A model generated the notes under the pieces. That model saw only the letters and a list, made by a program, of their open reading frames with translations, had not been told where the DNA came from and searched no databases. DNA of 64,000 nucleotides from Candidatus Hydrogenedentota bacterium. Its GTDB lineage: Bacteria > Hydrogenedentota > Hydrogenedentia > Hydrogenedentales > SLHB01. Below, piece after piece: positions 1-64,000 of this stretch. The position numbers were made by a program, and so were the translations under genes. The stretch covers positions 96,001 through 160,000 of the forward strand of contig CAVUWV010000036.1 in the NCBI GenBank assembly GCA_963745075.1, read 5' to 3'. Numbering within the stretch: position 1 is the stretch's first letter; each line of letters begins with the position of its first letter.

Positions 1-95
1 GCATGGACTACGCCGAACAGTTCCGCTACGAAAAACTCGGCATGCTCGACAAGCTCATGGGAACATCGTTTATCGTGCCGGATTTCCGGTTGTAA
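1..95 (+). CDS. 3' end of a CDS entering the window (unknown product)
   Basis: Open frame ...MDYAEQFRYEKLGMLDKLMGTSFIVPDFRL* with GC3-rich codons, TAA at 93-95. Confidence 0.5.
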   Translation, partial: MDYAEQFRYEKLGMLDKLMGTSFIVPDFRL

Positions 96-133
96 CGCCG
101 CGCGTTTAACTCGCTCCCCAGGAGATTCTCGCA

Positions 134-895
134 ATGCCGGCCATTTACAGCTTCCCGCGTTACTACGACCTCGCCTTCTCCTGGCGCGACTATGCCGCCG
201 AAGTGGCGGTGATGTGCGCCTGCGCGGAGCGCTTTGGCGACGGTGCGCCGCGTCACGTCCTGGAAATCTGCTGTGGACAGGCCCCGCATCTGGGTGCGTG
301 GCATGCGCGGGGGATCGGCTACGTAGGCGTGGACGCAAGCGCCGCGATGCTGGGCATGGCGCGAGAACAGGCCGCCCCGTTGGAGGCGAACGCCGTTTTC
401 CTGGAACAAGACCTCGCCGGGTTTGAGCTGTCCGATCCAGTCGATTTCGTGTGCGTGTTGCTGGGTTCCTTGTACGCACGGGACACGGCGCATCTGCGCG
501 CCCATTTCGACGCCGTCGCACGTGCAGTACGGCCAGGCGGTCTTTACTTCATGGAATGGACCGTCGACTTCGATCCCCTCGTGGACGTGGTCGATTCATG
601 GGCGGTGCAACGGGACGGCGTCTACGTGCAAGCAAGCTATTGGACCCGCTGTGTGAACCGGGTCGAGCAGATCTACGAGGATACCATCCATCTCGACATC
701 GACGATCGCGGCGAACCTGTTGTGATCGAAGACACGGCAACGCGCCGTCGCATCTTTCCCCGGGAATTCCTTGCGTACATCGAAGCGCATCCCCACTTCG
801 AATTCGTGGGCTGGTGGAACGACTGGGACCTCGCGCAACCGATCGACGGCACCCGGCCCGTGAACCGCCCCATCATCGTGGTGCGGCGCATCTGA
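134..895 (+). CDS. Class I SAM-dependent methyltransferase
   Basis: Motif I VLEICCGQAPH, GVDASAAML; RBS AGGAG upstream. Confidence 0.85.
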   Translation: MPAIYSFPRYYDLAFSWRDYAAEVAVMCACAERFGDGAPRHVLEICCGQAPHLGAWHARGIGYVGVDASAAMLGMAREQAAPLEANAVFLEQDLAGFELSDPVDFVCVLLGSLYARDTAHLRAHFDAVARAVRPGGLYFMEWTVDFDPLVDVVDSWAVQRDGVYVQASYWTRCVNRVEQIYEDTIHLDIDDRGEPVVIEDTATRRRIFPREFLAYIEAHPHFEFVGWWNDWDLAQPIDGTRPVNRPIIVVRRI

Positions 896-924
896 GTGCC
901 AAACCTATCACGCACGCTCCACGC

Positions 925-1602
925 CTATTTCTCCAGCGGTTCCAGCACGATGTTGCGGTATTCAATCGGCGTTCCCTCGCTTTGAAGGCCGATATAGCCC
1001 TTGGTCAGGTTGCATTCCGTCGCGACGTTCTGAAGCAGCCCGTTGACGGTCATGCGGATCGTATCGCCGTCGCAAACCACTTCGCAATGGTTCCATTCGC
1101 CAAGGGGCTTCTCATTGTCCTGGTGCATTTTGGGTACGCGGCGATCGTCCGGGTTGGTATGTTCCTTGAACTCCGAACCGTCGATAACCCAGAAATCCGC
1201 GGCGTTCTTGGTCTGCAACTGTCCCTCGATGCTCTTCGGCCAGACTTTGTCCGGTTCCTGTATGTGGATAAGCACGCCGTTGTTGCCGCCCTTGTCCCCT
1301 GGCCAACGCCATTCGAAAGTAAGCCGGTAGTTCCCATAGGGCGTCGTCGTGCGGATATAACCGTTCGGCTTGCCTTTGCAGTACAGGACGCCGCCGTCGC
1401 GCACTTCCCACACCGTCTTGGGATCCACCCCTTCGTCTGCGGGGATGAAGCGTTTCCACCCGTCAAAGTTCACGCCGTTGAAAAGTTGGATCGTTCCGGG
1501 ATGAACCGTCGTCTCGCTGGATGCTGCTTTCGTTTCTGCCGATTGCGCTGCAACACCGGCCAGCGCAACACCGAGTATCGCCACCATGAGAATTTGTCGC
1601 AT
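925..1602 (-). CDS. DUF1080 (3-keto-disaccharide hydrolase family) secreted protein
   Basis: Signal peptide; LFNGVNFDGW, NNGVLIH, GEWN, GYIGLQSEG...YRNI. Confidence 0.9.
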   Translation of the reverse strand: MRQILMVAILGVALAGVAAQSAETKAASSETTVHPGTIQLFNGVNFDGWKRFIPADEGVDPKTVWEVRDGGVLYCKGKPNGYIRTTTPYGNYRLTFEWRWPGDKGGNNGVLIHIQEPDKVWPKSIEGQLQTKNAADFWVIDGSEFKEHTNPDDRRVPKMHQDNEKPLGEWNHCEVVCDGDTIRMTVNGLLQNVATECNLTKGYIGLQSEGTPIEYRNIVLEPLEK

Positions 1603-1802
1603 GATTCGTACCTCCCTGTGGGTATGTGGGAATCACGCTAGCACCTGGTGCGACGGGGTGCAAGAGAGAGGCCACAAACAACAAAGGGGAAATTAGCGAG
1701 ATGGACGGAATGGATAATCAAAACCGGAATCCCGGGACGCACCTATAACTTCGTCCAGAGAGTCGTTCATCATCCCGTGGTAATCCTTGTCCGCGTTCCG
1801 TT

Positions 1803-3116
1803 TCAATGCAGCGCACTCACTGCAGCGCCGGTCTCTCGGGCAATAAACGCGCCAAGTCCCGGCCCATAGTACGAACGCAGGTCCACTTCGTAGCCGCCGT
1901 GCGCGTATTCTTGATCGTTTACGATATAGCCGATGTAGCCGTCGGCAAGACCCACTACGACAACCTCGCCGAAACCCTGCGCGCGAATGGCATCTTCCAC
2001 CGCCGCGCCCACCGCACAAAGCGGTTCTCCGGGCAGACCAACGAGGACGGTATCGCCTACGCGCAGAAACCGAAGGTCGGCTTTCCGGGGCAGTGCCTCG
2101 AGGGCGGGCCCGAGCATGTTCGCGTAAGATCCGGTCCGTATACCTTCGCTAAAACTGATTTCAGGGAGTTCCGGTCTTGCCGATAGGGCGGACACCGTTA
2201 GATTCGGTTTACCGGAAATCTCTTTGGCCAGGATTTGCGCCTGTGCGGCAAGTCGCGAACCATAATCCTCGATCCGTGCAAAGGCGTCGTCTCCTTTGGC
2301 GCCTTCGGGTGACTGGTCGCCCTCGGCCCCATTCGTAAACAACGCCACAGCCCCGGGAAATGCCTGCTCGAGTTCCCGCTGAAGTACCCCCGGCCATTCG
2401 GCCGACACAAGCATATTGTCCGCCCCCGCAATGGTGGGGTGGGCCGCAAAGTTCACAAGCAATGCGCGAGCCTTCCCGTCCATGTCGTCAACGCGCATTA
2501 CCCAAAGACGGGGCCGAGTCAATGGAGTTTCGCCGGCCGTTTCCCGTGCCGCCGTGTCGTAACCCCATCGCCGGTTCCTCGTAAAGCCTGCGACCGTTTT
2601 CTCGCCGAATCCGATGCGTGCGGGTGCCGCGTTCTTCACTGCGCGCGCGACGGCCTCGGCCACGGACGTACTCATCGCGTCGACGATGGCGGGATCGTAC
2701 ACGCCAAATTGTAATTGCCAGAACGGTTCAGGATACATGGAGGGCCCGGCGTGTGTGTGCGATGCACACACCAGCAGATGCTCCGAGACCGGCCCAAGAT
2801 AACTCGTCTTCTCCTCAATTTGCGCGATGAATTCCGGCGTGATGGAGCGCAGGTCCGCGGTAATCAATGCAGTCTCGGTATCGGCGTCGCGAAAATACAG
2901 GATTTTCGCCTGGAGCCGGTCGTGAACGCCCTCCGCGGGCTTTCCTTTACGGGCCCCATACCCCGCCAGCGGCACAACGTGAGCCTTGACGTCCGGCGTG
3001 ATGTCGCAAGAGGCCACCCCAACATCCAACGCGAAAGCGCACGACACGAAGTAACTGCACAGCAGGAAGACTGAAACGTAGCGAATCATGTCAAAGTTCT
3101 CCAAAGCGTCGTTCAC
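1803..3116 (-). CDS. Neutral/alkaline non-lysosomal ceramidase N-terminal family protein
   Basis: DITP, PLAGYG, ASHTHAGP, NFAAHPT, GAEGD, PGEP, GYIGY motifs; signal peptide. Confidence 0.85.
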   Translation of the reverse strand: MNDALENFDMIRYVSVFLLCSYFVSCAFALDVGVASCDITPDVKAHVVPLAGYGARKGKPAEGVHDRLQAKILYFRDADTETALITADLRSITPEFIAQIEEKTSYLGPVSEHLLVCASHTHAGPSMYPEPFWQLQFGVYDPAIVDAMSTSVAEAVARAVKNAAPARIGFGEKTVAGFTRNRRWGYDTAARETAGETPLTRPRLWVMRVDDMDGKARALLVNFAAHPTIAGADNMLVSAEWPGVLQRELEQAFPGAVALFTNGAEGDQSPEGAKGDDAFARIEDYGSRLAAQAQILAKEISGKPNLTVSALSARPELPEISFSEGIRTGSYANMLGPALEALPRKADLRFLRVGDTVLVGLPGEPLCAVGAAVEDAIRAQGFGEVVVVGLADGYIGYIVNDQEYAHGGYEVDLRSYYGPGLGAFIARETGAAVSALH

Positions 3117-4153
3117 CGCAGCTTTTCATAATACGCCAGGTACAACTCCTCTGCAATTGTCCCATCCGAGGGACGCACGAACTCGCGATATCCCCACGTG
3201 ATGGCGGTGCCCGTGTACTTCCGCGCGAAGGTCAGTTTTTCGACCAACTTGTCCGCGGGAACGCCCCGCCAGAACGGGGCCGTCTTTGGATCGTTGACGT
3301 GGGTCCGCAACCCGAAACGCGCGACGTAATCTTCCAGACTCGAAACGTTCAGCTCGCCGGTCTCGATATTGGCCCAAAACGCGGTATCCGTCGCCTCGCA
3401 GGCCGTCTTCATCGCGGCGAAAAACGGGGCCCGCTGTTCGAGCGTGTAACACGCGAGATGTTCGCCGCTGTCCTGCAGCGCCACGGTATCGATGTGGGCC
3501 CCTTGCAGGATATCCGTCCAATACGCCGTATATTCCTCGGGCGTAGCCCAGCGAAAGCCCCCCAACAGGTGCTGCTTGTCGAGAATGAAGAATGGCGAGA
3601 TCAGCGTTTTCTTGTCCGGCGCAATCTGCTTGCACGCTGCCGATACGCCCTGGTAAAGCTGTTTCGCCGTCTCCGCCGGCGGTCCCCACATGACGTAGCA
3701 TTCGTACGGGATGTAGAATCCCTCGAACGACGGGTGATCGCCGTAGCGCCGTTCCAAACGGTCAATCCGTTGCCGCGCACGTTCGATCTCGGGGCCGGTA
3801 TCCGTCAGCGTCCACCAGGCGTTCGCTTGCAGCGTGCCCAAATAGACGCGCATATGCCGTCGATCGAGTTCTCCGAGGAATACGTCAAATGGATCGGATT
3901 CGCCGGCTTTCGGTTCAGCGCCCGCGTACGGTCCCGTAAAAACGAAGAGGTCCATTCCCAACAAGTCGATGGCGTCCAAGTCCTCCTGCCATGCATCCAC
4001 ACTACGCGCGGCATCAACGGGACTCAGCCACCAGAGCACTCCGGTGAGATGTGCGCGCCCGTGCGTCGCTCCGACCGTCGCACAACCGCAGAGTACCGCC
4101 AACAAAAGGAGAACGCCGATGTTGGAAAGTTGGGTTGTCTTTGTTCGCGCCAT
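3113..4153 (-). CDS. DUF4434-like putative glycoside hydrolase lipoprotein
   Basis: Lipobox-like LCGC; YGDHPSFEGFYIPYE, LISPFF, VALQDSG, FWANIE; 4-nt overlap with next gene. Confidence 0.65.
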   Translation of the reverse strand: MARTKTTQLSNIGVLLLLAVLCGCATVGATHGRAHLTGVLWWLSPVDAARSVDAWQEDLDAIDLLGMDLFVFTGPYAGAEPKAGESDPFDVFLGELDRRHMRVYLGTLQANAWWTLTDTGPEIERARQRIDRLERRYGDHPSFEGFYIPYECYVMWGPPAETAKQLYQGVSAACKQIAPDKKTLISPFFILDKQHLLGGFRWATPEEYTAYWTDILQGAHIDTVALQDSGEHLACYTLEQRAPFFAAMKTACEATDTAFWANIETGELNVSSLEDYVARFGLRTHVNDPKTAPFWRGVPADKLVEKLTFARKYTGTAITWGYREFVRPSDGTIAEELYLAYYEKLR

Positions 4154-4179
4154 TAAGCACCAAAAACGAATTGGATCGA

Positions 4180-4255
4180 GACGCCCTCCCCAACCCTCCT
4201 CGTGAACGGGGTGGGAGCCGGCCCCCCCCGTACACGAGGGGAGTTAGAGGGGGTC
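4180..4255. repeat. Imperfect palindromic REP-like element (CCCTCCCCAACCCTCC...GGGGAGTTAGAGGGGG)
   Basis: Two arms of about 35 nt that are imperfect reverse complements, directly downstream of hicA. Confidence 0.6.
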
Positions 4256-4283
4256 TTCACGTCCAATCTTTGCAGCATCCCGT

Positions 4284-4505
4284 TCACAACAATTCCCGGA
4301 ACGCATCCACGGTGAGGCCGGCCCGATGGAGAATGACTTCAAGCGCCGCGCGGTCCAATTCCGGAACGTCCGGCACCACCACTTGAAGAGGCGGATCGTC
4401 CTTGCGCATCAGCATGTGACGGCCCTGCTGCCATTTCAGGTGAAAACCCGCCCACGTGAGCGCCGCGACACAAGCGCTACCGGATATGCGAGGCAACGCA
4501 TTCAT
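4284..4505 (-). CDS. hicA: HicA-family toxin (mRNA interferase fold), possibly degenerate
   Basis: LPRISG..C..AL..AGF...QQGRH...VVVP...ELD..L..IL..AGL; ATGA overlap with hicB. Confidence 0.85.
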   Translation of the reverse strand: MNALPRISGSACVAALTWAGFHLKWQQGRHMLMRKDDPPLQVVVPDVPELDRAALEVILHRAGLTVDAFRELL

Positions 4506-4708
4506 ACGAGCACGACATACGTGTCGAACCGTTCCGGCGGCACGGGCAGGTCGTCCTCATCCAGCGCGGCCGCATACCCGACAATGGCTTCCCGGATATT
4601 CGCGACCGCTTCCTCCATCGTCGTACCCTGGCTTACGCATCCCGGCAGGCTCGGGCACTCCACCAGCCAGAACCCGTCCACCCCAGGCCGAACGATCACT
4701 TGTCGCAT
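4502..4708 (-). CDS. hicB: HicB-family antitoxin (short, no DNA-binding domain)
   Basis: ECPSLPGCVSQGTTMEEAVANIREAI; GGAGG RBS before ATG at 4708. Confidence 0.9.
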   Translation of the reverse strand: MRQVIVRPGVDGFWLVECPSLPGCVSQGTTMEEAVANIREAIVGYAAALDEDDLPVPPERFDTYVVLV

Positions 4709-4908
4709 GATATCGCCTCCACCAGTCCGATTGTCGACGCCCCACTGCCCTATACGGTAACGCGCCCTGGCAACCCGGTACAAGGCTCGGACTCCAATAC
4801 GGCGAACACGGAACAGTCATCGTCCCTGCGTTCCGTGGAATGCCACCCGCGCCACGGCCATCCCAAGCAACACTTATCTATTTGTGGTTCCGTGTGCGCC
4901 GCCCATCG

Positions 4909-4936
4909 TTGCATGTGCGCCCCTGGTTTGTATAAT
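4909..4936 (+). promoter_or_regulatory. Putative sigma70 promoter of response regulator gene
   Basis: TTGCAT-N16-TATAAT. Confidence 0.45.
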
Positions 4937-5018
4937 GGGGAATATGTCCTCGAGCCGAGGCGATGCGTGATGGGGTCAATTGGGTGTATAGCATTCCAGG
5001 CTATCAAATGGGAGCGCA

Positions 5019-5450
5019 ATGATAAAACATCTGCGCGTACTGGTCGTAGACGACGATCCAACGATCATCGACGTGTTGTCCGCATTCTTGGAAACCAAGG
5101 GGTATTCCGTGCACACCTGTTCCAATGGACAGCAGGGGCTGGAAGCGATCGAACAGGAAGAATTCGATCTCGTCATCAGCGATATCGAGATGGCCGGTGT
5201 CAATGGATTCGAGCTGCTTCGCCAAACCCGGAAGAACTACCCCCGGATCGGGATCGTGTTGATGACGGGATACGAAGAAGCCCATCCCTTGTCGTCCGCC
5301 CTTCGCGCCGGCGCCGACGGCTACATTTCCAAACCGTTCAGCCTGCGCAAGTTCTCCTTGATCTTCGAGCAGGCCTACTGGAACGCGTTGTCCCGCGACG
5401 ACTGGTGGGAAGAACACGTCGACGAAGAGACCGGCGGCGGCGAATCGTAA
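5019..5450 (+). CDS. Single-domain response regulator (REC)
   Basis: VLVVDDD, DLVISDIEM, LMTG, YISKPF. Confidence 0.9.
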   Translation: MIKHLRVLVVDDDPTIIDVLSAFLETKGYSVHTCSNGQQGLEAIEQEEFDLVISDIEMAGVNGFELLRQTRKNYPRIGIVLMTGYEEAHPLSSALRAGADGYISKPFSLRKFSLIFEQAYWNALSRDDWWEEHVDEETGGGES

Positions 5451-5557
5451 CGTCTTCGGCGATCGTCGTTGCATGGATGGCACGCGCCTGGACCAAACGT
5501 ACGCTTCCAATCGGGTGGTTCGTTTTCCGGTTCGCTGCGGCCGCGACTTCGGTGCAT

Positions 5558-6262
5558 CTATCGCGTCGGAGGACGGTTCAACGGGCGAATCTCCAACTCG
5601 CTGATCACGGTCCCCGACGCCGTACGCAGCACGTTCGCGCACGCTTCCCCCACCTCTTCCGGCGCAACCTTCCACTCCGCATCTTCATCCGGGTCGTGGC
5701 GGTGCGACGCCGAATCCACCGAACCCGGGTATACAGTCGTTACCTTGATGCCGAAATCCCGGACTTCTTGAAACAACGACTGGGAGAATCCCGTGACCGC
5801 GTACTTCGTCGCCGCGTATCCGCTGCCGCCGGGCAACGGCACCTTCCCGGATATCGATGACACGTTGACGATGTGCCCGCTGCCCTGCCGTTTCATGTGA
5901 GACAGCGCCGCCCGCGTGGCGTAGAACAGGCCGTTGACGTTCGTGTCGATCATCGTCCGCCATTCCTCGAGCGAAATATCGAAGACGTTCTTGCGGATGA
6001 CTAGGCCCGCGTTGTTAATAAGCGCATCAACGCCACCGAAATGTTCCACCGCCGCACTGATGGCGTATTCCGTGGCGTCGGGGTCGCGCAAGTCGCAGGC
6101 CACCGAGAAGCACTCGCCGTCCTGCTCCTCGATGCTCTGCCGCACGTCTTCCAACAGATCCTTGGACCGCGCCAGCATGGAAACCTTGAACCCGTCCATC
6201 GCGAGAAATGTGGCAATACCGCGCCCAATGCCCTTGCTCGCACCGGTGACTATCACACGCAC
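5558..6262 (-). CDS. SDR family oxidoreductase
   Basis: TGASKGIG, NNAG, YAATK. Confidence 0.92.
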   Translation of the reverse strand: MRVIVTGASKGIGRGIATFLAMDGFKVSMLARSKDLLEDVRQSIEEQDGECFSVACDLRDPDATEYAISAAVEHFGGVDALINNAGLVIRKNVFDISLEEWRTMIDTNVNGLFYATRAALSHMKRQGSGHIVNVSSISGKVPLPGGSGYAATKYAVTGFSQSLFQEVRDFGIKVTTVYPGSVDSASHRHDPDEDAEWKVAPEEVGEACANVLRTASGTVISELEIRPLNRPPTR

Positions 6263-6391
6263 TTCGCAACCCTCCCCTCGTTCCTTGCAAAGGCTATCTC
6301 AAGACCCGCGTCCACCGTCATTCTGAGCGCGGGACCTCCTTCGGGGGATGTCTGCCCAAAGAACAACTCAGCCTGAATGTTGCCCTGTTTC

Positions 6392-7351
6392 CTATGCCCG
6401 GTATATCAAAAAGCCGATATAGGCGAAGTAACTTGCGAGGAGCACGAATCCTTCCCCGCGTTGAATGGAATACTTCTCGCGCCCCGTGAGCATAAACAGA
6501 AACAGCAACGCCGTGGAACCGATCATCACGCCGATATCGACGTTGTTGACGGACGAAAACGGCAGCGGATGAATAATGCTGGTCACGGCTAACACGAGAA
6601 ACACGTTAAAAATATTCGAACCGACGATATTCCCCACGGCGATGTCGGAGTTCTTCCGGTACGCGGCCACCGCGGACGTTGCAAGTTCGGGCAGCGATGT
6701 GCCAATCGCCACGACCGTCAAACCGATTACGTCATCGCTCACGTTGAACGTCCGCGCGATCGCCGTGGCGCCGCCGACCACCCATTGCCCGCCCAGCGTC
6801 AGACCGATCAGCCCAAACACAACCCGCAGCAGCGAGCGCGGAATCGTTTCCGAGACTTCGGGCACTTCGGCGACTTTCGAGCCGCTCGTGCGGACGACCT
6901 CGTAGACGTAATACAAGAACAGAATCAGAAAACTGAGCAACACCAATCCGTCGGTCCGGCTGAGCACGTTTTGCGCGGCCCCGTCGATGAGCCGGTCGTT
7001 GGGAAGGATCGCTACCAGTACCGCAGCCAGCATGCAAAAAGGGATTTCCTTGCGGGCCGTTCCCGCCGACGCGTACACGGGGCTGATAATGGACGCCACG
7101 CCGAGCACCAGCAATACATTGGCGATGTTGCTCCCCACCACGTTGCCGATCGCGATTCCGGTCGCCCCCCTCGCCGCCGCGAACACGCTCACGATCAGTT
7201 CCGGAAGGGACGTGCCCAATGCAACGATCGTCATACCGATGATCAGTTCGGAAACGCCAAGGCGCTTCGCGATGGACGACGCGCCGCCCACCAGAAAGTC
7301 CGCCCCCTTGATCAGGAAGACAAAACCGGCAATCAGTACTACGTAGCTCAA
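6392..7351 (-). CDS. Calcium/sodium antiporter (YrbG/CaCA family)
   Basis: Two GTSLPEL alpha repeats with GNVVGSNI and GNIVGSNI; likely TTG start at 7351. Confidence 0.92.
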   Translation of the reverse strand: MSYVVLIAGFVFLIKGADFLVGGASSIAKRLGVSELIIGMTIVALGTSLPELIVSVFAAARGATGIAIGNVVGSNIANVLLVLGVASIISPVYASAGTARKEIPFCMLAAVLVAILPNDRLIDGAAQNVLSRTDGLVLLSFLILFLYYVYEVVRTSGSKVAEVPEVSETIPRSLLRVVFGLIGLTLGGQWVVGGATAIARTFNVSDDVIGLTVVAIGTSLPELATSAVAAYRKNSDIAVGNIVGSNIFNVFLVLAVTSIIHPLPFSSVNNVDIGVMIGSTALLFLFMLTGREKYSIQRGEGFVLLASYFAYIGFLIYRA

Positions 7352-7582
7352 TGGACTTCCTTTTCCTGAATTGACGCAAGAACGCGAAACACGCCCGAAG
7401 CCCGCCTCGACGCGGCCCGTCCACGTGCAACGAGGATTCCCTATTGTACAGATAGCGAATGCTACAGTGAATTTCGGCCCGTGGGAGGCCGAAGGGGCGG
7501 CAAGATGCACGCGACGAAGTTCCCTCGTGGAATCTTCCGCCAACGTGGGAGACCGGATTGTCAGCAACCCGGTGGATGGTGC

Positions 7583-7738
7583 CTATTGCTGATCGCCGAG
7601 CTTGGTAATCACGACGTCACACTTTTTGCCGTCTTCGCTCGTGTCCTGATTGCAGTTGATGGTGATTTTGACGCCATTGGTTTGAACGGCGTATCCGGGC
7701 AACATTTTGGCCTTCGAATGCGAACCGATATGTTTCAT
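7583..7738 (-). CDS. Small peptide 2 (51 aa, MKHIGSHSKAKMLPGYA...C...KKC)
   Basis: GGAGG RBS 10 nt upstream of ATG 7738; N-terminus resembles the adjacent peptide. Confidence 0.7.
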   Translation of the reverse strand: MKHIGSHSKAKMLPGYAVQTNGVKITINCNQDTSEDGKKCDVVITKLGDQQ

Positions 7739-7839
7739 AACACTCCGACCTCCGCACTCCCGAGCGGAAAAATCCGTCCACCCGGGCAGATCTTCCGCTT
7801 CCTCGTAATTGTAATCGATCAACGCGTGCTCAAATCGCC

Positions 7840-7998
7840 CTAATACACCACCCCACCTTTGTACGCCTTGCATTCGCACTTCTTCCGTTCCAACCCCGTG
7901 AGGCCCGCACACGGGTCCACAATACCGGGCCCCTTCGTTTCGGCGAGAACAGGCAGCTTCTTCAGGCTCGAATTGATCTTCAGATGCTTCATCTTCAT
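7840..7998 (-). CDS. Small peptide 1 (52 aa, MKMKHLKINSSLKKLPVLA...C...KKCEC), absent from ORF track
   Basis: GGAGG RBS 9 nt upstream of ATG 7998; TAG at 7840-7842; GC3-biased codons. Confidence 0.7.
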   Translation of the reverse strand: MKMKHLKINSSLKKLPVLAETKGPGIVDPCAGLTGLERKKCECKAYKGGVVY

Positions 7999-8144
7999 GA
8001 CACTACGCCTCCACCTTGAAATGCAAATCGCCAGACTCGGTCACCGGTAAGCAGCCTGGTCCCTTCACACAGATTACAACTGAGTTCACGAAGCGTTTCC
8101 CGCAAGGACCATTGCGACGCCGGGTTGTTCGGACCAAGCGCGTC

Positions 8145-8900
8145 CTACATCTTCATCTTCTTGAACTGCCAATCCGGGACATGACGGATGATGAGCATGA
8201 TGTACCGCCAAAACCACGGTACGTAGACGGTATTCTTGCGCTTGACGATGGCTGCGCACATGGCCTTGGCGGCCTGTTGCGGCGAGGCAACGAGGAACAG
8301 TCCCGGCAGGCCGAAGGTCATTTTCGTGTCTACGAAGCCGGGCTTGATCGTCGTCACGTGAACGCCCCGGTGATAGAGCCGGTTCCGCAAGCCTTCCAGA
8401 TACGCGCTCAAGCCCGCTTTGGATGCGCCGTAGATGTAATTGCTCTGACGCCCCCGATCGCCGGCCACGGAAGATATTGCCGCGATGAAGCCCGACCCCC
8501 GTTCTTCAAAATACGCCGCAAACTTTTCCAGCAAGGACACGGCGGACGTCAGGTTCACGTCAATCGTTCGCCGCGCGATATCGAATGCGGCCTGGGCATG
8601 CTCCTGCTCGTCCATAAAACCGTAACACAACACGACGCCGCCCAGTCCGCCATTGCCGGCCTCCACACACTGCGCGACGAAACCCTCGTGCGATTCAAAA
8701 TCCTCCGCTTCCAGGAGCAGCGGGATCGCATCCACCCCGCACCGCGTCCGGATATCCGCCGCGATGGTCTCCGCTTCTTCCTCATCGCGCGCGGCGAGCA
8801 CCACCGTGTTTCCCGCCCCGGCAAACTCATCCGCGAGCGCCCGGGCCATGGCCGACGTGGCGCCAAGCACAGCAATGGTTTCCTGCGCAGGCTCGCTCAT
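8145..8900 (-). CDS. SDR oxidoreductase, DprE2-like
   Basis: LGATSAMA, SSVAGDRGRQSNYIYGASK, KPGFVDTKMT; coupled to DprE1-like gene. Confidence 0.85.
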   Translation of the reverse strand: MSEPAQETIAVLGATSAMARALADEFAGAGNTVVLAARDEEEAETIAADIRTRCGVDAIPLLLEAEDFESHEGFVAQCVEAGNGGLGGVVLCYGFMDEQEHAQAAFDIARRTIDVNLTSAVSLLEKFAAYFEERGSGFIAAISSVAGDRGRQSNYIYGASKAGLSAYLEGLRNRLYHRGVHVTTIKPGFVDTKMTFGLPGLFLVASPQQAAKAMCAAIVKRKNTVYVPWFWRYIMLIIRHVPDWQFKKMKM

Positions 8901-10309
8901 GATTCTTCATCCTTCGCCAAGTGCAGCCGCCGCGCCATGCGCGAGGACAAGATCCCCTGCGGATCCAGTCTGTGCCGCTCCTTCCGGAATTCTCCCACGC
9001 GCGGATACATGGCCGCGAATGCCTCCGCGTTCATGCACATATCCTTGGCAAGATACAGACGCCCTCCGTACTCGAGCACGAGCCGGTCGCACTCCGCCAG
9101 GAAGGCCAGCAACCCTTCCCGAATCGGAATGTCCAGCGTCAGCGTGTACCCTTCAAAGGGATACGACAAGAGCCCCGGCCCTTGCGGTCCGAATCGCTTC
9201 AGCACGGCCAGGAACGACGCGCACGAGGCCGCGCTGAGCCGTTCCAGCAAGTTGATTAGACCCTCCTCCCGGCCCGTGGGAAACGTCGCCTGATACTGCG
9301 TGAATCCGCGCTTCCCGTAAATGCGGTTCCAGTTGTGGACCGCGTCGAGCGGGTAGAAGTACGAGTCGTAATCGATGATTTTTCCGTCCGACGACGGATG
9401 GGCCGCGTAAAAAAACGCGTTGAACGTCTTGATGCTCAACGGATTCAACACGATCCCCGGAAAATCGAAAGGAACCCCGGGCTTCTTGCGGGCGCGCGCA
9501 CCAAACGGGTCGTTAGTAACGGCCGGCAGTGCATCCGCCGCCGCGTGTTCGCCGAGCATCAGAACCGAACGCCCAAGGCTCTTGCCTTTCGCCAGACAAT
9601 CCACCCACGCCACCGAATACTGGTAGTCCGCATCCGTCTCGCGGATCGTATCCAGCGTCTCATGGATGTTTTTCAGACGCCGGTAATCGACCTTCATATA
9701 CGCACTCTCGACGCGTTGCAGCCGCACCTTCGCCGTGAGAATCACTCCTGTCAACCCGATACCGCCCACGGTGGCCCAAAACACCCCCGGTTCCACATCG
9801 GCCGAACACACGATTCGTTGTCCAGTCGGCGTCAAGAGCGTCAGCTCGAGGACGTGCGCGCTGAACGTACCGTCGCGATGGTGATTCTTCCCATGCACGT
9901 CGTTGGCGATCGCACCGCCCACCGTGACGTACTTCGTGCCCGGAGTCACCGGTAGAAACCACCCCCGCGGGAGGAATACTTCGAGGATTTCCGCGAGACT
10001 GACGCCCCCTTCGCACTCCAGAACGCCGGCGTCATCGGCAAAGGCCAACATCCGGTTCAACCGGACCGTCGAGAGCACACCGCCCCCGCCGTTTACCGCC
10101 GTATCGCCGTAGCTGCGGCCCAACCCCCGCGCGATGTAGTGCGGTTGTTGGTCCGACTCCAGGATTTCGGCGACCGTCCGGCGCTTTTCCGGCCGGAACA
10201 CGGCGCATTTCTCCGCCGGATATCGGCCCCAACCGGATAGGTTTTGTGTCGACGACGGAATCAATGCATACCCCACATTTCGCGAAACGGATCGAATTAT
10301 AGAACCCAC
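8897..10309 (-). CDS. FAD-binding oxidoreductase, DprE1-like (true start probably nearer 10265)
   Basis: LSGWG, IARGLGRSYGD, PVTPGTKYVTVGGAIANDVHGKNHH, GGRLYLAKD. Confidence 0.9.
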   Translation of the reverse strand: MGSIIRSVSRNVGYALIPSSTQNLSGWGRYPAEKCAVFRPEKRRTVAEILESDQQPHYIARGLGRSYGDTAVNGGGGVLSTVRLNRMLAFADDAGVLECEGGVSLAEILEVFLPRGWFLPVTPGTKYVTVGGAIANDVHGKNHHRDGTFSAHVLELTLLTPTGQRIVCSADVEPGVFWATVGGIGLTGVILTAKVRLQRVESAYMKVDYRRLKNIHETLDTIRETDADYQYSVAWVDCLAKGKSLGRSVLMLGEHAAADALPAVTNDPFGARARKKPGVPFDFPGIVLNPLSIKTFNAFFYAAHPSSDGKIIDYDSYFYPLDAVHNWNRIYGKRGFTQYQATFPTGREEGLINLLERLSAASCASFLAVLKRFGPQGPGLLSYPFEGYTLTLDIPIREGLLAFLAECDRLVLEYGGRLYLAKDMCMNAEAFAAMYPRVGEFRKERHRLDPQGILSSRMARRLHLAKDEES

Positions 10310-10350
10310 GGATCGAGGGTTACAACGGTATCACGCGGACGGCGTGCCCC

Positions 10351-10800
10351 CTATGATAGTCCCATCGATTGGTCGGGCAGCGGAGGCAGGGGAGCGCCGC
10401 GGCCGAATAGCTGCTTTACCGATTCGCGCGACAACACCACCAGGGTGAATATACCCAGGATCGTGCCAAAGGGAAACGACAAACATTCCAACGCCCCGAT
10501 TACCATGCAGAAAACATAGTGCGTTTGACGCGCCAGGAATCGACCGGCCAGGAACAGACAAAGCGCAACCGCAACGCCCAGAAAAAGGAAAACAGCGGCC
10601 ACCAGGACGAACACGACAGCCAAGGTTTGCGCCTGCTCCACATCACCTTCCATCTCTTGCGCGAATTCGGGAGATATCAGTATCACCAGACCCAGCGCCA
10701 TATACAGCACCGGAAACAACGACGCCACCATCGTCAACCCGGCACAAACGTAGTGAAAAATAGACAGCAGTTTCAGATGATCCAGGTCTTCCTTTCGCAT
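10351..10800 (-). CDS. Hypothetical membrane protein (3-4 TM)
   Basis: DHLKLLSIFHYV, hydrophobic helices, FPFGTILG...LSRESVK; GGAGG RBS. Confidence 0.75.
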   Translation of the reverse strand: MRKEDLDHLKLLSIFHYVCAGLTMVASLFPVLYMALGLVILISPEFAQEMEGDVEQAQTLAVVFVLVAAVFLFLGVAVALCLFLAGRFLARQTHYVFCMVIGALECLSFPFGTILGIFTLVVLSRESVKQLFGRGAPLPPLPDQSMGLS

Positions 10801-10956
10801 GCCCAGTTCCTCCCCTGGCGGTGACCCCGCAGCTTTACTGTACCCGCGTTGATGCCTCGATTGCCATTGTCCGGGCAAATCCGTTGTTCGCCCCTTCTCC
10901 TCGTGCTACACTCTCTTGATACGGAACGCTGTCGTGGATCGCTGGAGTAGTTCGCC

Positions 10957-12048
10957 GTGAAGGATATCAAGAACGTTCGATGGGCTCGCTGGATGTGTTT
11001 CGCCGTCGTGCTGAGCGTCGGCTGCGGCTATATCGCGGACAAAGACCGCATCAAGATCGCCCGCGTAGACGGCGACTACATCACCCGGGGTGATCTCGAA
11101 CAGGCTATCCGCACCATGTCGGCCGACGAGCGGCCCATCATCCGGACCAAGGGCGACGTGCGCCGGGCCCTCGAGAATCTCATCGATAAACAAATCAAAG
11201 ACGAACTGGCCGACGGGATGCGCAAAGAGGGCAAGATTCACGTGGACCGGGAACTCGCCCGGCAGATCACCATAGCGAAGCACCCCGAACAATTCGTCGA
11301 TATCAAGAACCCGGAAGATTACGGCCAGGAAGAGGGCTCGGAGCAATACAGGAAACAGGAGCAAGAGTACCTCATTGACGACGAGGTGCACCGGCTCGAA
11401 GCCGAGCAGGCCGTATACTTGAAGATCAAGGAAGCCGTGGAAAATGGCACGCTCAAGCCCACGGAACAGGAGTACCAGCAGGAATACGACCTGCGCAAAG
11501 AAGATCTGAAACATCCCGAGCGCATCGCTATTTCCGGCCTCCTCATCCCCGGCTCCGGGGAAGCCAGTGTCGGTGCGGCATCCGCCGTGCGCGGCCGCTT
11601 GGCTACCGGCGAATCCGCCGAAGATATCGCAAGCGAGATGCGCAACGTGAATGCAAGCGTGATTGAGTCCGCTCTGGAAAACAGCGGCAACGCCAAGTAT
11701 GCCGGTTTCTGGCAGCAGGCTTCCGGCGCGCAGAAGGGCGACATTCTCGGCCCCATCTACGTGACCGGTTGGGAGGCCATCCGACAAAACGCGCAGGGCC
11801 AGAGCGTCGCGCAACGACTACCCGACGGCGTGCTCGTTTGCAGAGTCACCGATTATACGCCCCCCGTACAGATGACCTTGGAAGAAGCCAAACCGGAACT
11901 CGACCGCGACATCCTCTACGCCAAAATGATGGACCTGCTACGCAAAGAGCACGGCGTGGAAATCTACGACGACAACCTGCCCGATCCGTCCATGTACGAA
12001 ACGGGTCAGTCGGTCATCCTCCAGCAACAGCGCAACATGGGCCAGTAA
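10957..12048 (+). CDS. SurA/PrsA-like parvulin chaperone lipoprotein
   Basis: Lipobox SVGC; IARVDGDYITRGDL, ALENLID, degenerate PPIase segment, MTLEEAK. Confidence 0.65.
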   Translation: MKDIKNVRWARWMCFAVVLSVGCGYIADKDRIKIARVDGDYITRGDLEQAIRTMSADERPIIRTKGDVRRALENLIDKQIKDELADGMRKEGKIHVDRELARQITIAKHPEQFVDIKNPEDYGQEEGSEQYRKQEQEYLIDDEVHRLEAEQAVYLKIKEAVENGTLKPTEQEYQQEYDLRKEDLKHPERIAISGLLIPGSGEASVGAASAVRGRLATGESAEDIASEMRNVNASVIESALENSGNAKYAGFWQQASGAQKGDILGPIYVTGWEAIRQNAQGQSVAQRLPDGVLVCRVTDYTPPVQMTLEEAKPELDRDILYAKMMDLLRKEHGVEIYDDNLPDPSMYETGQSVILQQQRNMGQ

Positions 12049-12096
12049 TGGCACGAACCGGCAAAAACCTCGCCGTAATTCCCAATTCGTAATGGC

Positions 12097-13605
12097 TCAC
12101 GTCGCCGCCCTTGCGGCCGCCGTGGGCGGACGCAACGGGCGTTGCGCCGCCGGTTCGGCCTGCGCTGCCGCCTGTGTGCGCCTTTCCTGAATGTAGTTTT
12201 CGATGGCGATCGTGCGGCTGATATTCGCCAACGCGATGATGAACCAGTAGGGCTCCATGATGCGCACGATGAGAAACGAGATCGTGCCCAGGGAGTGGAC
12301 GATAAGCGCAAGGGTCGTCACGAACGCGCCCAGCGACACGCCGCGCGCGACCCAGTCCGTCGACCAGAGATACCCCTCCCGCGTCGTTTTGAGCAGGCGC
12401 ATCTGTAGAAAGACGAACGCGATAAATCCGATAATCCCGCTTTCGATCAGGACCCGGGCATACTGACTGTCGAGGACCCGGTCCCACGACACACCACCCC
12501 CGAACCACGGCCAAATCCGGAGATTGTACCGCACCTTCTGCCATACGTAGAGCCGTTCGTGCGTCGACTTATCCACCTGCAGCCCGGTGTCATATTCCCC
12601 GATGGCCACCTCCTGGCCGCTGCCTCGTTGAAACGTGTAGTTGACTCGATCCTTCACGTCATCCGGCATGATAAAGGGCGAGGCGATCAGCACCACCATC
12701 ACCGCCACGATGATGGATGGCTTTCGCGACGCAAGTCCCAATACCACCAACCCCGCGATAAACGCGATATACGACGCACGCGACAAGGTGAACAGGAACG
12801 GGAAGAACGCGACCAGAGCGAGACACAGCATCCCCCGCCGCAGCCCTTTGGTCGGCGCTTGGGTATACAGCGCCGCTGCGATGCACATCACCATCACCAG
12901 GTAGCCGCCCAGTGTGTTCGGCTCGGTCCCGCCCTTCTCAAAGGGCGTGCTGACGCGTTCCATCCCGCTGACGAATCGCGTGTAAAGCCCAAACAACGAC
13001 ACGATCATCGCCACGACAAAGAACACGCCTAGCTGTTGCCGCATCTGTTTCACATTCCGAATCGAATTACCCACAAGCACGAAGATCATGTAGAACTCGG
13101 CCATCTTGAGCATCGTAAACAGCGCTTCCTTCTTGTCGAAAAGCGGAATGGAAGCTCGATAGGCCAGCATGGTCGAAAACAAACAGACTCCGTAATAGGC
13201 GGTGATTCCCGGATTGATCGGACTGGGCAGCCAGAGCGATTTGCGCCCTTCAAAGGCAAGTTTTACCAGCGCACCGACAAAGACTACGATAATCAGACCG
13301 TCGTTGTACCGCAGGTTGAGCATGCGATTGCCCATGCCCACCTTGCCCGCTTCGATTTCGGGCGACAGAAGCATGGCCACGATCAGGAAAAAGACCCCCA
13401 GCTCCACCCGCAGGATCGTCAAACCGAAGATCAGCAGGCTCACACCAACGGCGATCGTGATCGTCAGGTTCTGGAAAACACTGTGAAGGACCAGCAGCCC
13501 GATGGCCGACAACAGCATGAACCCGACAAAGAACGGAAACTCGACGCTACTTTCCGCAATTTCACCGCGGCCGACACCGTACTGGGAACGCTGAAACAGG
13601 GCCAC
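12097..13605 (-). CDS. O-antigen ligase / Wzy polymerase family membrane protein
   Basis: About 12 TM; EPNTLGGYL, FTLSRASYIA, PWFGGG, LDSQYARVLIESGIIG; GTG start at 13605 with GGAG RBS. Confidence 0.85.
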   Translation of the reverse strand: MALFQRSQYGVGRGEIAESSVEFPFFVGFMLLSAIGLLVLHSVFQNLTITIAVGVSLLIFGLTILRVELGVFFLIVAMLLSPEIEAGKVGMGNRMLNLRYNDGLIIVVFVGALVKLAFEGRKSLWLPSPINPGITAYYGVCLFSTMLAYRASIPLFDKKEALFTMLKMAEFYMIFVLVGNSIRNVKQMRQQLGVFFVVAMIVSLFGLYTRFVSGMERVSTPFEKGGTEPNTLGGYLVMVMCIAAALYTQAPTKGLRRGMLCLALVAFFPFLFTLSRASYIAFIAGLVVLGLASRKPSIIVAVMVVLIASPFIMPDDVKDRVNYTFQRGSGQEVAIGEYDTGLQVDKSTHERLYVWQKVRYNLRIWPWFGGGVSWDRVLDSQYARVLIESGIIGFIAFVFLQMRLLKTTREGYLWSTDWVARGVSLGAFVTTLALIVHSLGTISFLIVRIMEPYWFIIALANISRTIAIENYIQERRTQAAAQAEPAAQRPLRPPTAAARAAT

Positions 13606-13627
13606 CGTTAGGGTCTCCGATAGGAAC

Positions 13628-13804
13628 AAATCCGAAATCCAGAATCCAAAATCCAAAACAATTTCAAATGTTCAAATTTCCGAATTGCGAAAACATCCGT
13701 CGCGGTGACGGTTCCGTCACGGTGCAGAACCCAACTGGTCTTGGTCATTCTAGTTTCGGTCATTTGATTTTGTTTCGGATTTCAAGACTCGATATTCGAG
13801 CTTT
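13628..13804. repeat. Heptamer-repeat (AAATCCA/G) inverted element between wzc and wzy-like genes
   Basis: AAATCCG AAATCCA GAATCCA AAATCCA on the left; complementary degenerate arm TTTGTTTCGGATTTC...GATATTCGAGCTTT on the right; AT-rich. Confidence 0.7.
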
Positions 13805-13873
13805 GTGGCCGTTTCCCGTGATGGTGTCGTCACCCGTCATAGGCGAGCGAGACGGACATCAACCCCGGTTCAT

Positions 13874-16117
13874 TCAAAAATAATACCACCGCTTGGGTTT
13901 TTCCGATGCGGAATCGTCGTAGTAGTAATAGTAGTAGTAATAATGGCGCCGCGTGGCCTTCAGATTGTTCAGCACCACCCCGGCGATATTGGCCCGCGCC
14001 GTCTCCAACAGCTTCTTGCCCCGGATAACCGTCTCGCGCCGCGCGTGGTCGGCCGACACCACATGGACGACCGTATCCACTTCCGTCGCCAACAGCACCG
14101 GATCGGTCACGACCAACATAGACGGCGCGTCGCAAATCACCAGATCGAATTCACTGCCCAATTGTTCCAGCAGCTTCCGCATGCGATCGGACCCGATCAG
14201 TTCCGACGGGTTGGGCGGGACCCGCCCGCTGGAAATAATCCACAGGTTCTCGACCCGGGTCGGCCGAATGACCGTGTGCACGTCGTATCCTTCACGGAGC
14301 ACGTCCGCCAGCCCCGGCCCGCGTTCCATCCGCAAGACGTGGTGCACGTGAGGGCGCCGCAGGTCCGTATCGATGACGAGCACGCGCAACCCGCTGTCCG
14401 CAAACGTGACGGCCATGTTCACCGCCGTTGTCGTCTTGCCTTCCGCGGGCACGGAACTGGTCACCATGATCGTCTTGGGCTTCTCGTGGATCGTCGCCAA
14501 TTGGAACGTCGTACGCAAGGTCCGGTACGCTTCCGAAATCGGCGATTTCGGATCGTGCTGCGTTACAATGCAGGCATCCACCTGCCCTTCGTCGCTCATC
14601 ACCACGTAATCCCCGCCGCGGCGGACCTTCTGCTTTCCGAACCGCATCTGAGGGATCGTGCCGATCACGTCCAGCCCGATGTACTCCGTCACGTCTTCAA
14701 TCGACCGGATGGACGTGTCGTTCATTTCCGCCATCACGGCCAACCCGAACCCGATCACCAGCCCCACAAACGCACCGATGATGAAGTTCATCCACGGCTT
14801 GACCTGCTGCTCGACCGGCACTGCGCTGGCCGTCGCCACGCTTTGCCGCTCCACGTAGCCCTGCTCCCGGTTCAATCCCGTTGCGATCTCGAGCCGCTTG
14901 TCGAGCAGGGTGTTGAATTGACGCCGCAACTGATCGGCCTCGCGAACTAGGTTCTGGTATTCCTTGTCTTTGTCCGACAACGACGGAATGATCTGCTCCA
15001 GTTCCTTGATCAGGCGACGGTTGGTGGAACTCTGAATGTCGAGCGACGTGAGCTGCAGTTGCAGCGAGAGGTATTGATTCCGTAATTGCTTCCGATCCTG
15101 CAAAAGGTTCATGCCGGACGTCACCCCTTCGTCCACCTCCTGCATGGCCTGCAAAATCGCCTGCTCCTTCTCTTCGATACGGGCCTGGAGATCGCGCAAC
15201 GGACCCTGGTGCGGCTGCCATATCACCGAAAGCTGAATTCGCTGCCGTTGCAGTTCGTTCAGTTCCCCAAGCAGTCCCGTCACCACGTCGTCGGAAATCT
15301 GCCCAATGGACAGCGGAAGCTGTTCGTTCTTCGCGGCGAGCTGATCCTCGATGCCGCCCATCTTAGCCCGGATTTCTTCCTGCTGCGTTTCGGCGTTTGT
15401 CACTTCGCGGGCGAGCGACTGGATCTCGTTGACTACCTCGTCCTTCGTCCGGAACCCCATGCTCTTCCGGAACTCCCACAGCTTGCCGTCCGCCTCGTCG
15501 AGATCCTGGCGAACGTCGTCCAACTTTTGCAGCACGAAGCTGTGCGTCTCTTCCTCTTCTTCCAGCAGAAATTCCCGGTTCCGATCGATAAACACCCGCG
15601 CGCCAAATTCCGCGATCCGCTTGGCCTCCGCCTGGCTCGAAGCCGTCGTCGTGATCTGTATCATGCCCGCTTCCTGATTGGGCTCGATGCGCACGCGGCT
15701 CTCGATCTCCGCGACCTTCGCCAGAAACTCCTCTTCCGTCGAAACTCCGCCGCTCGGCAGACCGTCCGCGATCCCCTGCTGGATGAGTGCGCGGGTGAGA
15801 TCCTCGGCCACACCGTGACGGCTGACCCGCTCCACCAACGCCTGCGGCGTGTTCAGGAAAAGCGGTTTGGCCCCCACGTCTTTGAGCAGGCTTTTCTCCC
15901 AGGGAGACTGTTCCACCCGCAGTTGCGCCGATCCGACGAACTGGGGCTTCACATCGAAACTGAACAGACCGAAGATTCCGTACCCCACCGATGCCACCAA
16001 GGTGAACACGGCGATGAGACGCCACCGGCGCAGCCCCACGTTCAGGATATAGCGGAACTGGTTCTCGCGGGGCGCCTGGCCGGCCGCCTGCTCGAGGCCT
16101 GCAGTTTCCATTGCCAT
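13874..16117 (-). CDS. wzc: Polysaccharide co-polymerase / tyrosine autokinase (Wzc, PCP-2a)
   Basis: Two TM flanking coiled coil; SEAYRTLRT, Walker A SSVPAEGKTT, IDTDLRRP, VICDAP; C-terminal run of 8 Tyr. Confidence 0.95.
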   Translation of the reverse strand: MAMETAGLEQAAGQAPRENQFRYILNVGLRRWRLIAVFTLVASVGYGIFGLFSFDVKPQFVGSAQLRVEQSPWEKSLLKDVGAKPLFLNTPQALVERVSRHGVAEDLTRALIQQGIADGLPSGGVSTEEEFLAKVAEIESRVRIEPNQEAGMIQITTTASSQAEAKRIAEFGARVFIDRNREFLLEEEEETHSFVLQKLDDVRQDLDEADGKLWEFRKSMGFRTKDEVVNEIQSLAREVTNAETQQEEIRAKMGGIEDQLAAKNEQLPLSIGQISDDVVTGLLGELNELQRQRIQLSVIWQPHQGPLRDLQARIEEKEQAILQAMQEVDEGVTSGMNLLQDRKQLRNQYLSLQLQLTSLDIQSSTNRRLIKELEQIIPSLSDKDKEYQNLVREADQLRRQFNTLLDKRLEIATGLNREQGYVERQSVATASAVPVEQQVKPWMNFIIGAFVGLVIGFGLAVMAEMNDTSIRSIEDVTEYIGLDVIGTIPQMRFGKQKVRRGGDYVVMSDEGQVDACIVTQHDPKSPISEAYRTLRTTFQLATIHEKPKTIMVTSSVPAEGKTTTAVNMAVTFADSGLRVLVIDTDLRRPHVHHVLRMERGPGLADVLREGYDVHTVIRPTRVENLWIISSGRVPPNPSELIGSDRMRKLLEQLGSEFDLVICDAPSMLVVTDPVLLATEVDTVVHVVSADHARRETVIRGKKLLETARANIAGVVLNNLKATRRHYYYYYYYYDDSASEKPKRWYYF

Positions 16118-16122
16118 CCGAG

Positions 16123-17640
16123 TCAGTTTCTCCGGGATTCCGTCACGTCTTGCGGTTGTCGTATCGCGGGACCCACAATCTTCGAATTCGCCGTCACGTC
16201 CAGCATCCGATCCCACGTCACCGTCTCCGGGGACTCATGGACCGTCGGCGTCAGAAACATCATCAGCTCCGTCTGGGCATGCGACTTCTCCGTGTGCTTG
16301 AACAGATTGCCCAACAGCGGAACCTTACCCAACCCGGGCACCCGCTGCTCCACGTCCTGCAGATCGTTGCGGTAAATACCGCCCACGACCAGGGTCTGTC
16401 CGTCGCGCACGTTGGATTCGCCCTGGTATTTCCGTACGGATCGAATCGGAATTCCATTGCTGGACCCGGTGGGGGAAGAAACCTCCGGCTCGAACTCCAG
16501 TTTCACATAGGTCCCTTTGTCATCCTTGAGCACATGCGGCGTCACGGCCATCTTGATTCCCAAATCGAGAAAACGCACGGAGAAATTCTCCCGGCCCGAC
16601 GCCTCGATACCGAATTCCGTGTACGGAAATTCATCCACCATCGAAATCTCGGCCTTCTTATGGTTCACCGTGAGAATGTTCGGATTGGCCAGCAATTCAG
16701 CTTGGTTGTCCGCGACCAAGGCATCCAACAGCATCCCGAGATCGACTTGCTGGTTCATGAGCCCGAAAAACATCTGTCCCACTTTCGGGATTTGCGCGGG
16801 CACATTGAGCAGACGGTCAAAGGTCGTTCCGTCCACAAAGCTTCGCCCCCTGTCGTTGTTTTGGTTTCCGTTTCCATTTATCCCGCCAAAATTTTCGTTG
16901 TTCAGAGGGGATGCCGACTGTCCCTTCAAGGCGTTGATATTTGTGTCCTGGCTTGGCAATGGGTAATAGCCCCCGTTCACATCCGTTCCTTGGACGAACC
17001 AGCGAACGCCCAACTCTTTCATCGCGCCGGCCTTCACCTCTGCGATCTTCGCTTCGATGCGCACCTGCGTGAGTTGGCTCTGCATCTTGTCCAGTCGCGC
17101 CGTCACATTGAGAATGTTCTGAATCGCGTCCGGCGTATCCGTTATGATTAGACTGTTCGTATCCGGATCGTACGCAATACTACCGCCCGCGGACGTCATC
17201 CCCTGTAACGCCACGCTGAGCGTTTCCGCGTCCGCATTATTCAGCGGGAGAATCTCCGTCTTCATGTCCGGCATCCGGTAACCGCCGCCAATCTCCGGCG
17301 CCGTTCGCGACACGGTCACGCGCGGATTCTTCAACACCGACGAAAGGGCCGTGCGTATCCGCGCCGAGGCTTCGTTCTCCGACAAACCGGCGATGGTAAC
17401 GTTTCCGATGAACGGAAGCTGAATGTTTCCGTCGCTGTCGATTTGCGTCGTCGTCGACACTTCCGGCCGCCGGTAAACGTCGACGAAGACCAGTTCGCCG
17501 GGCTCCAAGACGCCCTTGGGCGCTGGAACGTCCTGTGTCGCCGCCGGCAATGCAGCCAGCACCGCCACCAGCCACACGATCCATTGTGGACCGGACCGGT
17601 CACGCAGTTGCGGTTCGCGTTCTCTCAGATGACGTATCAC
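16123..17640 (-). CDS. Fusion: Wza-type polysaccharide export domain + secretin N domain + secretin core
   Basis: LEPGELVFVDVY...IDSDGNIQLPFIGNVTIAGLS...NPRVTV; YDPDTNSLIITDT; QVRIEAKIAEV, ANPNILT, DGQTLVVGG, VPGLGKVPLLGNLFK, TELMMFLTPTV; GTGA overlap with upstream gene. Confidence 0.9.
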   Translation of the reverse strand: MIRHLREREPQLRDRSGPQWIVWLVAVLAALPAATQDVPAPKGVLEPGELVFVDVYRRPEVSTTTQIDSDGNIQLPFIGNVTIAGLSENEASARIRTALSSVLKNPRVTVSRTAPEIGGGYRMPDMKTEILPLNNADAETLSVALQGMTSAGGSIAYDPDTNSLIITDTPDAIQNILNVTARLDKMQSQLTQVRIEAKIAEVKAGAMKELGVRWFVQGTDVNGGYYPLPSQDTNINALKGQSASPLNNENFGGINGNGNQNNDRGRSFVDGTTFDRLLNVPAQIPKVGQMFFGLMNQQVDLGMLLDALVADNQAELLANPNILTVNHKKAEISMVDEFPYTEFGIEASGRENFSVRFLDLGIKMAVTPHVLKDDKGTYVKLEFEPEVSSPTGSSNGIPIRSVRKYQGESNVRDGQTLVVGGIYRNDLQDVEQRVPGLGKVPLLGNLFKHTEKSHAQTELMMFLTPTVHESPETVTWDRMLDVTANSKIVGPAIRQPQDVTESRRN

Positions 17641-19877
17641 GAGGTGCCCTCTTCGTTCCCATCCGCCTCGGCGGAAGGGCCGGTTGATTGCGGGTTCGGG
17701 CTGCGAATGATCAGTTCCTGGCCGACAAAAATGACACTCTGGGAAAGGTCGTTCCACTCCATAAGGTCCGCCACACTTACGCCGTGCGCCGCCGCGATCC
17801 CGGACAAGGTGTCGCCCGCGACTACTTGGTACACGGCTTCCGTCGCCGGCACTTCAACCTGCGCCTCGATTTCGGATGCCTCCGCCGGCGCGGCGGAATC
17901 CGGCTCCGTCGAGTCCGGTTGCTCCATCGATCCCGCGTCGCTTTCGGGTTCTGACACCGGTTCGGAAGGCGTATCCGCCTTGTCGGTTCCTTCTTCCAGC
18001 GCGGGCGCCGTCGCTTCCCACGGGACATCGTCTTCCGGTGCAGTGGCAGATGAGGAATCGGCCGCGCTGTCGTCCGCCCCGTTCGTCTGTTCTTCCACCG
18101 CGGCCGCCTCGTCCTTCTGGCTGCGTTCGCGAAGGACGTCCATCTTCGCGCGCAACTCTTTCTTAGTCGCGGGATCGATCCCCGGGCTCTGTACCGCATG
18201 GGTCCATTCCACCACCGCGAGCTGTTCGCACTCGCCACGTTTCGCCGGTGCTTGTGCGCGCTCGGCCAAGGCCCGGTACAACGTGCCGAGTTCCGTATAG
18301 TCCACGTCCGGGGTATGGTTGTCCTGCATCCCAACCGCCTGAAGATAGTACGATCGCGCCGAGTCGTCCTGGCCCAACTTCGCGTACGAGCGCGCGAGGA
18401 TTCGCACCGCCGGCACCGCGGCCATCGGATCCAGCAGGCGTAGCTCCGGATCGCGCAGTAGCTCGATCGCTTGCTGATACTCGCCAAGCTCGTAGTACAG
18501 CCGCCCCATCAAGGTCCGCGCTCGCGGCGCCTTTGCGTGCGTCGGGTACGCATCCAGAAATTGCTTGAACATTTCGATCGATCGCGTATACACCTGCTGG
18601 CGTTCATCCACCGACGATGGTTGCAGCAGTTGCAAGGTGAATGCCGCTGCAAACTGGGCATCCGCCCCCAACTCGCTTCCCGGGTTCCGCTTTGCAAACG
18701 CTGCGTAAGTAGCTGACGCCTGCCGGTACTCCCCTTTCGCGGCCATCGTGACCGCCTCGTTATAAAGCGCCGTGGGGTTCGATACGTTTTCGTCGTACCA
18801 CGTATACGCCTCGTAACCACCTACGGCCACGGCCGCCAGTACAATAAGTCCCGCCGCCACGCGCAACATGCGGCGGCGTGCATCCTTTCGATGTCCCGAA
18901 CGGCGGCGGCGCGTCTTGGGTCCCGTATGGCGGAGATACATCGCCTCTTCCGCCTCTTCAATCGTCGGAATCCGTACACGTTCGCCAAGCTCCTCCGGTG
19001 CGACCGGCGGCTCCACATTCAAACCGCCTGACGGCCGCGCGGGGGAGGGCTCTTCCACCGCTTCAAACGGAACGGAAGACACCGGTTCAGCCGCGGACGG
19101 ATCGAGCGTTTTCTCGACTTCCCGCAGACTGGGCTCCGGCGCTTCTTCTTCCACCGGTGAAAACTCAAACGGCGCGGCCTCTTCCAACGGCGGCGCGGCA
19201 TCAGCCGATATTTCTTCGGGGTGTTCCTCCACCGGCGCCGGCTCTTCGGGCGGCTCAACCGGGGGTTCCGGCTCCGCGGCTTCCGGGGGCGATACGGCTT
19301 CCTCCAACAAAGGCGGAGGAGGTTCCAACGGCACATCGGCCACCGGCGCCGCTTCTTCGGCGGATTCGGCGCGGGGCGTCAATTCAAACGGGGCGGATTC
19401 CTGCTCTGCCGGTGACGGCGTCCCCGCTTCGGGTCCGCGAGCTTCTTCATCTTTCGTCAATTCCGCGATCATGTCGCGGAGGTGCTCCATCGCCGCACGA
19501 TTATCCGATTCCGACGGGTATTCCTGTTCCGGTGGCGGTTCATTGTCCACCGTGGGCGCCATGGAGGAATCTACGTCAGCGACACCCTCTTCATAAAAGC
19601 TCAGCGGTTGTTCGGGATCCAGATCCCGCGTCGGCTCGGGTTCGGGTTCGGCAGGGGGTGGAGTTTCCGGTTCGGCAGGCGGCGGTGCGGTCAGCCCGCT
19701 CATTTGAATGAATTCGAGGTCGCCTCCGCGTTCCTCAGGCGAGACTCCGCTGTCAAGACGCGGATCCGCTTGGAGACCCTCCTGAATTTGTTCGTCAAAT
19801 TCATCGAACGGGGCTTGGGAGTCTTCCTCCGGTTCGCGTCCTTCCTCGTCCTCGTGATTGTCAGGATGCTTCGTCAT
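17637..19877 (-). CDS. Membrane-anchored TPR + LysM protein with long acidic/Pro-rich N-terminus
   Basis: About 320 aa E/P-rich region, Arg-rich stretch, one TM, BamD/YbgF-like TPRs, C-terminal LysM YQVVAGDTLSGIAAAHGVSVADLMEWN. Confidence 0.85.
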   Translation of the reverse strand: MTKHPDNHEDEEGREPEEDSQAPFDEFDEQIQEGLQADPRLDSGVSPEERGGDLEFIQMSGLTAPPPAEPETPPPAEPEPEPTRDLDPEQPLSFYEEGVADVDSSMAPTVDNEPPPEQEYPSESDNRAAMEHLRDMIAELTKDEEARGPEAGTPSPAEQESAPFELTPRAESAEEAAPVADVPLEPPPPLLEEAVSPPEAAEPEPPVEPPEEPAPVEEHPEEISADAAPPLEEAAPFEFSPVEEEAPEPSLREVEKTLDPSAAEPVSSVPFEAVEEPSPARPSGGLNVEPPVAPEELGERVRIPTIEEAEEAMYLRHTGPKTRRRRSGHRKDARRRMLRVAAGLIVLAAVAVGGYEAYTWYDENVSNPTALYNEAVTMAAKGEYRQASATYAAFAKRNPGSELGADAQFAAAFTLQLLQPSSVDERQQVYTRSIEMFKQFLDAYPTHAKAPRARTLMGRLYYELGEYQQAIELLRDPELRLLDPMAAVPAVRILARSYAKLGQDDSARSYYLQAVGMQDNHTPDVDYTELGTLYRALAERAQAPAKRGECEQLAVVEWTHAVQSPGIDPATKKELRAKMDVLRERSQKDEAAAVEEQTNGADDSAADSSSATAPEDDVPWEATAPALEEGTDKADTPSEPVSEPESDAGSMEQPDSTEPDSAAPAEASEIEAQVEVPATEAVYQVVAGDTLSGIAAAHGVSVADLMEWNDLSQSVIFVGQELIIRSPNPQSTGPSAEADGNEEGTS

Positions 19878-20976
19878 GGAGTTCTGTCAACAAGACCCTG
19901 TCGGGATTCGTTCGCGCAGCCTTTAACAGAAGCCGGTTCGCGCGCGACGTCGACACCGTACCCGCCCGGCGCTGGCCGGCAACGGAACCGGCCGGCCGCA
20001 GCGAGTCTTCCAGTTCAATCGGCATTTCATGGGCCGGACGCGGCGCCTTCATAAACCGGTCGGCGATTCGCGCACGCTTCTCGTCGTCCGGCAGCGTCGT
20101 CTTTTGAATCGTGTGTAATACGATAGCCTGTCCAATATGCCGCGTACGCAGTTGGCACGCCAGCAACAACGCGTTCCGGCACAAGGTCACCGTCACCCGC
20201 GGGCTGCCCTCCGCGTACGAATGAATCACTTTCACCGCGTCGTCGTCAAACTCCGGGCCCCGTTCCGAAGCCCCGGCCTGGCGCAGCCGGAAATCGATGA
20301 GGCTCCGCGTGTCCCGTTCGCTCAGCGGACCCAGCGTATACGTCATGTTTACCCGTTGCTCGAAATTGGGCGCCGCCCGCAACACGTGCATCCACTCCAA
20401 CTGAGCGAACAGGATCAGATTGATCAGTTTGTGCTGCGGCGTCTCCAGGTTCTGCACAAGACGCAACAATTCCAACTGGCCACGCTTATTCAGATTCTGC
20501 GCATCGTCGATAATAAGCGTGTTGATTCGTTCGCGTTTCGTCAACAGGTAGTGGTACAACGACTCCATGTACCCCACAAAAGACCGCGTTTCCGGCCGCA
20601 AGCCGAACTGCGTGACGATGCTCTCAAGAAGCGAAAAACTGGTCCAGGACGGAATGGGCGACGCGATCACCGCCGTGTTGTACCGGTCCGAACGGGTCCG
20701 CATCCCCGTGAGCAGCTTGCGCAACAACGTGGTCTTGCCCGTGCCGTAGCTGCCGAGCACCACCGCGATGCCGTGCCGCTCGTCGACCGTGTTCCAGAGA
20801 TGAAAAAGACACTCCCGGTGGGCGTTGGTGGCGTAATAGTACGCGGGATCCGCCGTCGCCGCGAAGGGTTGTTCGGTCAGGCCAAAGTGGTCCAGCAACG
20901 ACAATCCCGTGCGTCCCATTCCCGGCTCGTCCGGACCCCAAACGTCTTCGTTCGGCGTGGCCGCGTGTCCATTCAT
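19861..20976 (-). CDS. ExeA/GspA-family AAA ATPase (no TM or PG-binding domain)
   Basis: HFGLTEQPF..TADP, Walker A GSYGTGKTT, LIIDDAQNL, LELLRLVQNLET, FRLRQAG. Confidence 0.9.
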   Translation of the reverse strand: MNGHAATPNEDVWGPDEPGMGRTGLSLLDHFGLTEQPFAATADPAYYYATNAHRECLFHLWNTVDERHGIAVVLGSYGTGKTTLLRKLLTGMRTRSDRYNTAVIASPIPSWTSFSLLESIVTQFGLRPETRSFVGYMESLYHYLLTKRERINTLIIDDAQNLNKRGQLELLRLVQNLETPQHKLINLILFAQLEWMHVLRAAPNFEQRVNMTYTLGPLSERDTRSLIDFRLRQAGASERGPEFDDDAVKVIHSYAEGSPRVTVTLCRNALLLACQLRTRHIGQAIVLHTIQKTTLPDDEKRARIADRFMKAPRPAHEMPIELEDSLRPAGSVAGQRRAGTVSTSRANRLLLKAARTNPDRVLLTELHDEAS

Positions 20977-21233
20977 TGGTATGCCCCCGTGTCAAGTTTT
21001 GCCGGTTTACGAAACACCGCAAACCCGTCTCTGCTCCGCCGCGAGCAGCGCTCTGGGCTTGCCGCAGATGGAACCAGACGACACTGGCGAATCCGATCTC
21101 GCTCTTCTCGCGGGTGGCATTCTCCTGTACGCCCACACGCGCCGGACACGCATCCCATTACACCCGGTATATTCTACGGGTACCGCCGGCCATGCAGGTC
21201 CCATCAAGTGCGAATCCCGCTTAAGATACTGAT

Positions 21234-21262
21234 ATTCTAGCCAAGCGCTTAGAGGGTGTCAA
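21234..21262 (-). promoter_or_regulatory. Sigma70 promoter of the ExeA/secretin/Wzc operon
   Basis: TTGACA-N17-TAGAAT on minus strand. Confidence 0.7.
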
Positions 21263-21454
21263 GCGGATTTTACAATTTGTGGTATGGGTTTTTCCGGATT
21301 TATACCAAATATTGTGGTCACGCAGCCTCCGGTCGACCAGAATGGTGCACCGTTGCGGAACCCCATTGCGCCGCTTCCGGGCTTGTGTTATAAGTGAAAC
21401 AACTTCAATGAACTGGCTGAAAACCATGAACTTGAACCCAAATCGGCCCCAATT

Positions 21455-23221
21455 ATGAAGCGCGAGTTTCTTGTACTCCTCTCTGGACCGCTCCAAGGAA
21501 GCGAGCGGGACATCGTCGGGTCGTTGACGATCGGGCGCAGTCCGGAAAATGGCTTGCAACTGAACGACTTACAGGTCTCGCGCAAACACGCCGTCATCCA
21601 GCAGACGCCCGCCGGCACCATTGTCCGCGACCTCGGCAGCGGCAACGGCACATATATTGGGGATCGCCGCGTGCTTGAGTACCGCCTCTCCGACGGCGAT
21701 GTTATCCGCATCGGTCCCATGGATATGAAGTTCGAAATCCGCGTCGGCGATGCCATGACCACCCCGCGCCCCGTCCAGAGTCCGCCCGAGGGTTCCGACC
21801 CGCGCCAGAGCGTTCGGTTCCATGCCGAAGAGTCGGCCAGCAAGATCGAGGCAAACGCCGCAGATAACGTCTACCGCACCTTCTTCCAGGCCCCGCAGGA
21901 CGCCGTCAGCGCCGAGCAGTTGCGGGACGCGCAGAACCGCCTCGCCGCGGTCTACGAGGCCAACCAAATCATCTCGAGCGAGCGGGATTTACGGAAACTC
22001 TTCGAGCGCGTGATGGACCAGATCTTTGGTCTCGTCCCCGCCCACAACGGCGTTATCCTCCTCAAAGACGAGCGGACCGGCGAACTCGTAACCGAATACG
22101 TCAAGCGGGGCAACAAACAGTCGGAAGTCGCCATGAGTTCGAGTATTGTCTCACGCGCCTTCGAGAACGGCGAAGCCGTAATCACCTACAACGCCGCGAG
22201 CGATGCCCGGTTCGAGACGGGCGCCAGCATCATTGCCCAGAACATTACATCCGCCATGTGTACCCCCCTCAAGCACCAGAACGAGATCCTCGGCATCATC
22301 TACGTCGATACCCGCGGCACACAGAACGCCTTTGCCCAGCGCGATCTCGAATTGCTCGTCGCCGTCTCCGGACCCGCGGCCACCTCGATCCGCAACGCCC
22401 AGTATCTCGCCAAAATCCAAAAGGCCTACCAGGACACGCTCATCGCCCTGGCCAACGCCATCGAACTCCGCGACCACTACACGGTTGGCCACACCTGGCG
22501 CGTGACCAACTTCGCCCTCGAAATCGCCCGGACCCTCGAGTGGTCCGAAGAAAAGCTCCGCGAATGTGAAATGGGCGGCGTGCTGCACGACGTCGGCAAA
22601 ATCTCCATCGACGACGCCGTCCTGCGCAAGCCCGGCGGACTTACCGAGGACGAGTTCGCCCAGATGCGCGTCCATCCCGAACGCGGTGCCCGCATGATGC
22701 AGGACATCGAATTCCTTGTTCCCCTGATTCCTTATGCCCTCTACCACCACGAGCGGTATGACGGCAAAGGATATCCCTTTGGATTGAAAGGCGAAGAGAT
22801 CCCCTTGGAAGGACGTCTCCTCGCCGTGGCCGATACGCTGGACGCCATGACCAGCAACCGGCCGTATCGGAAAGGCCTCGATCCCGAGTTCGCCATCTCG
22901 GAGATTGAAAAGGGCAAGGGCTCCCAATTCGATCCCGTCATTGTCGACGCGTTGATCAAATGCTACCGCGACGGCAAAATCGACCGCATCCTTCAGGACT
23001 ACTACAAGAAAGACGAGAAGAGCGTCGCGTGCCCCTTCTGCAGCACCTACATCCGGTTACCGGAAAATGCCTCGGTGGACTTCGAGTTTCAGTGCGGCGT
23101 TTGCCACCGCCAAATCCGTTTGCAGCAGCAAAATGAGGCCTACTTCGGCGAGCTCGTCACTCGAAACGACTCGTCCCCGTCAAGCTCCTCCTCCTCGGAC
23201 GATTCCGAGCCCGCGGAGTAA
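21455..23221 (+). CDS. FHA-GAF-HD-GYP phosphodiesterase with C-terminal zinc ribbon
   Basis: TIGRS...VSRKHA...GSGNGT; GAF SAMCTPL; HDVGK, HHERYDGKGYP, RPYR; CPFC...CGVC. Confidence 0.92.
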   Translation: MKREFLVLLSGPLQGSERDIVGSLTIGRSPENGLQLNDLQVSRKHAVIQQTPAGTIVRDLGSGNGTYIGDRRVLEYRLSDGDVIRIGPMDMKFEIRVGDAMTTPRPVQSPPEGSDPRQSVRFHAEESASKIEANAADNVYRTFFQAPQDAVSAEQLRDAQNRLAAVYEANQIISSERDLRKLFERVMDQIFGLVPAHNGVILLKDERTGELVTEYVKRGNKQSEVAMSSSIVSRAFENGEAVITYNAASDARFETGASIIAQNITSAMCTPLKHQNEILGIIYVDTRGTQNAFAQRDLELLVAVSGPAATSIRNAQYLAKIQKAYQDTLIALANAIELRDHYTVGHTWRVTNFALEIARTLEWSEEKLRECEMGGVLHDVGKISIDDAVLRKPGGLTEDEFAQMRVHPERGARMMQDIEFLVPLIPYALYHHERYDGKGYPFGLKGEEIPLEGRLLAVADTLDAMTSNRPYRKGLDPEFAISEIEKGKGSQFDPVIVDALIKCYRDGKIDRILQDYYKKDEKSVACPFCSTYIRLPENASVDFEFQCGVCHRQIRLQQQNEAYFGELVTRNDSSPSSSSSSDDSEPAE

Positions 23222-23261
23222 TCCACATTTCTCACTGCCTCGGGTGATGGGCCCCCATCTC

Positions 23262-23305
23262 TGCAAATCTTGCACACCTGCATACCCGATCGTGCGTTTC
23301 TTGCA
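23262..23305 (+). promoter_or_regulatory. Putative enhancer-binding-protein sites (TGC-N7-GCA pair)
   Basis: TGCAAATCTTGCA and TGCGTTTCTTGCA, 31 nt apart, upstream of a sigma54 promoter. Confidence 0.5.
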
Positions 23306-23336
23306 ACATTTTCTCCGCAAAACCATGCCAAATCGC

Positions 23337-23351
23337 TGGCACGCCGATTGC
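23337..23351 (+). promoter_or_regulatory. Sigma54 -24/-12 promoter
   Basis: TGGCAC-GCCGA-TTGC consensus match, upstream of an operon encoding a sigma54 activator. Confidence 0.85.
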
Positions 23352-23449
23352 CCTTTCACTGGCGACAGTTGAGATGAAACGGAAAGGAACGGAGGCGCCT
23401 GACACTCGGGCCGGTTTCTTCGTTCTAACGTCAGAAAGGATGGTGTGTT

Positions 23450-24205
23450 ATGGTGTGGAAAACTTGGATGACAGCAGCGACGGTAGCGGGGATTGCAGCG
23501 GTAGCCCTGGTAGTGGCGCCGGCCTTGGCGCAGACAGACGATAAACCCGCAACGGCCAAGCAGGAAAACACGGCCGCCCCCCAGACGGACAAAGCCGACA
23601 CAAACACCTGGCAACCCGGTCAGGGCCGGGGACGCGGCCAGGCCAATGCCGCCGGCCGGGGACAAGGTCCACGATTTGAAGATGCGGACAAGGACGGCAT
23701 CTGCGACAATCGTCCCGTCGCCAAGGGGCGTGGCCAAGGTCGCGGCCGTCAGATGGCCGGCCCGGGCCAGGGACAGGGGCGCATGCACGCTAACGCGCAG
23801 GGTCCCGGACAGGGCCGCGGGAAAGCCATCGGCCAGGGACAAGGCCAGGGCCGTGGACGCCAGATGGCCCAAGGCGGTCAGGGTCGCGGCCGGATGCACG
23901 GTAATGCCAATGGTCCCGGCCAAGGCCGAGGCTATGGCATGGGCCAGGGTTCCGGACATGGCCAGGGCCGCGGCTATGGCATGGGCCAAGGTCCCGGACA
24001 AGGCCAGGGCCGCGGCTATGGCATGGGCCAAGGTCCCGGACAAGGCCAGGGCCGCGGCTATGGCATGGGCCAAGGTCCCGGACAAGGCCAGGGGCGCAAC
24101 AAGGCGATGATGGACTGTGGCCAGGGCCGTGGGTTCGGTAACGGCCAAGGCCGTGGCCAAGGGTATGGGTGCGGTAACGGCCAGTGCCGCTGCATAAACC
24201 GCTAG
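23450..24205 (+). CDS. Secreted Gly/Gln/Arg-rich repeat protein
   Basis: Signal peptide ending ALA; FEDADKDGICD; GQGQGRGYGMGQGP repeats; Cys-rich tail; AGGA RBS. Confidence 0.8.
   Translation: MVWKTWMTAATVAGIAAVALVVAPALAQTDDKPATAKQENTAAPQTDKADTNTWQPGQGRGRGQANAAGRGQGPRFEDADKDGICDNRPVAKGRGQGRGRQMAGPGQGQGRMHANAQGPGQGRGKAIGQGQGQGRGRQMAQGGQGRGRMHGNANGPGQGRGYGMGQGSGHGQGRGYGMGQGPGQGQGRGYGMGQGPGQGQGRGYGMGQGPGQGQGRNKAMMDCGQGRGFGNGQGRGQGYGCGNGQCRCINR
23912..24097 (+). repeat. Coding tandem repeat, 42-nt unit
   Basis: GGTCCCGGACAAGGCCAGGGCCGCGGCTATGGCATGGGCCAA units starting 23948 (variant), 23990, 24032, 24074 (partial). Confidence 0.9.
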
Positions 24206-24228
24206 GCTCGTAACATCGAAAAGCCCAC

Positions 24229-25548
24229 GTGAACGTAGTGAAGAGCCGAAGTAACCGATGGAGCATTCCGGTAGTCGCCCTCGTGGCGGCCGCCGGAATG
24301 CTCTGGCTGTTCCACGACTTTCGTGTACAAGACGCGGCCAGCACCCAGATCGCCCTGGAACGGGGAGAGGCCGTCCTCGAATCGCTCGCCGCCGGCCTTC
24401 GCGGTAACACGCGCATGGGGCGCTACCGTCCCGATTATCTCGCGGACATCTTCTCCGAGCTGGCCCAGTCCCAAAGCATCGCCGGCGTCCGCCTTACCGG
24501 CCCGTCCGGAACCGTCACCGCTCAGGGCGGCGACCAGAATTTCCCCGACCACGCCCCAGACGCGCCGCCACTCTGGCAAAGCAACTACCTGATCCTTTCG
24601 CGCGCAATGAGTTTCGAAGAGCACGGACCCGGTCTCGGCGCCGGCCGGGGTCGCATGCATGGCACCATGATGGACGCCGACAGCGTACCGTGGGGCACGG
24701 GTCAGTACGTGCTGACGGTTGCCGTCGATACGGCATGGCTCCGCACCGCACGAGATCGCGAGTTCCGGCAATTACTTCTGGCATCGATCGTTTGGCTTGG
24801 CCTCGTGTGCCCGCTCGTACTCGCCATGCTCCGCGCGCGGGAACGCCAACGGCAGCTGACCACCGATCTCCTGATCGCGGAAGAGCGGGCGCACCGGCAA
24901 GAAGAGCTGGCCCGTATCGGCGCCGGGCTCGCCCACGAAACAAAAAACCCCCTGGGCATTGTGCGGGGACTGGCGCAATCCATCCACGATACGTCCGGCC
25001 TGCCGCCGGAAACCAAGCGCATGGCCCGCGACATCGTCGACGAAGCGGACCGAACCGTGGGCCAGGTCAATTCGTTCCTGGATCTCGCACGCCCCAAGGA
25101 TCCCACGTGCATTCCGGTCGACGTCGACGCCCTCTTCGACTCCCTGGTTCCCTTGCTCCAAGCCGAGGGGTCGAACAAACAAATCGAGTTCCGCGCGGAA
25201 AAACTCGGGATGCGCATCGAGGCCGACGAAAACTTGCTCCGCCGCTGCGTGATGAACCTCGCCATCAATGCAATTCGTTCCATCGACGACAAGGGCGCGG
25301 TTACGCTGAGCGCAAGCCGCGACGGCGACGCGGTTACACTTGCGGTCTCCGACACCGGGTCCGGCATATCTTCCGAGGATCTCGCCCGTGTAAAAGAGCC
25401 CTATTTCAGCCGCTTCCAGGGCGGCACCGGTCTCGGCCTCGCCATCGTAGACCACATTGTTCGCGCCCACGGCTGGACCTTGCACATTGACTCGACGCCG
25501 GGCGCGGGGACGCGCGTGTCCATCCACGGCGTGCGTGCGGTAGGATAG
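24229..25548 (+). CDS. Sensor histidine kinase (ZraS/HydH-like)
   Basis: Two TM; AHETKNPL H-box, NLAINA, DTGSGI, GTGLGL. Confidence 0.9.
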   Translation: MNVVKSRSNRWSIPVVALVAAAGMLWLFHDFRVQDAASTQIALERGEAVLESLAAGLRGNTRMGRYRPDYLADIFSELAQSQSIAGVRLTGPSGTVTAQGGDQNFPDHAPDAPPLWQSNYLILSRAMSFEEHGPGLGAGRGRMHGTMMDADSVPWGTGQYVLTVAVDTAWLRTARDREFRQLLLASIVWLGLVCPLVLAMLRARERQRQLTTDLLIAEERAHRQEELARIGAGLAHETKNPLGIVRGLAQSIHDTSGLPPETKRMARDIVDEADRTVGQVNSFLDLARPKDPTCIPVDVDALFDSLVPLLQAEGSNKQIEFRAEKLGMRIEADENLLRRCVMNLAINAIRSIDDKGAVTLSASRDGDAVTLAVSDTGSGISSEDLARVKEPYFSRFQGGTGLGLAIVDHIVRAHGWTLHIDSTPGAGTRVSIHGVRAVG

Positions 25549-25553
25549 TTGTC

Positions 25554-26855
25554 ATGGACAATCCCTTGATTGCCGTTGTGGACGACGACCCGGCCCAACG
25601 CCAACTCCTCGCCAATGCATTGGAACGCGCTGGTTATACGGTTCGCCTGTGCGAAAACGGGAAGGAAGGCCTCGCCGCCGCGCCGGACTGCGCGCTCATG
25701 CTGCTCGACGTGCGCATGCCCGGCATGAGCGGATTGGAAGTCCTGGAACACGTCACGCGCGACCATCCCGATGTGACGGTGATTCTGCTCACCGCGTTCA
25801 TCGATGTGCGCGACGCCGTCTCCGCCATCAAAACCGGCGCCTTGGACTACCTCGAAAAGCCGGTCGATCTCGACGAACTCATCGCCGCCGTGGACGACGC
25901 GTTGGGCGCATCGGGTCGCACCGTGTCGGAGGATGGCGCGCCCGCGCTGCCGGAAGGCATTGTCGGCGAAAGTGCCGCCATGCAAACCGTCTTCTCTCAG
26001 GCGGCGCGCGTGGCCCCCGCCGACGCGAATGTATTGGTTCTGGGCGAGAGCGGAACGGGGAAGCAGGTCGTCGCGGAATTCATTCACGCCGGCAGTCCGC
26101 GCGCGGCGATGCCTTTCGTGAACGTAAACTGCGCGGCCTTGCCCGAACACCTCGTGGAAAGTGAACTGTTCGGTCACGAGAAGGGCGCGTTCACCAGCGC
26201 CGACGCGCAACACCGGGGCCGCTTCGAAGAGGCCGACGGCGGAACCATCTTCCTCGACGAGATCGGCGAATTGCCCCTCGCGTTGCAACCAAAACTGCTG
26301 CACGTCCTCGAACGCGGCATCATCCGGCGCGTCGGTGGTGGTCAAGACATCGCGGTCGACGTGCGCGTGGTCGCCGCGACGAATCGCGATCTCGAAACCG
26401 ACGTAAAAGCGAGTGCCTTTCGCGAAGATCTGTACTTTCGGCTGAACGTGTTCAGCCTGACCTTGCCCCCGCTGCGCGAACGGCGCGACGACATCCTCCC
26501 CCTTGCCGAAGGTTTCCTGCGCGATCGCAAGAAGAAACTCGCGCCTGCGACGGAACGCGCTCTTATGACCTACGATTGGCCGGGGAACGTCCGGGAACTC
26601 CGCAACGCCTTGGAACGCGCGTCCCTCATGACGGCAGGCGCGCTGATCCTCCCCACCGATCTGCCGCCCAACGTGCAGCAGGCCAAGCCCGTCGAACAAC
26701 CCGGCAGCGTGCTCGTAGGCGACATGCAAGAAATTCAGCGTCGCGCGATCCTCGAAGCCATGGAGAAAACCGGCGGGAACAAAACGCGTGCCGCGGCCCT
26801 GCTCAACATCAGCCGTCGCAACCTCATCTACAAACTGCGTGAGTATGGTTTGTAA
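25554..26855 (+). CDS. Sigma54-dependent response regulator (NtrC/ZraR family)
   Basis: [40 protein letters not shown]; Fis HTH. Confidence 0.95.
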
Positions 26856-26951
26856 AGGGCCGCGCATCGTTTCATTCGCCGTATTAGCGTTCCCTGTGGT
26901 ACGATTCCGGCGAAGTTGGGCTGAGCGACTACACGATTCGGGACTGGGGTT

Positions 26952-27560
26952 TTGGCGAGCATGGAACGATCCGGGGATTTGCGGCGTCACGAACCGCTCT
27001 TGCAGCGGCTGGCCGCCTCCGGTACGGAATTGGTCATCGTCATCGGACCCCAGGACGACCGCACCGATACCGGCCATTGGACCGGCGCGGTGATCAGCGT
27101 TAACGGCAAGGTCCAGGGGTTACCGACCCTGGAACAGGCCATCCACGACGGACTCTTCGCACCGGGCACGGGACGTTACCTAGCCGCCTTCGATCCCAAG
27201 AAGGTCTCCAAGGAACGCGCGACCGACGCTAAAGCCCGCACGGAGCACGCCATCAAAGCGATGCGTGCCCGCCAACACGGCAAACGGGTCCCACCCTACG
27301 TTTCGCCGTGGCTGCGTCCGAGCGAATCGGAAGTGGCATCGAAACGTGCGGAGTCCTTCGCGAAAAACACACGGCTGAAATTCGAGCGCGTCTATGCGTC
27401 TGCGCAAAAAGCCATCGAAGCCGGAGACGCCAAAACCGCCCTCGTCAAATGCAAAGCGGCGCTCGAACTCCTCCGCGAAGACACCATCTACGGCGATAGC
27501 CAGGCACAACTCGAATCCGCCCTCACCGCCGAAATCGAGCGTCTACAGGAACAGGGCTGA
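26952..27560 (+). CDS. Hypothetical protein (start uncertain)
   Basis: 202-aa ORF with GC3 bias filling the gap; helical C-terminus. Confidence 0.55.
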   Translation: MASMERSGDLRRHEPLLQRLAASGTELVIVIGPQDDRTDTGHWTGAVISVNGKVQGLPTLEQAIHDGLFAPGTGRYLAAFDPKKVSKERATDAKARTEHAIKAMRARQHGKRVPPYVSPWLRPSESEVASKRAESFAKNTRLKFERVYASAQKAIEAGDAKTALVKCKAALELLREDTIYGDSQAQLESALTAEIERLQEQG

Positions 27561-27569
27561 GACTCGATC

Positions 27570-28427
27570 TCAGCCGCAGCAGCGGGCCGCCGTCGGTCTG
27601 GTCGCGGACACGGCAAGGCTCGTAATATAGTCGCCGGCTTTCGTGCCTTTGGGCAGGTGCTGCAGGATCTCCTGGTACAACGGGTCGTTCATTTCCGTCA
27701 TGGAATCCACGTACCCGGCTTTCTGTTCGATCTGGATGCCGGTCAGGCCGGCGTCCATTGCCATGTGTTCCGTTTCTTCCACCAGCACGGCGCCGGCCAC
27801 ACAACCGATGAGCGACTCCACCGTTTCCCGAATTGCCGGGGGCAAAGGTCTCAACAAGGCAATATCCGACACCGCCACGCGGCCACCCGGCTTCAATACG
27901 CGCGCGATCTCGCGCCACACCTGCGGCTTGTCCGGCGACAGGTTGATCACGCAGTTCGATATGACCACGTCCACGCTGTTGTCGGCCACGGGCAGATGCT
28001 CGATCTCGCCGAGGCGGAATTCGACATTGTCTAGTCCGGTGCGCTCCTCGTAGGTCTGCGTGTTAGCGCGCGCCTTGGATAGCATCGCGGGCGTCATGTC
28101 CACGCCGATGGACCGGCCCGTCGAACCCACCTTTTTCCCGGCGATAAACACGTCAAACCCGCCCCCGCTGCCGAGGTCCAGTACCACTTCGCCCGGTTTC
28201 AAGGACGCGACCGCCGTCGGATTCCCGCAGGAAAGTCCCATGTTCGCGCCGTCCGGCAGCGTCGCCAGTTCCGCCTCGTCATAGCCGAGCTGGGTGGCCA
28301 AGGCATCCCCCGCCCCCGCGCCGCAACACGACGCGTGCGGTCCACAGCACGAGCCGCTCTCGGCAATCTTCCCATACCCTTCGCGCACTGTCTCCCGCAC
28401 GCGTTCCTGTTCCGTGGATGTACTCAT
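27570..28427 (-). CDS. arsM: Arsenite S-adenosylmethyltransferase
   Basis: [37 protein letters not shown]- and C-terminal CC; downstream of arsR. Confidence 0.92.
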
Positions 28428-28508
28428 CGCAGTGTAATCTCCATAAGTTCCCTGACCTCACGGCCATAAATCATCAATCACGCGGGACTGAGGTTAAACC
28501 GTCCCATC

Positions 28509-28631
28509 CCGTACTCGATCTCGTACTCGTACTCGAAATAAGCCCAAGGCTGCGCACGCCAGAACCGACCTCAACCCACAAAACCCAGTCGAACACTGTC
28601 TGACTTCGAGCGTACGAGTACGAGTAAGATC
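28509..28631. repeat. Hexamer-repeat (CTCGTA/TACGAG) inverted element between arsR and arsM
   Basis: GTACTCGATCTCGTACTCGTACTCGAA ... TTCGAGCGTACGAGTACGAGTAAGAT. Confidence 0.7.
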
Positions 28632-28698
28632 TGGCCCAGTCCGGCCATGTATTGGTTCCCAGCCATCCAATACATACTCCCTGTATTCTCCAGCGTCG

Positions 28699-29067
28699 TC
28701 ATTCGAAGACCATTCCAGGATACAGCTCTTCGGCGGGCATGCACAGGATCGCACAGAGTCGGTCCAAATCCTCCTCCAACCTACGCTCATCCGTGGCCAG
28801 GGCAAAGACCCAGTCCAGCGTCTGGTCCAGCGCGTCATCCTTCCCGCGCTCCGGGAGCCGGTAATAGACCCAGCGACCCCGCTTGTCCGCCTCCACCAGC
28901 CCCGCCTGTTTCAGAATGGACATATGCTTGGACACCGTCGAGGGCGCCAGCCCCAGCATGGCCATGATCTGGCACACGCAAAGCTCGCGGCCCTGCAACG
29001 CAAGCAGGGCCCGCACCCGCTGTTCATCCGCCACCGCCCGAGCCAGTTCCAAAAACTGCTTCATCAC
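28699..29067 (-). CDS. arsR: ArsR/SmtB metalloregulator
   Basis: ELCVCQI, STVSKHMSILKQAGLV, RGRWVYY. Confidence 0.92.
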   Translation of the reverse strand: MMKQFLELARAVADEQRVRALLALQGRELCVCQIMAMLGLAPSTVSKHMSILKQAGLVEADKRGRWVYYRLPERGKDDALDQTLDWVFALATDERRLEEDLDRLCAILCMPAEELYPGMVFE

Positions 29068-29074
29068 TCAATCC

Positions 29075-29123
29075 TATATTTCGCCATATGACGAAGTATA
29101 GTCTGAATATGTGGCGGTGTCAA
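29075..29123 (-). promoter_or_regulatory. arsR sigma70 promoter with overlapping palindromic operator
   Basis: TTGACA-N17-TATACT (29123-29095); imperfect palindrome TATATTTCGCCAT|ATGACGAAGTATA at 29075-29100. Confidence 0.8.
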
Positions 29124-29269
29124 GAGGTGGCAAGGAACGCTAATACGCGGAATATGCTTTAATGCGTTTATATTATTTGGCTTATAAAATGCGAAGACTC
29201 GCGAAGAACGGGACTGGTTTATCTGTCGTTGGGCTCGGAACCACAGGGACGTGTATAGGTTCTGACCGC

Positions 29270-30004
29270 CTAAGACCCCGCCTCGTTCGGTTCCGCGGCC
29301 GTCTTGCGGACCCGCAGGTTCAGCAGCTCGACGAACAGCGAGAAGGCCATGGCGAAGTAGATGTACCCCTTCTCGATGTGGCGGCCCAGCCCCTCCGCGA
29401 GGAGCATAACGCCGATGAGCAGGAGAAACGACAGGGCTAGCATCTTGATGGTGGGATGATGTTCAACGAACCGGCTCACCGCCCCGGCAAACAGCATCAT
29501 GATTCCCACGGCGATGATGACCGCGGCGACCATAATGGGGATGAGGCGTGCCATGCCGATCGCCGTGATGACCGAATCGAGCGAAAACACAATATCGAGC
29601 AACATAATTTGAATAATGACGGACGTGAACGACGCGGCCGCTTTCGCCTTCGTGGCGTGCTCGTGCCCCTCGATCTTGTCGTGAATCTCGAAGGTCGATT
29701 TGCCGATGAGAAACAAACCGCCCAGCAACAGGATCAGATCCCGGCCCGAGACCTCGTGGTGCAGCAGTGCAAACAGCGGTGCCGTCAGACCCATGACCCA
29801 TGACAGAGCGAGCAGCAACAAGATCCGCGTGACCATCGCCAACGCCAGCCCAATCCGCCGCGCCCGGTCCTGCACCGACGGGTCCAGCTTGCCTGTCAGG
29901 ATGGCGATGAACACAATATTGTCGATACCCAGCACGATTTCGAGGCTGGTCAACGTCACCAGCGCGATCAGACTTTCGACGGTTAGCAGTTCGGCCACGG
30001 TCAA
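29270..30004 (-). CDS. TerC family membrane protein
   Basis: LEIVLGIDNIVFI, LDIVFSLDSVITA, KGYIYFAMAFS. Confidence 0.93.
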   Translation of the reverse strand: MTVAELLTVESLIALVTLTSLEIVLGIDNIVFIAILTGKLDPSVQDRARRIGLALAMVTRILLLLALSWVMGLTAPLFALLHHEVSGRDLILLLGGLFLIGKSTFEIHDKIEGHEHATKAKAAASFTSVIIQIMLLDIVFSLDSVITAIGMARLIPIMVAAVIIAVGIMMLFAGAVSRFVEHHPTIKMLALSFLLLIGVMLLAEGLGRHIEKGYIYFAMAFSLFVELLNLRVRKTAAEPNEAGS

Positions 30005-30145
30005 GGTCTCCTATGGATAAGGCGCGATCGAAACGACTTGCTTGGCAATGCAACCCCGCGGCACGGTACCAAAGCCGCCACGCTGCCGTCCATAGGATCC
30101 TCGTCCACGAGACGCGCCACCTGCGTGGAAAAGGAGGAACCGGCA

Positions 30146-30475
30146 ATGCCAAGAAGCCGCCGCAACGATGATTCGTTCGTCCAATTCGTGGTGGATCAGC
30201 TCATGGCGTTGGGCGAGGTTGAAGCCCGGGCTATGTTCGGCGGGTTCGGGTTGTATTGTGGCGGGGCGTTTTTCGGGATCGTCCATGGAGATCGGGTGTA
30301 TTTCAAGACCGACGCCGCATCGCGGAAGGATTACGAGGTCGCCGGGATGGAACCGTTCCAGCCGAGCGCCGCGCAGACGTTGAAAAACTATATGGAAATC
30401 CCGCCGGACGTGCTGGAGGATGCGGCGGAATTGGTCCGGTTGGCGGAAACAGCTATCGCGGTGGCACGGGGCTGA
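30146..30475 (+). CDS. TfoX/Sxy N-terminal domain protein
   Basis: ARAMFGGFGLY...FFGIV...VYFKTD, YMEIPPDVLED; AGGAGG RBS. Confidence 0.88.
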   Translation: MPRSRRNDDSFVQFVVDQLMALGEVEARAMFGGFGLYCGGAFFGIVHGDRVYFKTDAASRKDYEVAGMEPFQPSAAQTLKNYMEIPPDVLEDAAELVRLAETAIAVARG

Positions 30476-30489
30476 TTCGCACGGAAAGC

Positions 30490-30867
30490 TCAGGCAGTGT
30501 TGGAGCGACGGACCCGGCGAACGGCCAGCATGGCCAAACCACCCACCAGAAGCACCATGGTTCCCGGTTCGGGCACGATGGCGGGCGCGCCGGTGTCGAC
30601 TTCGACGACATCGGGTTGTTCAAACTCTGTGGTCCGGGGAACGCCGAACGCGTCGAACCGTTGCATCCCCCAATCCGGCCGGTAGGAGTCGGCGATCTCC
30701 TGGTCTTCGTTTTCGTAAGTGGGCGTCTGAAGCCAGAAAGGCACGCCGTGTGTTTCCGTTATTCCAGACTCGGAATTCGATTGCTCTTGGGCCGTCGCGG
30801 TGACAGCCCCCATCAACGTCAAGGCGCACAGCGGTGCCAACGCATAGATAGACTTCAACTTCAACAA
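30490..30867 (-). CDS. Small PEP-CTERM sorting-domain protein
   Basis: Signal peptide; C-terminal VPEPGTMVLLVGGLAMLAVRRVRR; TTG start with AGGAG RBS. Confidence 0.85.
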   Translation of the reverse strand: MLKLKSIYALAPLCALTLMGAVTATAQEQSNSESGITETHGVPFWLQTPTYENEDQEIADSYRPDWGMQRFDAFGVPRTTEFEQPDVVEVDTGAPAIVPEPGTMVLLVGGLAMLAVRRVRRSNTA

Positions 30868-30962
30868 AATAAACTCCTGCCCGGAGGGTTATTCGAGAAT
30901 CATTCAGAACTGAAGGCGCAGTAGCGCCATCCAGGGAAGGTTACCTGACCAGGGTTAGAGCC

Positions 30963-30977
30963 GCATTAAGTGTGCCA
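30963..30977 (-). promoter_or_regulatory. Sigma54 promoter of the PEP-CTERM gene
   Basis: TGGCAC-ACTTA-ATGC on minus strand; AT-rich tract and TGT...ACA dyads at about 31057-31088 upstream. Confidence 0.7.
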
Positions 30978-31090
30978 ACAAATCCGAAATTTTTAACCTA
31001 TTGAATTTAATTGACTTCCAGGATTACACACGAAATCGCACGATCATCCAGACGAGTGTTTTGACGTGACAGGTTGTCAAACGTGACAAA

Positions 31091-32122
31091 CTATTGCTCT
31101 CGCGGTTGCTCGTCAACGTTGCCCGGTGCCCCCACCGGTCGAACGCTTCCAACGCGGTCGAGTCCCATGGTACCCCGAACCACGTAGATGGGCCGGTGCT
31201 GGGTCTCCATGTACGTGCGACCCACGTATTCGCCGACAATTCCGATGAACATGCACTGAATCCCGCCGAAGGTCCACAGCCCGGCTAGGGAAATCGAGAC
31301 CCAGGAAACGTCGGCGCCGCTGGCCAGGCGAAGCAGCAGGGCCACCGTAGCAACCCCTCCGATGCCGGCCGCAAGCATGCCGAGGAGCATGGCCGCGCGG
31401 AGGGGCATGAGGCTGAAACTGGTGACGCTCGTGATGGCCAGGCGCGCGTTGGCCCGCCAGGTGTACTTGCTCCTTCCAGAAAGGCGTGGGGCGTGCTCGT
31501 AATCCACCGTCGTCTGCCGGAACCCCGACCACGAGGTCAAGGTACGCACCAGCCGGTGGCGTTGGGGGCATTGGCGAAACACCTCGGCCACGGCCCGGTC
31601 CACCAGCCGGAACTCGCCCGTATCGAAGGGGAGATCCCAGCCCACCATGGCATTCATGACCCGGTAGAACAGATAGGCGGCGGCCCGACGTGCCGGGGGA
31701 TCGTTTGCGCGCCGGGTACGATGACCACCCACGATTTCGTAGCCTTCCCGCCACATCGCCACCATGGCCGGAATAACCTCCGGCGGATCCTGGCCGTCCG
31801 CGTCCATGATGACGACCGCGTCCCCTTGCGCGACCTGGATGCCCGCCGTCAAGGCCTGGCTCTGGCCGAAGTTGCGGGACAGAAAGATCGCCTTTACGCG
31901 GTTGTCCTGCCCGTGCAGCGCCTCTAACACGTCGCGGGAATCATCCGCACTGCCGTCGTCGACGAAGATGAGTTCCCAATCGAGGTCCACCGGCTCCAAT
32001 GCAGCGCGTAGCCGTTCGTACAGCGGCGTGAGATTCTGGCACTCGTTATACGCGGGCACCACGACGGACAGCGTACACCGGGTGGATCCGGTCGGTTCAG
32101 GGGACGGTGTATCACGTTCCAT
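31091..32122 (-). CDS. GT2 glycosyltransferase (GtrB/DPM1-like)
   Basis: SVVVPAYNE, VDDGS, SRNFG, MDADGQDPP, two C-terminal TM, GEYVGR..RPIYVV. Confidence 0.92.
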   Translation of the reverse strand: MERDTPSPEPTGSTRCTLSVVVPAYNECQNLTPLYERLRAALEPVDLDWELIFVDDGSADDSRDVLEALHGQDNRVKAIFLSRNFGQSQALTAGIQVAQGDAVVIMDADGQDPPEVIPAMVAMWREGYEIVGGHRTRRANDPPARRAAAYLFYRVMNAMVGWDLPFDTGEFRLVDRAVAEVFRQCPQRHRLVRTLTSWSGFRQTTVDYEHAPRLSGRSKYTWRANARLAITSVTSFSLMPLRAAMLLGMLAAGIGGVATVALLLRLASGADVSWVSISLAGLWTFGGIQCMFIGIVGEYVGRTYMETQHRPIYVVRGTMGLDRVGSVRPVGAPGNVDEQPREQ

Positions 32123-32127
32123 CTGCG

Positions 32128-32742
32128 TTATCCCTTACGGCGCGCGGCGATGTGAAAACTCCAATAGGCATCGCGGTCGCGGTTGCACTCCAGGATTTCC
32201 ATGCCTTCCCCCTCCAGAAAGGGAACGAGCACCTGCCACGTGGGGCTCCACTTGTGCCCGCCACCGACCCACGGACCACCCGGCCGCCACAATAGCATCG
32301 ACTCGTGTGGCAGGTAGAGAAACAGCGTACCGCCGGCGCGCAGTTTGCCGATCCACAAGCGCAATGCGTCCTGCCACTGGGCGAGATGCTCGAGACAGTG
32401 CGAACTGAAAACGTAGTCGAGGCTTTCGTCCGGGAATCGCTCCAGCCGGTAGGCGTTTTCGCCCAACCGGTCGTCCACGGATTCCGCGCCGGGGAAAGGC
32501 CACTGGTTCGCACCGATATCGATTCCAATCCCCGTGCAATAGCGCTTGGCCGTGTCGAGAATGTGCTCGGCGGCATTGCCGTGATGGAGGTATTCGGGAT
32601 ACCGCTCGTCCTGATACTCGTAGAAGACGGAGCCATTCTCGGTCACACGCTTGACCTGCCGCCGCTTCCAGATGCAGGTCAGCGCCGGACCGATCTCGTC
32701 GGGATGTTTCAACGCCCGCGTGACCATGGCAATCAGCCGCAA
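32128..32742 (-). CDS. Class I SAM-dependent methyltransferase (type 11-like)
   Basis: GIDIGA, SLDYVFSSHCLEHL, GGTLFLYLP. Confidence 0.85.
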   Translation of the reverse strand: MRLIAMVTRALKHPDEIGPALTCIWKRRQVKRVTENGSVFYEYQDERYPEYLHHGNAAEHILDTAKRYCTGIGIDIGANQWPFPGAESVDDRLGENAYRLERFPDESLDYVFSSHCLEHLAQWQDALRLWIGKLRAGGTLFLYLPHESMLLWRPGGPWVGGGHKWSPTWQVLVPFLEGEGMEILECNRDRDAYWSFHIAARRKG

Positions 32743-32890
32743 CTTCAGCCCTCCCCGCTTCTGCTCGCAATCATAAGGCTCTCATAATCACCACTCAGGA
32801 TTGAGATCTCTTAGTAGGACGGGAATGGTTCCCGTCCAGTTTCTTCCGATACACTCCATGCTTAGTACAGCTTCCAGTAGATGAGGTGAC

Positions 32891-33052
32891 AATATGGAGT
32901 GCGGCCGCTTGCGGCTGCTTTTCTTGCGTCTATTGCGGAAACTCTAATCCCACGAAGTCATGCAATCTACGGTGATACTCCATACGGCGTAAGAATACGA
33001 CGTAGGCAAGCCTGCTCTGGGAAAGCAGCCGCAAGCGGCCGCACTCCATATT
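32891..33052. repeat. REP/MITE-like element with perfect 31-bp inverted repeats
   Basis: AATATGGAGTGCGGCCGCTTGCGGCTGCTTT (32891-32921) and its reverse complement (33022-33052). Confidence 0.9.
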
Positions 33053-33094
33053 CTTTCTACTCGAAAGTGTTATCCAAATTACGGGAGTGACCCA

Positions 33095-34282
33095 TTACCG
33101 CCCGTGGTAGCGCAACGCGAGCACGGCGATGTCGTCGGTCTGCGGCGCCCCCGCCGAAAACGCCCGCACCCGTCTTACGACGCTCTTCACGAGTTGTTCG
33201 ATGGGATCGCCATGGTGCTTTGCCAAGGTCTTCTGAAGCCGCGTCTCGGAGAACAGGTTGCGTTCTTCGTCCATGGCTTCGCTGACGCCGTCGGTGTACA
33301 GGAACAAATTATCGCCGGGCTCGAGCTGCACCTTGCCGCCGTGATACTCACCCTCCGACGAGACGCCCAGCACCAGTCCACCGGGATGGTCCAGCGGCGC
33401 GACGTCACCGTTCGCGCGAATGACGTAAGGGGGCTGGTGTCCCGCAATGCAGTAATCCACCTTACCGGTGGACGTGTCGAGTATGCCGTAGAAAAGCGTT
33501 ACGAAAAGCCCCGCGCTGTAGTCCGCGCAGAGCAGGCGGTTCACCTGCCGCAGGCAGTCCGCCGCACGAAATCCCTGCAAGGCGGTCGCCTTCACCAGGG
33601 TCCGCGAAACGGCCATGATGATGGACGCGGGCACGCCTTTGCCCGCCACGTCGCCGATGACGACGCCGAGCCGGTTGTCGTCGATGAGAAAGAAATCGTA
33701 GAAGTCGCCGCCCACGTCGCGCGCAGGAATCATCTTGGCGTAGATGTCGAAATCCGGCCGCTCGGGATAGGCGGGAAAAGTGCTCGGCACAATCGACCGC
33801 TGGATCCGGGCCGCCACTTCCAGTTCCTGCTCGACCAGTTGAAGGCGGTCTCGATTCATAGCGGCTTCCTTGGTGGCCGCCAGTTCGCGGGTCGTTTTTT
33901 CCAGGGTGATTTCCAAGTCTTTGAAGTCGATGGGCTTCGTCAGGAAGTCAAAAGCGCCGCGGTTCATCGCGGTGCGGATGTTCTCCATGTCGCCATACGC
34001 GGACACGATGATCGCTTTCCGGGGCGGATCGAATTCGGAGAGCCGGGACAACAGGGTAAGCCCGTCCATCTCGGGCATGTTAATGTCCGTCAAGACGATG
34101 TCGATGTTGCCGTCGGCGTCGAGCTTTTCGATGGCATCGACGCCGTTGCGGGCAAAGACAAACACGAACTCGCCGTCCCGGATCTTCTTCCGGAACCGCT
34201 GGCGAATCAGGGTTTCCAGGTCGGGTTCGTCGTCCACGACCAGCAGTTTTATGGGTGTAACGCTCAACAGAACCTCACTCAT
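33095..34282 (-). CDS. Response regulator with SpoIIE/PP2C phosphatase output
   Basis: REC (VVDDE, LTDINMP, LTKP); VGGDFYD, IGDVAGKG, LYTDGVSEA, TDDI. Confidence 0.93.
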   Translation of the reverse strand: MSEVLLSVTPIKLLVVDDEPDLETLIRQRFRKKIRDGEFVFVFARNGVDAIEKLDADGNIDIVLTDINMPEMDGLTLLSRLSEFDPPRKAIIVSAYGDMENIRTAMNRGAFDFLTKPIDFKDLEITLEKTTRELAATKEAAMNRDRLQLVEQELEVAARIQRSIVPSTFPAYPERPDFDIYAKMIPARDVGGDFYDFFLIDDNRLGVVIGDVAGKGVPASIIMAVSRTLVKATALQGFRAADCLRQVNRLLCADYSAGLFVTLFYGILDTSTGKVDYCIAGHQPPYVIRANGDVAPLDHPGGLVLGVSSEGEYHGGKVQLEPGDNLFLYTDGVSEAMDEERNLFSETRLQKTLAKHHGDPIEQLVKSVVRRVRAFSAGAPQTDDIAVLALRYHGR

Positions 34283-34650
34283 GGCAGGTGCAATACGTCC
34301 CGCCGGAGTTGATCGAAATCAAGGGGTTTGGACAGAAAGCCGTCGGCGCCGAGCTGTTCCGCGAGGGTGCGGCGCCCGTCGTCTTCGTACGGCGCAATCA
34401 TATATACCGGCACATGCGCATCCCGTTTCTTAAGATCCTTCAACAGGTCCAGACCGCTCGCGCCCGGCAGATTGATATCGGACAGGATCAGGACCACGTC
34501 CGGCGAATCGTTTCCGGCCGTCGATTTCAGCGCGGATTCTGAGGACAAGGCAAACTGAAGACCGACGGACCCTTCCCGCAGTTCCTTCCGGAACCGCTGC
34601 GAAAACAGGCACTCGGTATCGTGTTCGTCGTCGACTACGAGAATGTTCAT
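34279..34650 (-). CDS. Single-domain response regulator
   Basis: [28 protein letters not shown] overlaps on both sides. Confidence 0.88.
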   Translation of the reverse strand: MNILVVDDEHDTECLFSQRFRKELREGSVGLQFALSSESALKSTAGNDSPDVVLILSDINLPGASGLDLLKDLKKRDAHVPVYMIAPYEDDGRRTLAEQLGADGFLSKPLDFDQLRRDVLHLP

Positions 34651-37310
34651 TTTCGCTTCCGCCGGCCTTTTTGCGGTGGTTTCTTGGGCAACGCAATGCT
34701 GAACTCGGTGAATTCGCCGGGTTCGGTATCCACGATGAGTTCCCCGAGATGCTCGCGCACGATGATATCGTAACAAATCGACAAGCCCAGCCCCGTCCCT
34801 TCGCCCGACGGCTTGGTCGTGAAGAAGGGATTGAAAATATTGTCCTTGATTTCGGCCGGGATGCCGGGGCCGTTGTCGCGGACGCGGATCTCCGCGTGGG
34901 TGCCCGCGTCGCGCGTCCGCACGGTGAGCTGCGGCGTGAATTCGCCGCCGATGGATTTCTTCTTCTGGTGCGCGGCGTAACAACCGTTGTTCACGAGATT
35001 AAGAATGACCCGGCTGAGATCCTGCGGCACCACCGGAATTGGGCCCAAACGTTCATCGTACTGCAAGTCGAGCCGGATGTTGAACGAGGCGTCGCGCGCC
35101 CGCAAGCCGTGATAGGCGAGTTTGACGTACTCGTCCACGAGCGCATTGATATCCGTGGGTTGCCGCATGGACTCGGATCGGGAATGCTGCAACATGCCGC
35201 GCACGATCCGGTCCGCCCGTTTTCCGTGTTCGAGAATGCGCTGGGCGTTTAGTTCGATATCCTGCAGCAACGTGTCGATGGCCTCCGCGCGCGCGCCCTC
35301 GAGCCGCTCCCGTTCCGCGTGGAGCAGGGTCTGGAGTTCGAGCGTGAGTTCGGCCGTGAGTTCGGCGAAGTTGTTCACGAAGTTCAGCGGGTTCTTAATC
35401 TCGTGGGCAATTCCCGCGGTCAACACGCCCAACGACGCCATCTTTTCCTGGGTGATCAGTTTGCGCTGGGTTTCACGGAGCTTTTCCAAAGTGGTGTGCA
35501 GTTCGACGTTCTTCGCTTCCAGTTCACCGGTCCGTTGCGCGACCTGTTCCTCGAGCGTGCGGCTGTAGTCCTGGTGGAGCTTTTGCGCCCATTTCCGTTC
35601 GGAAATGTCGATGACGCTCCCGCGGATAAGTTCGCGGCCGGTCGCGGGCAACCGCACCAACCGGACCTCGCACGGGAATTTGCGTCCGGACTTGTCGCGG
35701 CACGTCAACTCGAACTTCATCGCGCCGCCGCGCAACGCTTGATCGAGCCGTTCGGTGATCAACTGTTCCACCGTTCGACCCACCAATTCGTCCGCCGAAG
35801 TGACGTTGCGCGGACCGATCCGCAGGATCTCGCCAGCCTCGTAGCCGAACAGTTTTTCCGCGTTTCGGTTGGCGTCCACGAAGAGCTGGGTTCGGGCGTC
35901 GATAACCACGATGGCCTCGGGCGCATGCTCGACGAGGGTACGGAACCGCTCTTCGCTTTCCTGCAAGGCGCGGCGGGCTGCTTTGCGTTTGCTGATGTCC
36001 CGCGCAAAGGCGCCGAAGGTGTTGCTGTCGCCGATGCGGACGTGCGTTATGGACAGTTCCAGCGGGAACGTGTGCCCGTCGCGGTGCATCGCCGTCATTT
36101 CCACGCGCCGGTTCATCATCGTGCTTTCGCCGGTTGCCAGGTAGCGTTTGAGCCCGGCCTCGTGGTGCTCCCGGTATTCCGGCGGAATGATCACCGACGA
36201 CAGACGCTGACCGAGCACCTTTTCCCGCCGCCACCCGAACATGGCTTCGGCCTGGGCGTTCCACCCGATAATGAGCCCGGCAGTGTTCATGGCGATGTAC
36301 GCGTCCATGGCACTGTCGATCACCGCGCTGCTGCGACGCTCGCTTTCCTGGATCGCGCGTTCCCAACGCTTACGTTCGGTCACGTCGCGAAAGCTGACGA
36401 GAAACCCTTGTATCCCCGTATCCGGCGACAATCGATTACCGGAGGTCTCGAAGTATCGCCACGTACCCTCGCGATGGCGCACTCGGCACGAAATGACCGG
36501 TGCCGCTTCCCTGGCCCGGTTTTGCCGGCGAAAGGCGCGGGCCAACTCGCGCCGGTCCTCGGGATGGATAAACTCATTGCTCGGACGACCCACCAGGTCT
36601 TCAGCTTCATGACCCAAAACCTGGGCGACCGAGGGGGTCACGTAGGTGATGATTCCGTCTTCGTCTACGATTGCGATGAGGTCGAGGGTATTTTCGACCA
36701 GCGACTGAAAGGCGTCCCGCATGCGCAGCGGTTCCGCCGCGGTCTTGGACCGGCGTTTTGCCGCCAGTGCAATGGACGCCAAGTTGGCGATGGACGACGC
36801 GAAATTCTCCTCATCGGTATACCACTGCCGCTGCGGTCCCACATGCTCGTTGCACAGCACGCCAATGACGCTGCGGCCGTGGACGATGGGCACGTCCAGC
36901 ATGGACGTGATGCCGTGCGCCTCCAGGTAGTCAGGATGAAACTCCCGGGTCCGGGGATCGCGCGTCGCGTCGTGGGCCACGATCCGGTGTTCGCCGCGCA
37001 CCGCCTCGAAATACGCCGGGCACTGACGCTGCTCCAGCACCATCCCCGCCGAGAACCCGTCCTTCGTAAACTCATACAGCGCAACGCATTTCAGCGATTC
37101 ATCGTCCCGCGAAAACCGCCAAACACTGACCCGTTCGCATGCCAGCGTGCGCGCCGCCACCTCCACAATGGCCCGCATGGCGTCGTCTGCATCGGAAATC
37201 TCGGAAATCGTGATTTTCGAGAGTTGGACCAGCGCATTGTTCTGCGTCCGCTGCCGACGCTCCACCGCCTGCACCACGTCCTGCGAAGTCTGTGTTTCGG
37301 GAGTTTCCAA
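34647..37310 (-). CDS. Cytoplasmic GAF-PAS-PAS-PAS histidine kinase
   Basis: GAF (ERVSVW, SMLDVPI), three [33 protein letters not shown]. Confidence 0.93.
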
Positions 37311-37514
37311 GGAAGATTAGCCTCTCGTTACGCGTATGAAGACGGGATACTTATCCCCATCCCAACGCAGTCAGCGCCATATTCTACCTGAAAGACCGGT
37401 CCCTCTGGAATGCGCTGGGACGGACCGCCCGTTCATCCCGCGGGGTAGTCACTCGATTTGAATTGTGTTAGTATGGATGCTGGATAACGTTAGCAAGAAC
37501 TGCAAGGCTGGCTG

Positions 37515-40500
37515 ATGATGAGAAGTCTTTACGCTACGGTTGTATTCTGTCTGCTCGCGGTAGGGCTGGTGCCCGGTGTCTACGCCGAGGCGGAGGTCGC
37601 GTTCGATACGGATGTGCGACCCATCCTCGAATCCAATTGCTTTGGATGCCACGGTCCGGAGAAGCAAAAATCCGATCTCCGACTCGACTTGGAGGTAACG
37701 GCACTCCGGGGAGGCGAATCCGGAGCGGTGATCATCATCGGCGACGCGGACGGGAGCCGGCTGATCCAGTTGGTGTCGGGCCAAGACCCGGACTTGGTGA
37801 TGCCGCCCAAGGGCGACCGGCTGACGGACGACCAAATCGGGGTGTTGAAGCAGTGGATCGCGGAAGGCGCGGTCTGGGACACAAGCGCGGCACCACCGGC
37901 CGCGACCCCGGCGAAACCTGCCGAAACGACACCGGAAAACACGCCCCCCGCTGAGACCCCTCCCGAACCGCCTGCACCCGCCACACCCAAACCTGAAACG
38001 GCCCCCGATGCCGTGCCCGCGGCACAGCCTGCGGCCGATACTTCGATCTTTGCGTCGGACATCCAACCCATCCTTGCGGAGCGGTGCTTCGCCTGCCATG
38101 GCCCGGACAAACAGAAGAGCGGCCTGCGGTTGGATATGCGGGAAACCGCTCTGAAAGGCGGCGATACCGGCGTCGCCATCACGCCGGGCGACCCGGATAA
38201 CAGCCTGCTGATTCAACTGGTGTCCGGCGCCGATCCGGACCGCCAGATGCCGCCCAAAGGCGACCCCTTGACCGCCGAACAAATCGCAAAACTGAAGGCG
38301 TGGATCGCCGCCGGGGCCGAATGGCCCGAAGCGGCTTCCGACACACCGGTGCAGGTGGCGACGGATCATTGGGCCTTCCAGAAGATCGTCCGGCCCGACG
38401 TGCCGGCCGTGAAAGACACGGATTGGCCGAGCAACGACATCGACCGGTTCATTCTCGCGAAACTCGAGAGCGAAGGCATCACGCCGTCGCCGGAGGCGGA
38501 CAAGGTCACGCTGGCCCGCCGTCTCTACTTCGATCTCATCGGCATTCCCCCGACGCCGGAACAGGTGGATCGGTTCGTCAACGACGATTCGCCGTCGGCC
38601 TATGGCCGGCTCGTGAATCAGTTGCTGGCATCCCCCCACTTCGGCGAACGCTGGGGCCGCTACTGGCTGGACCTCGCCCGCTACGCCGACAGCGACGGCT
38701 ACGAGAAAGACGGCGTGCGGCCCTACGCCTACCGGTATCGCGACTGGGTCATCGACGCGTTAAACCGCGACATGCCCTACGACCAGTTCGCGATCGAACA
38801 GTTGGCGGGTGACTTGCTTCCCGGCGCCGACACGAGCGACCTGATGGCGACCGGTTTTCAACGGAACACCCTGACCAACAAGGAAGGCGGCATCGACCCC
38901 GAAGAGGATCGCGTGAAACAAGCCGTCGACCGGACGAACACGACGGCGACCGTGTTCCTGGGCCTGACCTTGGGCTGCGCGCAGTGCCATTCCCACAAGT
39001 ACGATCCCATCAGCCAGCGCGAGTACTACCAGTTCTACGCGTTTTACAACGCGGCCATGGAGAAAGACGTCCCCGCGCCGCTGCCCGGCGAGGAGATGGC
39101 GTACAAGCAGGCCCTGGATCGGTTCAACCAACAGGTCGGCGACGTGCGCAAAGTCGTGGACGACTATCGCGCGAAACTCGCCGAGAAACTTCCGGAATGG
39201 GAAGCGGGGTTGGACGTTCCGCCCGAGGGGTGGACGGTCCTCGACCCCGCCAGTTACACCTCCACCGGCGGCAGCGAGTTCAAGGAGCTGGACGATAACT
39301 CGCTCCTGGTGACGCGGCACGCTGGCCCCGACGGACAAGTACACGATCGTCGCCCGTTCACGGGAGATCGGGCTGAAGACCTTCCGGCTGGAAGCGTTGA
39401 CCGATGATTCCCTGAGCAACAAGGGTCCGGGCCGCGCCGCAAACGGCAACTTCGTGTTGGGCGAATTCGAGGTCTACGCGGCCCCCATGAACGACCCCAA
39501 CAACATGACGAAAGTGCAGTTGGTCCGGCCCAAGGCGGATTTTGAAGAACCGGAACACGAAGTGGCGCTCGCCATCGACGGCAATCCCGATTCCGGGTGG
39601 GCCATCTACCACGACGGCAATTTTAATGAGAGCCGCTACGCAACATTCGAGACCGACGAAGGCATCGGCTATCCGGACGGCACGATCCTGACCTTCGTGT
39701 TGGACCAGCGTTACGGCCGCGCGCACAACATCGGCCGGGTGCGCTTGTCGGTGTCGAAACTGCCGGCGGACACCATCAAGTATTCCGACCAAGTTTATGC
39801 GGCACTCAAGACGCCGGTCGAGGAGCGCACCGACGACCAGAAGAAAACGCTGCTCGATTATTACTGCAATCTCGATCCGAAATATCGCGAATTGCGAGCG
39901 CCCCTGGACGAATTGCTGAAGGCCAAACCGCAGCCGCCGAAAACGATGGCGCAAGCGTTGGTGCGCAATCCCGACCCGCCGAAATCATTCATCCATATCC
40001 GCGGTGATTTCCTGAACAAAGGCGATGAGGTGCAGCCCGGCGTGCCGGCGGTGTTGCCGCCGCTGAAACCGCGGGGCGACACACCCGACCGGCTTGACTT
40101 GGCGCGCTGGATCGTCGAGCCGGACAACCCGTTGACTCCGCGCGTCTACGTGAACCGGCTCTGGCAACGCTTGTTCGGACGCGGCATCGTGGCGACCCCG
40201 GAAGACTTCGGGACGCGCTGCGAACCGCCGTCCCATCCCCAGTTGCTGGATTGGCTCGCGGAAGAAGCCATCGCCGCGGGGCTGGAGCACGAAAGACATG
40301 ATCCGGCTCATCGTGAATTCGTCGACGTACAAGCAGTCCTCCGACGTGCGGCCGGAAATCTACGATCGCGACCCCGAAAACCGGTTGCTCGCGCGGCAGA
40401 GCCGGTACCACGTGGAAGCGGAAATCACGCGCGACGCCTATCTCGCGGCGGGCGGTTTGCTGAACGCAGACGTGGGCGGGCCGAGCATTCGTCCCCCGCA

Positions 40501-41020
40501 GCCGCCGGGTATCGCGGAACTCGGTTACGCCGGGTCGATCAAATGGCAGGAGGACACGGGGCCCGCGAAATACCGCCGCGGCTTGTATATTTTCTTCCAG
40601 CGGACGGTGCCCTATCCCATGCTGATGACCTTCGACTGCCCGGATTCCAACTCGGCGGAAGTCCGGCGCGACCGGTCCAATACGCCGCTGCAGGCGCTGA
40701 CGCTGCTGAACGATCCCGTATTGTTCGAGTGTGCCCAGGCCTTGGGCGGTCGTATTCTCACCGAAGCGCCGAAAGATGAAGACAGCCGCGTCCGGTTCGC
40801 CTTCCGCGAATGCATGGGACGCGAGCCGTCCGACGCGGAATTGACGCGTCTGAAACAGTTTCTGGACAGCCAGGAGTCGGCGTTCCAGGCGAACCCGGAG
40901 GTCGCGGCGAAATTTGCCGACCAGCATGTGCCGGAAGACGTTGATGCGCCGGAACGCGCGTCTTACGTGGCCTTGGCGCGCGTTATCATGAATCTCGACG
41001 AATTTATCACGAGGGAGTAG
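37515..41020 (+). CDS. Planctomycete cytochrome c / DUF1549 / DUF1553 (PSD1) protein, split by two +1 frameshifts (about 39315 and 40280)
   Basis: CFGCHG and CFACHG domains, HWAF, RRLYFDLIG, WLDLARYADS, CAQCHSHKYDP, NPLTPRV.VNRLW, HPQLLDWLA, NTPLQAL.LLND. Confidence 0.9.
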
Positions 41021-41022
41021 GC

Positions 41023-42520
41023 ATGGAATCGAATATCGAACGCATTCTCAAATCCCGGCGGGAGTTTTTGACCACGACGGCCAGCGGCATCGGTGGGCTT
41101 GCCTTGACGTCGATGCTCTTTGAGAACGGGGTTTTGGCCCATGCCGATGAGTTGCCGGAAGTGGACGAACCCCCTCGCGCCGAAGAAGCCCGACTTCGAG
41201 CCGAAGGCCAAGGCCTGCATCTGCATCTTCATGGCCGGCGCGCCCAGCCAGATCGACCTCTTCGATCCCAAGCCGAAGCTGAACGAACTCGACGGCCAGC
41301 CGCTCCCCGAGTCCATGACGAAAAACGTCCGCTTTGCCTTTATCCAGAAAGGACACGGCCGTGTTGCGGGGCAGCCCGCGCACCTTCACCCCCTACGGCG
41401 AATGCGGCATGGAGCTTTCGGATCTCTTGCCGCACATCGGGTCCTGCGCGGACGACATCGCGCTGATCCGGTCCATGCACACGGAAGCTTTCAACCACCA
41501 TCCCGGCCAGACCATGATGAACACCGGCGTGATGACCTTCGGGCGGCCGGTCATGGGGTCGTGGCTCACCTACGGGCTCGGCTCCGAGTCGCAGAACCTG
41601 CCCGGCTACGTCGTGCTCACCGCCGGCCGCGGGGCGACGGGCGGCGCGTCGAACTGGTCCAGCGGATTCCTGCCATCAACGTACGAAGGCGTGCTTTTCC
41701 GCAACCAGGGCGATCCCGATCCTGCACTCTGACCAATCCCGGCGACCTGCCGCACGACTGCCAGCGGCTCGGCCTGGATGCCATCCACGACATGAACCAA
41801 TTAAAATACCAGGAGACCCTCGACCCGGAGATCCTGTCGCGCATCTCCACCTACGAACTGGCGGGACGCATGCAGGTGGAAGCGCCCGAACTGATCGATT
41901 TCTCCAACGAATCACAAGACACTCTCGACGCCTACGGCGTGAACCGCACCGAAGGCGAGACGTGGAAGAAACTGCGCAGCGGCGGGCCGGACGAGTTCCA
42001 GACCTTCGCGACGAATTGCCTGCTCGCGCGGCGGATGGTCGAGCGCGGCGTGCGGTTCATCAACATCTACCACGCCACCTGGGACCACCATTCCGACCTC
42101 GATTCCCGGCTGCCTTTCAACTGCATGATGTGCGACCAGCCCATCGCGGCGTTGCTCAAGGATCTGAAACAGCGCGGTCTGCTCGATTCGACCATGGTCA
42201 TCTGGATGGGCGAATTCGGACGCACGCCCCTCGGCGAAAACCGCGCCGGATTCCGAACGCCTAACACGGGCCGCGACCACCACCCCTTCGCGTTCAGCAC
42301 GTGGCTGGCCGGCGGCGGCGTCAAAGGCGGCCAGGTCATCGGCGAAACCGACGAAATCGGCTGGAACATCGTCAAGGACCCGATCCACGTGAACGATTTC
42401 CACGCGACCATGCTGCACCTCTTCGGTCTCAACCACCTGAAGCTCACGTACCGGTACCAGGGCCGCGACTTCCGTCTCACCGACGTGGCCGGCAAACTCG
42501 TTCCGCAATTGATCGCCTAA
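41023..42520 (+). CDS. DUF1501 sulfatase-like protein with Tat signal, split by frameshifts (about 41165, 41349, 41720)
   Basis: SRREFL, MAGAPSQIDLFDPKP, GSWLTYGLGSE..NLPGYV, CLLARRMVERGVRF, WDHH, GEFGRTP, GRDH. Confidence 0.9.
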
Positions 42521-42522
42521 TC

Positions 42523-42617
42523 ACTGGAAACGCCATGCACCAGCGTGGCGGGGTTTTGAGCGGACCACCTCGGGCTTCGCGGCAGAAATCGCCACGCTGG
42601 TGCATGGCGCTCCCAGT
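42523..42617. repeat. REP-like inverted repeat pair
   Basis: CGCCATGCACCAGCGTGGCG (42531-42550) and its perfect reverse complement (42590-42609), extended by ACTGG/CCAGT. Confidence 0.85.
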
Positions 42618-42724
42618 AACTCCCCGACCTGATATCTCGCCTTCCGTGAATAGACCCATGCACGGTGGTCAAATTGTGTTACGATGACTTCTCCGGTGGC
42701 ACGGCGGGTAGGAGGTACGCAGGC

Positions 42725-43579
42725 ATGGCGATGCATGAACTCATCTGCACGGAAGTCTGGGGCGGCAACGGGAACATCTCCACCGACCTGGTAATCCCCG
42801 GCCTCAATGGCTTTCTCTACTCCCAATCCAGCGAAGGGCACAAAGGCGGCGACGTGTATTACGCCACGGCCTGTTCCGGCGGCTTGGTGAGCCGCCTGTA
42901 TCTCGCGGACGTGACCGGCCACGGCGAACCCGTGGTGCGTATCAGCCACTGGATGCACGACATCCTTCGCGACATCGTCAACTACGAGGAACCCGCGCTT
43001 GTCTTCAACGCCCTGAACGAACGCGTTCACGAATTCGGCCTGGACGCTATGACCACCGCTGCATCCATGACCTTCAATTCCATCGATCGGAAACTCACGG
43101 TCTGCTACGCGGGCCACCCGCCCATGCTCGTTTGTCCGCCGGGCGAAGGCACGTGGAAACCACTCGATCTGGAGTCCGACCGAATGGAGAACGGCGAGGT
43201 GCGGAACCTTCCCCTTGGCGTCTCGGAAAGAACCGAATACCGCCACGCGCGCTTTCCCCTCGACGATGGTTCCCGCATCTTCATCTATTCCGACGGCCTC
43301 ACGGAAACGCCGAATGCCGAGAGGCAACTGTTCGGTACCGACCGTTTGCTGAGCGTGTTGTCGGCGGTGGCGGGCAAACCGCTCCCAGACGCCGCGCGTG
43401 AACTGATCGCGGCCTTCACCGAACATGCGGGCACCGACACCCCCGGTCACGACGACATCACCTTCGCCCTGCTTGAAGTCGCCCCGAAGCGAACAGCGCC
43501 CCTGATCGTGCAGGTCATCGGCAACAAGATCCGCAATCTCTTCAAGCGCGAAGAAAACGAACCCGTCGGCGCGACGTAA
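42725..43579 (+). CDS. Stand-alone SpoIIE/PP2C family phosphatase
   Basis: CTEVWGGN, GGDVY, LADVTGHG, AGHPP, YSDGLTE, DDIT; AGGAGG RBS. Confidence 0.88.
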   Translation: MAMHELICTEVWGGNGNISTDLVIPGLNGFLYSQSSEGHKGGDVYYATACSGGLVSRLYLADVTGHGEPVVRISHWMHDILRDIVNYEEPALVFNALNERVHEFGLDAMTTAASMTFNSIDRKLTVCYAGHPPMLVCPPGEGTWKPLDLESDRMENGEVRNLPLGVSERTEYRHARFPLDDGSRIFIYSDGLTETPNAERQLFGTDRLLSVLSAVAGKPLPDAARELIAAFTEHAGTDTPGHDDITFALLEVAPKRTAPLIVQVIGNKIRNLFKREENEPVGAT

Positions 43580-43702
43580 TTTGCGCGGGTCCATTTCGTC
43601 CATCGAGTCCATACTCTCCATTTCCCTGCGGATCGCTTGTAATATCGGTCGTATGCCGGTAGCCTCAATGCATGATTTATCGTCTAGCGAGAGGGGGATC
43701 CG

Positions 43703-44902
43703 ATGCCAAAGCCACTGGTTTTCATGGCCGCCGTCTTCGCGTTGATCTGCTGCGCGCGCGCTAGCGTCGCGGATAGGGTCCCGATCGGCCCCTTCGATCC
43801 GGAGGCCTCTGCGGACCATCAGCGAATGCTGCAAGCAGCCTTCGATGCAGCGGGTTCCGGTCATCACGTCTTTGTCGTCGCGCCCGGTGCGTATTCATTC
43901 ACCGATCCCAAAGGGGTGCGGTTGCCCGGCGACTGCATTGTCATCCTGCGGGGCGCGCGGTTCGTGTGGGCGGAAGATGTGAACGAGGACGGCCAGACCT
44001 TCCTGTTGGATGGCGTATCGAACGTTACCCTTGAAGGCGGCGCGATCGTTGGCCGCCGCGACGTTCGGGATCCCGGTGTAAACGTTGCCGGCCTGCGCGC
44101 GACCGGGGATTGCCACGATATTCAGATTGCCGATCTCACTTGTCGCGATCTGACCAGCAACGCCTTCGGGTTCTTCGGCAAAGAAGACGTTCCCATGTCC
44201 GGCGTCACGCTGATGCGCGCACATGCCTACAACTGCTGCAACTTCTATGGCGACTACCTTTCCGATCGCGTCGGGCCGGCCGAAGGCAGCGTCCGCGAAG
44301 ACCAGGGCACGGTCGCCATGTACCACGTGAACGACTGGCTCGTGGACGGGTGTTGGTTTGAAGGGTCGCAGTCCGACGGCACGCATTTCTACCACTCCCA
44401 TCGCGGCCGCTTCATGAACTCCGTCGTGCGCGGCAGCAAGATGGGTGGCTATTTCATCGAGGGCTGCGAGGACGTTATCGCCGCGAACAATCACATCGAC
44501 CATAACGGTTCCCGGGGCTGCACCATCGAACGCAACAGCCGCGACTGTCTGCTCGTCAACAATATCGTGTCCGACAGCGGCCGCGAAGGACTCTGGGCGC
44601 CGGACGTGGAAGGCATTCTCGTTGAGAACAACATCTTCCGGACCAACGGCCGCAAGGACGACGCGGACAAAGACTGCGAAGTCCGCATCGACGAAAGCGA
44701 GAAGTTTGAAGTGCAGACGCGCGACATCCGTGTCGAAGGGAACATCTTCTACACCACCCCGGAACAAACCGCCGCCGTGTATCTCAGCGACGGCGTAACC
44801 GATGTCGTCGTCCAGAACAACACGTTTCGCGGCGAAGCACCGGTGGTGTTGTTATCCGAGGAAACAGGGAAAGTGAATACGGTCGCTGCGGAACGGCAAT
44901 GA
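43703..44902 (+). CDS. Secreted right-handed beta-helix protein
   Basis: Signal peptide; LQAAFDAA...PGAY; repeated xxNNxx beta-helix rungs. Confidence 0.8.
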   Translation: MPKPLVFMAAVFALICCARASVADRVPIGPFDPEASADHQRMLQAAFDAAGSGHHVFVVAPGAYSFTDPKGVRLPGDCIVILRGARFVWAEDVNEDGQTFLLDGVSNVTLEGGAIVGRRDVRDPGVNVAGLRATGDCHDIQIADLTCRDLTSNAFGFFGKEDVPMSGVTLMRAHAYNCCNFYGDYLSDRVGPAEGSVREDQGTVAMYHVNDWLVDGCWFEGSQSDGTHFYHSHRGRFMNSVVRGSKMGGYFIEGCEDVIAANNHIDHNGSRGCTIERNSRDCLLVNNIVSDSGREGLWAPDVEGILVENNIFRTNGRKDDADKDCEVRIDESEKFEVQTRDIRVEGNIFYTTPEQTAAVYLSDGVTDVVVQNNTFRGEAPVVLLSEETGKVNTVAAERQ

Positions 44903-44994
44903 GGATTTGTTCAGCGACGGCGTGACATGAGGCGTTTCACCATGGCTATCATAGACCGGGTATGCGGACGGAGCAAATACAGGGAGAATTCACA

Positions 44995-46248
44995 ATGCGG
45001 AACCGAACTCAGCCTGGAAGGGCAATAGTTGCGATGCATGTACTTTCCGCACTGGTATGCGCCTTTATCGCAATTCCCGCCGTCGCCGCGAATGGTGAGG
45101 GGTTATGGATGCAGGTGTATTCCTACGACCTGCCGGGCGAGCAGGCGTATTACGACGACCTCACCAAAGCGTATGCCGCCGAACCCGGTTCGCCGTCCGT
45201 GCGCATCACGCTCGAGAAGTGGGACCACGCCCACGATCAGATCGCCGCGTGGTTTGAATCGGGAACCGGACCCGACTTGATCGTCGTGCCGGACATCTGG
45301 CTCGCGGAATTCGCGGACGACATCGAACCGTTCGAGTCCTACGTCGACCCAGCAATGCAAAACGAATTCTTCGACGTCCTCTACCAGAAAGGCATTTACA
45401 AGGGCCATCTGCTCGGCCTGGTGTGGGCCACGTCGACGAAGGCCTTGTTCTACCGCACCGACCTGTTCGAGAAGGCCGGTCTCGAACCACCGAAGACCTG
45501 GGCCGAGGAACTCGGCGCGGCGGTGGCCTTGAACGATCCCCCGAACGTGTACGGCCTCGGACTTCCCGGCGCGCGCGAGTATGAAACCGACGACAATTTC
45601 TTCTTCTACTTCTGGTCCGCGGGCGGACGGTTCTTCGATGCCAACGGCAAGTGCACGCTGAACAGCGACGCGGGCGTGCAGGCCTTACAGTTCTACTGCG
45701 ACCTCGTGAACAAATATCACGTCACCCAACCCGAAGTCACCGCCTGGAACCGGAAACAGACGCGCGGCCTCCTGGAACAAGGCAAGCTCGCCATGTTTGC
45801 CACCGGTCCCTGGGGCATCGAACAGATGCGCAAGAACGCGCCCAGAGTCCCCTTCGCCGTCGTGCCGCTACCCATCCTGAAGGAACCCGTCACGCAGATC
45901 ATCACCGACCATCTGGTGTTGGCCAAGTATTCACCACGCAAAGACGAGGCCGCCCGTTTCGTGCAGTTCGCGTACCAGGATCAGTACCGCCTCGCCTTTG
46001 CGAAGAAGGGCATCCTCCCCGAAAAGAAGGCCGTCGCTGCTGACGCCCACTTCCAGGACGACCCCAACTGGAAAGTCTTTGTCGACGTCATCCCATACGG
46101 CCACACTATCCCGCTCATGCACTGGGAAGAAATCGGCACCGCCATCCGCGAAGCTATGTACCAGGCCCTAACCGGAAGGAAGACGCCAAAGGAAGCCCTT
46201 GATAACTTGGCAACGGAGGTCAACAAACTCGTCGCGGCACAAAAATGA
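44995..46248 (+). CDS. Sugar ABC transporter substrate-binding protein
   Basis: GPDL, ALFYRTDLFEKAGLEPPKTW, GKLAMFATGPW, KTPKEAL. Confidence 0.9.
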   Translation: MRNRTQPGRAIVAMHVLSALVCAFIAIPAVAANGEGLWMQVYSYDLPGEQAYYDDLTKAYAAEPGSPSVRITLEKWDHAHDQIAAWFESGTGPDLIVVPDIWLAEFADDIEPFESYVDPAMQNEFFDVLYQKGIYKGHLLGLVWATSTKALFYRTDLFEKAGLEPPKTWAEELGAAVALNDPPNVYGLGLPGAREYETDDNFFFYFWSAGGRFFDANGKCTLNSDAGVQALQFYCDLVNKYHVTQPEVTAWNRKQTRGLLEQGKLAMFATGPWGIEQMRKNAPRVPFAVVPLPILKEPVTQIITDHLVLAKYSPRKDEAARFVQFAYQDQYRLAFAKKGILPEKKAVAADAHFQDDPNWKVFVDVIPYGHTIPLMHWEEIGTAIREAMYQALTGRKTPKEALDNLATEVNKLVAAQK

Positions 46249-46283
46249 AATGTAGGCGGCGAGTGCGTCATAGCGTCTTTCCG

Positions 46284-47060
46284 TTATCCCACCAGCGCCA
46301 GCACCTCGCGCAGATCCGTAATCTCCCAGCGCGGCGTTACCCCGTTCGCCCGCTCGCGGACGCGATTGATCCACGCACCCGGAATCCCATGCGCCTGCGC
46401 GCCACCGATGTCGCGCGGCAAATTGTTCCCGACCATGATCGCCTCTTCCGCCCGAACCCCCGCAGCGTCCAGCGCAGCATCAAACATCCGGGCGTCCGGC
46501 TTCGAGACCCCGACTTCGCCCGACACGACGACACCTTTGAAGTATGGCGTGAATCCGGCCGCTTCCACTTTCGTCCGCTGATGATGACCGGGGCCGTTTG
46601 TCACCAGCACCAGCGGAAACCGTTCCACCAGCGCGTCGAGCACTTCGAACGTCTCCGGATAGATCCGGTGATGGGCGTGGCGATTCGCGACGTACCGCTC
46701 CAACAATTCGTCGCCCAAGCCATCGTCCTCAATACCGAACGCCGCCAGCCCGTTGCGGAAGAATCCCCGCCGATACCACTCCAGCCACTCGACCATCGCT
46801 TCCGCATGCGGCGCGTTCGCATCATAATCGGCGGACAAGAGATCCGACGACCCTGCGTCGATGGCGCGGAGGTGGTCAATGCCCGGCGCCGTCCGAAACG
46901 CCTCGCGCCCCAGCAAGCGCGCCTTCGCGAAAAACTCATCGACCGGAATTCCGTGCCGCTCCTCCACCGGCGCGCACGCTACCCGGTACGCCGCCACCAG
47001 CGGCCCTTCCTCTTCCATCAATGTATCGTCGAGATCGAAAAACACAGCGCCAACGGACAT
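46284..47060 (-). CDS. HAD family hydrolase
   Basis: FDLDDTL, VTNG, SKPD, MVGNNL..DI.GA. Confidence 0.9.
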   Translation of the reverse strand: MSVGAVFFDLDDTLMEEEGPLVAAYRVACAPVEERHGIPVDEFFAKARLLGREAFRTAPGIDHLRAIDAGSSDLLSADYDANAPHAEAMVEWLEWYRRGFFRNGLAAFGIEDDGLGDELLERYVANRHAHHRIYPETFEVLDALVERFPLVLVTNGPGHHQRTKVEAAGFTPYFKGVVVSGEVGVSKPDARMFDAALDAAGVRAEEAIMVGNNLPRDIGGAQAHGIPGAWINRVRERANGVTPRWEITDLREVLALVG

Positions 47061-47087
47061 TGCATTCCTCTTCGTTACGCGGATGAA

Positions 47088-47819
47088 CTACACCCGCAAC
47101 TCCGCAATCAATGGGGCGTGGTCGGACGCCACCAGCGCCCGCAAAGTACGCCCAAGCCGAACACGTTCCGTCGTGACGTCCGGCGTCACCCAAAAATAGT
47201 CCAACCGCCGCAGCCCCATCCACGTGGCAAGAGCCCGTCCGTTTTCACGGGCGGCATCCTTCAGGCACTGGCCGAGCTTTCCATACAGGGCGCTGGACGG
47301 ACCAAAGTTCAGATCGCCGCACAGAATTCCCGGCGGGTGAAACGCTTCGTTTCGTATCCACGCGTCGCTCAGCAAAACGTCCAACTGATCGGCCTGACAG
47401 GACCGCTGGAAATCCAGGTGCGTGTTCACGATCTGAACCTTCCGGCGCCGCACGACGATTTCCACCCAATGTGCGCCGCGGGGTTCATGAAAACCGCGCG
47501 CGGGCAGGGGCGCCGATTTCACATGACGCATGGGCAACCGGCTGAGGATCGCGGAACCGTACTCGCCCTCTTCCCAGTGTGCGGCGGGGCTGAAATAGTG
47601 GTCCATTTCCAGCCGATCGGCCAAATGGCTCGCCTGGCCGATGAAATCAGAACGCGACCGGCCCGCGTCCAGTTCCTGCAATGCGATCACGTCCGCGTCG
47701 CACGCCTCGAGTACACGGGCGATCCGGGCTTCGCTCCGGCGTCCGTCAAGGCCTTTGCAGCCATGTACGTTGTACGTGACTAGGGTCAACCGCTCACCCA
47801 TCGGCGGCCTCCCCGTCAT
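47088..47819 (-). CDS. Endonuclease/exonuclease/phosphatase family protein
   Basis: TYNVH, IALQE, NTHL, CGDLN, LDY, ASDHAP. Confidence 0.9.
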   Translation of the reverse strand: MTGRPPMGERLTLVTYNVHGCKGLDGRRSEARIARVLEACDADVIALQELDAGRSRSDFIGQASHLADRLEMDHYFSPAAHWEEGEYGSAILSRLPMRHVKSAPLPARGFHEPRGAHWVEIVVRRRKVQIVNTHLDFQRSCQADQLDVLLSDAWIRNEAFHPPGILCGDLNFGPSSALYGKLGQCLKDAARENGRALATWMGLRRLDYFWVTPDVTTERVRLGRTLRALVASDHAPLIAELRV

Positions 47820-49608
47820 CGGAGTGGTAATAGTTGTCGCGTAACCGTTCGTGTAGCGAACGCAACGTTAACCGCTCCCCGTCAGAATCAAACACTTCCG
47901 GCCATATCGGCGCGGCCCGGCGCGGCACCACGATAAACGGCGTCAGTTCCGGCCGGGACGGACCCGCGTGGGCACCCCGTTCGTAGGAATAGGTAATGAC
48001 GGGTCCTGTCCTGGATCGGTGCCCAAAAATCAAAATATCGCCGGCCGATGGCATGTTCGCCCAGCGACATAACCCGTCGCGGTTTCCCCGGAGCAGTTCA
48101 CTCAACTCCGGCAATCCCGCAGTCGCCATGGCGTCGGCGTCATCAATTTCGAACCACATTCCCGCAGCGCCCACTTTCGCACCCCCATTACGCGTTCGGA
48201 TCAGCGAAAAGCCAATGCCCTCGTGGCGGGCCAACTCCTCCAGAAACTCCGGGAAACGGCCGCCCCACACTTCGAAGTCAACCGGACCGGTCACTCCTTC
48301 GAGGTACAGTCCGGCCACCGGCCCCGTGGATACAAACTTCAGTCGCGGCGATTCCGGCGACCCGATTTCACGTCCGTCGTGGGCGTATGCCTCCTGTGCC
48401 GCGCGAAGGAGCCGGTCGTACAAGCGCCGGAGCGGGCCGGGCAGCAGTTCCCGCACTTCGTGGGCGTAGCCGGCCTGACGTTTGATGCGCGACAGGTCGC
48501 GACGGCCCCGCTGCCCTTTAATGAGCCGGCCTCTGCCGAGCCGTTCCTGGTCCCGTTGGGTCCGTGCGTCCTTTCGAACATCGTCCGTTTCCCCGTGAAG
48601 TATGTCGAAGAGCAGTTCAAAATGCCGCGCGGGCTCTTGACCGAAGCGTTCCTGAAAGGGCACGGAGGGAACCTGCCCGTGGTCGCTCCAAACGTAAAGA
48701 TCGTACTGACGCACACCGTCGTGCTCGGCCCGCTGTATTGCGTCGTACACGCGATGTACCGACGCGTCCAGCCCTTTCAACGTCCACTGCGCGAACGCGC
48801 TGTTGGGTCCACGATGATGGGCGTGCTCGTCGTAGCCCAGATAATTCACGTAGATCGGACCGACACCCCGCCGGATATCCAGAATCGCGGCCAACGTCGC
48901 AATCTCGCGGCACAACACCACGCACGCAATTCGCGGAAACAGAAACTGAAACTCTAGAAACTTATTGTGTTGCGAGAATAGTCCGTACACCAGGTCAAAC
49001 AAGGCCACTACGACTTCAACAGATGCGTAATACACAAGTCGTGCGAGCAACACGAACTGGGAGACCACGAAGAGTAGGATCCAACGGGGGCGCGTACCCA
49101 CGTTCAAACTGGGCCGAAACAGTCGCGAGAAGGTAAGCAGCGTATCGCGCGCCCCGCCCGTGAAGATCGCCGTGTACGCGGCACCTCGGTCGAGCAGGCC
49201 GCGAAAAGGGGACACACGTTTGCTCAACGCGTCTTCAATCCCCGCAACGTCGTCAACGGCATTGAGATGAATCTCTGTATGTCTCTCCTTGTCGTACCAG
49301 AAGAACCCGGGTACATCGTGGTTGTCCCCGTAGAAGAGCCCCGACTGAAACGCCCCCGTCGAGGCCGGCAACATGGACCGCCACGGGACGGCCACGGCCC
49401 TGTCCGAAGCGAGTAGCTTCGCGATAAACGGCAATTGGCCGTCCTTCACCGCCTTGATAAATTCGGCATGGCTCAATCCGTCGATTTGGAGCAGCACGCA
49501 GGATCGGCCTTCCCGATGCTCGGGCATCTCGTACGCGAGACCCAGATACCGGAGCAAACGAAACGGCGGTGATTCGGCTCGGGATGTCTGGTCGAAAGGT
49601 TCAGCCAT
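47794..49608 (-). CDS. Alkaline phosphatase superfamily / type I phosphodiesterase-like protein
   Basis: LQIDGLS, PASTGAFQ, YDEHAHHRGP, WSDHGQ, GAHAG. Confidence 0.8.
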   Translation of the reverse strand: MAEPFDQTSRAESPPFRLLRYLGLAYEMPEHREGRSCVLLQIDGLSHAEFIKAVKDGQLPFIAKLLASDRAVAVPWRSMLPASTGAFQSGLFYGDNHDVPGFFWYDKERHTEIHLNAVDDVAGIEDALSKRVSPFRGLLDRGAAYTAIFTGGARDTLLTFSRLFRPSLNVGTRPRWILLFVVSQFVLLARLVYYASVEVVVALFDLVYGLFSQHNKFLEFQFLFPRIACVVLCREIATLAAILDIRRGVGPIYVNYLGYDEHAHHRGPNSAFAQWTLKGLDASVHRVYDAIQRAEHDGVRQYDLYVWSDHGQVPSVPFQERFGQEPARHFELLFDILHGETDDVRKDARTQRDQERLGRGRLIKGQRGRRDLSRIKRQAGYAHEVRELLPGPLRRLYDRLLRAAQEAYAHDGREIGSPESPRLKFVSTGPVAGLYLEGVTGPVDFEVWGGRFPEFLEELARHEGIGFSLIRTRNGGAKVGAAGMWFEIDDADAMATAGLPELSELLRGNRDGLCRWANMPSAGDILIFGHRSRTGPVITYSYERGAHAGPSRPELTPFIVVPRRAAPIWPEVFDSDGERLTLRSLHERLRDNYYHSDDGEAADG

Positions 49609-49685
49609 GAGATCATCGTACCAGATGCGTGCGGCCTCGGTAGAGCGACCGGTGGCGGGCCATGTGGCACAGCCTGAAACAAAAA

Positions 49686-49763
<78 letters not shown>

Positions 49764-50064
49764 GCCGAAGAACGGATGGCGCACTGCCGGAAACCACTAC
49801 GTGAAATGCGAAACCAGCCTGCAATTCCTGAATAAAAACGCAACAATACCCTGCGCGACAGCGCAAAGCGGTCCGTATAGTCGCATACTCCGGGAACCCA
49901 AGTCAACGCGCGCGTGCCACAGCACGCCACAACACGGAGATCCGCCAGCCGGCCGCCCCAGCCCGCAAGGCCTTGCATACCCATGGCTTTTGACCGAACC
50001 CGCGAATTGGAGTACCGTTGCACGGGTTGGCGATTGGATTGCGACTTCGGGGAGCTTGACCGTC

Positions 50065-51450
50065 ATGGGCGATGAACAGAAAAAGCGGGGATGCTTTCGG
50101 TTTGTGCTGCGGTGGACCTTTCGGGTGGCCGCGCTGGTCGTGGTATTTGTGGTGTGCGCGTTCCTATACGTATTCCGGGGCGCGCTTTACGACCGGTTCT
50201 ACTACTTTCCCCGCGACGCGGCCGCCTGGGACGCAATCCGGGCCGACCGGGTCCCGCCTTCGCTGGATGACGGATGGACGGAATTCCGCGGCGCTTGCCA
50301 CAGCCATTCGGAGTTGTCGCACGACAGCGAGGTCCCGTTCCCGGAGATTTTGCAAGCCGCGAAAGATGCCGACATCAGCTTCATTTGTATGTCCGACCAC
50401 TGTGACGATGGCAAGGCGGACTTTTCCAAGGGGTGGGAAGGTCTCCACGACGGCGTGTTGTTCGTTCGCGGCTACGAAATGAGCTACGGATTTATGCCAT
50501 GGGGGCTGCCGCCGAATACGGTGCTGGATTGCGGCGAAGACCCAGAGAAACTCGCCAAAGAAATCGTCGACAAGGGCGGCGTGCTTTTCATCGCCCACTC
50601 CGAAGAAGAGCGGGACTGGGATCTTCCCGAGATCTCGGGCATGGAGATCTACAACATCCACACCGACTTCAAAGGGGAAGGCCTTTCCGAGATGGCGCCC
50701 GACATCATTCTGTCGCTGCGCAAGTATCCCGACCAGGTGCTGCGAACGATCTACGATCCGCAAATTGATATCCTCAAACTCTGGGACGATCTCAACAAGA
50801 ATCGGTACATGGCGGGGATATCCGCCAACGACGCCCATCAGAACAATGGTTTCCGCGGATACTACACGGACCAAGACACGTTCTTGCTCCGCATGACCAG
50901 CGACGACACGGTGGGGGAGTGGAAGTTGAACTTCCTGACTCGGCCGCTGTTGCGTTGGGCGTTCGGTCCGTTGACGCCGGGCGAACAACTGTTCCGCGTC
51001 GATCTTGACCCCTACGCGCGCAGCCTGCGGTTTGTAAACAATCACGTGCTGGCCGAAAATCTCACCCAGGAGGACATCCTCGATGCGCTGAGCAAAGGCC
51101 GGTCCTTCATCGCATTCGACATGATCGCCGACGCGCGCGGGTTTGTCTTCTTCGCCGACGACGGCGATCGCAAGTTCGTCATGGGTCAGGAAGTGCCCAT
51201 GCAGGAAGGACTGGTCTTCCGCGCGGCCTCACCGAACCTCGTGCGCTTCAAGCTCTTTTCCAACGGCGAATTGATCGACACGCAAGAAGGCCGCGAATAT
51301 GAGTACAAAGTGCCGTACGCCGGCAAATACCGGCTTGAGGCCGACCTGCTGATTCTCGATACCTGGACCCCTTGGGTGTACACCAATCCCATCGTCGTCG
51401 GGCCTTCCGCGAACAACAGCACGCACGACAAACCACCCTACAAGATCTAG
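50065..51450 (+). CDS. PHP-domain metallohydrolase (CehA/McbA-like) with N-terminal TM
   Basis: HSHSELSHD, MSDH, IAH, EIYN, NDAH, WVYTNPI. Confidence 0.8.
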   Translation: MGDEQKKRGCFRFVLRWTFRVAALVVVFVVCAFLYVFRGALYDRFYYFPRDAAAWDAIRADRVPPSLDDGWTEFRGACHSHSELSHDSEVPFPEILQAAKDADISFICMSDHCDDGKADFSKGWEGLHDGVLFVRGYEMSYGFMPWGLPPNTVLDCGEDPEKLAKEIVDKGGVLFIAHSEEERDWDLPEISGMEIYNIHTDFKGEGLSEMAPDIILSLRKYPDQVLRTIYDPQIDILKLWDDLNKNRYMAGISANDAHQNNGFRGYYTDQDTFLLRMTSDDTVGEWKLNFLTRPLLRWAFGPLTPGEQLFRVDLDPYARSLRFVNNHVLAENLTQEDILDALSKGRSFIAFDMIADARGFVFFADDGDRKFVMGQEVPMQEGLVFRAASPNLVRFKLFSNGELIDTQEGREYEYKVPYAGKYRLEADLLILDTWTPWVYTNPIVVGPSANNSTHDKPPYKI

Positions 51451-52756
51451 ATGCCCACGCTCAGCGTAGTCATGATCGTGAAGAACGAGGCGCAGTGCCT
51501 CGCGGACTGCCTGAGAAGTGTCCACGACATCGCGGACGAGATCGTCGTAGGCGACACCGGTTCAACGGACGAGACCGTCGCCATTGCCCGGGGTTTCGAC
51601 GCACGCGTGATTTTCGTCGAGTGGCACAACGACTTCGCCGAAGCGCGCAACGAAGTGCTTCGTGCCGCCACCGGCGACTGGTTGTTTCATATGGACGCCG
51701 ACGAAGTCGTCGATCCCCAGGGCGCGAAGCGTATCCGCGCTATGGTGGATGCGGACGGCGACGGCGCGGATGCCATTGAAGTGACGCTGGCGAACTACTG
51801 CGACACGCCCCGCGCCTGGCGATGGGTGGCCGCGGCGCCACACGACCCGTACGCGCGAGGCAAGTCCGGGTATATTGCCGTAGGATTGCTCCGCCTGTTC
51901 CGCAATCGCCGCGGCTACGAATACCGCGAACCCGTGCACGAGAACATCACGGAGAGCGTGGAAGAAGCCAAGGGCGTCATCGTTCCCCAGCCCATTCTCA
52001 TTCATCACTACGGCTACGAAGGCCCTACGGACAATGAAAAGGCGCGGAACTATTTATCGATCGCCCGCGAGAAAGCCGTGCAACGGCCGGACGATCCGAA
52101 AGGCGTGGCACGATTTATCGGAGCAACTGTTGTCGCTCGGCCACACGGACGAAGCCGAAGCGGCGGCACGGCATGCGCTGGCATTGGAGCCGGAGCATCT
52201 CGGCGCGGCGACGACGCTCGGAAACATCCTGCTGAACCAGGGCGATTTGGACGAGGCGAGCGCCTTGTTCCTGCGCTTGGAAGCGGACGGCACCTCTCCG
52301 CCCCACGTGACGACCGCGCTGGCCGCCATTGCCTGCCGCCAGGGGCGCGTAAACGAAGCGCTGGAACGGTTGGAAGCGGTCGTCACAACGGTGCCCGGCC
52401 ATGTGATGGCACGATTATATCTCGCGCGCGCGTTGGACTTGGCGGGCCGCGCGGCCGAGGCGCGAGAACAACTCGACGCGCTGCGGAACACCGCACCCCG
52501 GCTCATCGAAGTGCAACAGCGCCTCCAGGCCCACGAACTGCGGACCACCGGGGAGAACCAAGCGCGGCACGGCGATGCCCAATCGGCCCTGGCCGCATTC
52601 GTCGCCGCCCTGAAACTCGATCCCGAGGATCCGCTGCTCCATCTCGACGTCGGCGTCGTGGCGGCGGCGCTGGGACAAACGGAAGGGGCCGACCGGTCCT
52701 TCGCCCGTGCTTCCCGGCTGGCAGCGAGTTTGGCGGGAATCCGGGCGTTCTTGTGA
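51451..52756 (+). CDS. GT2 glycosyltransferase with C-terminal TPRs, one +1 frameshift at about 52101
   Basis: SVVMIVKNE, DTGSTD, W.NDFAEARN, MDADE, PVHE, HYGY; PDDPK|AWHDL continues into the TPR frame. Confidence 0.88.
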
Positions 52757-52787
52757 CACGCGTCGACCGCGCCAGAATCGCGGGGAA

Positions 52788-53768
52788 CTACCAGCGGACG
52801 ATGGAAGACGCCCACGTCAACCCGGCGCCGAAGGACGCGAGCAGGACGAGGTCGCCTTCTTTGATGCGCCCGTCGCGGACGGCTTCATCGAGGGCGATGG
52901 GAATGGAAGCGGCGACGGTGTTGGCCACGCGGTCGATGTTGGATACCACGCGATCCGGACCGAAGCCGAGGCGCTGGCCCACGGCCTCCGTGATCCGAAC
53001 GTTGGCTTGATGAGGCACGAAGTAGTCGATGTCATCCAGCGAAACGCCGGCGGCTTCGCAGGCCACTTTGGCGGCTGCAACGAACTCCACGACGGCGCGT
53101 TTGAATAGTTCCTTCCCCTTCATGTGGATCGTGTTGAGATCGGTGTCTACCGTGTCGCGCTTCGCAGGAATAACCGAACCGCCCACGGGCAGCCACAGGA
53201 TTTCACGCCCGGAGCCATCCGCCCACAGGTGCGTCGTCAACACCCCGCGGTCGCCTTCTTCGCCGCGCAGCACGACCGCGCCCGCGCCATCCCCGAACAA
53301 CACGGCGGTGTCGCGTTTCGTGAAATTGATCCGGTTGGTGGCGACCTCGGAGGCCACGATCAGCACCGTCTCGTATTGGCCGCTCCGAATGAACGCGTCC
53401 CCGGTAGATAAGCCGTACATGAAACCGGAGCACGCGGCGTTCACGTCAAAGGCGGGAGTATTGGCAAGCCCAAGTTTTTCCTGAAGCACGCACGATGCCG
53501 CCGGGAATACGTAGTCGCTCGTCGTCGTGCAGAACAGGATAATGTCGACGTCGGAAACCGACAGGCCGGCCGCTTCCAGGGCGCGCAAGGCGGCGGGGAC
53601 GCCGATATCGGAAGGTCCCTGGCCGTCCTCGACAATGTAGCGCTGCTGAATGCCGGTGCGCTGCCGCACCCACGCGTCGGTGGTGTCGCAGACCTTTTCG
53701 AGATCTGCGTTAGTCAATACTTTTTCCGGAAAATTGTGGCCGGTGCCAACGATTCGTGTCCGAAACAT
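52788..53768 (-). CDS. fabH: Beta-ketoacyl-ACP synthase III
   Basis: AACSGF, LFGDGAGA, PHQAN, ANT.AASIP, FGAGLTW. Confidence 0.95.
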   Translation of the reverse strand: MFRTRIVGTGHNFPEKVLTNADLEKVCDTTDAWVRQRTGIQQRYIVEDGQGPSDIGVPAALRALEAAGLSVSDVDIILFCTTTSDYVFPAASCVLQEKLGLANTPAFDVNAACSGFMYGLSTGDAFIRSGQYETVLIVASEVATNRINFTKRDTAVLFGDGAGAVVLRGEEGDRGVLTTHLWADGSGREILWLPVGGSVIPAKRDTVDTDLNTIHMKGKELFKRAVVEFVAAAKVACEAAGVSLDDIDYFVPHQANVRITEAVGQRLGFGPDRVVSNIDRVANTVAASIPIALDEAVRDGRIKEGDLVLLASFGAGLTWASSIVRW

Positions 53769-54119
53769 GCGCGACTCTCCATGACTCGCCCGCCGGCATT
53801 CGATAGGTGTGGTGGGCGAGTAACCGGGCCCGCCGCGAGGCAGTCACGCTCCCTGCGACTGCCCGAACGCACCATGCCGCATCCCGGCTTCGCTGAGGTG
53901 TGTTGGAGTGGGGACCCGGACTCGTAGGCCGAAGGGTACCACATTTGCCGCACCGGTTCCAGATGACGGCGCGCATTTCGACCTCGCAACCGGCGCCGAA
54001 CAAACCTGACTGACGGTCTTCACCGACGGCCTGGCGACACGCCGCCCCGTTTCATCGTCGCGGCCGAATCGAGGGAGATTCGGAGGTGTTCGGTCCCGGC
54101 GTCGACGGACCATGCAATC

Positions 54120-55541
54120 TTAAGCGCCCCTTGGGCCGGCGCCGGACGGTGCGACCGCCTCACCCGGCTCGGATGCGAATACACGACGTACCGTTTCCAT
54201 CGGCGGCGGAACGGACGTTTGGAGGTCGAACCGAAGCCCCCCCGCCGCGCCGTCGCGTCGGACCTGTAATCCGTGTAGCGTATCAATGACGTCCTGCACG
54301 GCGGCAATCCCCGTTCCGATGGCCGCGATGCCGTTGCCGGCCGTCACGAGCAGCGGGTTTACAACCCGTACGGTGTCGATAGTGAGCGCTCCGTAAGTAA
54401 CCGGTTGGGCCGAGGACATGGAGGGTAGTGTCGCCCGGTAGAGTTCCCGAACCCGTTCGTCGTCCGTCACGGCCCATCCGAGCGCCACAGACCCGCCGTC
54501 AATTCGGAGACATGCTATCGTTCCCAAGGTCGCCGACAAGGTTTCCGCGGCGGCGGTGGCGTCGTCGTCGTTCATTTCCAACGCGGCGCTGTGAAGCGCA
54601 TTGGTAACGAGCGAACGGAGCGATGGGATCAAGCGAACGGTCAACGAGGCGCCGCTGTCCTCGCGCGGCACGTCCGGCGAGCCGTCGCTATGGGGCGCCT
54701 CGTCGAGCCACGCAGCCAGTGCGGGGTGCGTCTGCGAAACCCATGTCACGTCGCACAAGATACCTTCGTCGTTCCATTTCATCGTGAACGGGATCGGTTC
54801 GGTATCCGCAAAGCCGTCGGACAGCGAATCGACAAAACTCGAGAGCGGTGTAGCCAGAAATGCCGGGGCGGATTTGCTGCGCTGCGTTAGATATGGTTCG
54901 AGTGACGCGCGAATCCCTGTGGGCCGGATCGCGCCGTGCCAGCGATTATCCGCATCGAATTGGACCGACCCATGATTCTTGCGCAAGGCCTCGAGTTTCG
55001 CTGCCGCCGCTCTCAGGAACTCCGGATCGTTGCCCAGGAGGGCCCAATCTCCGACCGTCTCAGCTGGGAGGGGATTCGGCCCCGCCGCAGACTTGATTGT
55101 CTCCAGAAACTGCGCGGGGTTGACCGCGCGCATGATCGACACGGCGTTTACCGCACCGGGCGAAGCGTCCCCCGCGGAAGGCACGCGAAACAGAAACACG
55201 GCAGGGCCGTCCGGGTCGATGGCATGCGCGTGCATCCATTCTATGGCGTCGCCTTGCATGCCCGTCGACGTGAGGAGCAGCGCGTCAGCGGAGTCCGGGT
55301 ATTGTAGCCTGTGGAGCAGGGCCGTGGCATTCGCGAACGCCGTGCCGAGTTTCGGCACCGCGATGGCCAGCGCGGCAGCGTCGGGCAACATGTCCTGAAA
55401 GGTGGCAACCGGCGGCGGCGATTCGTACGCAGACGGAGCAGCGGGAGCCGAAGGTTCCTCACGGCCGCACCCTCCGATAATCAGGGCTACCAGGCCGATC
55501 CGGGCCCACTGGTGACGGACTATCCCCCCGCTGCCGCGCAT
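54120..55541 (-). CDS. Hypothetical lipoprotein
   Basis: Lipobox-like IGGC after hydrophobic stretch; starts immediately after nikR stop. Confidence 0.6.
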   Translation of the reverse strand: MRGSGGIVRHQWARIGLVALIIGGCGREEPSAPAAPSAYESPPPVATFQDMLPDAAALAIAVPKLGTAFANATALLHRLQYPDSADALLLTSTGMQGDAIEWMHAHAIDPDGPAVFLFRVPSAGDASPGAVNAVSIMRAVNPAQFLETIKSAAGPNPLPAETVGDWALLGNDPEFLRAAAAKLEALRKNHGSVQFDADNRWHGAIRPTGIRASLEPYLTQRSKSAPAFLATPLSSFVDSLSDGFADTEPIPFTMKWNDEGILCDVTWVSQTHPALAAWLDEAPHSDGSPDVPREDSGASLTVRLIPSLRSLVTNALHSAALEMNDDDATAAAETLSATLGTIACLRIDGGSVALGWAVTDDERVRELYRATLPSMSSAQPVTYGALTIDTVRVVNPLLVTAGNGIAAIGTGIAAVQDVIDTLHGLQVRRDGAAGGLRFDLQTSVPPPMETVRRVFASEPGEAVAPSGAGPRGA

Positions 55542-55958
55542 TCACGCCAGGCTCTTGCCCGTGGAATTCAGCGACAACGCCGCGTGGAGGACACCTTTCT
55601 CGCGGCGCATGCTGTCGGTGAGCGCGCGAATGAGTTTGCCTTGGCCCCGCACCATGATCATTTCGGCGCACAGGTCGTGATCGAGATGAACGTGGGTCGT
55701 TGCGAGAATGTTGCTGTGGTGATTGTGTTGCAAGTGATTCAGACGGTCGCTCAGTCCCCGTTGATGGTGGTCGTAGAGCAGGGTAATGGTCCCCACCGCT
55801 TCCACGTTGCGTTCCCACTCTTCCTCGACGAGTTTGCCGCGGATCAGGTCGCGAATGTATTCGGAGCGATTGGTGTATCCGCTGGTCTGCACCAGATCTT
55901 CCAGGCGCCGCAGCAACGGCGCTTCGATGGACATGCTGACACGCTCCAGTTCCGGCAT
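55542..55958 (-). CDS. nikR: Nickel-responsive regulator NikR
   Basis: RHH RVSMSI...GYTNRSEYIRDLIR; YDHH, QH, THVHLDHDLC. Confidence 0.93.
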   Translation of the reverse strand: MPELERVSMSIEAPLLRRLEDLVQTSGYTNRSEYIRDLIRGKLVEEEWERNVEAVGTITLLYDHHQRGLSDRLNHLQHNHHSNILATTHVHLDHDLCAEMIMVRGQGKLIRALTDSMRREKGVLHAALSLNSTGKSLA

Positions 55959-56029
55959 CGGCACAACTCCTAAGAGGCAACTTGTTCTATGGACGGTATG
56001 GACAACCCCATGGCTCGATCGAATCGGTT

Positions 56030-56477
56030 TCAGCGATCGGCGCCGAAGGCGGAGGCCGTCGGGAAGTGCAGGATGCAGCCCGCAATCGCCGCGCCCCACA
56101 ACAGCAGCGCAAACATGGCGTCGGCCGTCAGCAGCGCAACGACGAATCCCATCAAGCCCGCGCTCTCGCCGAGAGCCATGGCGACAATCATGTTCCGGAA
56201 GCGCGCGGGCAACGCGGCGTCCCCTTCCGGGATCTGTGCCCTCCAAAATTCGGCGAATGACGAACGACAGTGCCAGAGAACCGATACCCGCAACCAACAG
56301 TACGACCTTCAGAATCAGCGCCGTTTGGGAATCCAATTCCGTGAGCCCCCCGGACGGGATGGTTCCGCCGAGGATCAAAATGGTGCCAATGACTGCGTAT
56401 CCGATGGTCGCCATCAGTATCGCGCCCGCAATGATTCGGCCTTTCTGAAACATCTCCGCTACGGACACTTCAGCCAT
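56030..56477 (-). CDS. Hypothetical 4-TM membrane protein, one +1 frameshift at about 56241
   Basis: Two TM in the first frame; continues in a second frame (MALGESAGLMG...LHFPT). Confidence 0.6.
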
Positions 56478-56509
56478 CGTTCGATGCTCCCCTCTACACG
56501 ATTTCGTGG

Positions 56510-56995
56510 TTAAGAATCGTCCGAATCCGGTCTGGTTTGCCGGCTCTGCTCGATGCGTTTGAGTTTTCGCCACAACGTATTGCGGCCGATGCCCAGCCGT
56601 CGCGCCGCTTCCGCCCGGTTGCCTTTGCAGCGGTGCAGCGTTTCCAGAATATGTTCGTTTTCGATGTCCTCGAGCGGAGCCGGCGGCTTTTCGGCGGCAA
56701 CGGGCGCGATGGACGTTGCGCGCCGGATCATCAGCGCCGCCTCACCGGGCACGAGGGGGAGAAAGATGTACCCGAACACGCCGCCGCGCATGGCCTCGAC
56801 TGCGTCGCGCAATTGATTCACCGCGGCCAGAACGAGCGTCGGCTCTTCCTTTGCAAACGCGACCGATCGCTCGAGGTCGTCGGTCACGATCACATCCGGA
56901 TTGTCGTCCGTCATGACATGGCCGTCCGCCTCGAGGAGGGTTTTCAGCGTCAACCGGTTCACCGGGTCCGCAACTTCCAGCCATACGCGAGCCAT
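56510..56995 (-). CDS. Degenerate receiver + Fis-type HTH regulator
   Basis: PDVIVTD, AVEAMRGG; LEDIENEHILETL...GNRAEAARRLGIGRNTLWRKLK. Confidence 0.8.
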   Translation of the reverse strand: MARVWLEVADPVNRLTLKTLLEADGHVMTDDNPDVIVTDDLERSVAFAKEEPTLVLAAVNQLRDAVEAMRGGVFGYIFLPLVPGEAALMIRRATSIAPVAAEKPPAPLEDIENEHILETLHRCKGNRAEAARRLGIGRNTLWRKLKRIEQSRQTRPDSDDS

Positions 56996-57052
56996 AATGC
57001 CACGCTACTCCTTTTTCGGCCCGTATTTCTACCGAACAACGATCAATCGCAA

Positions 57053-58230
57053 TCAAGTGCGAGTCTTCTTCTTTTTCTTCATGCGCCGCTTTCGCGGTGG
57101 GGGCACCATACCCTTTAGCGTCAACATCTTACCGAAACACAGCAGAGAATCGCCGACGAGGAGTTCCCGGGATCCCCGGGGGTTGGGGATGACCACACCA
57201 TTGCGGTCGATGCTGAGCACGAGGACATCGCGATCCCGCAAGCCGGTTTCCGAAATGGTCTTGCCGACGAACTCCGACTTGGGGCCGACGGGCACTTCAC
57301 TGACGCCGTAGCCGCCCTTCACCGTGAGTCGCTGGCGTACGTCGATTTCGGGGAAGAGCACCTGCTCTTCCATGAGTTCCACAATGGCGCCCGCGATGTC
57401 GACACCGGATATGGATTCGATGCCTTCGAGCCCAGGCGACGAATTGATCTCCATCACCTTGGGTCCGTCCTCCGCCTCGAGCATGTCGACGCCCGCTACG
57501 CGCAGCCCCATGATTTGCGCGGCCCGCACCGCGGTATGTTCGTATTCTTCGTCGAGCTTGATGGACTCGGTCTGGCCGCCGCGATGGACGTTGCTGCGGA
57601 ACTCCTGCCCCTGCGCCCGCCGCCGCATGGCGGCCACGACCCGATCGCCCACGACGAAGGCGCGGATGTCGCGTGCCCTTGCTTTCGGCGACGAATTTCT
57701 GGATCAGCACGTTCTGCCGCGTGCTTTGCAGCGTTTCGATGATGGCGTCGGCCACGTCGGTCGAGTCGGCGAGAATGACGCCGATGCCCTGCGTGCCTTC
57801 CAGGAGTTTGATGATCACCGGCGTGCCGCCGACTTCGCTCGACCGCCGGCAGCACGTCCTTCTTGTCGCGCACAAAGGCGGACTGGGGGATGCCGATGCT
57901 GTGCCGGCTGAGGATCTGGAGCGAGCGCAGCTTGTCGCGCGAGACCGCGATGGCGTGCGACGAGTTCAGCGTGAAGACGCCCATCTGCTCGAACTGGCGC
58001 ACCACCGAACAGCCGAAGAAGGTGATCGAGGCGCCAATCCGGGGAATCACCGCGTCGTAATGCGGCACGTTCCGGCCGTGGTAGGACAGGCTGGGCTCTT
58101 CTTCTTCCACGTGAATCGAGAAAAAGTTCGTATCCAGAACCTTGACCTGATGGCCTCGCGCAACGGCCGCTTCGCGCAGCCGGCGCGTCGAATAGAGCCG
58201 CGGCCCTCGCGAGAGGATCGCTATCTTCAT
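57053..58230 (-). CDS. rimK: RimK-family alpha-L-glutamate ligase with C-terminal TrkA-C domain, two +1 frameshifts (about 57835 and 57675)
   Basis: [78 protein letters not shown]...VLSIDR. Confidence 0.9.
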
Positions 58231-58383
58231 AAAAGTCTCTCCCAATTACTACCGATCGAGCGGAGCAACCCGTTTCGGCCGGCACACAGCCCGGCGCGTC
58301 CGGTTCGAAACGATGTATCCAGTTCCCTTGCAGAATCCTGTGCCGCTGGGCACATCAGAAACAACACCGCAGGTCAGGGGTCT

Positions 58384-59370
58384 CTATTCCGGGACCCCAA
58401 CGTGCACGATCGCGTCTCCACGGTAGACGAGCGGGTTGACCGTCTGTCCGATCACCAAGCCCGTATGAGGCGAACGCACCACCACTTTGCTTTCCTCAAA
58501 CGAGTCGGAGATCTGGCCGATGGCCTGTCCTTTCCGCACATGATCCCCTACGGCAGCGGATAGACGCAAGATCCCGCTGCGGCGCGCACGAATCCATTTG
58601 CTCGATCGAACTTCCAGGCGCGGATTGCGGCGGATGCGGCTGTGGCCTACCCGCATGCCCAACACGGTCATCACGCGCAACACGCCCGAAATGCCCGTCT
58701 CAATGGCGTCGTCATTGAATCGCAACGGTTCACCCGCCTCGTAAACCAGCACGTGGACGCCGCTTTCCACCGCAGCCTGTCGAAGCGATCCGTCGCGGAC
58801 CGCGGAGTTTATGATAACGGACGCCCCGAAGGCTACCGCGCATTGCCGCGTTTCCGGATCGTCGAGGTTCGCCCGGATCTGCGGCAGATTCGTTCGATTC
58901 ATCCCGGCGGTATGGAGGTCGATCCCGTGCGTGCACGATCGAATGATCTCGCGCCGGACCGTACACGCCAGGCGCGACGCCAGCGATCCGTTCGGGGTTC
59001 CAGGAAAACTCCGATTGAGATCGCGGCGATCCGGCAAGTAGCGCGACTGGGTGATCAATCCAAACATGTTGACCACCGGCACCGCCAGGACCGTGCCGCG
59101 AATGCGTGCCGGGTCCAGCCGCGCCACCACGCGCCGGATGATCTCCATTCCGTTCAGTTCGTCGCCGTGAAGCGCCGCGGTCAGGAACAGGCGCGGGCCA
59201 TCCTTCTTTCCGTGCAGGACCTGGACCGGCATGGGGATCGCTGTGTGTGTGTAAAGCTGCGGTAACGGCACATCGACGGTGCGCCGCTCACCGCGTTGAA
59301 CTTCCACGCCGGAAAGCACAAACGGCGACCGCTTGCCCGTCTTCCCCGTCAACTTCGTATTACCTGCCAT
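58384..59370 (-). CDS. Succinylglutamate desuccinylase/aspartoacylase (M14-like) protein
   Basis: AALHGDELNG, RDLNRSFPG, IDLHT, YEAGE. Confidence 0.92.
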   Translation of the reverse strand: MAGNTKLTGKTGKRSPFVLSGVEVQRGERRTVDVPLPQLYTHTAIPMPVQVLHGKKDGPRLFLTAALHGDELNGMEIIRRVVARLDPARIRGTVLAVPVVNMFGLITQSRYLPDRRDLNRSFPGTPNGSLASRLACTVRREIIRSCTHGIDLHTAGMNRTNLPQIRANLDDPETRQCAVAFGASVIINSAVRDGSLRQAAVESGVHVLVYEAGEPLRFNDDAIETGISGVLRVMTVLGMRVGHSRIRRNPRLEVRSSKWIRARRSGILRLSAAVGDHVRKGQAIGQISDSFEESKVVVRSPHTGLVIGQTVNPLVYRGDAIVHVGVPE

Positions 59371-59403
59371 AGGTGTCTGCCGCCTCACCCGCTTCCGTTC
59401 GAG

Positions 59404-59549
59404 GAGGGCGGGTTTTCAAACCCGCCGAACCAACGATCCCACGATCGCATTTCCAATCCAATTGGCAATTAGCCAAGATTACCTTCTTCAAACACAATGC
59501 CTTCCCCTTCCGTGCGGGCACTCGAAGGCGGGTAAGAAAACCCGCCCTC
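59404..59549. repeat. Inverted pair of REP-like hairpins
   Basis: GAGGGCGGGTTTTCAAACCCGCC ... GGCGGGTAAGAAAACCCGCCCTC. Confidence 0.8.
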
Positions 59550-59551
59550 TT

Positions 59552-60007
59552 TTACTTCCGCTTCTTCTTTCGGTAGACCTGCGGCAGCGTCCGCCCGGAC
59601 ACGTACGAGCGAGCCGGGTCGATGTAGAAGTGGTGGTGCAGGGCCGTCCGTCCAAGGAGCATGCGAAACAGCATGGAATCCCGGTTCGTGAGCGTAATCT
59701 CGATGGGCCACTCATGATCCCCGATCCGTATCGGCGTCTCGATGACCAACCGCCGTTCCCGATGACCGCCCGAATCACTCACGTAGCGCTCATCGACGAC
59801 ATCCGCTTCGCAAAAGATCTCGAGCGCAGTCTTGCGTTGCAGGGGATGTACCCCGAATCGGACCCGCCGCCTCCGTTTGACGTGGAACGTCTCCAAGGTG
59901 AAGGCGTGCAACGCCGAGGTCCGGGCCCCCGTGTCGATCTTCGCCTTCAACGCGGGAATTCCCAGTTCCGGCAGGGCCAGCCACTCGCGCCATCCCAGGA
60001 TGTTCAT
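59552..60007 (-). CDS. RimK-associated retropepsin-like ('ATP-dependent zinc') protease
   Basis: GWREW..LPELGI..LKAKIDTGARTSALHA, RMLLGR. Confidence 0.92.
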   Translation of the reverse strand: MNILGWREWLALPELGIPALKAKIDTGARTSALHAFTLETFHVKRRRRVRFGVHPLQRKTALEIFCEADVVDERYVSDSGGHRERRLVIETPIRIGDHEWPIEITLTNRDSMLFRMLLGRTALHHHFYIDPARSYVSGRTLPQVYRKKKRK

Positions 60008-60063
60008 CCGTTTCTCCGGGCTTTCGCCGTAATCTTCCGCAGGTTAATACGTTACCCTGCCCC

Positions 60064-60265
60064 GGATTTCTCACACGCACGGCACACCTACCGTGTAACT
60101 TCCCCAGGTACTTTAATCTCCAACTACGACCACGGTTTTTCGATTTGGCAGTGTGCGTGTGAGAATTCCTCGACAGTGAGCTTACCGTTTTTCTCGGGAG
60201 CATTTCTCACCGTACCCAAAAGTTATCGGTCCGCAAGACGACGGCTCTTGAGCGGTGAGAAATGC
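60064..60265. repeat. Two consecutive inverted-repeat elements sharing TTTCTCAC/GTGAGAA cores
   Basis: 60064-60080 pairs with 60153-60169 (1 mismatch); 60200-60212 pairs with 60253-60265 (perfect). Confidence 0.75.
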
Positions 60266-60663
60266 GGACTGCGAACCCATCGTACCCTCTCCCGGCAGAC
60301 CCACACAATATGTGGTGAATTGGGCCACATCGCCCCGGCCGCCCCCGTGGATATCGCTGAACGCCGTTTCCGGGTGTGCAGATTCGACACGAGTTGTGCA
60401 TTTAGGTTACGACTTTTCCGGAAGTTTATAACGTGTTCAGTGACAGCGTCTTGCTGTTCTGAAAGGCCGAAAATCCGTTAAGGCACCCGCGTTGAGCAAC
60501 GCCATTTTCCGCGCTGTAGCCAGTTCCGGCGACCGATGTGTTCTCAATGAGCACACCACCTCCCGGTATACCCCAAATCGAGTTCGTGCCAATTGGCGCC
60601 GCGCGACCACTTTCCGGCGTAACCCCCTGTAGTCGTGTACGTTGAAGCGATCCTGCCGCAGAT

Positions 60664-60678
60664 TGGCACCAATGTTGC
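60664..60678 (+). promoter_or_regulatory. Sigma54 -24/-12 promoter
   Basis: TGGCAC-CAATG-TTGC consensus match about 85 nt before the next CDS. Confidence 0.75.
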
Positions 60679-60761
60679 ACCTTCTTCCAACAGAACGCGT
60701 GTACTGCGTTCCGGCACATAGAAGGTCACAACAAATCGATAGCGGGATGGGACTGAGTGAA

Positions 60762-61157
60762 ATGAATGCTGAAGCGGCGCGCGAGAAACCGACGGCCTTG
60801 GTCGTCTACCCCCAACCGGGGAGAACCGAAGAATTGAAGCGAGATATCCCGGAATACCGCTGGGCGGAAGCGCCCAACCGCTGGCCCCAACAGCCCGCCG
60901 AATTGGGTCTGTCCCGGCCGCCGGATGTAATCGTGGTCGACGCGGAACAAGAAAGCGACGACCAGATTCTGAAGACCTGCGAGACGTTGCGAAACATGAC
61001 ACCGGTTCGGGATACGCCGGTGCTCGTGGCCATTTCCATGTACCGCATGCATCTCGGGAACCAGGTGAAACAGTATCCGCACACCAACATATTAATTTTC
61101 CCTATCGAAGACGCGGATCTGCGGCGGCAATTGACCGCGGCTTCGGACCACGTTTAG
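60762..61157 (+). CDS. Hypothetical protein, degenerate receiver-like domain
   Basis: PDVIVVD...TCETLR...DTPVLV...FPIEDADL pattern. Confidence 0.6.
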   Translation: MNAEAAREKPTALVVYPQPGRTEELKRDIPEYRWAEAPNRWPQQPAELGLSRPPDVIVVDAEQESDDQILKTCETLRNMTPVRDTPVLVAISMYRMHLGNQVKQYPHTNILIFPIEDADLRRQLTAASDHV

Positions 61158-61272
61158 GGATTGCCCCGGCCGCAAGACGGCCCATTGACCGGTATAGATA
61201 GCGGAGACCCAGACAAGGCACCCATGAGAGCGATCTCCAGTCCCCAATTCAACGGACAAGGAGGGTTTGGAT

Positions 61273-62028
61273 ATGTTACGCAGTTTGAAGGGATTATTCG
61301 GATATAACCTCGAAGCTATAGACGGACCCATCGGAACCGTCAAAGATTTCTACTTCGAGGACACGGATTGGTCGCTACGCTACCTCGTGGCGGACACCGG
61401 CACGTTCCTGCCCGGCCGCAAGGTGCTTATCGTCCCGGCCGCGCTGGGCAAACCCGACTGGGCGACGCGGCTCTTTCCGGTGAACCACACGAAAGACGAG
61501 ATCCGGCACAGCCCGGGCATCGAAAAAGATCAACCCGTATCGGAGCAAGTGGAAGCCGAACTCCACGAGTACTTCGAATGGGTGCCTTACTGGACGCCGG
61601 GTTTCCCATCGCCCGGTATGCCGACGCCGATCCCGCCGAAGTCGGAACGGCGAATCCCGCGGGAAGGCGAACATGACCCGCACTTGCGCAGCATGCGCGA
61701 GATCATCGGCTACCATGTAGCTTGCATCGACGACGGGATCGGGCACGTCTCGGACTTTATCGCCGAGATGACCTCCTGGACAATGAAATTGATGGTCGTC
61801 GACACCCGCAATTGGCTCCCCGGGAAACACGTGCTGCTCGCGAATGAATGGATCGAAAGCGTCGCGTGGGACGAACGGAAGGTCCATCTCGGTCTGCCCA
61901 AAGCTACGGTGAAAGACGCGCCGCCCTTCGATCCCACGGAACCCGTCAACGAGGAGTTCGAGATGCGGTTGTACGATTATTACGGACGGCCCAGCACGCG
62001 CGTGGAGAACCGTCATTCCGCACGGTAG
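61273..62028 (+). CDS. Tandem PRC-barrel domain protein
   Basis: Two units: IGTVKDFYF..WSLRYLVADTG.FLPGRKVL and IGHVSDF..W.MKLMVVDT.NWLPGKHVL; GGAGG RBS. Confidence 0.9.
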   Translation: MLRSLKGLFGYNLEAIDGPIGTVKDFYFEDTDWSLRYLVADTGTFLPGRKVLIVPAALGKPDWATRLFPVNHTKDEIRHSPGIEKDQPVSEQVEAELHEYFEWVPYWTPGFPSPGMPTPIPPKSERRIPREGEHDPHLRSMREIIGYHVACIDDGIGHVSDFIAEMTSWTMKLMVVDTRNWLPGKHVLLANEWIESVAWDERKVHLGLPKATVKDAPPFDPTEPVNEEFEMRLYDYYGRPSTRVENRHSAR

Positions 62029-64000
62029 GCCAATTCGAGATAATCGTCAAGCAACGTGACCGGTGTTTCACTACCGGTTGCAACACCTCTTCGGCGTTGG
62101 CGCCGGTCATCTTTTCGGCTTTGCCGTACCCGCCGCCCCCTGGAGTCTCAATGATGATGACATCCCCGGTCTCCACATCCAATGCCGCATGCCCGGGCAA
62201 CTCCGTCGTTTCTCCGTCGCGTTCGTGGGTGTTGCGGCCCGGTTGGCCCGGTTCGCCGCCGTCGACGCCGAAAGGTTGCGTGATGCGGCGTTCGGTCAAC
62301 AGTGAGACGGACATCGGTTCGCGAAACTCAATGCGGCGAATGACGCCGTCGCCACCCCGCCCTCGACCCTTCCCGCCGGACCCGCGACGGATACTGAACT
62401 CTTGTAGAATGACCGGGTACCGCAGTTCGAGCACTTCAGGATCGGTGATGCGGGTGTTGGTCATGTGGACGTGCACGGCGGACGCGCCAACAAACCCCGG
62501 ACCCGCACCCGCGCCACCGCAGATGGTTTCGTAGTAGCCAAAATCTTTGGTGCCGAAGCTGAAATTGTTCATCGTCCCCTGGCTCGCGGCAACCACGCCC
62601 AAGGCGCCGTACAACACATCGACCACCCGCTGCGAAGTCTCTACGTTTCCGCCCACGACAGCAGCGGGATACGTGGGGTTAAGCAGCGATCCCTCAGGGA
62701 TGCGGACTTCGATCGGATCGAGGCAGCCGCTGTTCAACGGAATGGGTTTGCCGATGAGCGTGCGGAATACGTAGAGCACGGCAGCGATAGTGACTGCCGG
62801 TGGCGCGTTCAGGTTGGTGTCGAGTTGCGCATCGGTGCCGGTGAAATCGACGATGGCGCGTTCGCCCTCGACCGTAATGGCGCACCGGATCGCCGCGCCG
62901 CTGTCGAGGTGATCCTCAAAGCGGTGGACGCCGTCCGGCAAGGCGCGGATGGCGTCGCGCATGGAGTCCGCCGCGTTCGCGCGGACGTGGCTCATGTACG
63001 CGCGCACAACGTCGACACCATACTGTGTGCAGAGGTCCCGCAACAGTCGCACGCCCGCGTTGTTCGCCGCAATCTGCGCGCGCAAATCGCTCAGACGTTC
63101 CGTCATGTTGCGCGCGGGATAGGGGCCTTCGCTAAGCTTGGCGACGATATCGCTTTCGTGGAACCGGCCCTCGGATACCAATTTGAAATTGTGCAGCACG
63201 ACGCCTTCCTCGTCGAGACTGCGCGAGAACGGCGGCATGGACCCCGGCGCGATACCGCCGATATCCGCGTGGTGTCCGCGATTGGCCACGAGAAACAGCA
63301 GTTCGTTGGACTCGGAAAACACGGGCGTCACGACCGTCACGTCGGGCAGGTGCGAACCGCCGTGATAAGGATCGTTGGTCACGTACACATCGCCCGGACG
63401 CATCCCGTCCGGATTCGCCTTTACCATGGCCTTCACGCTTTCGCCCATGGCGCCAAGATGCACGGGAATGTGCGGCGCGTTCGCGACCAGTTCGCCCGCA
63501 TCCGTGAAGATCGCGCAGGAAAAGTCGAGCCGTTCTTTGATGTTCACGCTATGGCTCACCCGTTCGAGGGTCGTGCCCATCTGATCGGCAATGGACATGA
63601 ACAGGTTGTTGAAGACCTCCAGCAGGACCGGATCGCATTCGGTCGCGACGCGTTCCCGCGCGATGCGTTCACTCGCCGTGAGCACGAGATGGCCGTGCGA
63701 ATTCACTTCCGCCGTCCAACCGGGATCGACCATGACCGTGGACACCACCTCCACAATCAGCGCGGGACCCGTCACGCGCATGCCGGGTTCAAGCCGCGCG
63801 CGTTCGTACACGGGCGTATCAACGGTTTCAAGCGCGCGCGTTCCGTCCTCGTGGAGTACATCGAAATGCACGGTCACCGTGTCGATGCGGAGATCGTCAG
63901 GAACGTCGCGCGGTTCGCAAGGCGCTTCCGGCTCATCCGGTTTGTCTGTGTGCCCGACCGTTTCGACGCGGATGTTTAAGATTTCAGTTGGATGGCCTTC
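61946..64000 (-). CDS. Hydantoinase/5-oxoprolinase fused A+B protein, 5' part outside window
   Basis: [65 protein letters not shown]. Confidence 0.93.

What the first reader, a model, noticed from the sequence alone, without database searches (positions are those of the whole stretch)
12097..21262. Candidate secretin-based polysaccharide export system (ExeA - TPR/LysM - Poly_export::secretin - Wzc - Wzy-like)
Seen: five co-oriented genes behind a TTGACA-N17-TAGAAT promoter; the first four overlap or lie within a few nt. No separate Wza, beta-barrel, pilin, pseudopilin or GspE/F gene is present. Established: Wzc normally partners an OPX (Wza), which either makes its own helical pore or recruits a separate beta-barrel, whereas secretins serve T2SS, T3SS, T4P and phage extrusion. 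Inference: a secretin has been recruited as the outer-membrane channel for a Wzy-type polymer or glycoconjugate, with its own assembly factors. I do not know this arrangement as a described export class.
Basis: partly seen in the sequence, partly recalled or inferred. Interest (0 to 1): 0.9.

Follow-up and report, generated by a model that had tools for sequence, protein, structure and literature searches.

The report
Secretin pore docked on polysaccharide exporter
An uncultured bacterial group carries a conserved five-gene unit in which a secretin, the big outer-membrane pore normally used for proteins and pili, is fused to the small docking domain that couples sugar-polymer export machines to their exit, suggesting an undescribed way to export polysaccharides that has not yet been tested in the lab.

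Summary
The minus-strand operon encodes an ExeA-like ATPase, a membrane-anchored TPR protein, an OPX-D1::N-domain::secretin fusion, an intact Wzc and a PF04932 enzyme.

The fusion occurs in 67 of 135 genomes of the phylum (Hydrogenedentota by named relatives). The PF04932 gene is in 66 of those 67 and in 0 of the other 68. Gene order is kept in the 42 loci read, and the promoter is conserved in 34 of 35. The enzyme has Asp where ligases have His, as polymerases do. This genome's two ordinary OPX genes each have their own co-polymerase, and its T2SS/T4P loci have their own secretins. A distant fusion clade sits, in the one locus read, among glycosyltransferases, a PCP plus tyrosine kinase, and Wzm/Wzt.

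Best reading (0.72): a secretin-based outer-membrane exit for Wzc-guided polysaccharide.

Not shown: the substrate (no glycosyltransferase or flippase in the operon), D1-Wzc binding, and an assembly role for ExeA/TPR. LysM is in only 5 of 41 orthologues. Six literature searches found no such fusion, but secretin-dependent slime export is published. The scan noted this system earlier on another genome.

The parts
21234..21262 (-). Sigma70-type promoter TTGACA-N17-TAGAAT, 257 nt upstream of the first ATG
   Evidence: 11 of 12 matches. A site with at least 10 of 12 matches lies upstream of the ATPase in 34 of 35 related loci vs 1.4 expected. Activity not measured.
19861..20976 (-). ExeA/MshM-like soluble AAA ATPase, 371 aa, with no TM segment and no peptidoglycan-binding domain
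   Evidence: AAA_22, TIGR03015 below cut-off; no TM. Walker A GxYGTGKT in 35 of 35 loci, DDAQ in 34 of 35.
17637..19877 (-). Bitopic protein, 746 aa: conserved N-terminal motif, long acidic region, one TM (about 336-356), YbgF/BamD-like TPR, C-terminal LysM (lineage-specific)
   Evidence: TM plus TPR layout in the orthologues, LysM in 5 of 41. Cytoplasmic N-terminus inferred from the basic residues before the TM.
16123..17640 (-). OPX-secretin fusion, 505 aa: Sec-type signal peptide, OPX D1/PES domain, one secretin N domain, secretin core, short C-tail; no SLBB, no N0
   Evidence: Pfam; model pLDDT 80.5. D1 matches WzaB 9n9a at Z 12.8, rmsd 1.4 A over 72 residues, and Wza 2j58 at Z 11.0, 1.5 A over 73; the core matches GspD/PilQ. 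A lipobox-like string occurs in 5 of 120 homologues, all read as part of the hydrophobic stretch.
13874..16117 (-). Wzc-type polysaccharide co-polymerase with fused tyrosine kinase, 747 aa, two TMs around a periplasmic region of about 384 aa
   Evidence: TIGR01007 187 bits. Walker A and a run of tyrosines in 36 of 36 full-length orthologues read; Y702-Y709 invariant in alignment A3.
12097..13605 (-). PF04932 / GT-C1-type membrane glycosyltransferase, 502 aa, most likely a Wzy polymerase
   Evidence: PF04932. Fold closest to WaaL 7tpj (Z 25.7, rmsd 4.0 A, 359 aligned), then SEDS (Z 13-15). Invariant R217 and R276; invariant Asp379 in the column where four paralogues have the His of the HN motif.
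21455..23221 (+). Divergent FHA-GAF-HD gene (HD-GYP-like phosphodiesterase): associated neighbour and possible regulator, not shown to be part of the system
   Evidence: Pfam/NCBIfam; in the same divergent position in 24 of 42 loci. Its distribution across the phylum was not tested.

Best explanation
The operon is a stand-alone polymerise-and-export module for a surface polysaccharide whose outer-membrane exit is a secretin. Lipid-linked repeat units made and flipped by unlinked genes (inferred) are polymerised by the PF04932 enzyme under control of the Wzc kinase cycle (inferred from family knowledge; catalytic motifs shown intact). The Wzc periplasmic arms dock on the D1 domains of the fusion, as Wzc docks on Wza D1 in E. 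coli (published for Wza; inferred here). The polymer then passes the single N ring and the secretin barrel instead of a Wza helical pore or a separate beta-barrel porin (inferred). The ATPase and TM-TPR protein probably help place or assemble the secretin, as GspAB or MshMN are thought to; this is the weakest step. Shown: architecture, folds, synteny, joint gain and loss, one-to-one OPX/PCP pairing, and a glycan-cluster context in a distant clade.
For: (1) The fusion keeps exactly the OPX domain that binds Wzc (PMC12881504, PMC13469938, PMC12819527 passages) and puts it where secretins normally have N0. D1 is as conserved as the N domain (0.67 vs 0.67; secretin core 0.73). (2) Wzc follows the fusion in 42 of 42 loci and the PF04932 gene follows in 37 of 42 (4 contig ends, 1 true absence). 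(3) Across 135 genomes the PF04932 orthologue is in 66 of 67 fusion-positive and 0 of 68 fusion-negative genomes. The Wzc periplasmic part is in 65 of 67 (2 contig ends) and 2 of 68. Five families hold both states. (4) In the two genomes that keep this wzc without the fusion it is decayed: tyrosine run lost in G130, kinase lost in G077. (5) Ordinary OPX genes have their own PCP here and in 4 of 5 relatives. (6) Distant clade: in L110 the same fusion is followed by a Wzz/GNVR PCP, a tyrosine kinase and Wzm/Wzt, and is flanked by GT2/GT4 genes. This window's Wzc is closer to that kinase (44%) than to its own genome's other Wzc (29%). (7) Asp at the ligase His position is the polymerase pattern in clan GT-C1 (PMC10920833 passages). 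(8) Secretins are required for slime secretion in cyanobacteria and Myxococcus (PMC12475490).
Against: No glycosyltransferase, flippase, initiating transferase or Wzb phosphatase lies in the operon or recurs beside it. Two candidate donor genes did not track the operon: the C9 sugar transferase is in 13 of 135 genomes (all fusion-positive) and the C20 flippase in 58 of 135, including many fusion-negative genomes. Wza-Wzc is 8:8, whereas solved full secretins have 12-15 chains, so a symmetry mismatch must be accommodated. The closest solved fold of the PF04932 enzyme is a ligase. The glycan-cluster context of the distant clade rests on one locus, which has an ABC transporter and no PF04932 or ExeA gene in the 21.6 kb read. 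ExeA/TPR persist without the fusion in G007, G130 and G077, and TPR in G008. A PilT-family gene lies tail-to-tail after the operon in 11 of 42 loci. Genomes are related, so the counts overstate independence.
Confidence: 0.72

Rival explanations
1. Glycoconjugate or protein exit: Wzc and D1 form a trans-envelope scaffold, the PF04932 enzyme acts as a ligase or oligosaccharyltransferase, and the secretin releases a glycosylated protein or lipid-anchored glycan rather than a free polymer.
For: WaaL is the closest fold. The best NCBIfam hits are weak ligase-like models (TIGR03097 in 16 of 36 members, TIGR00947 in 24 of 36, first member far below cut-off). There are no biosynthesis genes in the operon. 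Secretin lumens are sized for folded proteins (recalled). The operon has a conserved housekeeping-type promoter.
Against: Invariant Asp instead of the ligase His; intact Wzc kinase and tyrosine run; no conserved cargo gene nearby; distant clade lies in a polymer cluster with Wzm/Wzt.
Confidence: 0.14
2. The secretin serves a pilus or type II system encoded elsewhere (or DNA uptake), and D1 is only an anchor that ties it to the Wzc ring.
For: ATPase-TPR-secretin recalls mshM-mshN-mshL of the MSHA pilus (PMC4624765 table). PilT neighbour in 11 of 42 loci. PilQ-like sequences lie near the fusion clade in the tree, without resolved support.
Against: Each T2SS/PilM locus of this genome has its own secretin and a full GspA with a peptidoglycan-binding domain lies elsewhere. 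The PilT orthologue is in 125 of 135 genomes regardless of the operon, and is unlinked here. The fusion lacks N0 and is gained and lost with the PF04932 gene.
Confidence: 0.07
3. Wzc and the polymerase export through an ordinary OPX encoded elsewhere; the fusion is co-regulated but has a separate or regulatory role.
For: Most fusion-positive genomes also have other PF02563 genes. In G048 the second OPX and second PCP lie on different contigs.
Against: Adjacent own PCP for each ordinary OPX in this genome and in 4 of 5 relatives; wzc decays once the fusion is lost; 5-nt gap between fusion and wzc.
Confidence: 0.05

Closest known systems
Wza-Wzc translocon of group 1 capsule / colanic acid (class 1 OPX + PCP-2a; PDB 2j58, 9r60, 9r64)
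   Same: D1/PES domain with the same fold (rmsd 1.5 A); full Wzc with a periplasmic region of similar length (about 384 aa vs residues 52-423 in E. coli); OPX gene directly before wzc.
   Different: No SLBB domains, no helical pore, no conserved lipobox; a secretin takes the place of D2-D4; no wzb or biosynthesis genes in the operon.
Composite class 3 OPX / beta-barrel translocon (M. xanthus WzaB/EpsY with an 18-stranded porin)
   Same: A pore-less OPX part relies on another outer-membrane channel; the best D1 match is WzaB 9n9a (Z 12.8).
   Different: The channel is a multimeric secretin fused in the same chain, not a separate monomeric barrel; D2 (SLBB) is absent.
Slime nozzles of cyanobacteria and Myxococcus (PilQ/GspD; PMC12475490)
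   Same: A secretin is proposed as the gate for an exopolymer.
   Different: Those are ordinary PilQ/GspD proteins. In the passages read no OPX domain, PCP or polymerase is coupled to them. Here the secretin is dedicated and carries an OPX docking domain.
GspAB (ExeAB) and MshM-MshN-MshL secretin accessory modules
   Same: ExeA-like ATPase plus a bitopic or TPR partner next to a secretin.
   Different: The ATPase has no TM or peptidoglycan-binding part, the partner is TM-TPR rather than a GspB HR domain, and no pilus or T2SS genes are linked. Deleting mshM or mshN did not reduce pili.
Group 4 capsule export cluster gfcABCDE-etp-etk
   Same: An export cluster for a Wzx/Wzy-dependent capsule (passage). 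That it borrows repeat units from unlinked O-antigen genes is recalled, and is the model for the missing biosynthesis genes here.
   Different: Uses a Wza-like GfcE and a GfcD beta-barrel, not a secretin.

Membership tests
OPX proteins (any class) | Poly_export / PES (D1) domain | tested here: met
   PF02563 66.7 bits over cut-off 28; fold match to Wza and WzaB D1.
OPX classes 1-3 (Saidi et al.) | One or more SLBB domains after Poly_export | tested here: not met
   No SLBB Pfam hit. D1 is followed by a short linker and a secretin N domain in all 41 rows of A2; model residues 89-153 match secretin N domains.
OPX class 1 (Wza) | Lipoprotein with C-terminal Wza_C helical pore | tested here: not met
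   The C-terminal part is PF00263; no conserved lipobox.
OPX class 3 / composite translocon | No outer-membrane-spanning domain; separate beta-barrel gene nearby | tested here: not met
   The chain carries its own secretin core; no recurrent extra gene lies in or beside the operon in 42 loci other than the HD and PilT neighbours.
Secretin family | Secretin C domain preceded by an N3-type domain, with a signal peptide | tested here: met
   PF00263 138.5 bits, PF03958 51 bits; Foldseek E 6e-18 to GspD.
Secretin family | Forms a gated 12-16-mer ring in the outer membrane | not testable with these tools
   Only a monomer was modelled.
T2SS / T4P / T3SS | N0 domain and linked platform, ATPase and (pseudo)pilin genes | tested here: not met
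   No N0 or STN hit; GspD 205 and PilQ 193 bits, below cut-offs of 351 and 284; no linked platform genes; the PilT neighbour is independent.
PCP-2a (Wzc) | Two TMs around a large periplasmic domain, fused BY-kinase with Walker A and C-terminal tyrosine cluster | tested here: met
Wzx/Wzy-dependent pathway | Wzy polymerase | tested here: inconclusive
   GT-C1 fold and polymerase-type Asp, but the nearest solved fold is WaaL and activity was not tested.
Wzx/Wzy-dependent pathway | Cognate Wzx, initiating transferase and glycosyltransferases | tested here: inconclusive
   None linked. The genome has 6 PF01943 and 2 PF02397 matches elsewhere; the two tested did not track the operon.
O-antigen ligase (WaaL, GT121) | Catalytic His of the periplasmic HN motif | tested here: not met
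   Asp in 36 of 36 at that column (placed by aligning six PF04932 regions of this genome, not by structure superposition).
GspA/ExeA of T2SS | ATPase fused to TM and peptidoglycan-binding domain, paired with GspB | tested here: not met
   No TM or PG-binding domain; a full GspA lies elsewhere on C10. PMC9239104 notes that some GspAs lack the periplasmic part.

The most novel reading that the evidence does not exclude
A further class of outer-membrane polysaccharide translocon, beside the Wza pore, the composite OPX/beta-barrel and the synthase porins: a dedicated secretin whose N0-N2 rings are replaced by an OPX D1 ring. It plugs straight onto a PCP and can serve both Wzy-type (Hydrogenedentota) and ABC-type (L110 clade) synthesis, bridging an 8-fold Wzc to a 12-15-fold pore.
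Probability: 0.65. Interest if true: 0.9.

Novelty: new variant of a known kind. Interest (0 to 1): 0.8.

Why it matters
If true, it adds a new exit route to bacterial polysaccharide export and gives secretins a defined, genetically coupled non-protein cargo. The published claim that secretins secrete slime lacks a known synthesis machine or coupling. This fusion hard-wires a secretin to Wzc, so the question 'can a secretin conduct a polysaccharide, and what opens its gate?' becomes testable with three genes. It also poses a concrete structural puzzle (octameric Wzc on a 12-15-mer pore) and points to a conserved envelope polymer in about half the genomes of a little-studied phylum. I class it as a variant because the inner-membrane half is a known PCP system; the pore itself fits no described OPX class or secretin system.

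Tried and rejected
Complex prediction of the Wzc periplasmic domain with fusion D1 gave no answer (score 0.17, mark 0.32); it is not used for or against binding.

No RNA run was listed for the operon; this is no evidence on expression.

The scan of species genomes with the single fusion protein returned only 2 loci, and its cap left no way to place the distant clade in named genomes. A metagenome scan with P0271 found nothing. L110's record is not held for wider reading, and cluster look-ups gave no organism names, so the lineage of the distant clade is unknown.

The representatives search was swamped by repeat-rich giant secretins: 16 of the 150 listed hits spanned D1 into the N domain in one stretch, and 1254 passed 1e-10, so more distant fusions may be hidden.

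None of the 10 best plasmid rows shown (of 1097 records) reached the D1 part. The profile of the PF04932 family found no solved structure by sequence.

Rejected: PilT as a component; LysM as core; the C9 transferase or C20 flippase as obligate donors; origin of the secretin from this genome's T2SS secretins.

Pairwise distance correlations (fusion-Wzc 0.62, fusion-polymerase 0.54, Wzc-polymerase 0.72, ExeA-fusion 0.23; 29 loci) reflect shared descent and are not taken as co-evolution. A Fisher test on the presence table is not quoted because kin are not independent.
Full report
OBSERVATION. The five genes are present, co-oriented and tightly joined as described. Domain content is confirmed by Pfam and NCBIfam. 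The central gene is a true fusion: signal peptide, Poly_export (OPX D1), one Secretin_N domain and a secretin core, with no SLBB and no N0. An AlphaFold2 model on 119 sequences (pLDDT 80.5) gives D1 at 1.4-1.5 A to WzaB and Wza D1 and the rest on GspD/PilQ. The promoter is not beyond chance in the window alone but is conserved in 34 of 35 related loci against 1.4 expected. Named relatives place the organism in Hydrogenedentota. The genome is 6.8 Mb and 89.7% complete.

CONSERVATION. The fusion protein matched 68 of 135 genomes of the phylum at E<=1e-30. One of these, G002, is an ordinary PilM-linked secretin, leaving 67. I read 42 loci: 40 of the 66 other positive genomes, chosen for family spread and contig length, plus L018 and L019. 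Wzc follows the fusion in 42 of 42. The TPR gene precedes it in 41 of 42 and the ATPase in 35 of 42, the rest being cut by contig or region ends. The PF04932 gene follows in 37 of 42 (four contig ends; truly absent in G076). Genome-wide, the PF04932 orthologue is in 66 of the 67 and 0 of the 68 others. The Wzc periplasmic part is in 65 of 67 and 2 of 68, and the TPR domain in 66 of 67 and 6 of 68. Families f1, f2, f7, f10 and f11 hold both states, so the set was lost or gained as a block several times. Kin are not independent, and many genomes are incomplete.

PARTIAL LOCI. G130 has ATPase-TPR-wzc with no fusion or polymerase, and its Wzc has lost the tyrosine run. G077 keeps a kinase-less wzc remnant. 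G007 keeps ATPase and TPR, directly followed by the PilT neighbour. G008 shows the TPR end and PilT on a short contig. G041 and G071 end at contig edges. This reads as staged decay in which Wzc degenerates once the fusion is gone. It also shows that ATPase and TPR can outlast the secretin, which weakens the claim that they are its dedicated assembly factors.

The genome has two ordinary OPX genes. Each is next to its own co-polymerase and near a Wzx. In five near-complete relatives that have exactly two PF02563 matches, the second OPX has an adjacent PCP in four; in G048 the two lie on different contigs. The six other secretin matches belong to two T2SS-like loci, two PilM-linked loci and a tandem pair, and a full GspA with a peptidoglycan-binding domain lies elsewhere. 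A PilT-family ATPase lies tail-to-tail after the operon in 11 of 42 loci, but its orthologue is in 125 of 135 genomes and unlinked here.

A DISTANT CLADE. A profile of D1 plus N domain against 1.84 billion representatives gave two divergent full fusions, P0199 and P0251. Follow-up found eight clusters at 90% identity with all three Pfam domains. One locus could be read (L110, 43% GC, lineage unknown). Its order is GT4, two radical SAM genes, GT4, kinase and regulator, a TM-TPR protein, a small ORF, the fusion, a Wzz/GNVR co-polymerase, a tyrosine kinase with a tyrosine run, radical SAM, Wzm, Wzt, an unassigned ORF and GT2 genes. The fusion therefore also occurs inside a plain glycan biosynthesis cluster, again directly before a PCP. 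It has no PF04932 or ExeA gene in the 21.6 kb read. Its TM-TPR protein is only weakly similar to ours (22%, E 1e-4). In a secretin-domain tree (18 Hydrogenedentota-type fusions, 8 distant fusions, 39 near hits, 7 secretins of G000/G002; unrooted, hand-picked subset) the two fusion clades are sisters at 94/88, which is neither shown nor rejected, and lie apart from this genome's T2SS secretins. The window's D1 and kinase are closer to the distant clade than to their own genome's paralogues. A single origin is the simplest reading.

THE INNER-MEMBRANE HALF. Wzc keeps Walker A and the tyrosine run in 36 of 36 full-length orthologues. The PF04932 protein folds like WaaL (Z 25.7) and SEDS polymerases (Z 13-15). 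Meitil et al. (PMC10920833, passages) report that in this clan ligases have a catalytic His where polymerases have Asp or Glu. Our family has an invariant Asp in that column, which favours a polymerase. What it polymerises is open: no glycosyltransferase, flippase, initiating transferase or phosphatase recurs near the operon. The genome has glycan clusters without an OPX or PCP hit on C9 and C20. The C9 transferase is confined to fusion-positive genomes but is in only 13; the C20 flippase is not tied to the operon.

MECHANISM. Published structures show Wzc arms binding Wza D1 in an 8:8 channel, and loss of co-localisation without D1 (PMC12881504, PMC13469938, passages); WzcB binds the Poly_export tip of WzaB (PMC12819527, passages). 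The fusion keeps that one domain and swaps the rest for a secretin. I infer that Wzc docks on a D1 ring and feeds polymer through the N ring and barrel. The low-confidence, variable linker between D1 and the N domain could absorb the mismatch between an octamer and a 12-15-mer. The ATPase and TM-TPR pair resembles GspAB and MshMN (PMC9239104 and PMC4624765, passages). However, an ExeA-like ATPase also sits in this genome's ordinary C22 EPS cluster, and deleting mshM or mshN did not reduce pili, so their role is the least certain. LysM is a late addition (5 of 41).

PRIOR KNOWLEDGE. Six full-text searches found no paper on an OPX-secretin fusion, judged from the listings and abstract starts: secretin + polysaccharide export + Wzc + fusion (13 papers, 12 listed); OPX + secretin + co-polymerase; Hydrogenedent + secretin; PF02563 + PF00263; secretin + Poly_export + domain architecture; OPX / translocon / secretin domain (25 listed). 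In the OPX classification papers I saw passages only. Saidi et al. define all three classes with SLBB and use 'secretin' once, for a porin. Schwabe et al., PMC12819527 and PMC11845990 have no occurrence of 'secretin' in the main text. Their supplementary tables were not seen and may list these proteins, and most subscription papers are not searchable. The nearest functional precedent is PMC12475490 (passages and first part of the Discussion): ordinary PilQ/GspD are needed for slime secretion. Databases already hold the domain combination under automatic names. Note e1-7267550 describes a different D1 chimera and was not checked.

VERDICT. A real, strongly conserved system that fails membership in every described OPX class and in T2SS/T4P, yet works most plausibly like Wza-Wzc with a secretin as the pore (0.72). 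Substrate, binding, ring symmetry and the role of the two upstream genes are untested. Interest 0.8.

Noticed in passing
G000 C21 (L057:8552-11980); G002 (L104:938-4041): A TPR gene followed by two short secretins in tandem with no N-domain Pfam hit (402 and 392 aa here; 338 and 361 aa in the distant G002, where they precede the pilM operon). Possibly a heteromeric secretin of unknown role.
   Followed up: partly
window 21455-23221 (+): The divergent FHA-GAF-HD gene with an HD-GYP-like motif stays beside the operon in 24 of 42 loci and also in G130 and G071. A c-di-GMP link to the operon is possible.
   Followed up: partly
L019 (whole locus): The record is titled as a Bathyarchaeia archaeon but carries fusion-wzc-PF04932 at 50-60% identity to this window; most likely a mis-binned bacterial contig.
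   Followed up: no
P0121 and many hits: Giant secretins of 2000-5500 aa with many N-domain repeats; P0121 has 23 Secretin_N matches, N0 and a secretin core.
   Followed up: no
P0151, P0202, P0208, P0178, P0262: Proteins with 4-6 tandem Poly_export domains, one fused to HEAT repeats and one to a sigma-70 domain.
   Followed up: no
G000 C3 (L053:7858-10378): The T2SS secretin is split into an N-domain ORF and a C-domain ORF, a frameshift or an assembly error.
   Followed up: no
G094 (L098:6007-8274), G084 (L099:1314-3314), G061 (L101:6371-10618): Second, diverged copies of this wzc (38-40%) with no fusion in the stretch read; in G061 it is followed by a weak match to the polymerase.
   Followed up: partly
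L110:7526-9418: A RecG-C/HATPase_c_4 domain fused to a TM and TPR repeats lies two genes upstream of the distant fusion, echoing the ATPase plus TM-TPR pair of this operon.
   Followed up: partly
G000 C9 (L114) and C20 (L116): Glycan gene clusters with no OPX or PCP hit (sugar transferase, heparinase II/III-like, PF04932-TPR, GT4; Wzx, GT4, PF04932). Their homologues lie 12 kb apart on one contig in G104.
   Followed up: partly
window 23450-24205 (+): A secreted-looking protein with long Gly/Gln-rich repeats and Cys-rich ends, no Pfam hit, upstream of a two-component pair.
   Followed up: no
window 8145-10309 (-): An FAD oxidase and short-chain dehydrogenase pair, like DprE1/DprE2 pentose-donor enzymes (recalled). 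It did not recur in the related loci.
   Followed up: partly

Follow-up and report, generated by a model that had tools for sequence, protein, structure and literature searches.

The 64,000-nucleotide stretch of Candidatus Hydrogenedentota DNA analysed here (the window) carries on its reverse strand an operon of five genes, which encode in order an ExeA-like ATPase, a membrane TPR protein, a fusion of an OPX docking domain with a secretin, Wzc and a Wzy-like protein. The features of the locus, including the parts of the fusion protein, are the following.

21234..21262 (-): putative sigma-70-type promoter, TTGACA-17-TAGAAT, 11/12 match, ~260 nt upstream of the first operon gene
19861..20976 (-): ExeA/GspA/MshM-like AAA ATPase, 371 aa, no TM segment (AAA_22, E 5.6e-17); putative secretin-assembly ATPase
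17637..19877 (-): bitopic inner-membrane TPR protein, 746 aa (Pfam LysM, E 1e-14, and TPR matches; hydropathy); putative secretin scaffold or peptidoglycan anchor
17640-16123 (-): fusion gene, 505-aa product, one stop-free frame
17539..17640 (-): Sec signal peptide of the fusion (SPI-type), ~aa 1-34, with a basic n-region, hydrophobic aa 20-38 and no Cys
17308..17520 (-): Poly_export / OPX D1 domain, aa 41-111, class-3-like (Pfam PF02563, E 2e-18)
17266..17307 (-): variable linker, 13-19 aa, ending in conserved R122-x3-M126
17074..17259 (-): single Secretin_N (N3-type ring-building) domain, aa 128-189 (PF03958, E 1.7e-13)
16123..17067 (-): secretin beta-barrel domain, aa ~192-468, and ~40-aa C-tail (PF00263, E 2e-40; Foldseek E 1e-17 to GspD/PilQ)
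13874..16117 (-): Wzc-type co-polymerase with fused BY-kinase, 747 aa (TIGR01007, 187 bits vs cut-off 108)
12097..13656 (-): Wzy_C-family membrane protein, ~10 predicted TM (PF04932, E 1e-8, over cut-off; hydropathy)

Anatomy of the fusion protein and its operon

An earlier note, made from the sequence alone, had read a signal peptide, a Poly_export domain, one Secretin_N domain and a complete secretin in a single frame. Pfam, hydropathy and AF2 folds bear this out, and the domain coordinates given there lie ~10 nt or less from the Pfam limits. The match of the N-terminal region to PF02563, named beforehand as a test, came out at 66.7 bits against a cut-off of 28. SLBB, STN/N0 and Wza_C gave no Pfam match at E<=0.01, and the protein has no Cys and therefore no lipobox, in agreement with the reported absence of SLBB repeats, lipobox and Wza C-terminal helix. 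Four lipobox-like matches among 79 homologues, all inside the hydrophobic region, were dismissed.

The fusion starts at a GTG that shares bases with the TGA stop of the preceding gene (GTGA) and lies behind a GAGGG purine stretch. Hydropathy shows a single hydrophobic stretch at the N-terminus (aa 20-38), and we placed the signal-peptide cleavage site by eye. D1 carries the motif DGNIQLPFIGNVTIAGLS at aa 70-87. The AF2 model reaches a pLDDT of 78 overall and 87-97 in the D1 block; in it, aa 43-114 superpose on the class-3 OPX protein WzaB (9N9A; Z 13.2, rmsd 1.4 A, 72 aa), N3 aligns with secretin N domains (Z 8-11), and GspD/ExeD/PilQ secretins are the matches of aa ~124-488 (Z 12-13.6). The Pfam Secretin match itself covers aa 307-467 (nt 16722-16240), and an apical insert of ~85 aa (aa 213-298) is modelled at low pLDDT. 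The secretin signature pattern, which we take to be that of PROSITE, occurs in 56/79 homologues. Across the same 79 proteins the linker varies from 13 to 19 aa (14 aa in the window protein) with a mean identity of 25%, and its pLDDT is low at aa 116-118.

We compared the fusion with 16 unfused secretins, those scanned among the top profile matches: 14 carry STN/N0 before Secretin_N and the core, where the fusion has Poly_export, which upholds the proposed domain swap. The junction is not an assembly chimera, since 118 of the best 120 homologues listed, the window's own protein included, carry PF02563, PF03958 and PF00263, the two exceptions being a 397-aa protein without PF02563 and another without a PF03958 call. 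A contig of an independent public run (X2) also spans 17170-17373 with one differing base. Mean pairwise identity over 43 orthologues is 52% for D1, 55% for N3 and 61% for the secretin core, and codon changes in D1 against one related locus (L002) are 26 synonymous vs 9 non-synonymous. These sequence comparisons place D1 under purifying selection, as they do the other parts of the protein.

Upstream of the ExeA-like gene, a promoter-like site matching at least 10/12 positions is found in 34/35 related loci, against 0/35 on the opposite strand, 1/35 in shuffled sequence and 4/322 in random 500-bp genome windows; a scan for terminators stayed at chance level (7 vs 9.9 expected). The ATPase is present in 37/49 fusion loci, the other 12 beginning too close upstream. 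It is ~35% identical (150-152 bits) to secretin-adjacent ATPases of two Omnitrophota loci (L157 and L180) and 29% identical (113 bits) to the ATPase of the same genome's ordinary OPX locus. The TM-TPR protein has an acidic/Pro-rich N-half, a TM segment at aa 337-355, periplasmic TPRs at ~362-520 and a C-terminal LysM domain at 683-724, a region covered by a match in only a minority of loci. Its gene lies directly upstream of the fusion in 44/49 loci, and the remaining five loci begin within the fusion gene.

Wzc starts 5 nt past the fusion stop. It has TM segments at 34-52 and 445-463, a long helical arm, no jellyroll, a Walker A EGKTT and a C-terminal Tyr cluster, and it matches E. coli Wzc (9R62) at E 4.5e-38. 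In its AF2 model, aa 298-305 form the loop between two arm helices. G560-K561-T562 and Tyr 727/728/731/732 are invariant in 42 orthologues. The Wzy-like protein, whose true start probably lies 14-25 codons into the ORF, is a PF04932 member, a family that covers polymerases and O-antigen ligases alike. Among the ORFs of the window operon, Pfam and NCBIfam revealed no other OPX, beta-barrel, pilin, PilM/N/O, T2SS, PilB/GspE or PilC/GspF gene, and no glycosyltransferase or flippase. Downstream regions are mixed: the 16 ORFs scanned there, from 14 loci, include two glycosyltransferases, of which only that of L025 is on the operon strand.

Distribution, conservation and a second lineage

The fusion is present in 64/135 genomes of the phylum (the relatives are named Ca. 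Hydrogenedentota). A Wzy-like orthologue occurs in 66 of them, 64 with the fusion and two, both 84% complete, without it, and the fusion never occurs alone; the 135 genomes are mutually related, so these counts are not independent events. Wzc directly follows the fusion in 48/49 loci, the 49th contig stopping inside the fusion, and the gap between stop and start is 3-8 nt in 40/42 loci. No Wzc match was found near ordinary secretins (0/30 loci). The rewiring of the pore to Wzc proposed in the earlier note thus gains a genetic link by gene order, its physical part staying a prediction. One genome (G076) shows joint decay of the fusion's secretin motifs, the Wzc Tyr cluster and the Wzy-like gene. 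Records titled Nitrospirales, Nitrospiraceae and Bathyarchaeia carry the same operon (51-80% identity); we took them as likely mislabelled and did not count them as extra phyla.

A second lineage comprises L109, from a Ca. Auribacterota record, and L254, from genome G141. Here the fusion sits in the Wza slot and is followed by PCP, BY-kinase, Wzy_C and glycosyltransferases, and a TM-TPR gene again lies directly upstream. The glycosyltransferase regions contain GT9, GT4, GT4 and GT2, or three GT4, GT2, AsnB, a deacetylase, GT4 and a formyltransferase; the stretches of both loci that we examined hold no flippase. Among the loci compared, the PCP and Wzy-like proteins of this lineage (E 4e-81 and 2.5e-29) are the closest matches of the window proteins outside the phylum, and closer to them than the source genome's own paralogues. 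In assembly G135, the fusion is the sole Poly_export gene found.

In the secretin tree, the fusion branch has an SH-aLRT of 89 and also holds two unfused secretins; the fusion core falls among STN-N-secretin / PilM-linked secretins and apart from named GspD. The D1 tree gives 88/88 support over 72 columns, against OPX proteins of one phylum only. Branch support in these two trees is all that suggests a single origin of the fusion.

The source genome has two ordinary OPX-PCP loci, so polysaccharide export does not depend on the fusion locus. Its other scanned secretin loci contain T2SS or pilus genes, and an AMIN-STN secretin beside PilM lies at a separate locus (L106). Two Bac_transf genes and Wzx are encoded outside the window operon, and a BBP2_2 porin barrel was not found in this 89.7% complete genome. 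The conserved operon context, the glycosyltransferase-bearing second lineage and the loop-less class-3 type of D1 had not appeared in the earlier note.

Relation to known translocons and secretins

The OPX family is divided into three classes according to the polymer's route across the outer membrane; secretins belong to T2SS, T3SS, pilus and phage-extrusion systems. By its Poly_export domain (PF02563 over cut-off, with a fold match) the fusion belongs to the OPX family, yet it fits no OPX class, and its operon is without any T2SS, T3SS, pilus or phage-extrusion machine. Classes 1-3 (Saidi 2022) have one or more SLBB domains after Poly_export, where the fusion has Secretin_N behind a 14-aa linker. 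In place of the lipobox and alpha-helical Wza_C pore of class 1 it has a secretin C-terminal part and no Cys. Class 2 (KpsD) is excluded by the lack of a GfcC match, all folded segments being accounted for. Class 3 ends at the last SLBB and has a separate porin gene; the fusion continues for 390 residues beyond D1 and its operon has no barrel gene. The C-module of the secretin superfamily (N3 and secretin domain) is present, PF03958 and PF00263 both scoring over cut-off, but the protein falls short of T2SS GspD (TIGR02517, 205 bits vs 351; one N domain and no N0 where GspD has N0-N1-N2-N3, no gsp genes in the operon) and of T4aP PilQ with its AMIN/STN(N0) domains and pilMNOP context (TIGR02515, 193 bits vs 284). 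The neighbouring Wzc is of the PCP-2a type with BY-kinase found in Wzx/Wzy-dependent pathways (TIGR01007, Walker A, Tyr cluster). XrtA/PEP-CTERM EPS loci differ: TIGR03015/03027/03007/03018/03097 all score below cut-off and the window operon has no exosortase.

Wza-Wzc of the E. coli group 1 capsule / colanic acid systems (2J58, 9R64; PMC12881504) shares the D1 fold (Z 10-11), an adjoining Wzc with BY-kinase and Tyr cluster, a Wzy-family neighbour and the E102-equivalent. The fusion, unlike Wza, has no SLBB, lipid anchor, alpha-helical Wza_C pore or 11-residue D1 loop, its pore being a secretin barrel, and the window Wzc, unlike that of E. coli, has a longer arm and no jellyroll. The best D1 match (E 4e-9, Z 13.2) is to the class-3 translocon of M. 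xanthus, WzaB/EpsY with an 18-strand porin and PCP (9N9A; PMC12819527, PMC9601211 and PMC9603273). In the profile alignment, D1 needs no gap against WzaB, but a gap of 11 residues against Wza. Both class-3 translocon and fusion pair a D1 adaptor with a beta-barrel exit, and the R106-equivalent is always basic; the fusion, however, unites adaptor and pore in a single polypeptide, has a multimeric secretin in place of the monomeric 18-strand barrel, and lacks SLBB and lipobox.

Like T4aP/T2SS secretins with the ExeA/GspA-GspB module (PMC9239104 and PMC10550240, in part), the fusion locus has N3 and the C-module and, upstream, an ExeA-like ATPase and a partner that is bitopic and in part peptidoglycan-binding. 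Unlike PilQ and GspD/ExeD, it has Poly_export in place of N0/STN and an operon without pilins, PilB/GspE, PilC/GspF or PilMNOP. Cyanobacterial PilQ and M. xanthus GspD have been proposed as slime-nozzle secretins, outer-membrane gates for exopolymer; the authors left the link to polymer synthesis open and suggested a synthase/pseudopilin route (PMC12475490). In contrast to these ordinary secretins, which are not known to be linked to a polymer-synthesis machine, the fusion would carry the link to the Wzy/PCP machine in its own polypeptide. The P49 cluster of Shewanella vesiculosa HM13 (GspD2 with Wza, WecA and Wzx; PMC6971210, in part) also places a secretin gene inside a surface-polysaccharide cluster, but there Wza and secretin are separate genes, accompanied by pseudopilins, GspE, GspF and a protein cargo.

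We found no published description of a Poly_export-secretin fusion. A term search for "secretin" gave nothing in PMC9601211 and PMC12819527, nor among the rows listed of the PMC9603273 supplements, whose later rows could hold fusion proteins unremarked; Hydrogenedentes fill at least 27 rows there, all class 1 among those listed.

A candidate secretin exit for Wzy polymers

D1 is the domain through which OPX proteins contact the co-polymerase (PMC12881504, PMC12819527, in part), as the earlier note had said of Poly_export, and deleting it from Wza abolishes co-localisation with Wzc (PMC12881504). Taken by itself, the periplasmic domain of Wzc failed to bind Wza (PMC12881504). Two contact positions are kept in the fusion: E60 corresponds to Wza E102 (E/D in 41/44) and K104 to WzaB R106 (K/R in 44/44). 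Both lie on PCP-facing loops and are among the best-kept surface positions. At the Wzc arm tip, manual mapping places an aromatic at the Y334-like position in 42/42. Other positions differ: Wza D99 is R57 (R in 43/44), Y155 is I/V, WzaB R107 is N, and the Wzc K332-like position is V/A/I. Modelling D1 (aa 38-116) and the Wzc arm (aa 190-420) together as a complex, with no folded controls, gave a score of 0.22, under the mark of 0.32, which we count neither for nor against docking. Soluble WzaB D1-D2 is monomeric without its lipid anchor (PMC12819527, in part), and therefore the fusion D1 need not form a ring of its own. Known secretin rings include C14 and C15 (PMC10550240, in part).

Since a conserved gene of uncultured bacteria joins an OPX docking domain to a secretin and sits inside polysaccharide-export clusters, its product probably serves as the exit of a surface sugar polymer, a channel as yet undescribed. 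Domain anatomy, operon, operon conservation and co-occurrence are established directly; from them we infer binding, stoichiometry and cargo, and we put at about 0.7 the probability that the fusion is the outer-membrane secretin exit of a Wzy-dependent polysaccharide, docking on Wzc through D1. The fusion would be Sec-exported, and N3 and the secretin domain would build a gated outer-membrane beta-barrel ring, probably of 14-15 subunits as in other secretins; the ExeA-like ATPase and the TM-TPR(-LysM) protein would help it through the peptidoglycan. At the periplasmic entrance of the ring, the usual meeting point of N0 and an inner-membrane partner, the D1 domains would hang on flexible linkers and, like the D1 of Wza and WzaB, bind the Wzc helical arm at its tip. 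The Wzy-like protein would polymerise lipid-linked repeat units supplied by glycosyltransferases and a flippase that are encoded elsewhere in Hydrogenedentota, the glycosyltransferases being adjacent in the second lineage, and cycles of Wzc phosphorylation may push the polymer through the Wzc channel and the secretin gate to the outside. With an octameric Wzc, a symmetry mismatch with a C14/C15 secretin ring would follow, as the earlier note had suggested, and only part of the D1 copies may be engaged at once. This polysaccharide-exit reading does not explain how a symmetry of 8 would fit one of 15, nor how the gate would open without a pseudopilus.

It is unlikely that the secretin instead exports a protein or glycoprotein (e.g. 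PEP-CTERM, S-layer), with the D1-Wzc contact only tethering and regulating the pore at a glycosylation site and Wzy_C acting as an oligosaccharyl ligase. Established secretin cargo is proteins and pili, the L109 cluster includes exosortase EpsH and EpsI, and the source genome has four PEP-CTERM matches and an exosortase; against protein cargo, no exosortase lies in the stretch of L254 examined. In NCBIfam, the Wzy_C protein matches only TIGR03097, the exosortase-associated O-glycosylation ligase (45.8 bits vs cut-off 188), and the ATPase only the PEP-CTERM-associated TIGR03015 (157.8 bits vs 324.5), but both scores are far under cut-off. In HM13, a secretin in a polysaccharide gene cluster does move protein; that cluster, however, has pseudopilins, GspE, GspF and a separate Wza (PMC6971210, in part), whereas the fusion operon has neither pseudopilus nor motor. 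The fusion also lacks N0, the binder of GspC/GspB (PMC9239104, in part), and it lies beside a complete PCP whose kinase and Tyr cluster are intact, a hallmark of polymer export.

We consider it improbable that polysaccharide is exported while D1 serves elsewhere, as a folding or assembly domain binding the TM-TPR scaffold or as a passive glycan-binding funnel. The changed Wza/WzaB contact residues speak against Wzc docking, the TM-TPR gene is directly upstream in both lineages, and scaffolds of the GspB type attach to the secretin at its N-terminal domain (PMC9239104, in part). Against a scaffold role stand the strong conservation of E60 and K/R104, the tight coupling of fusion and wzc, and the OPX D1s described in PMC12881504 and PMC12819527 (both in part), each of which binds its PCP. 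Very improbable is a system with no mismatch at all, through a ring that is smaller or templated by D1 (near 8-12 subunits), or through a D1 that is cut off and acts as a free class-3 OPX beside the secretin pore. Ring numbers do vary among the structure matches (C12, C13, C14 and C15 entries) and the linker is variable and modelled at low confidence, but the ring-size-setting N3 and barrel strands are canonical, none of those matches is an octameric secretin, and a weak search among nine candidates of 30-276 aa gave no significant free D1-only relative. An assembly chimera or chance neighbourhood, conceivable in a 36-contig, 89.7% complete assembly, is dismissed by full-length homologues from many sources, the 64 genomes, the junction-spanning independent contig and purifying selection.

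Returning to the docked secretin exit, we lean somewhat towards viewing it as a fourth kind of polysaccharide translocon, in which an OPX D1 took the place of N0 in a single ancient event. Kept with a putative near-consensus housekeeping promoter in about half of one phylum's genomes, and found again in a second lineage, its gated 14-15-mer barrel on octameric Wzc would export a Wzy-made polymer without pilus or piston. If true, this would open a new way out through the outer membrane for Wzy polymers, and secretins would have a new client machine. The slime-nozzle work shows that exopolymer secretion requires secretins, but cannot tell how they are joined to polymer synthesis or whether the polymer itself goes through the pore (PMC12475490). 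The fusion makes the slime-nozzle question directly testable, as the connection would be one fused domain and the synthesis genes adjoin it in the G141 and L109 clusters. It would, if the reading is right, show how a secretin gate opens without a pseudopilus and how an 8-fold machine meets a 14-15-fold pore.

The fusion protein, its spread and its origin

The fusion is the third gene of a tightly packed operon.

Genes of the operon and its surroundings in the window
20976-19861, minus: ExeA-like ATPase (operon gene 1)
19877-17637, minus: TM-TPR-LysM protein (gene 2)
17640-16123, minus: fusion gene, frame open for 505 codons
16117-13874, minus: Wzc (gene 4)
13656-12097, minus: Wzy_C protein (gene 5)
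8145-10309, minus: FAD-oxidoreductase and short-chain dehydrogenase pair, 2 kb from the operon
21455-23221, plus: FHA-GAF-HD-GYP protein with a C-terminal CxxC..CxxC motif
23450-24205, plus: signal-peptide protein with low-complexity GQGRG repeats and Cys pairs

A Pfam scan of the 505-aa protein matched Poly_export at aa 41-111 (E 2e-18), a single Secretin_N at aa 128-189 (E 1.7e-13) and Secretin at aa 307-467 (E 2e-40), with no match to SLBB, STN/N0 or Wza_C. The protein lacks cysteine and has one N-terminal hydrophobic stretch, so its leader can be classed as an ordinary signal peptide. An AlphaFold2 model built from 79 homologues (mean pLDDT 78, pTM 0.56) gave high confidence for the Poly_export domain (D1), Secretin_N (N3) and the barrel, and low confidence for the linker and an apical insert (aa 213-298). 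Structure comparison matched the modelled D1 to WzaB, a class-3 Poly_export (OPX) protein (Z 13.2, rmsd 1.4 Å, 72 aa), and to Wza (Z 10-11), and the remainder to GspD, ExeD, PilQ and pIV (Z 12-13.6; Foldseek also). The earlier note had thus described the protein correctly, as signal peptide, Poly_export, one Secretin_N and secretin without SLBB, lipobox or Wza helix, and its N-terminal region does match PF02563.

The homologue search yielded 506 proteins among 8000 scored candidates. All three domains were present in 118 of the best 120 (the window's own protein included in the 118), and a contig of an independent sequencing run covers the D1-N3 junction, which rules out an assembly chimera. 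Homologues bearing organism names are mostly Ca. Hydrogenedentota. The fusion was matched at E<=1e-60 in 64/135 genomes of the window's GTDB phylum; among high-quality genomes the figure is 44/86, and whole families have no match (f3, 0/23; f8, 0/10). D1 is conserved to the same degree as N3: mean pairwise identity is 52% in D1, 55% in N3, 61% in the core, 25% in the linker and 20% in the signal, with synonymous exceeding non-synonymous changes in D1.

In a secretin-core tree (77 rows, quick method, outgroups picked by similarity), all 21 fusion rows and two unfused secretins formed one branch (SH-aLRT 89), sister to STN-N-secretin proteins, PilM-linked ones included, and apart from named GspD. 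In a tree of D1 sequences (76 rows, 72 columns, comparison OPX from one phylum), the 21 fusion domains stood on one side and 55 D1 domains from ordinary OPX proteins of the phylum on the other (88/88). Both trees fit a putative single origin by replacement of N0 in a PilQ-like secretin. The proposed swap of Poly_export for N0 is borne out by a domain scan, in which 14 of 16 unfused top secretins carry STN/N0 in D1's position. The window's ATPase is nearer to secretin-adjacent ATPases of two Omnitrophota loci than to the ATPase in the genome's ordinary OPX locus, which suggests that it may have arrived together with the secretin.

Omnitrophota locus L157:7949-13052 combines an ExeA-like ATPase with two secretins in tandem; the genes scanned there included no pilus or T2SS motor. 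Some secretins are giant, at 3,200-5,300 aa (P0134, P0148, P0159, P0161, P0166, P0169, P0175 and others); their roughly 17-26 matched stretches probably represent long series of N domains.

The operon in two lineages

Across 49 fusion loci, the fusion is followed by Wzc (48/49) and a Wzy-like gene (42/49) and preceded by a TPR gene (44/49) and the ATPase (37/49), each missing neighbour coinciding with a contig or locus end. Wzc was absent from 30 loci with ordinary secretins. Fusion stop and Wzc start lie 3-8 nt apart in 40/42 loci, with Wzc starts picked by script nearest the expected position. A Wzy-like orthologue occurs in 66/135 phylum genomes, among them all 64 fusion carriers; because these genomes are related, we read the co-occurrence as a pattern and not as a statistical test. 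The ATPase gene has a near-consensus sigma-70 promoter 260 nt ahead of it. Such a site was found again in 34/35 loci, against 0/35 on the opposite strand and 4/322 random windows, a recurrence suggesting that expression may be steady, of a housekeeping type. The operon contains no glycosyltransferase, flippase, pilin or T2SS gene. Other parts of the genome hold two ordinary Poly_export-SLBB/PCP (polysaccharide co-polymerase) loci, secretin loci of T2SS and pilus type, six Wzy_C matches and two priming transferases; the genome's two lowest-scoring secretin matches, on contig C21, have no gene assignment.

The longest Wzy-like ORF of the window has an in-frame stop within its first ~20 codons in close relatives (loci L002/L003/L015), and the true start is therefore downstream of 13656. 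The genome's T2SS GspD-like gene (L104:7858-10378, contig C3), between GspC and GspE, is split into two overlapping ORFs, one with the N domains and one with the secretin core, and is thus frameshifted or misassembled. The FHA-GAF-HD-GYP gene is divergent from the operon in 22/49 loci (57-94% identity) and may connect the operon to c-di-GMP or phospho-signalling. The gene at 23450-24205, without a Pfam match, precedes a kinase and sigma-54 regulator pair. The pair at 8145-10309, which we take to resemble DprE1/DprE2-type sugar epimerase genes, has no match in 49 related loci.

Below both the fusion and Wzy-like thresholds, one further genome, G076, has the operon in decay (locus L251, contig C4, 6124-13350). 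Its fusion keeps frame and D1 and has lost the secretin signature; its Wzc has Walker A and no Tyr run; the gene after Wzc looks like adenylylsulfate kinase, and the Wzy-like gene is not behind Wzc.

We searched 1.84 billion representatives by profile for distant relatives and found three-domain proteins P0135 and P0137, about 34-37% identical to the fusion. A later search added P0280 and P0281, and a profile of the distant fusions retrieved L109, a locus in a record titled Ca. Auribacterota, ordered TPR protein, fusion, PCP, BY-kinase, Wzy_C, GT9, GT4, GT4, GT2, exosortase, EpsI. Apart from this fusion, no Poly_export gene was found in the 1.6-Mb assembly. The fusion was matched in 2/61 sampled genomes of that phylum, the other being G141, where the order is fusion, PCP, kinase, Wzy_C, three GT4, GT2, AsnB, polysaccharide deacetylase, GT4, formyltransferase. 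In both, the fusion thus occupies the slot that is normally wza's in a polysaccharide cluster. An ExeA-like gene is missing from both clusters, and the ATPase therefore does not belong to every form of the system.

In these two loci, the gene before the fusion (L109:7816-9942; L254:15108-16772, in G141) encodes a RecG-C-terminal-like (HATPase_c_4) domain, a TM segment and TPRs, standing in place of the ExeA and TM-TPR pair. The fusions P0135, P0280, P0281 and L254:13538-15142 are longer (524-541 aa); in the first three, the secretin is followed by an additional TPR-like helical tail.

A proposed route for polysaccharide export

Our preferred reading, with a probability of about two in three, is that Wzy-made chain exits through a gated secretin ring held on Wzc by D1. 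The N3-secretin module would form the ring in the outer membrane, the ATPase and TM-TPR protein would aid its passage through peptidoglycan as GspA/GspB do for a secretin (PMC9239104), and D1 domains on flexible linkers would grip Wzc at its arm tips. A protein or glycoprotein cargo is unlikely. There is published precedent for a secretin within a polysaccharide cluster that moves a protein (PMC6971210).

In E. coli, D1 deletion in Wza abolishes co-localisation with Wzc, and the interface pairs D99, E102 and Y155 with K332, Y334, T335 and H338 (PMC12881504); in M. xanthus, PCP binding requires WzaB R106-R107 (PMC12819527). We mapped these positions by D1 profile alignment, fixing chain numbering offsets on the named residues. 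The alignment with WzaB is ungapped, and Wza's 11-residue loop is absent. The rewiring of the pore to Wzc proposed from the sequence is supported in part: equivalents of E102 (E60; E/D in 41/44) and R106 (K104; K/R in 44/44) are kept, while D99 is R57, Y155 is I/V and R107 is N. On the Wzc side, where positions were mapped by eye, aa 298-305 lie in a loop joining two arm helices in the Wzc model, position 300 is aromatic in 42/42, and the E. coli residues' R-x-Y-T-x-x-H spacing recurs in the L109 PCP. The contact residues partially support docking of D1 on Wzc; that D1 is an assembly domain without Wzc binding, as the changed positions might allow, appears improbable.

Since secretin C-modules are C15 or C14 (PMC10550240) and Wzc is octameric, a symmetry mismatch would be expected, and secretin N-modules already contact partners of different symmetry (PMC9239104). 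A non-canonical ring, or cleavage of D1, is very improbable.

The C-module makes the fusion a secretin; cut-offs, N-module and context all set it apart from GspD and PilQ. It would work like an OPX protein, yet falls outside all three classes, each of which requires SLBB (bioRxiv 10.1101/2022.02.11.480155). Exopolymer secretion dependent on secretins has been published, but with no Wzy/PCP machine tied to it (PMC12475490), and the accessible part of a 2026 review shows no such fusion (PMC13721041). We found no published description in the literature covered, most of it outside subscription journals. We rate the fusion system as a form of Wzy-type export whose channel belongs to a class not described before.
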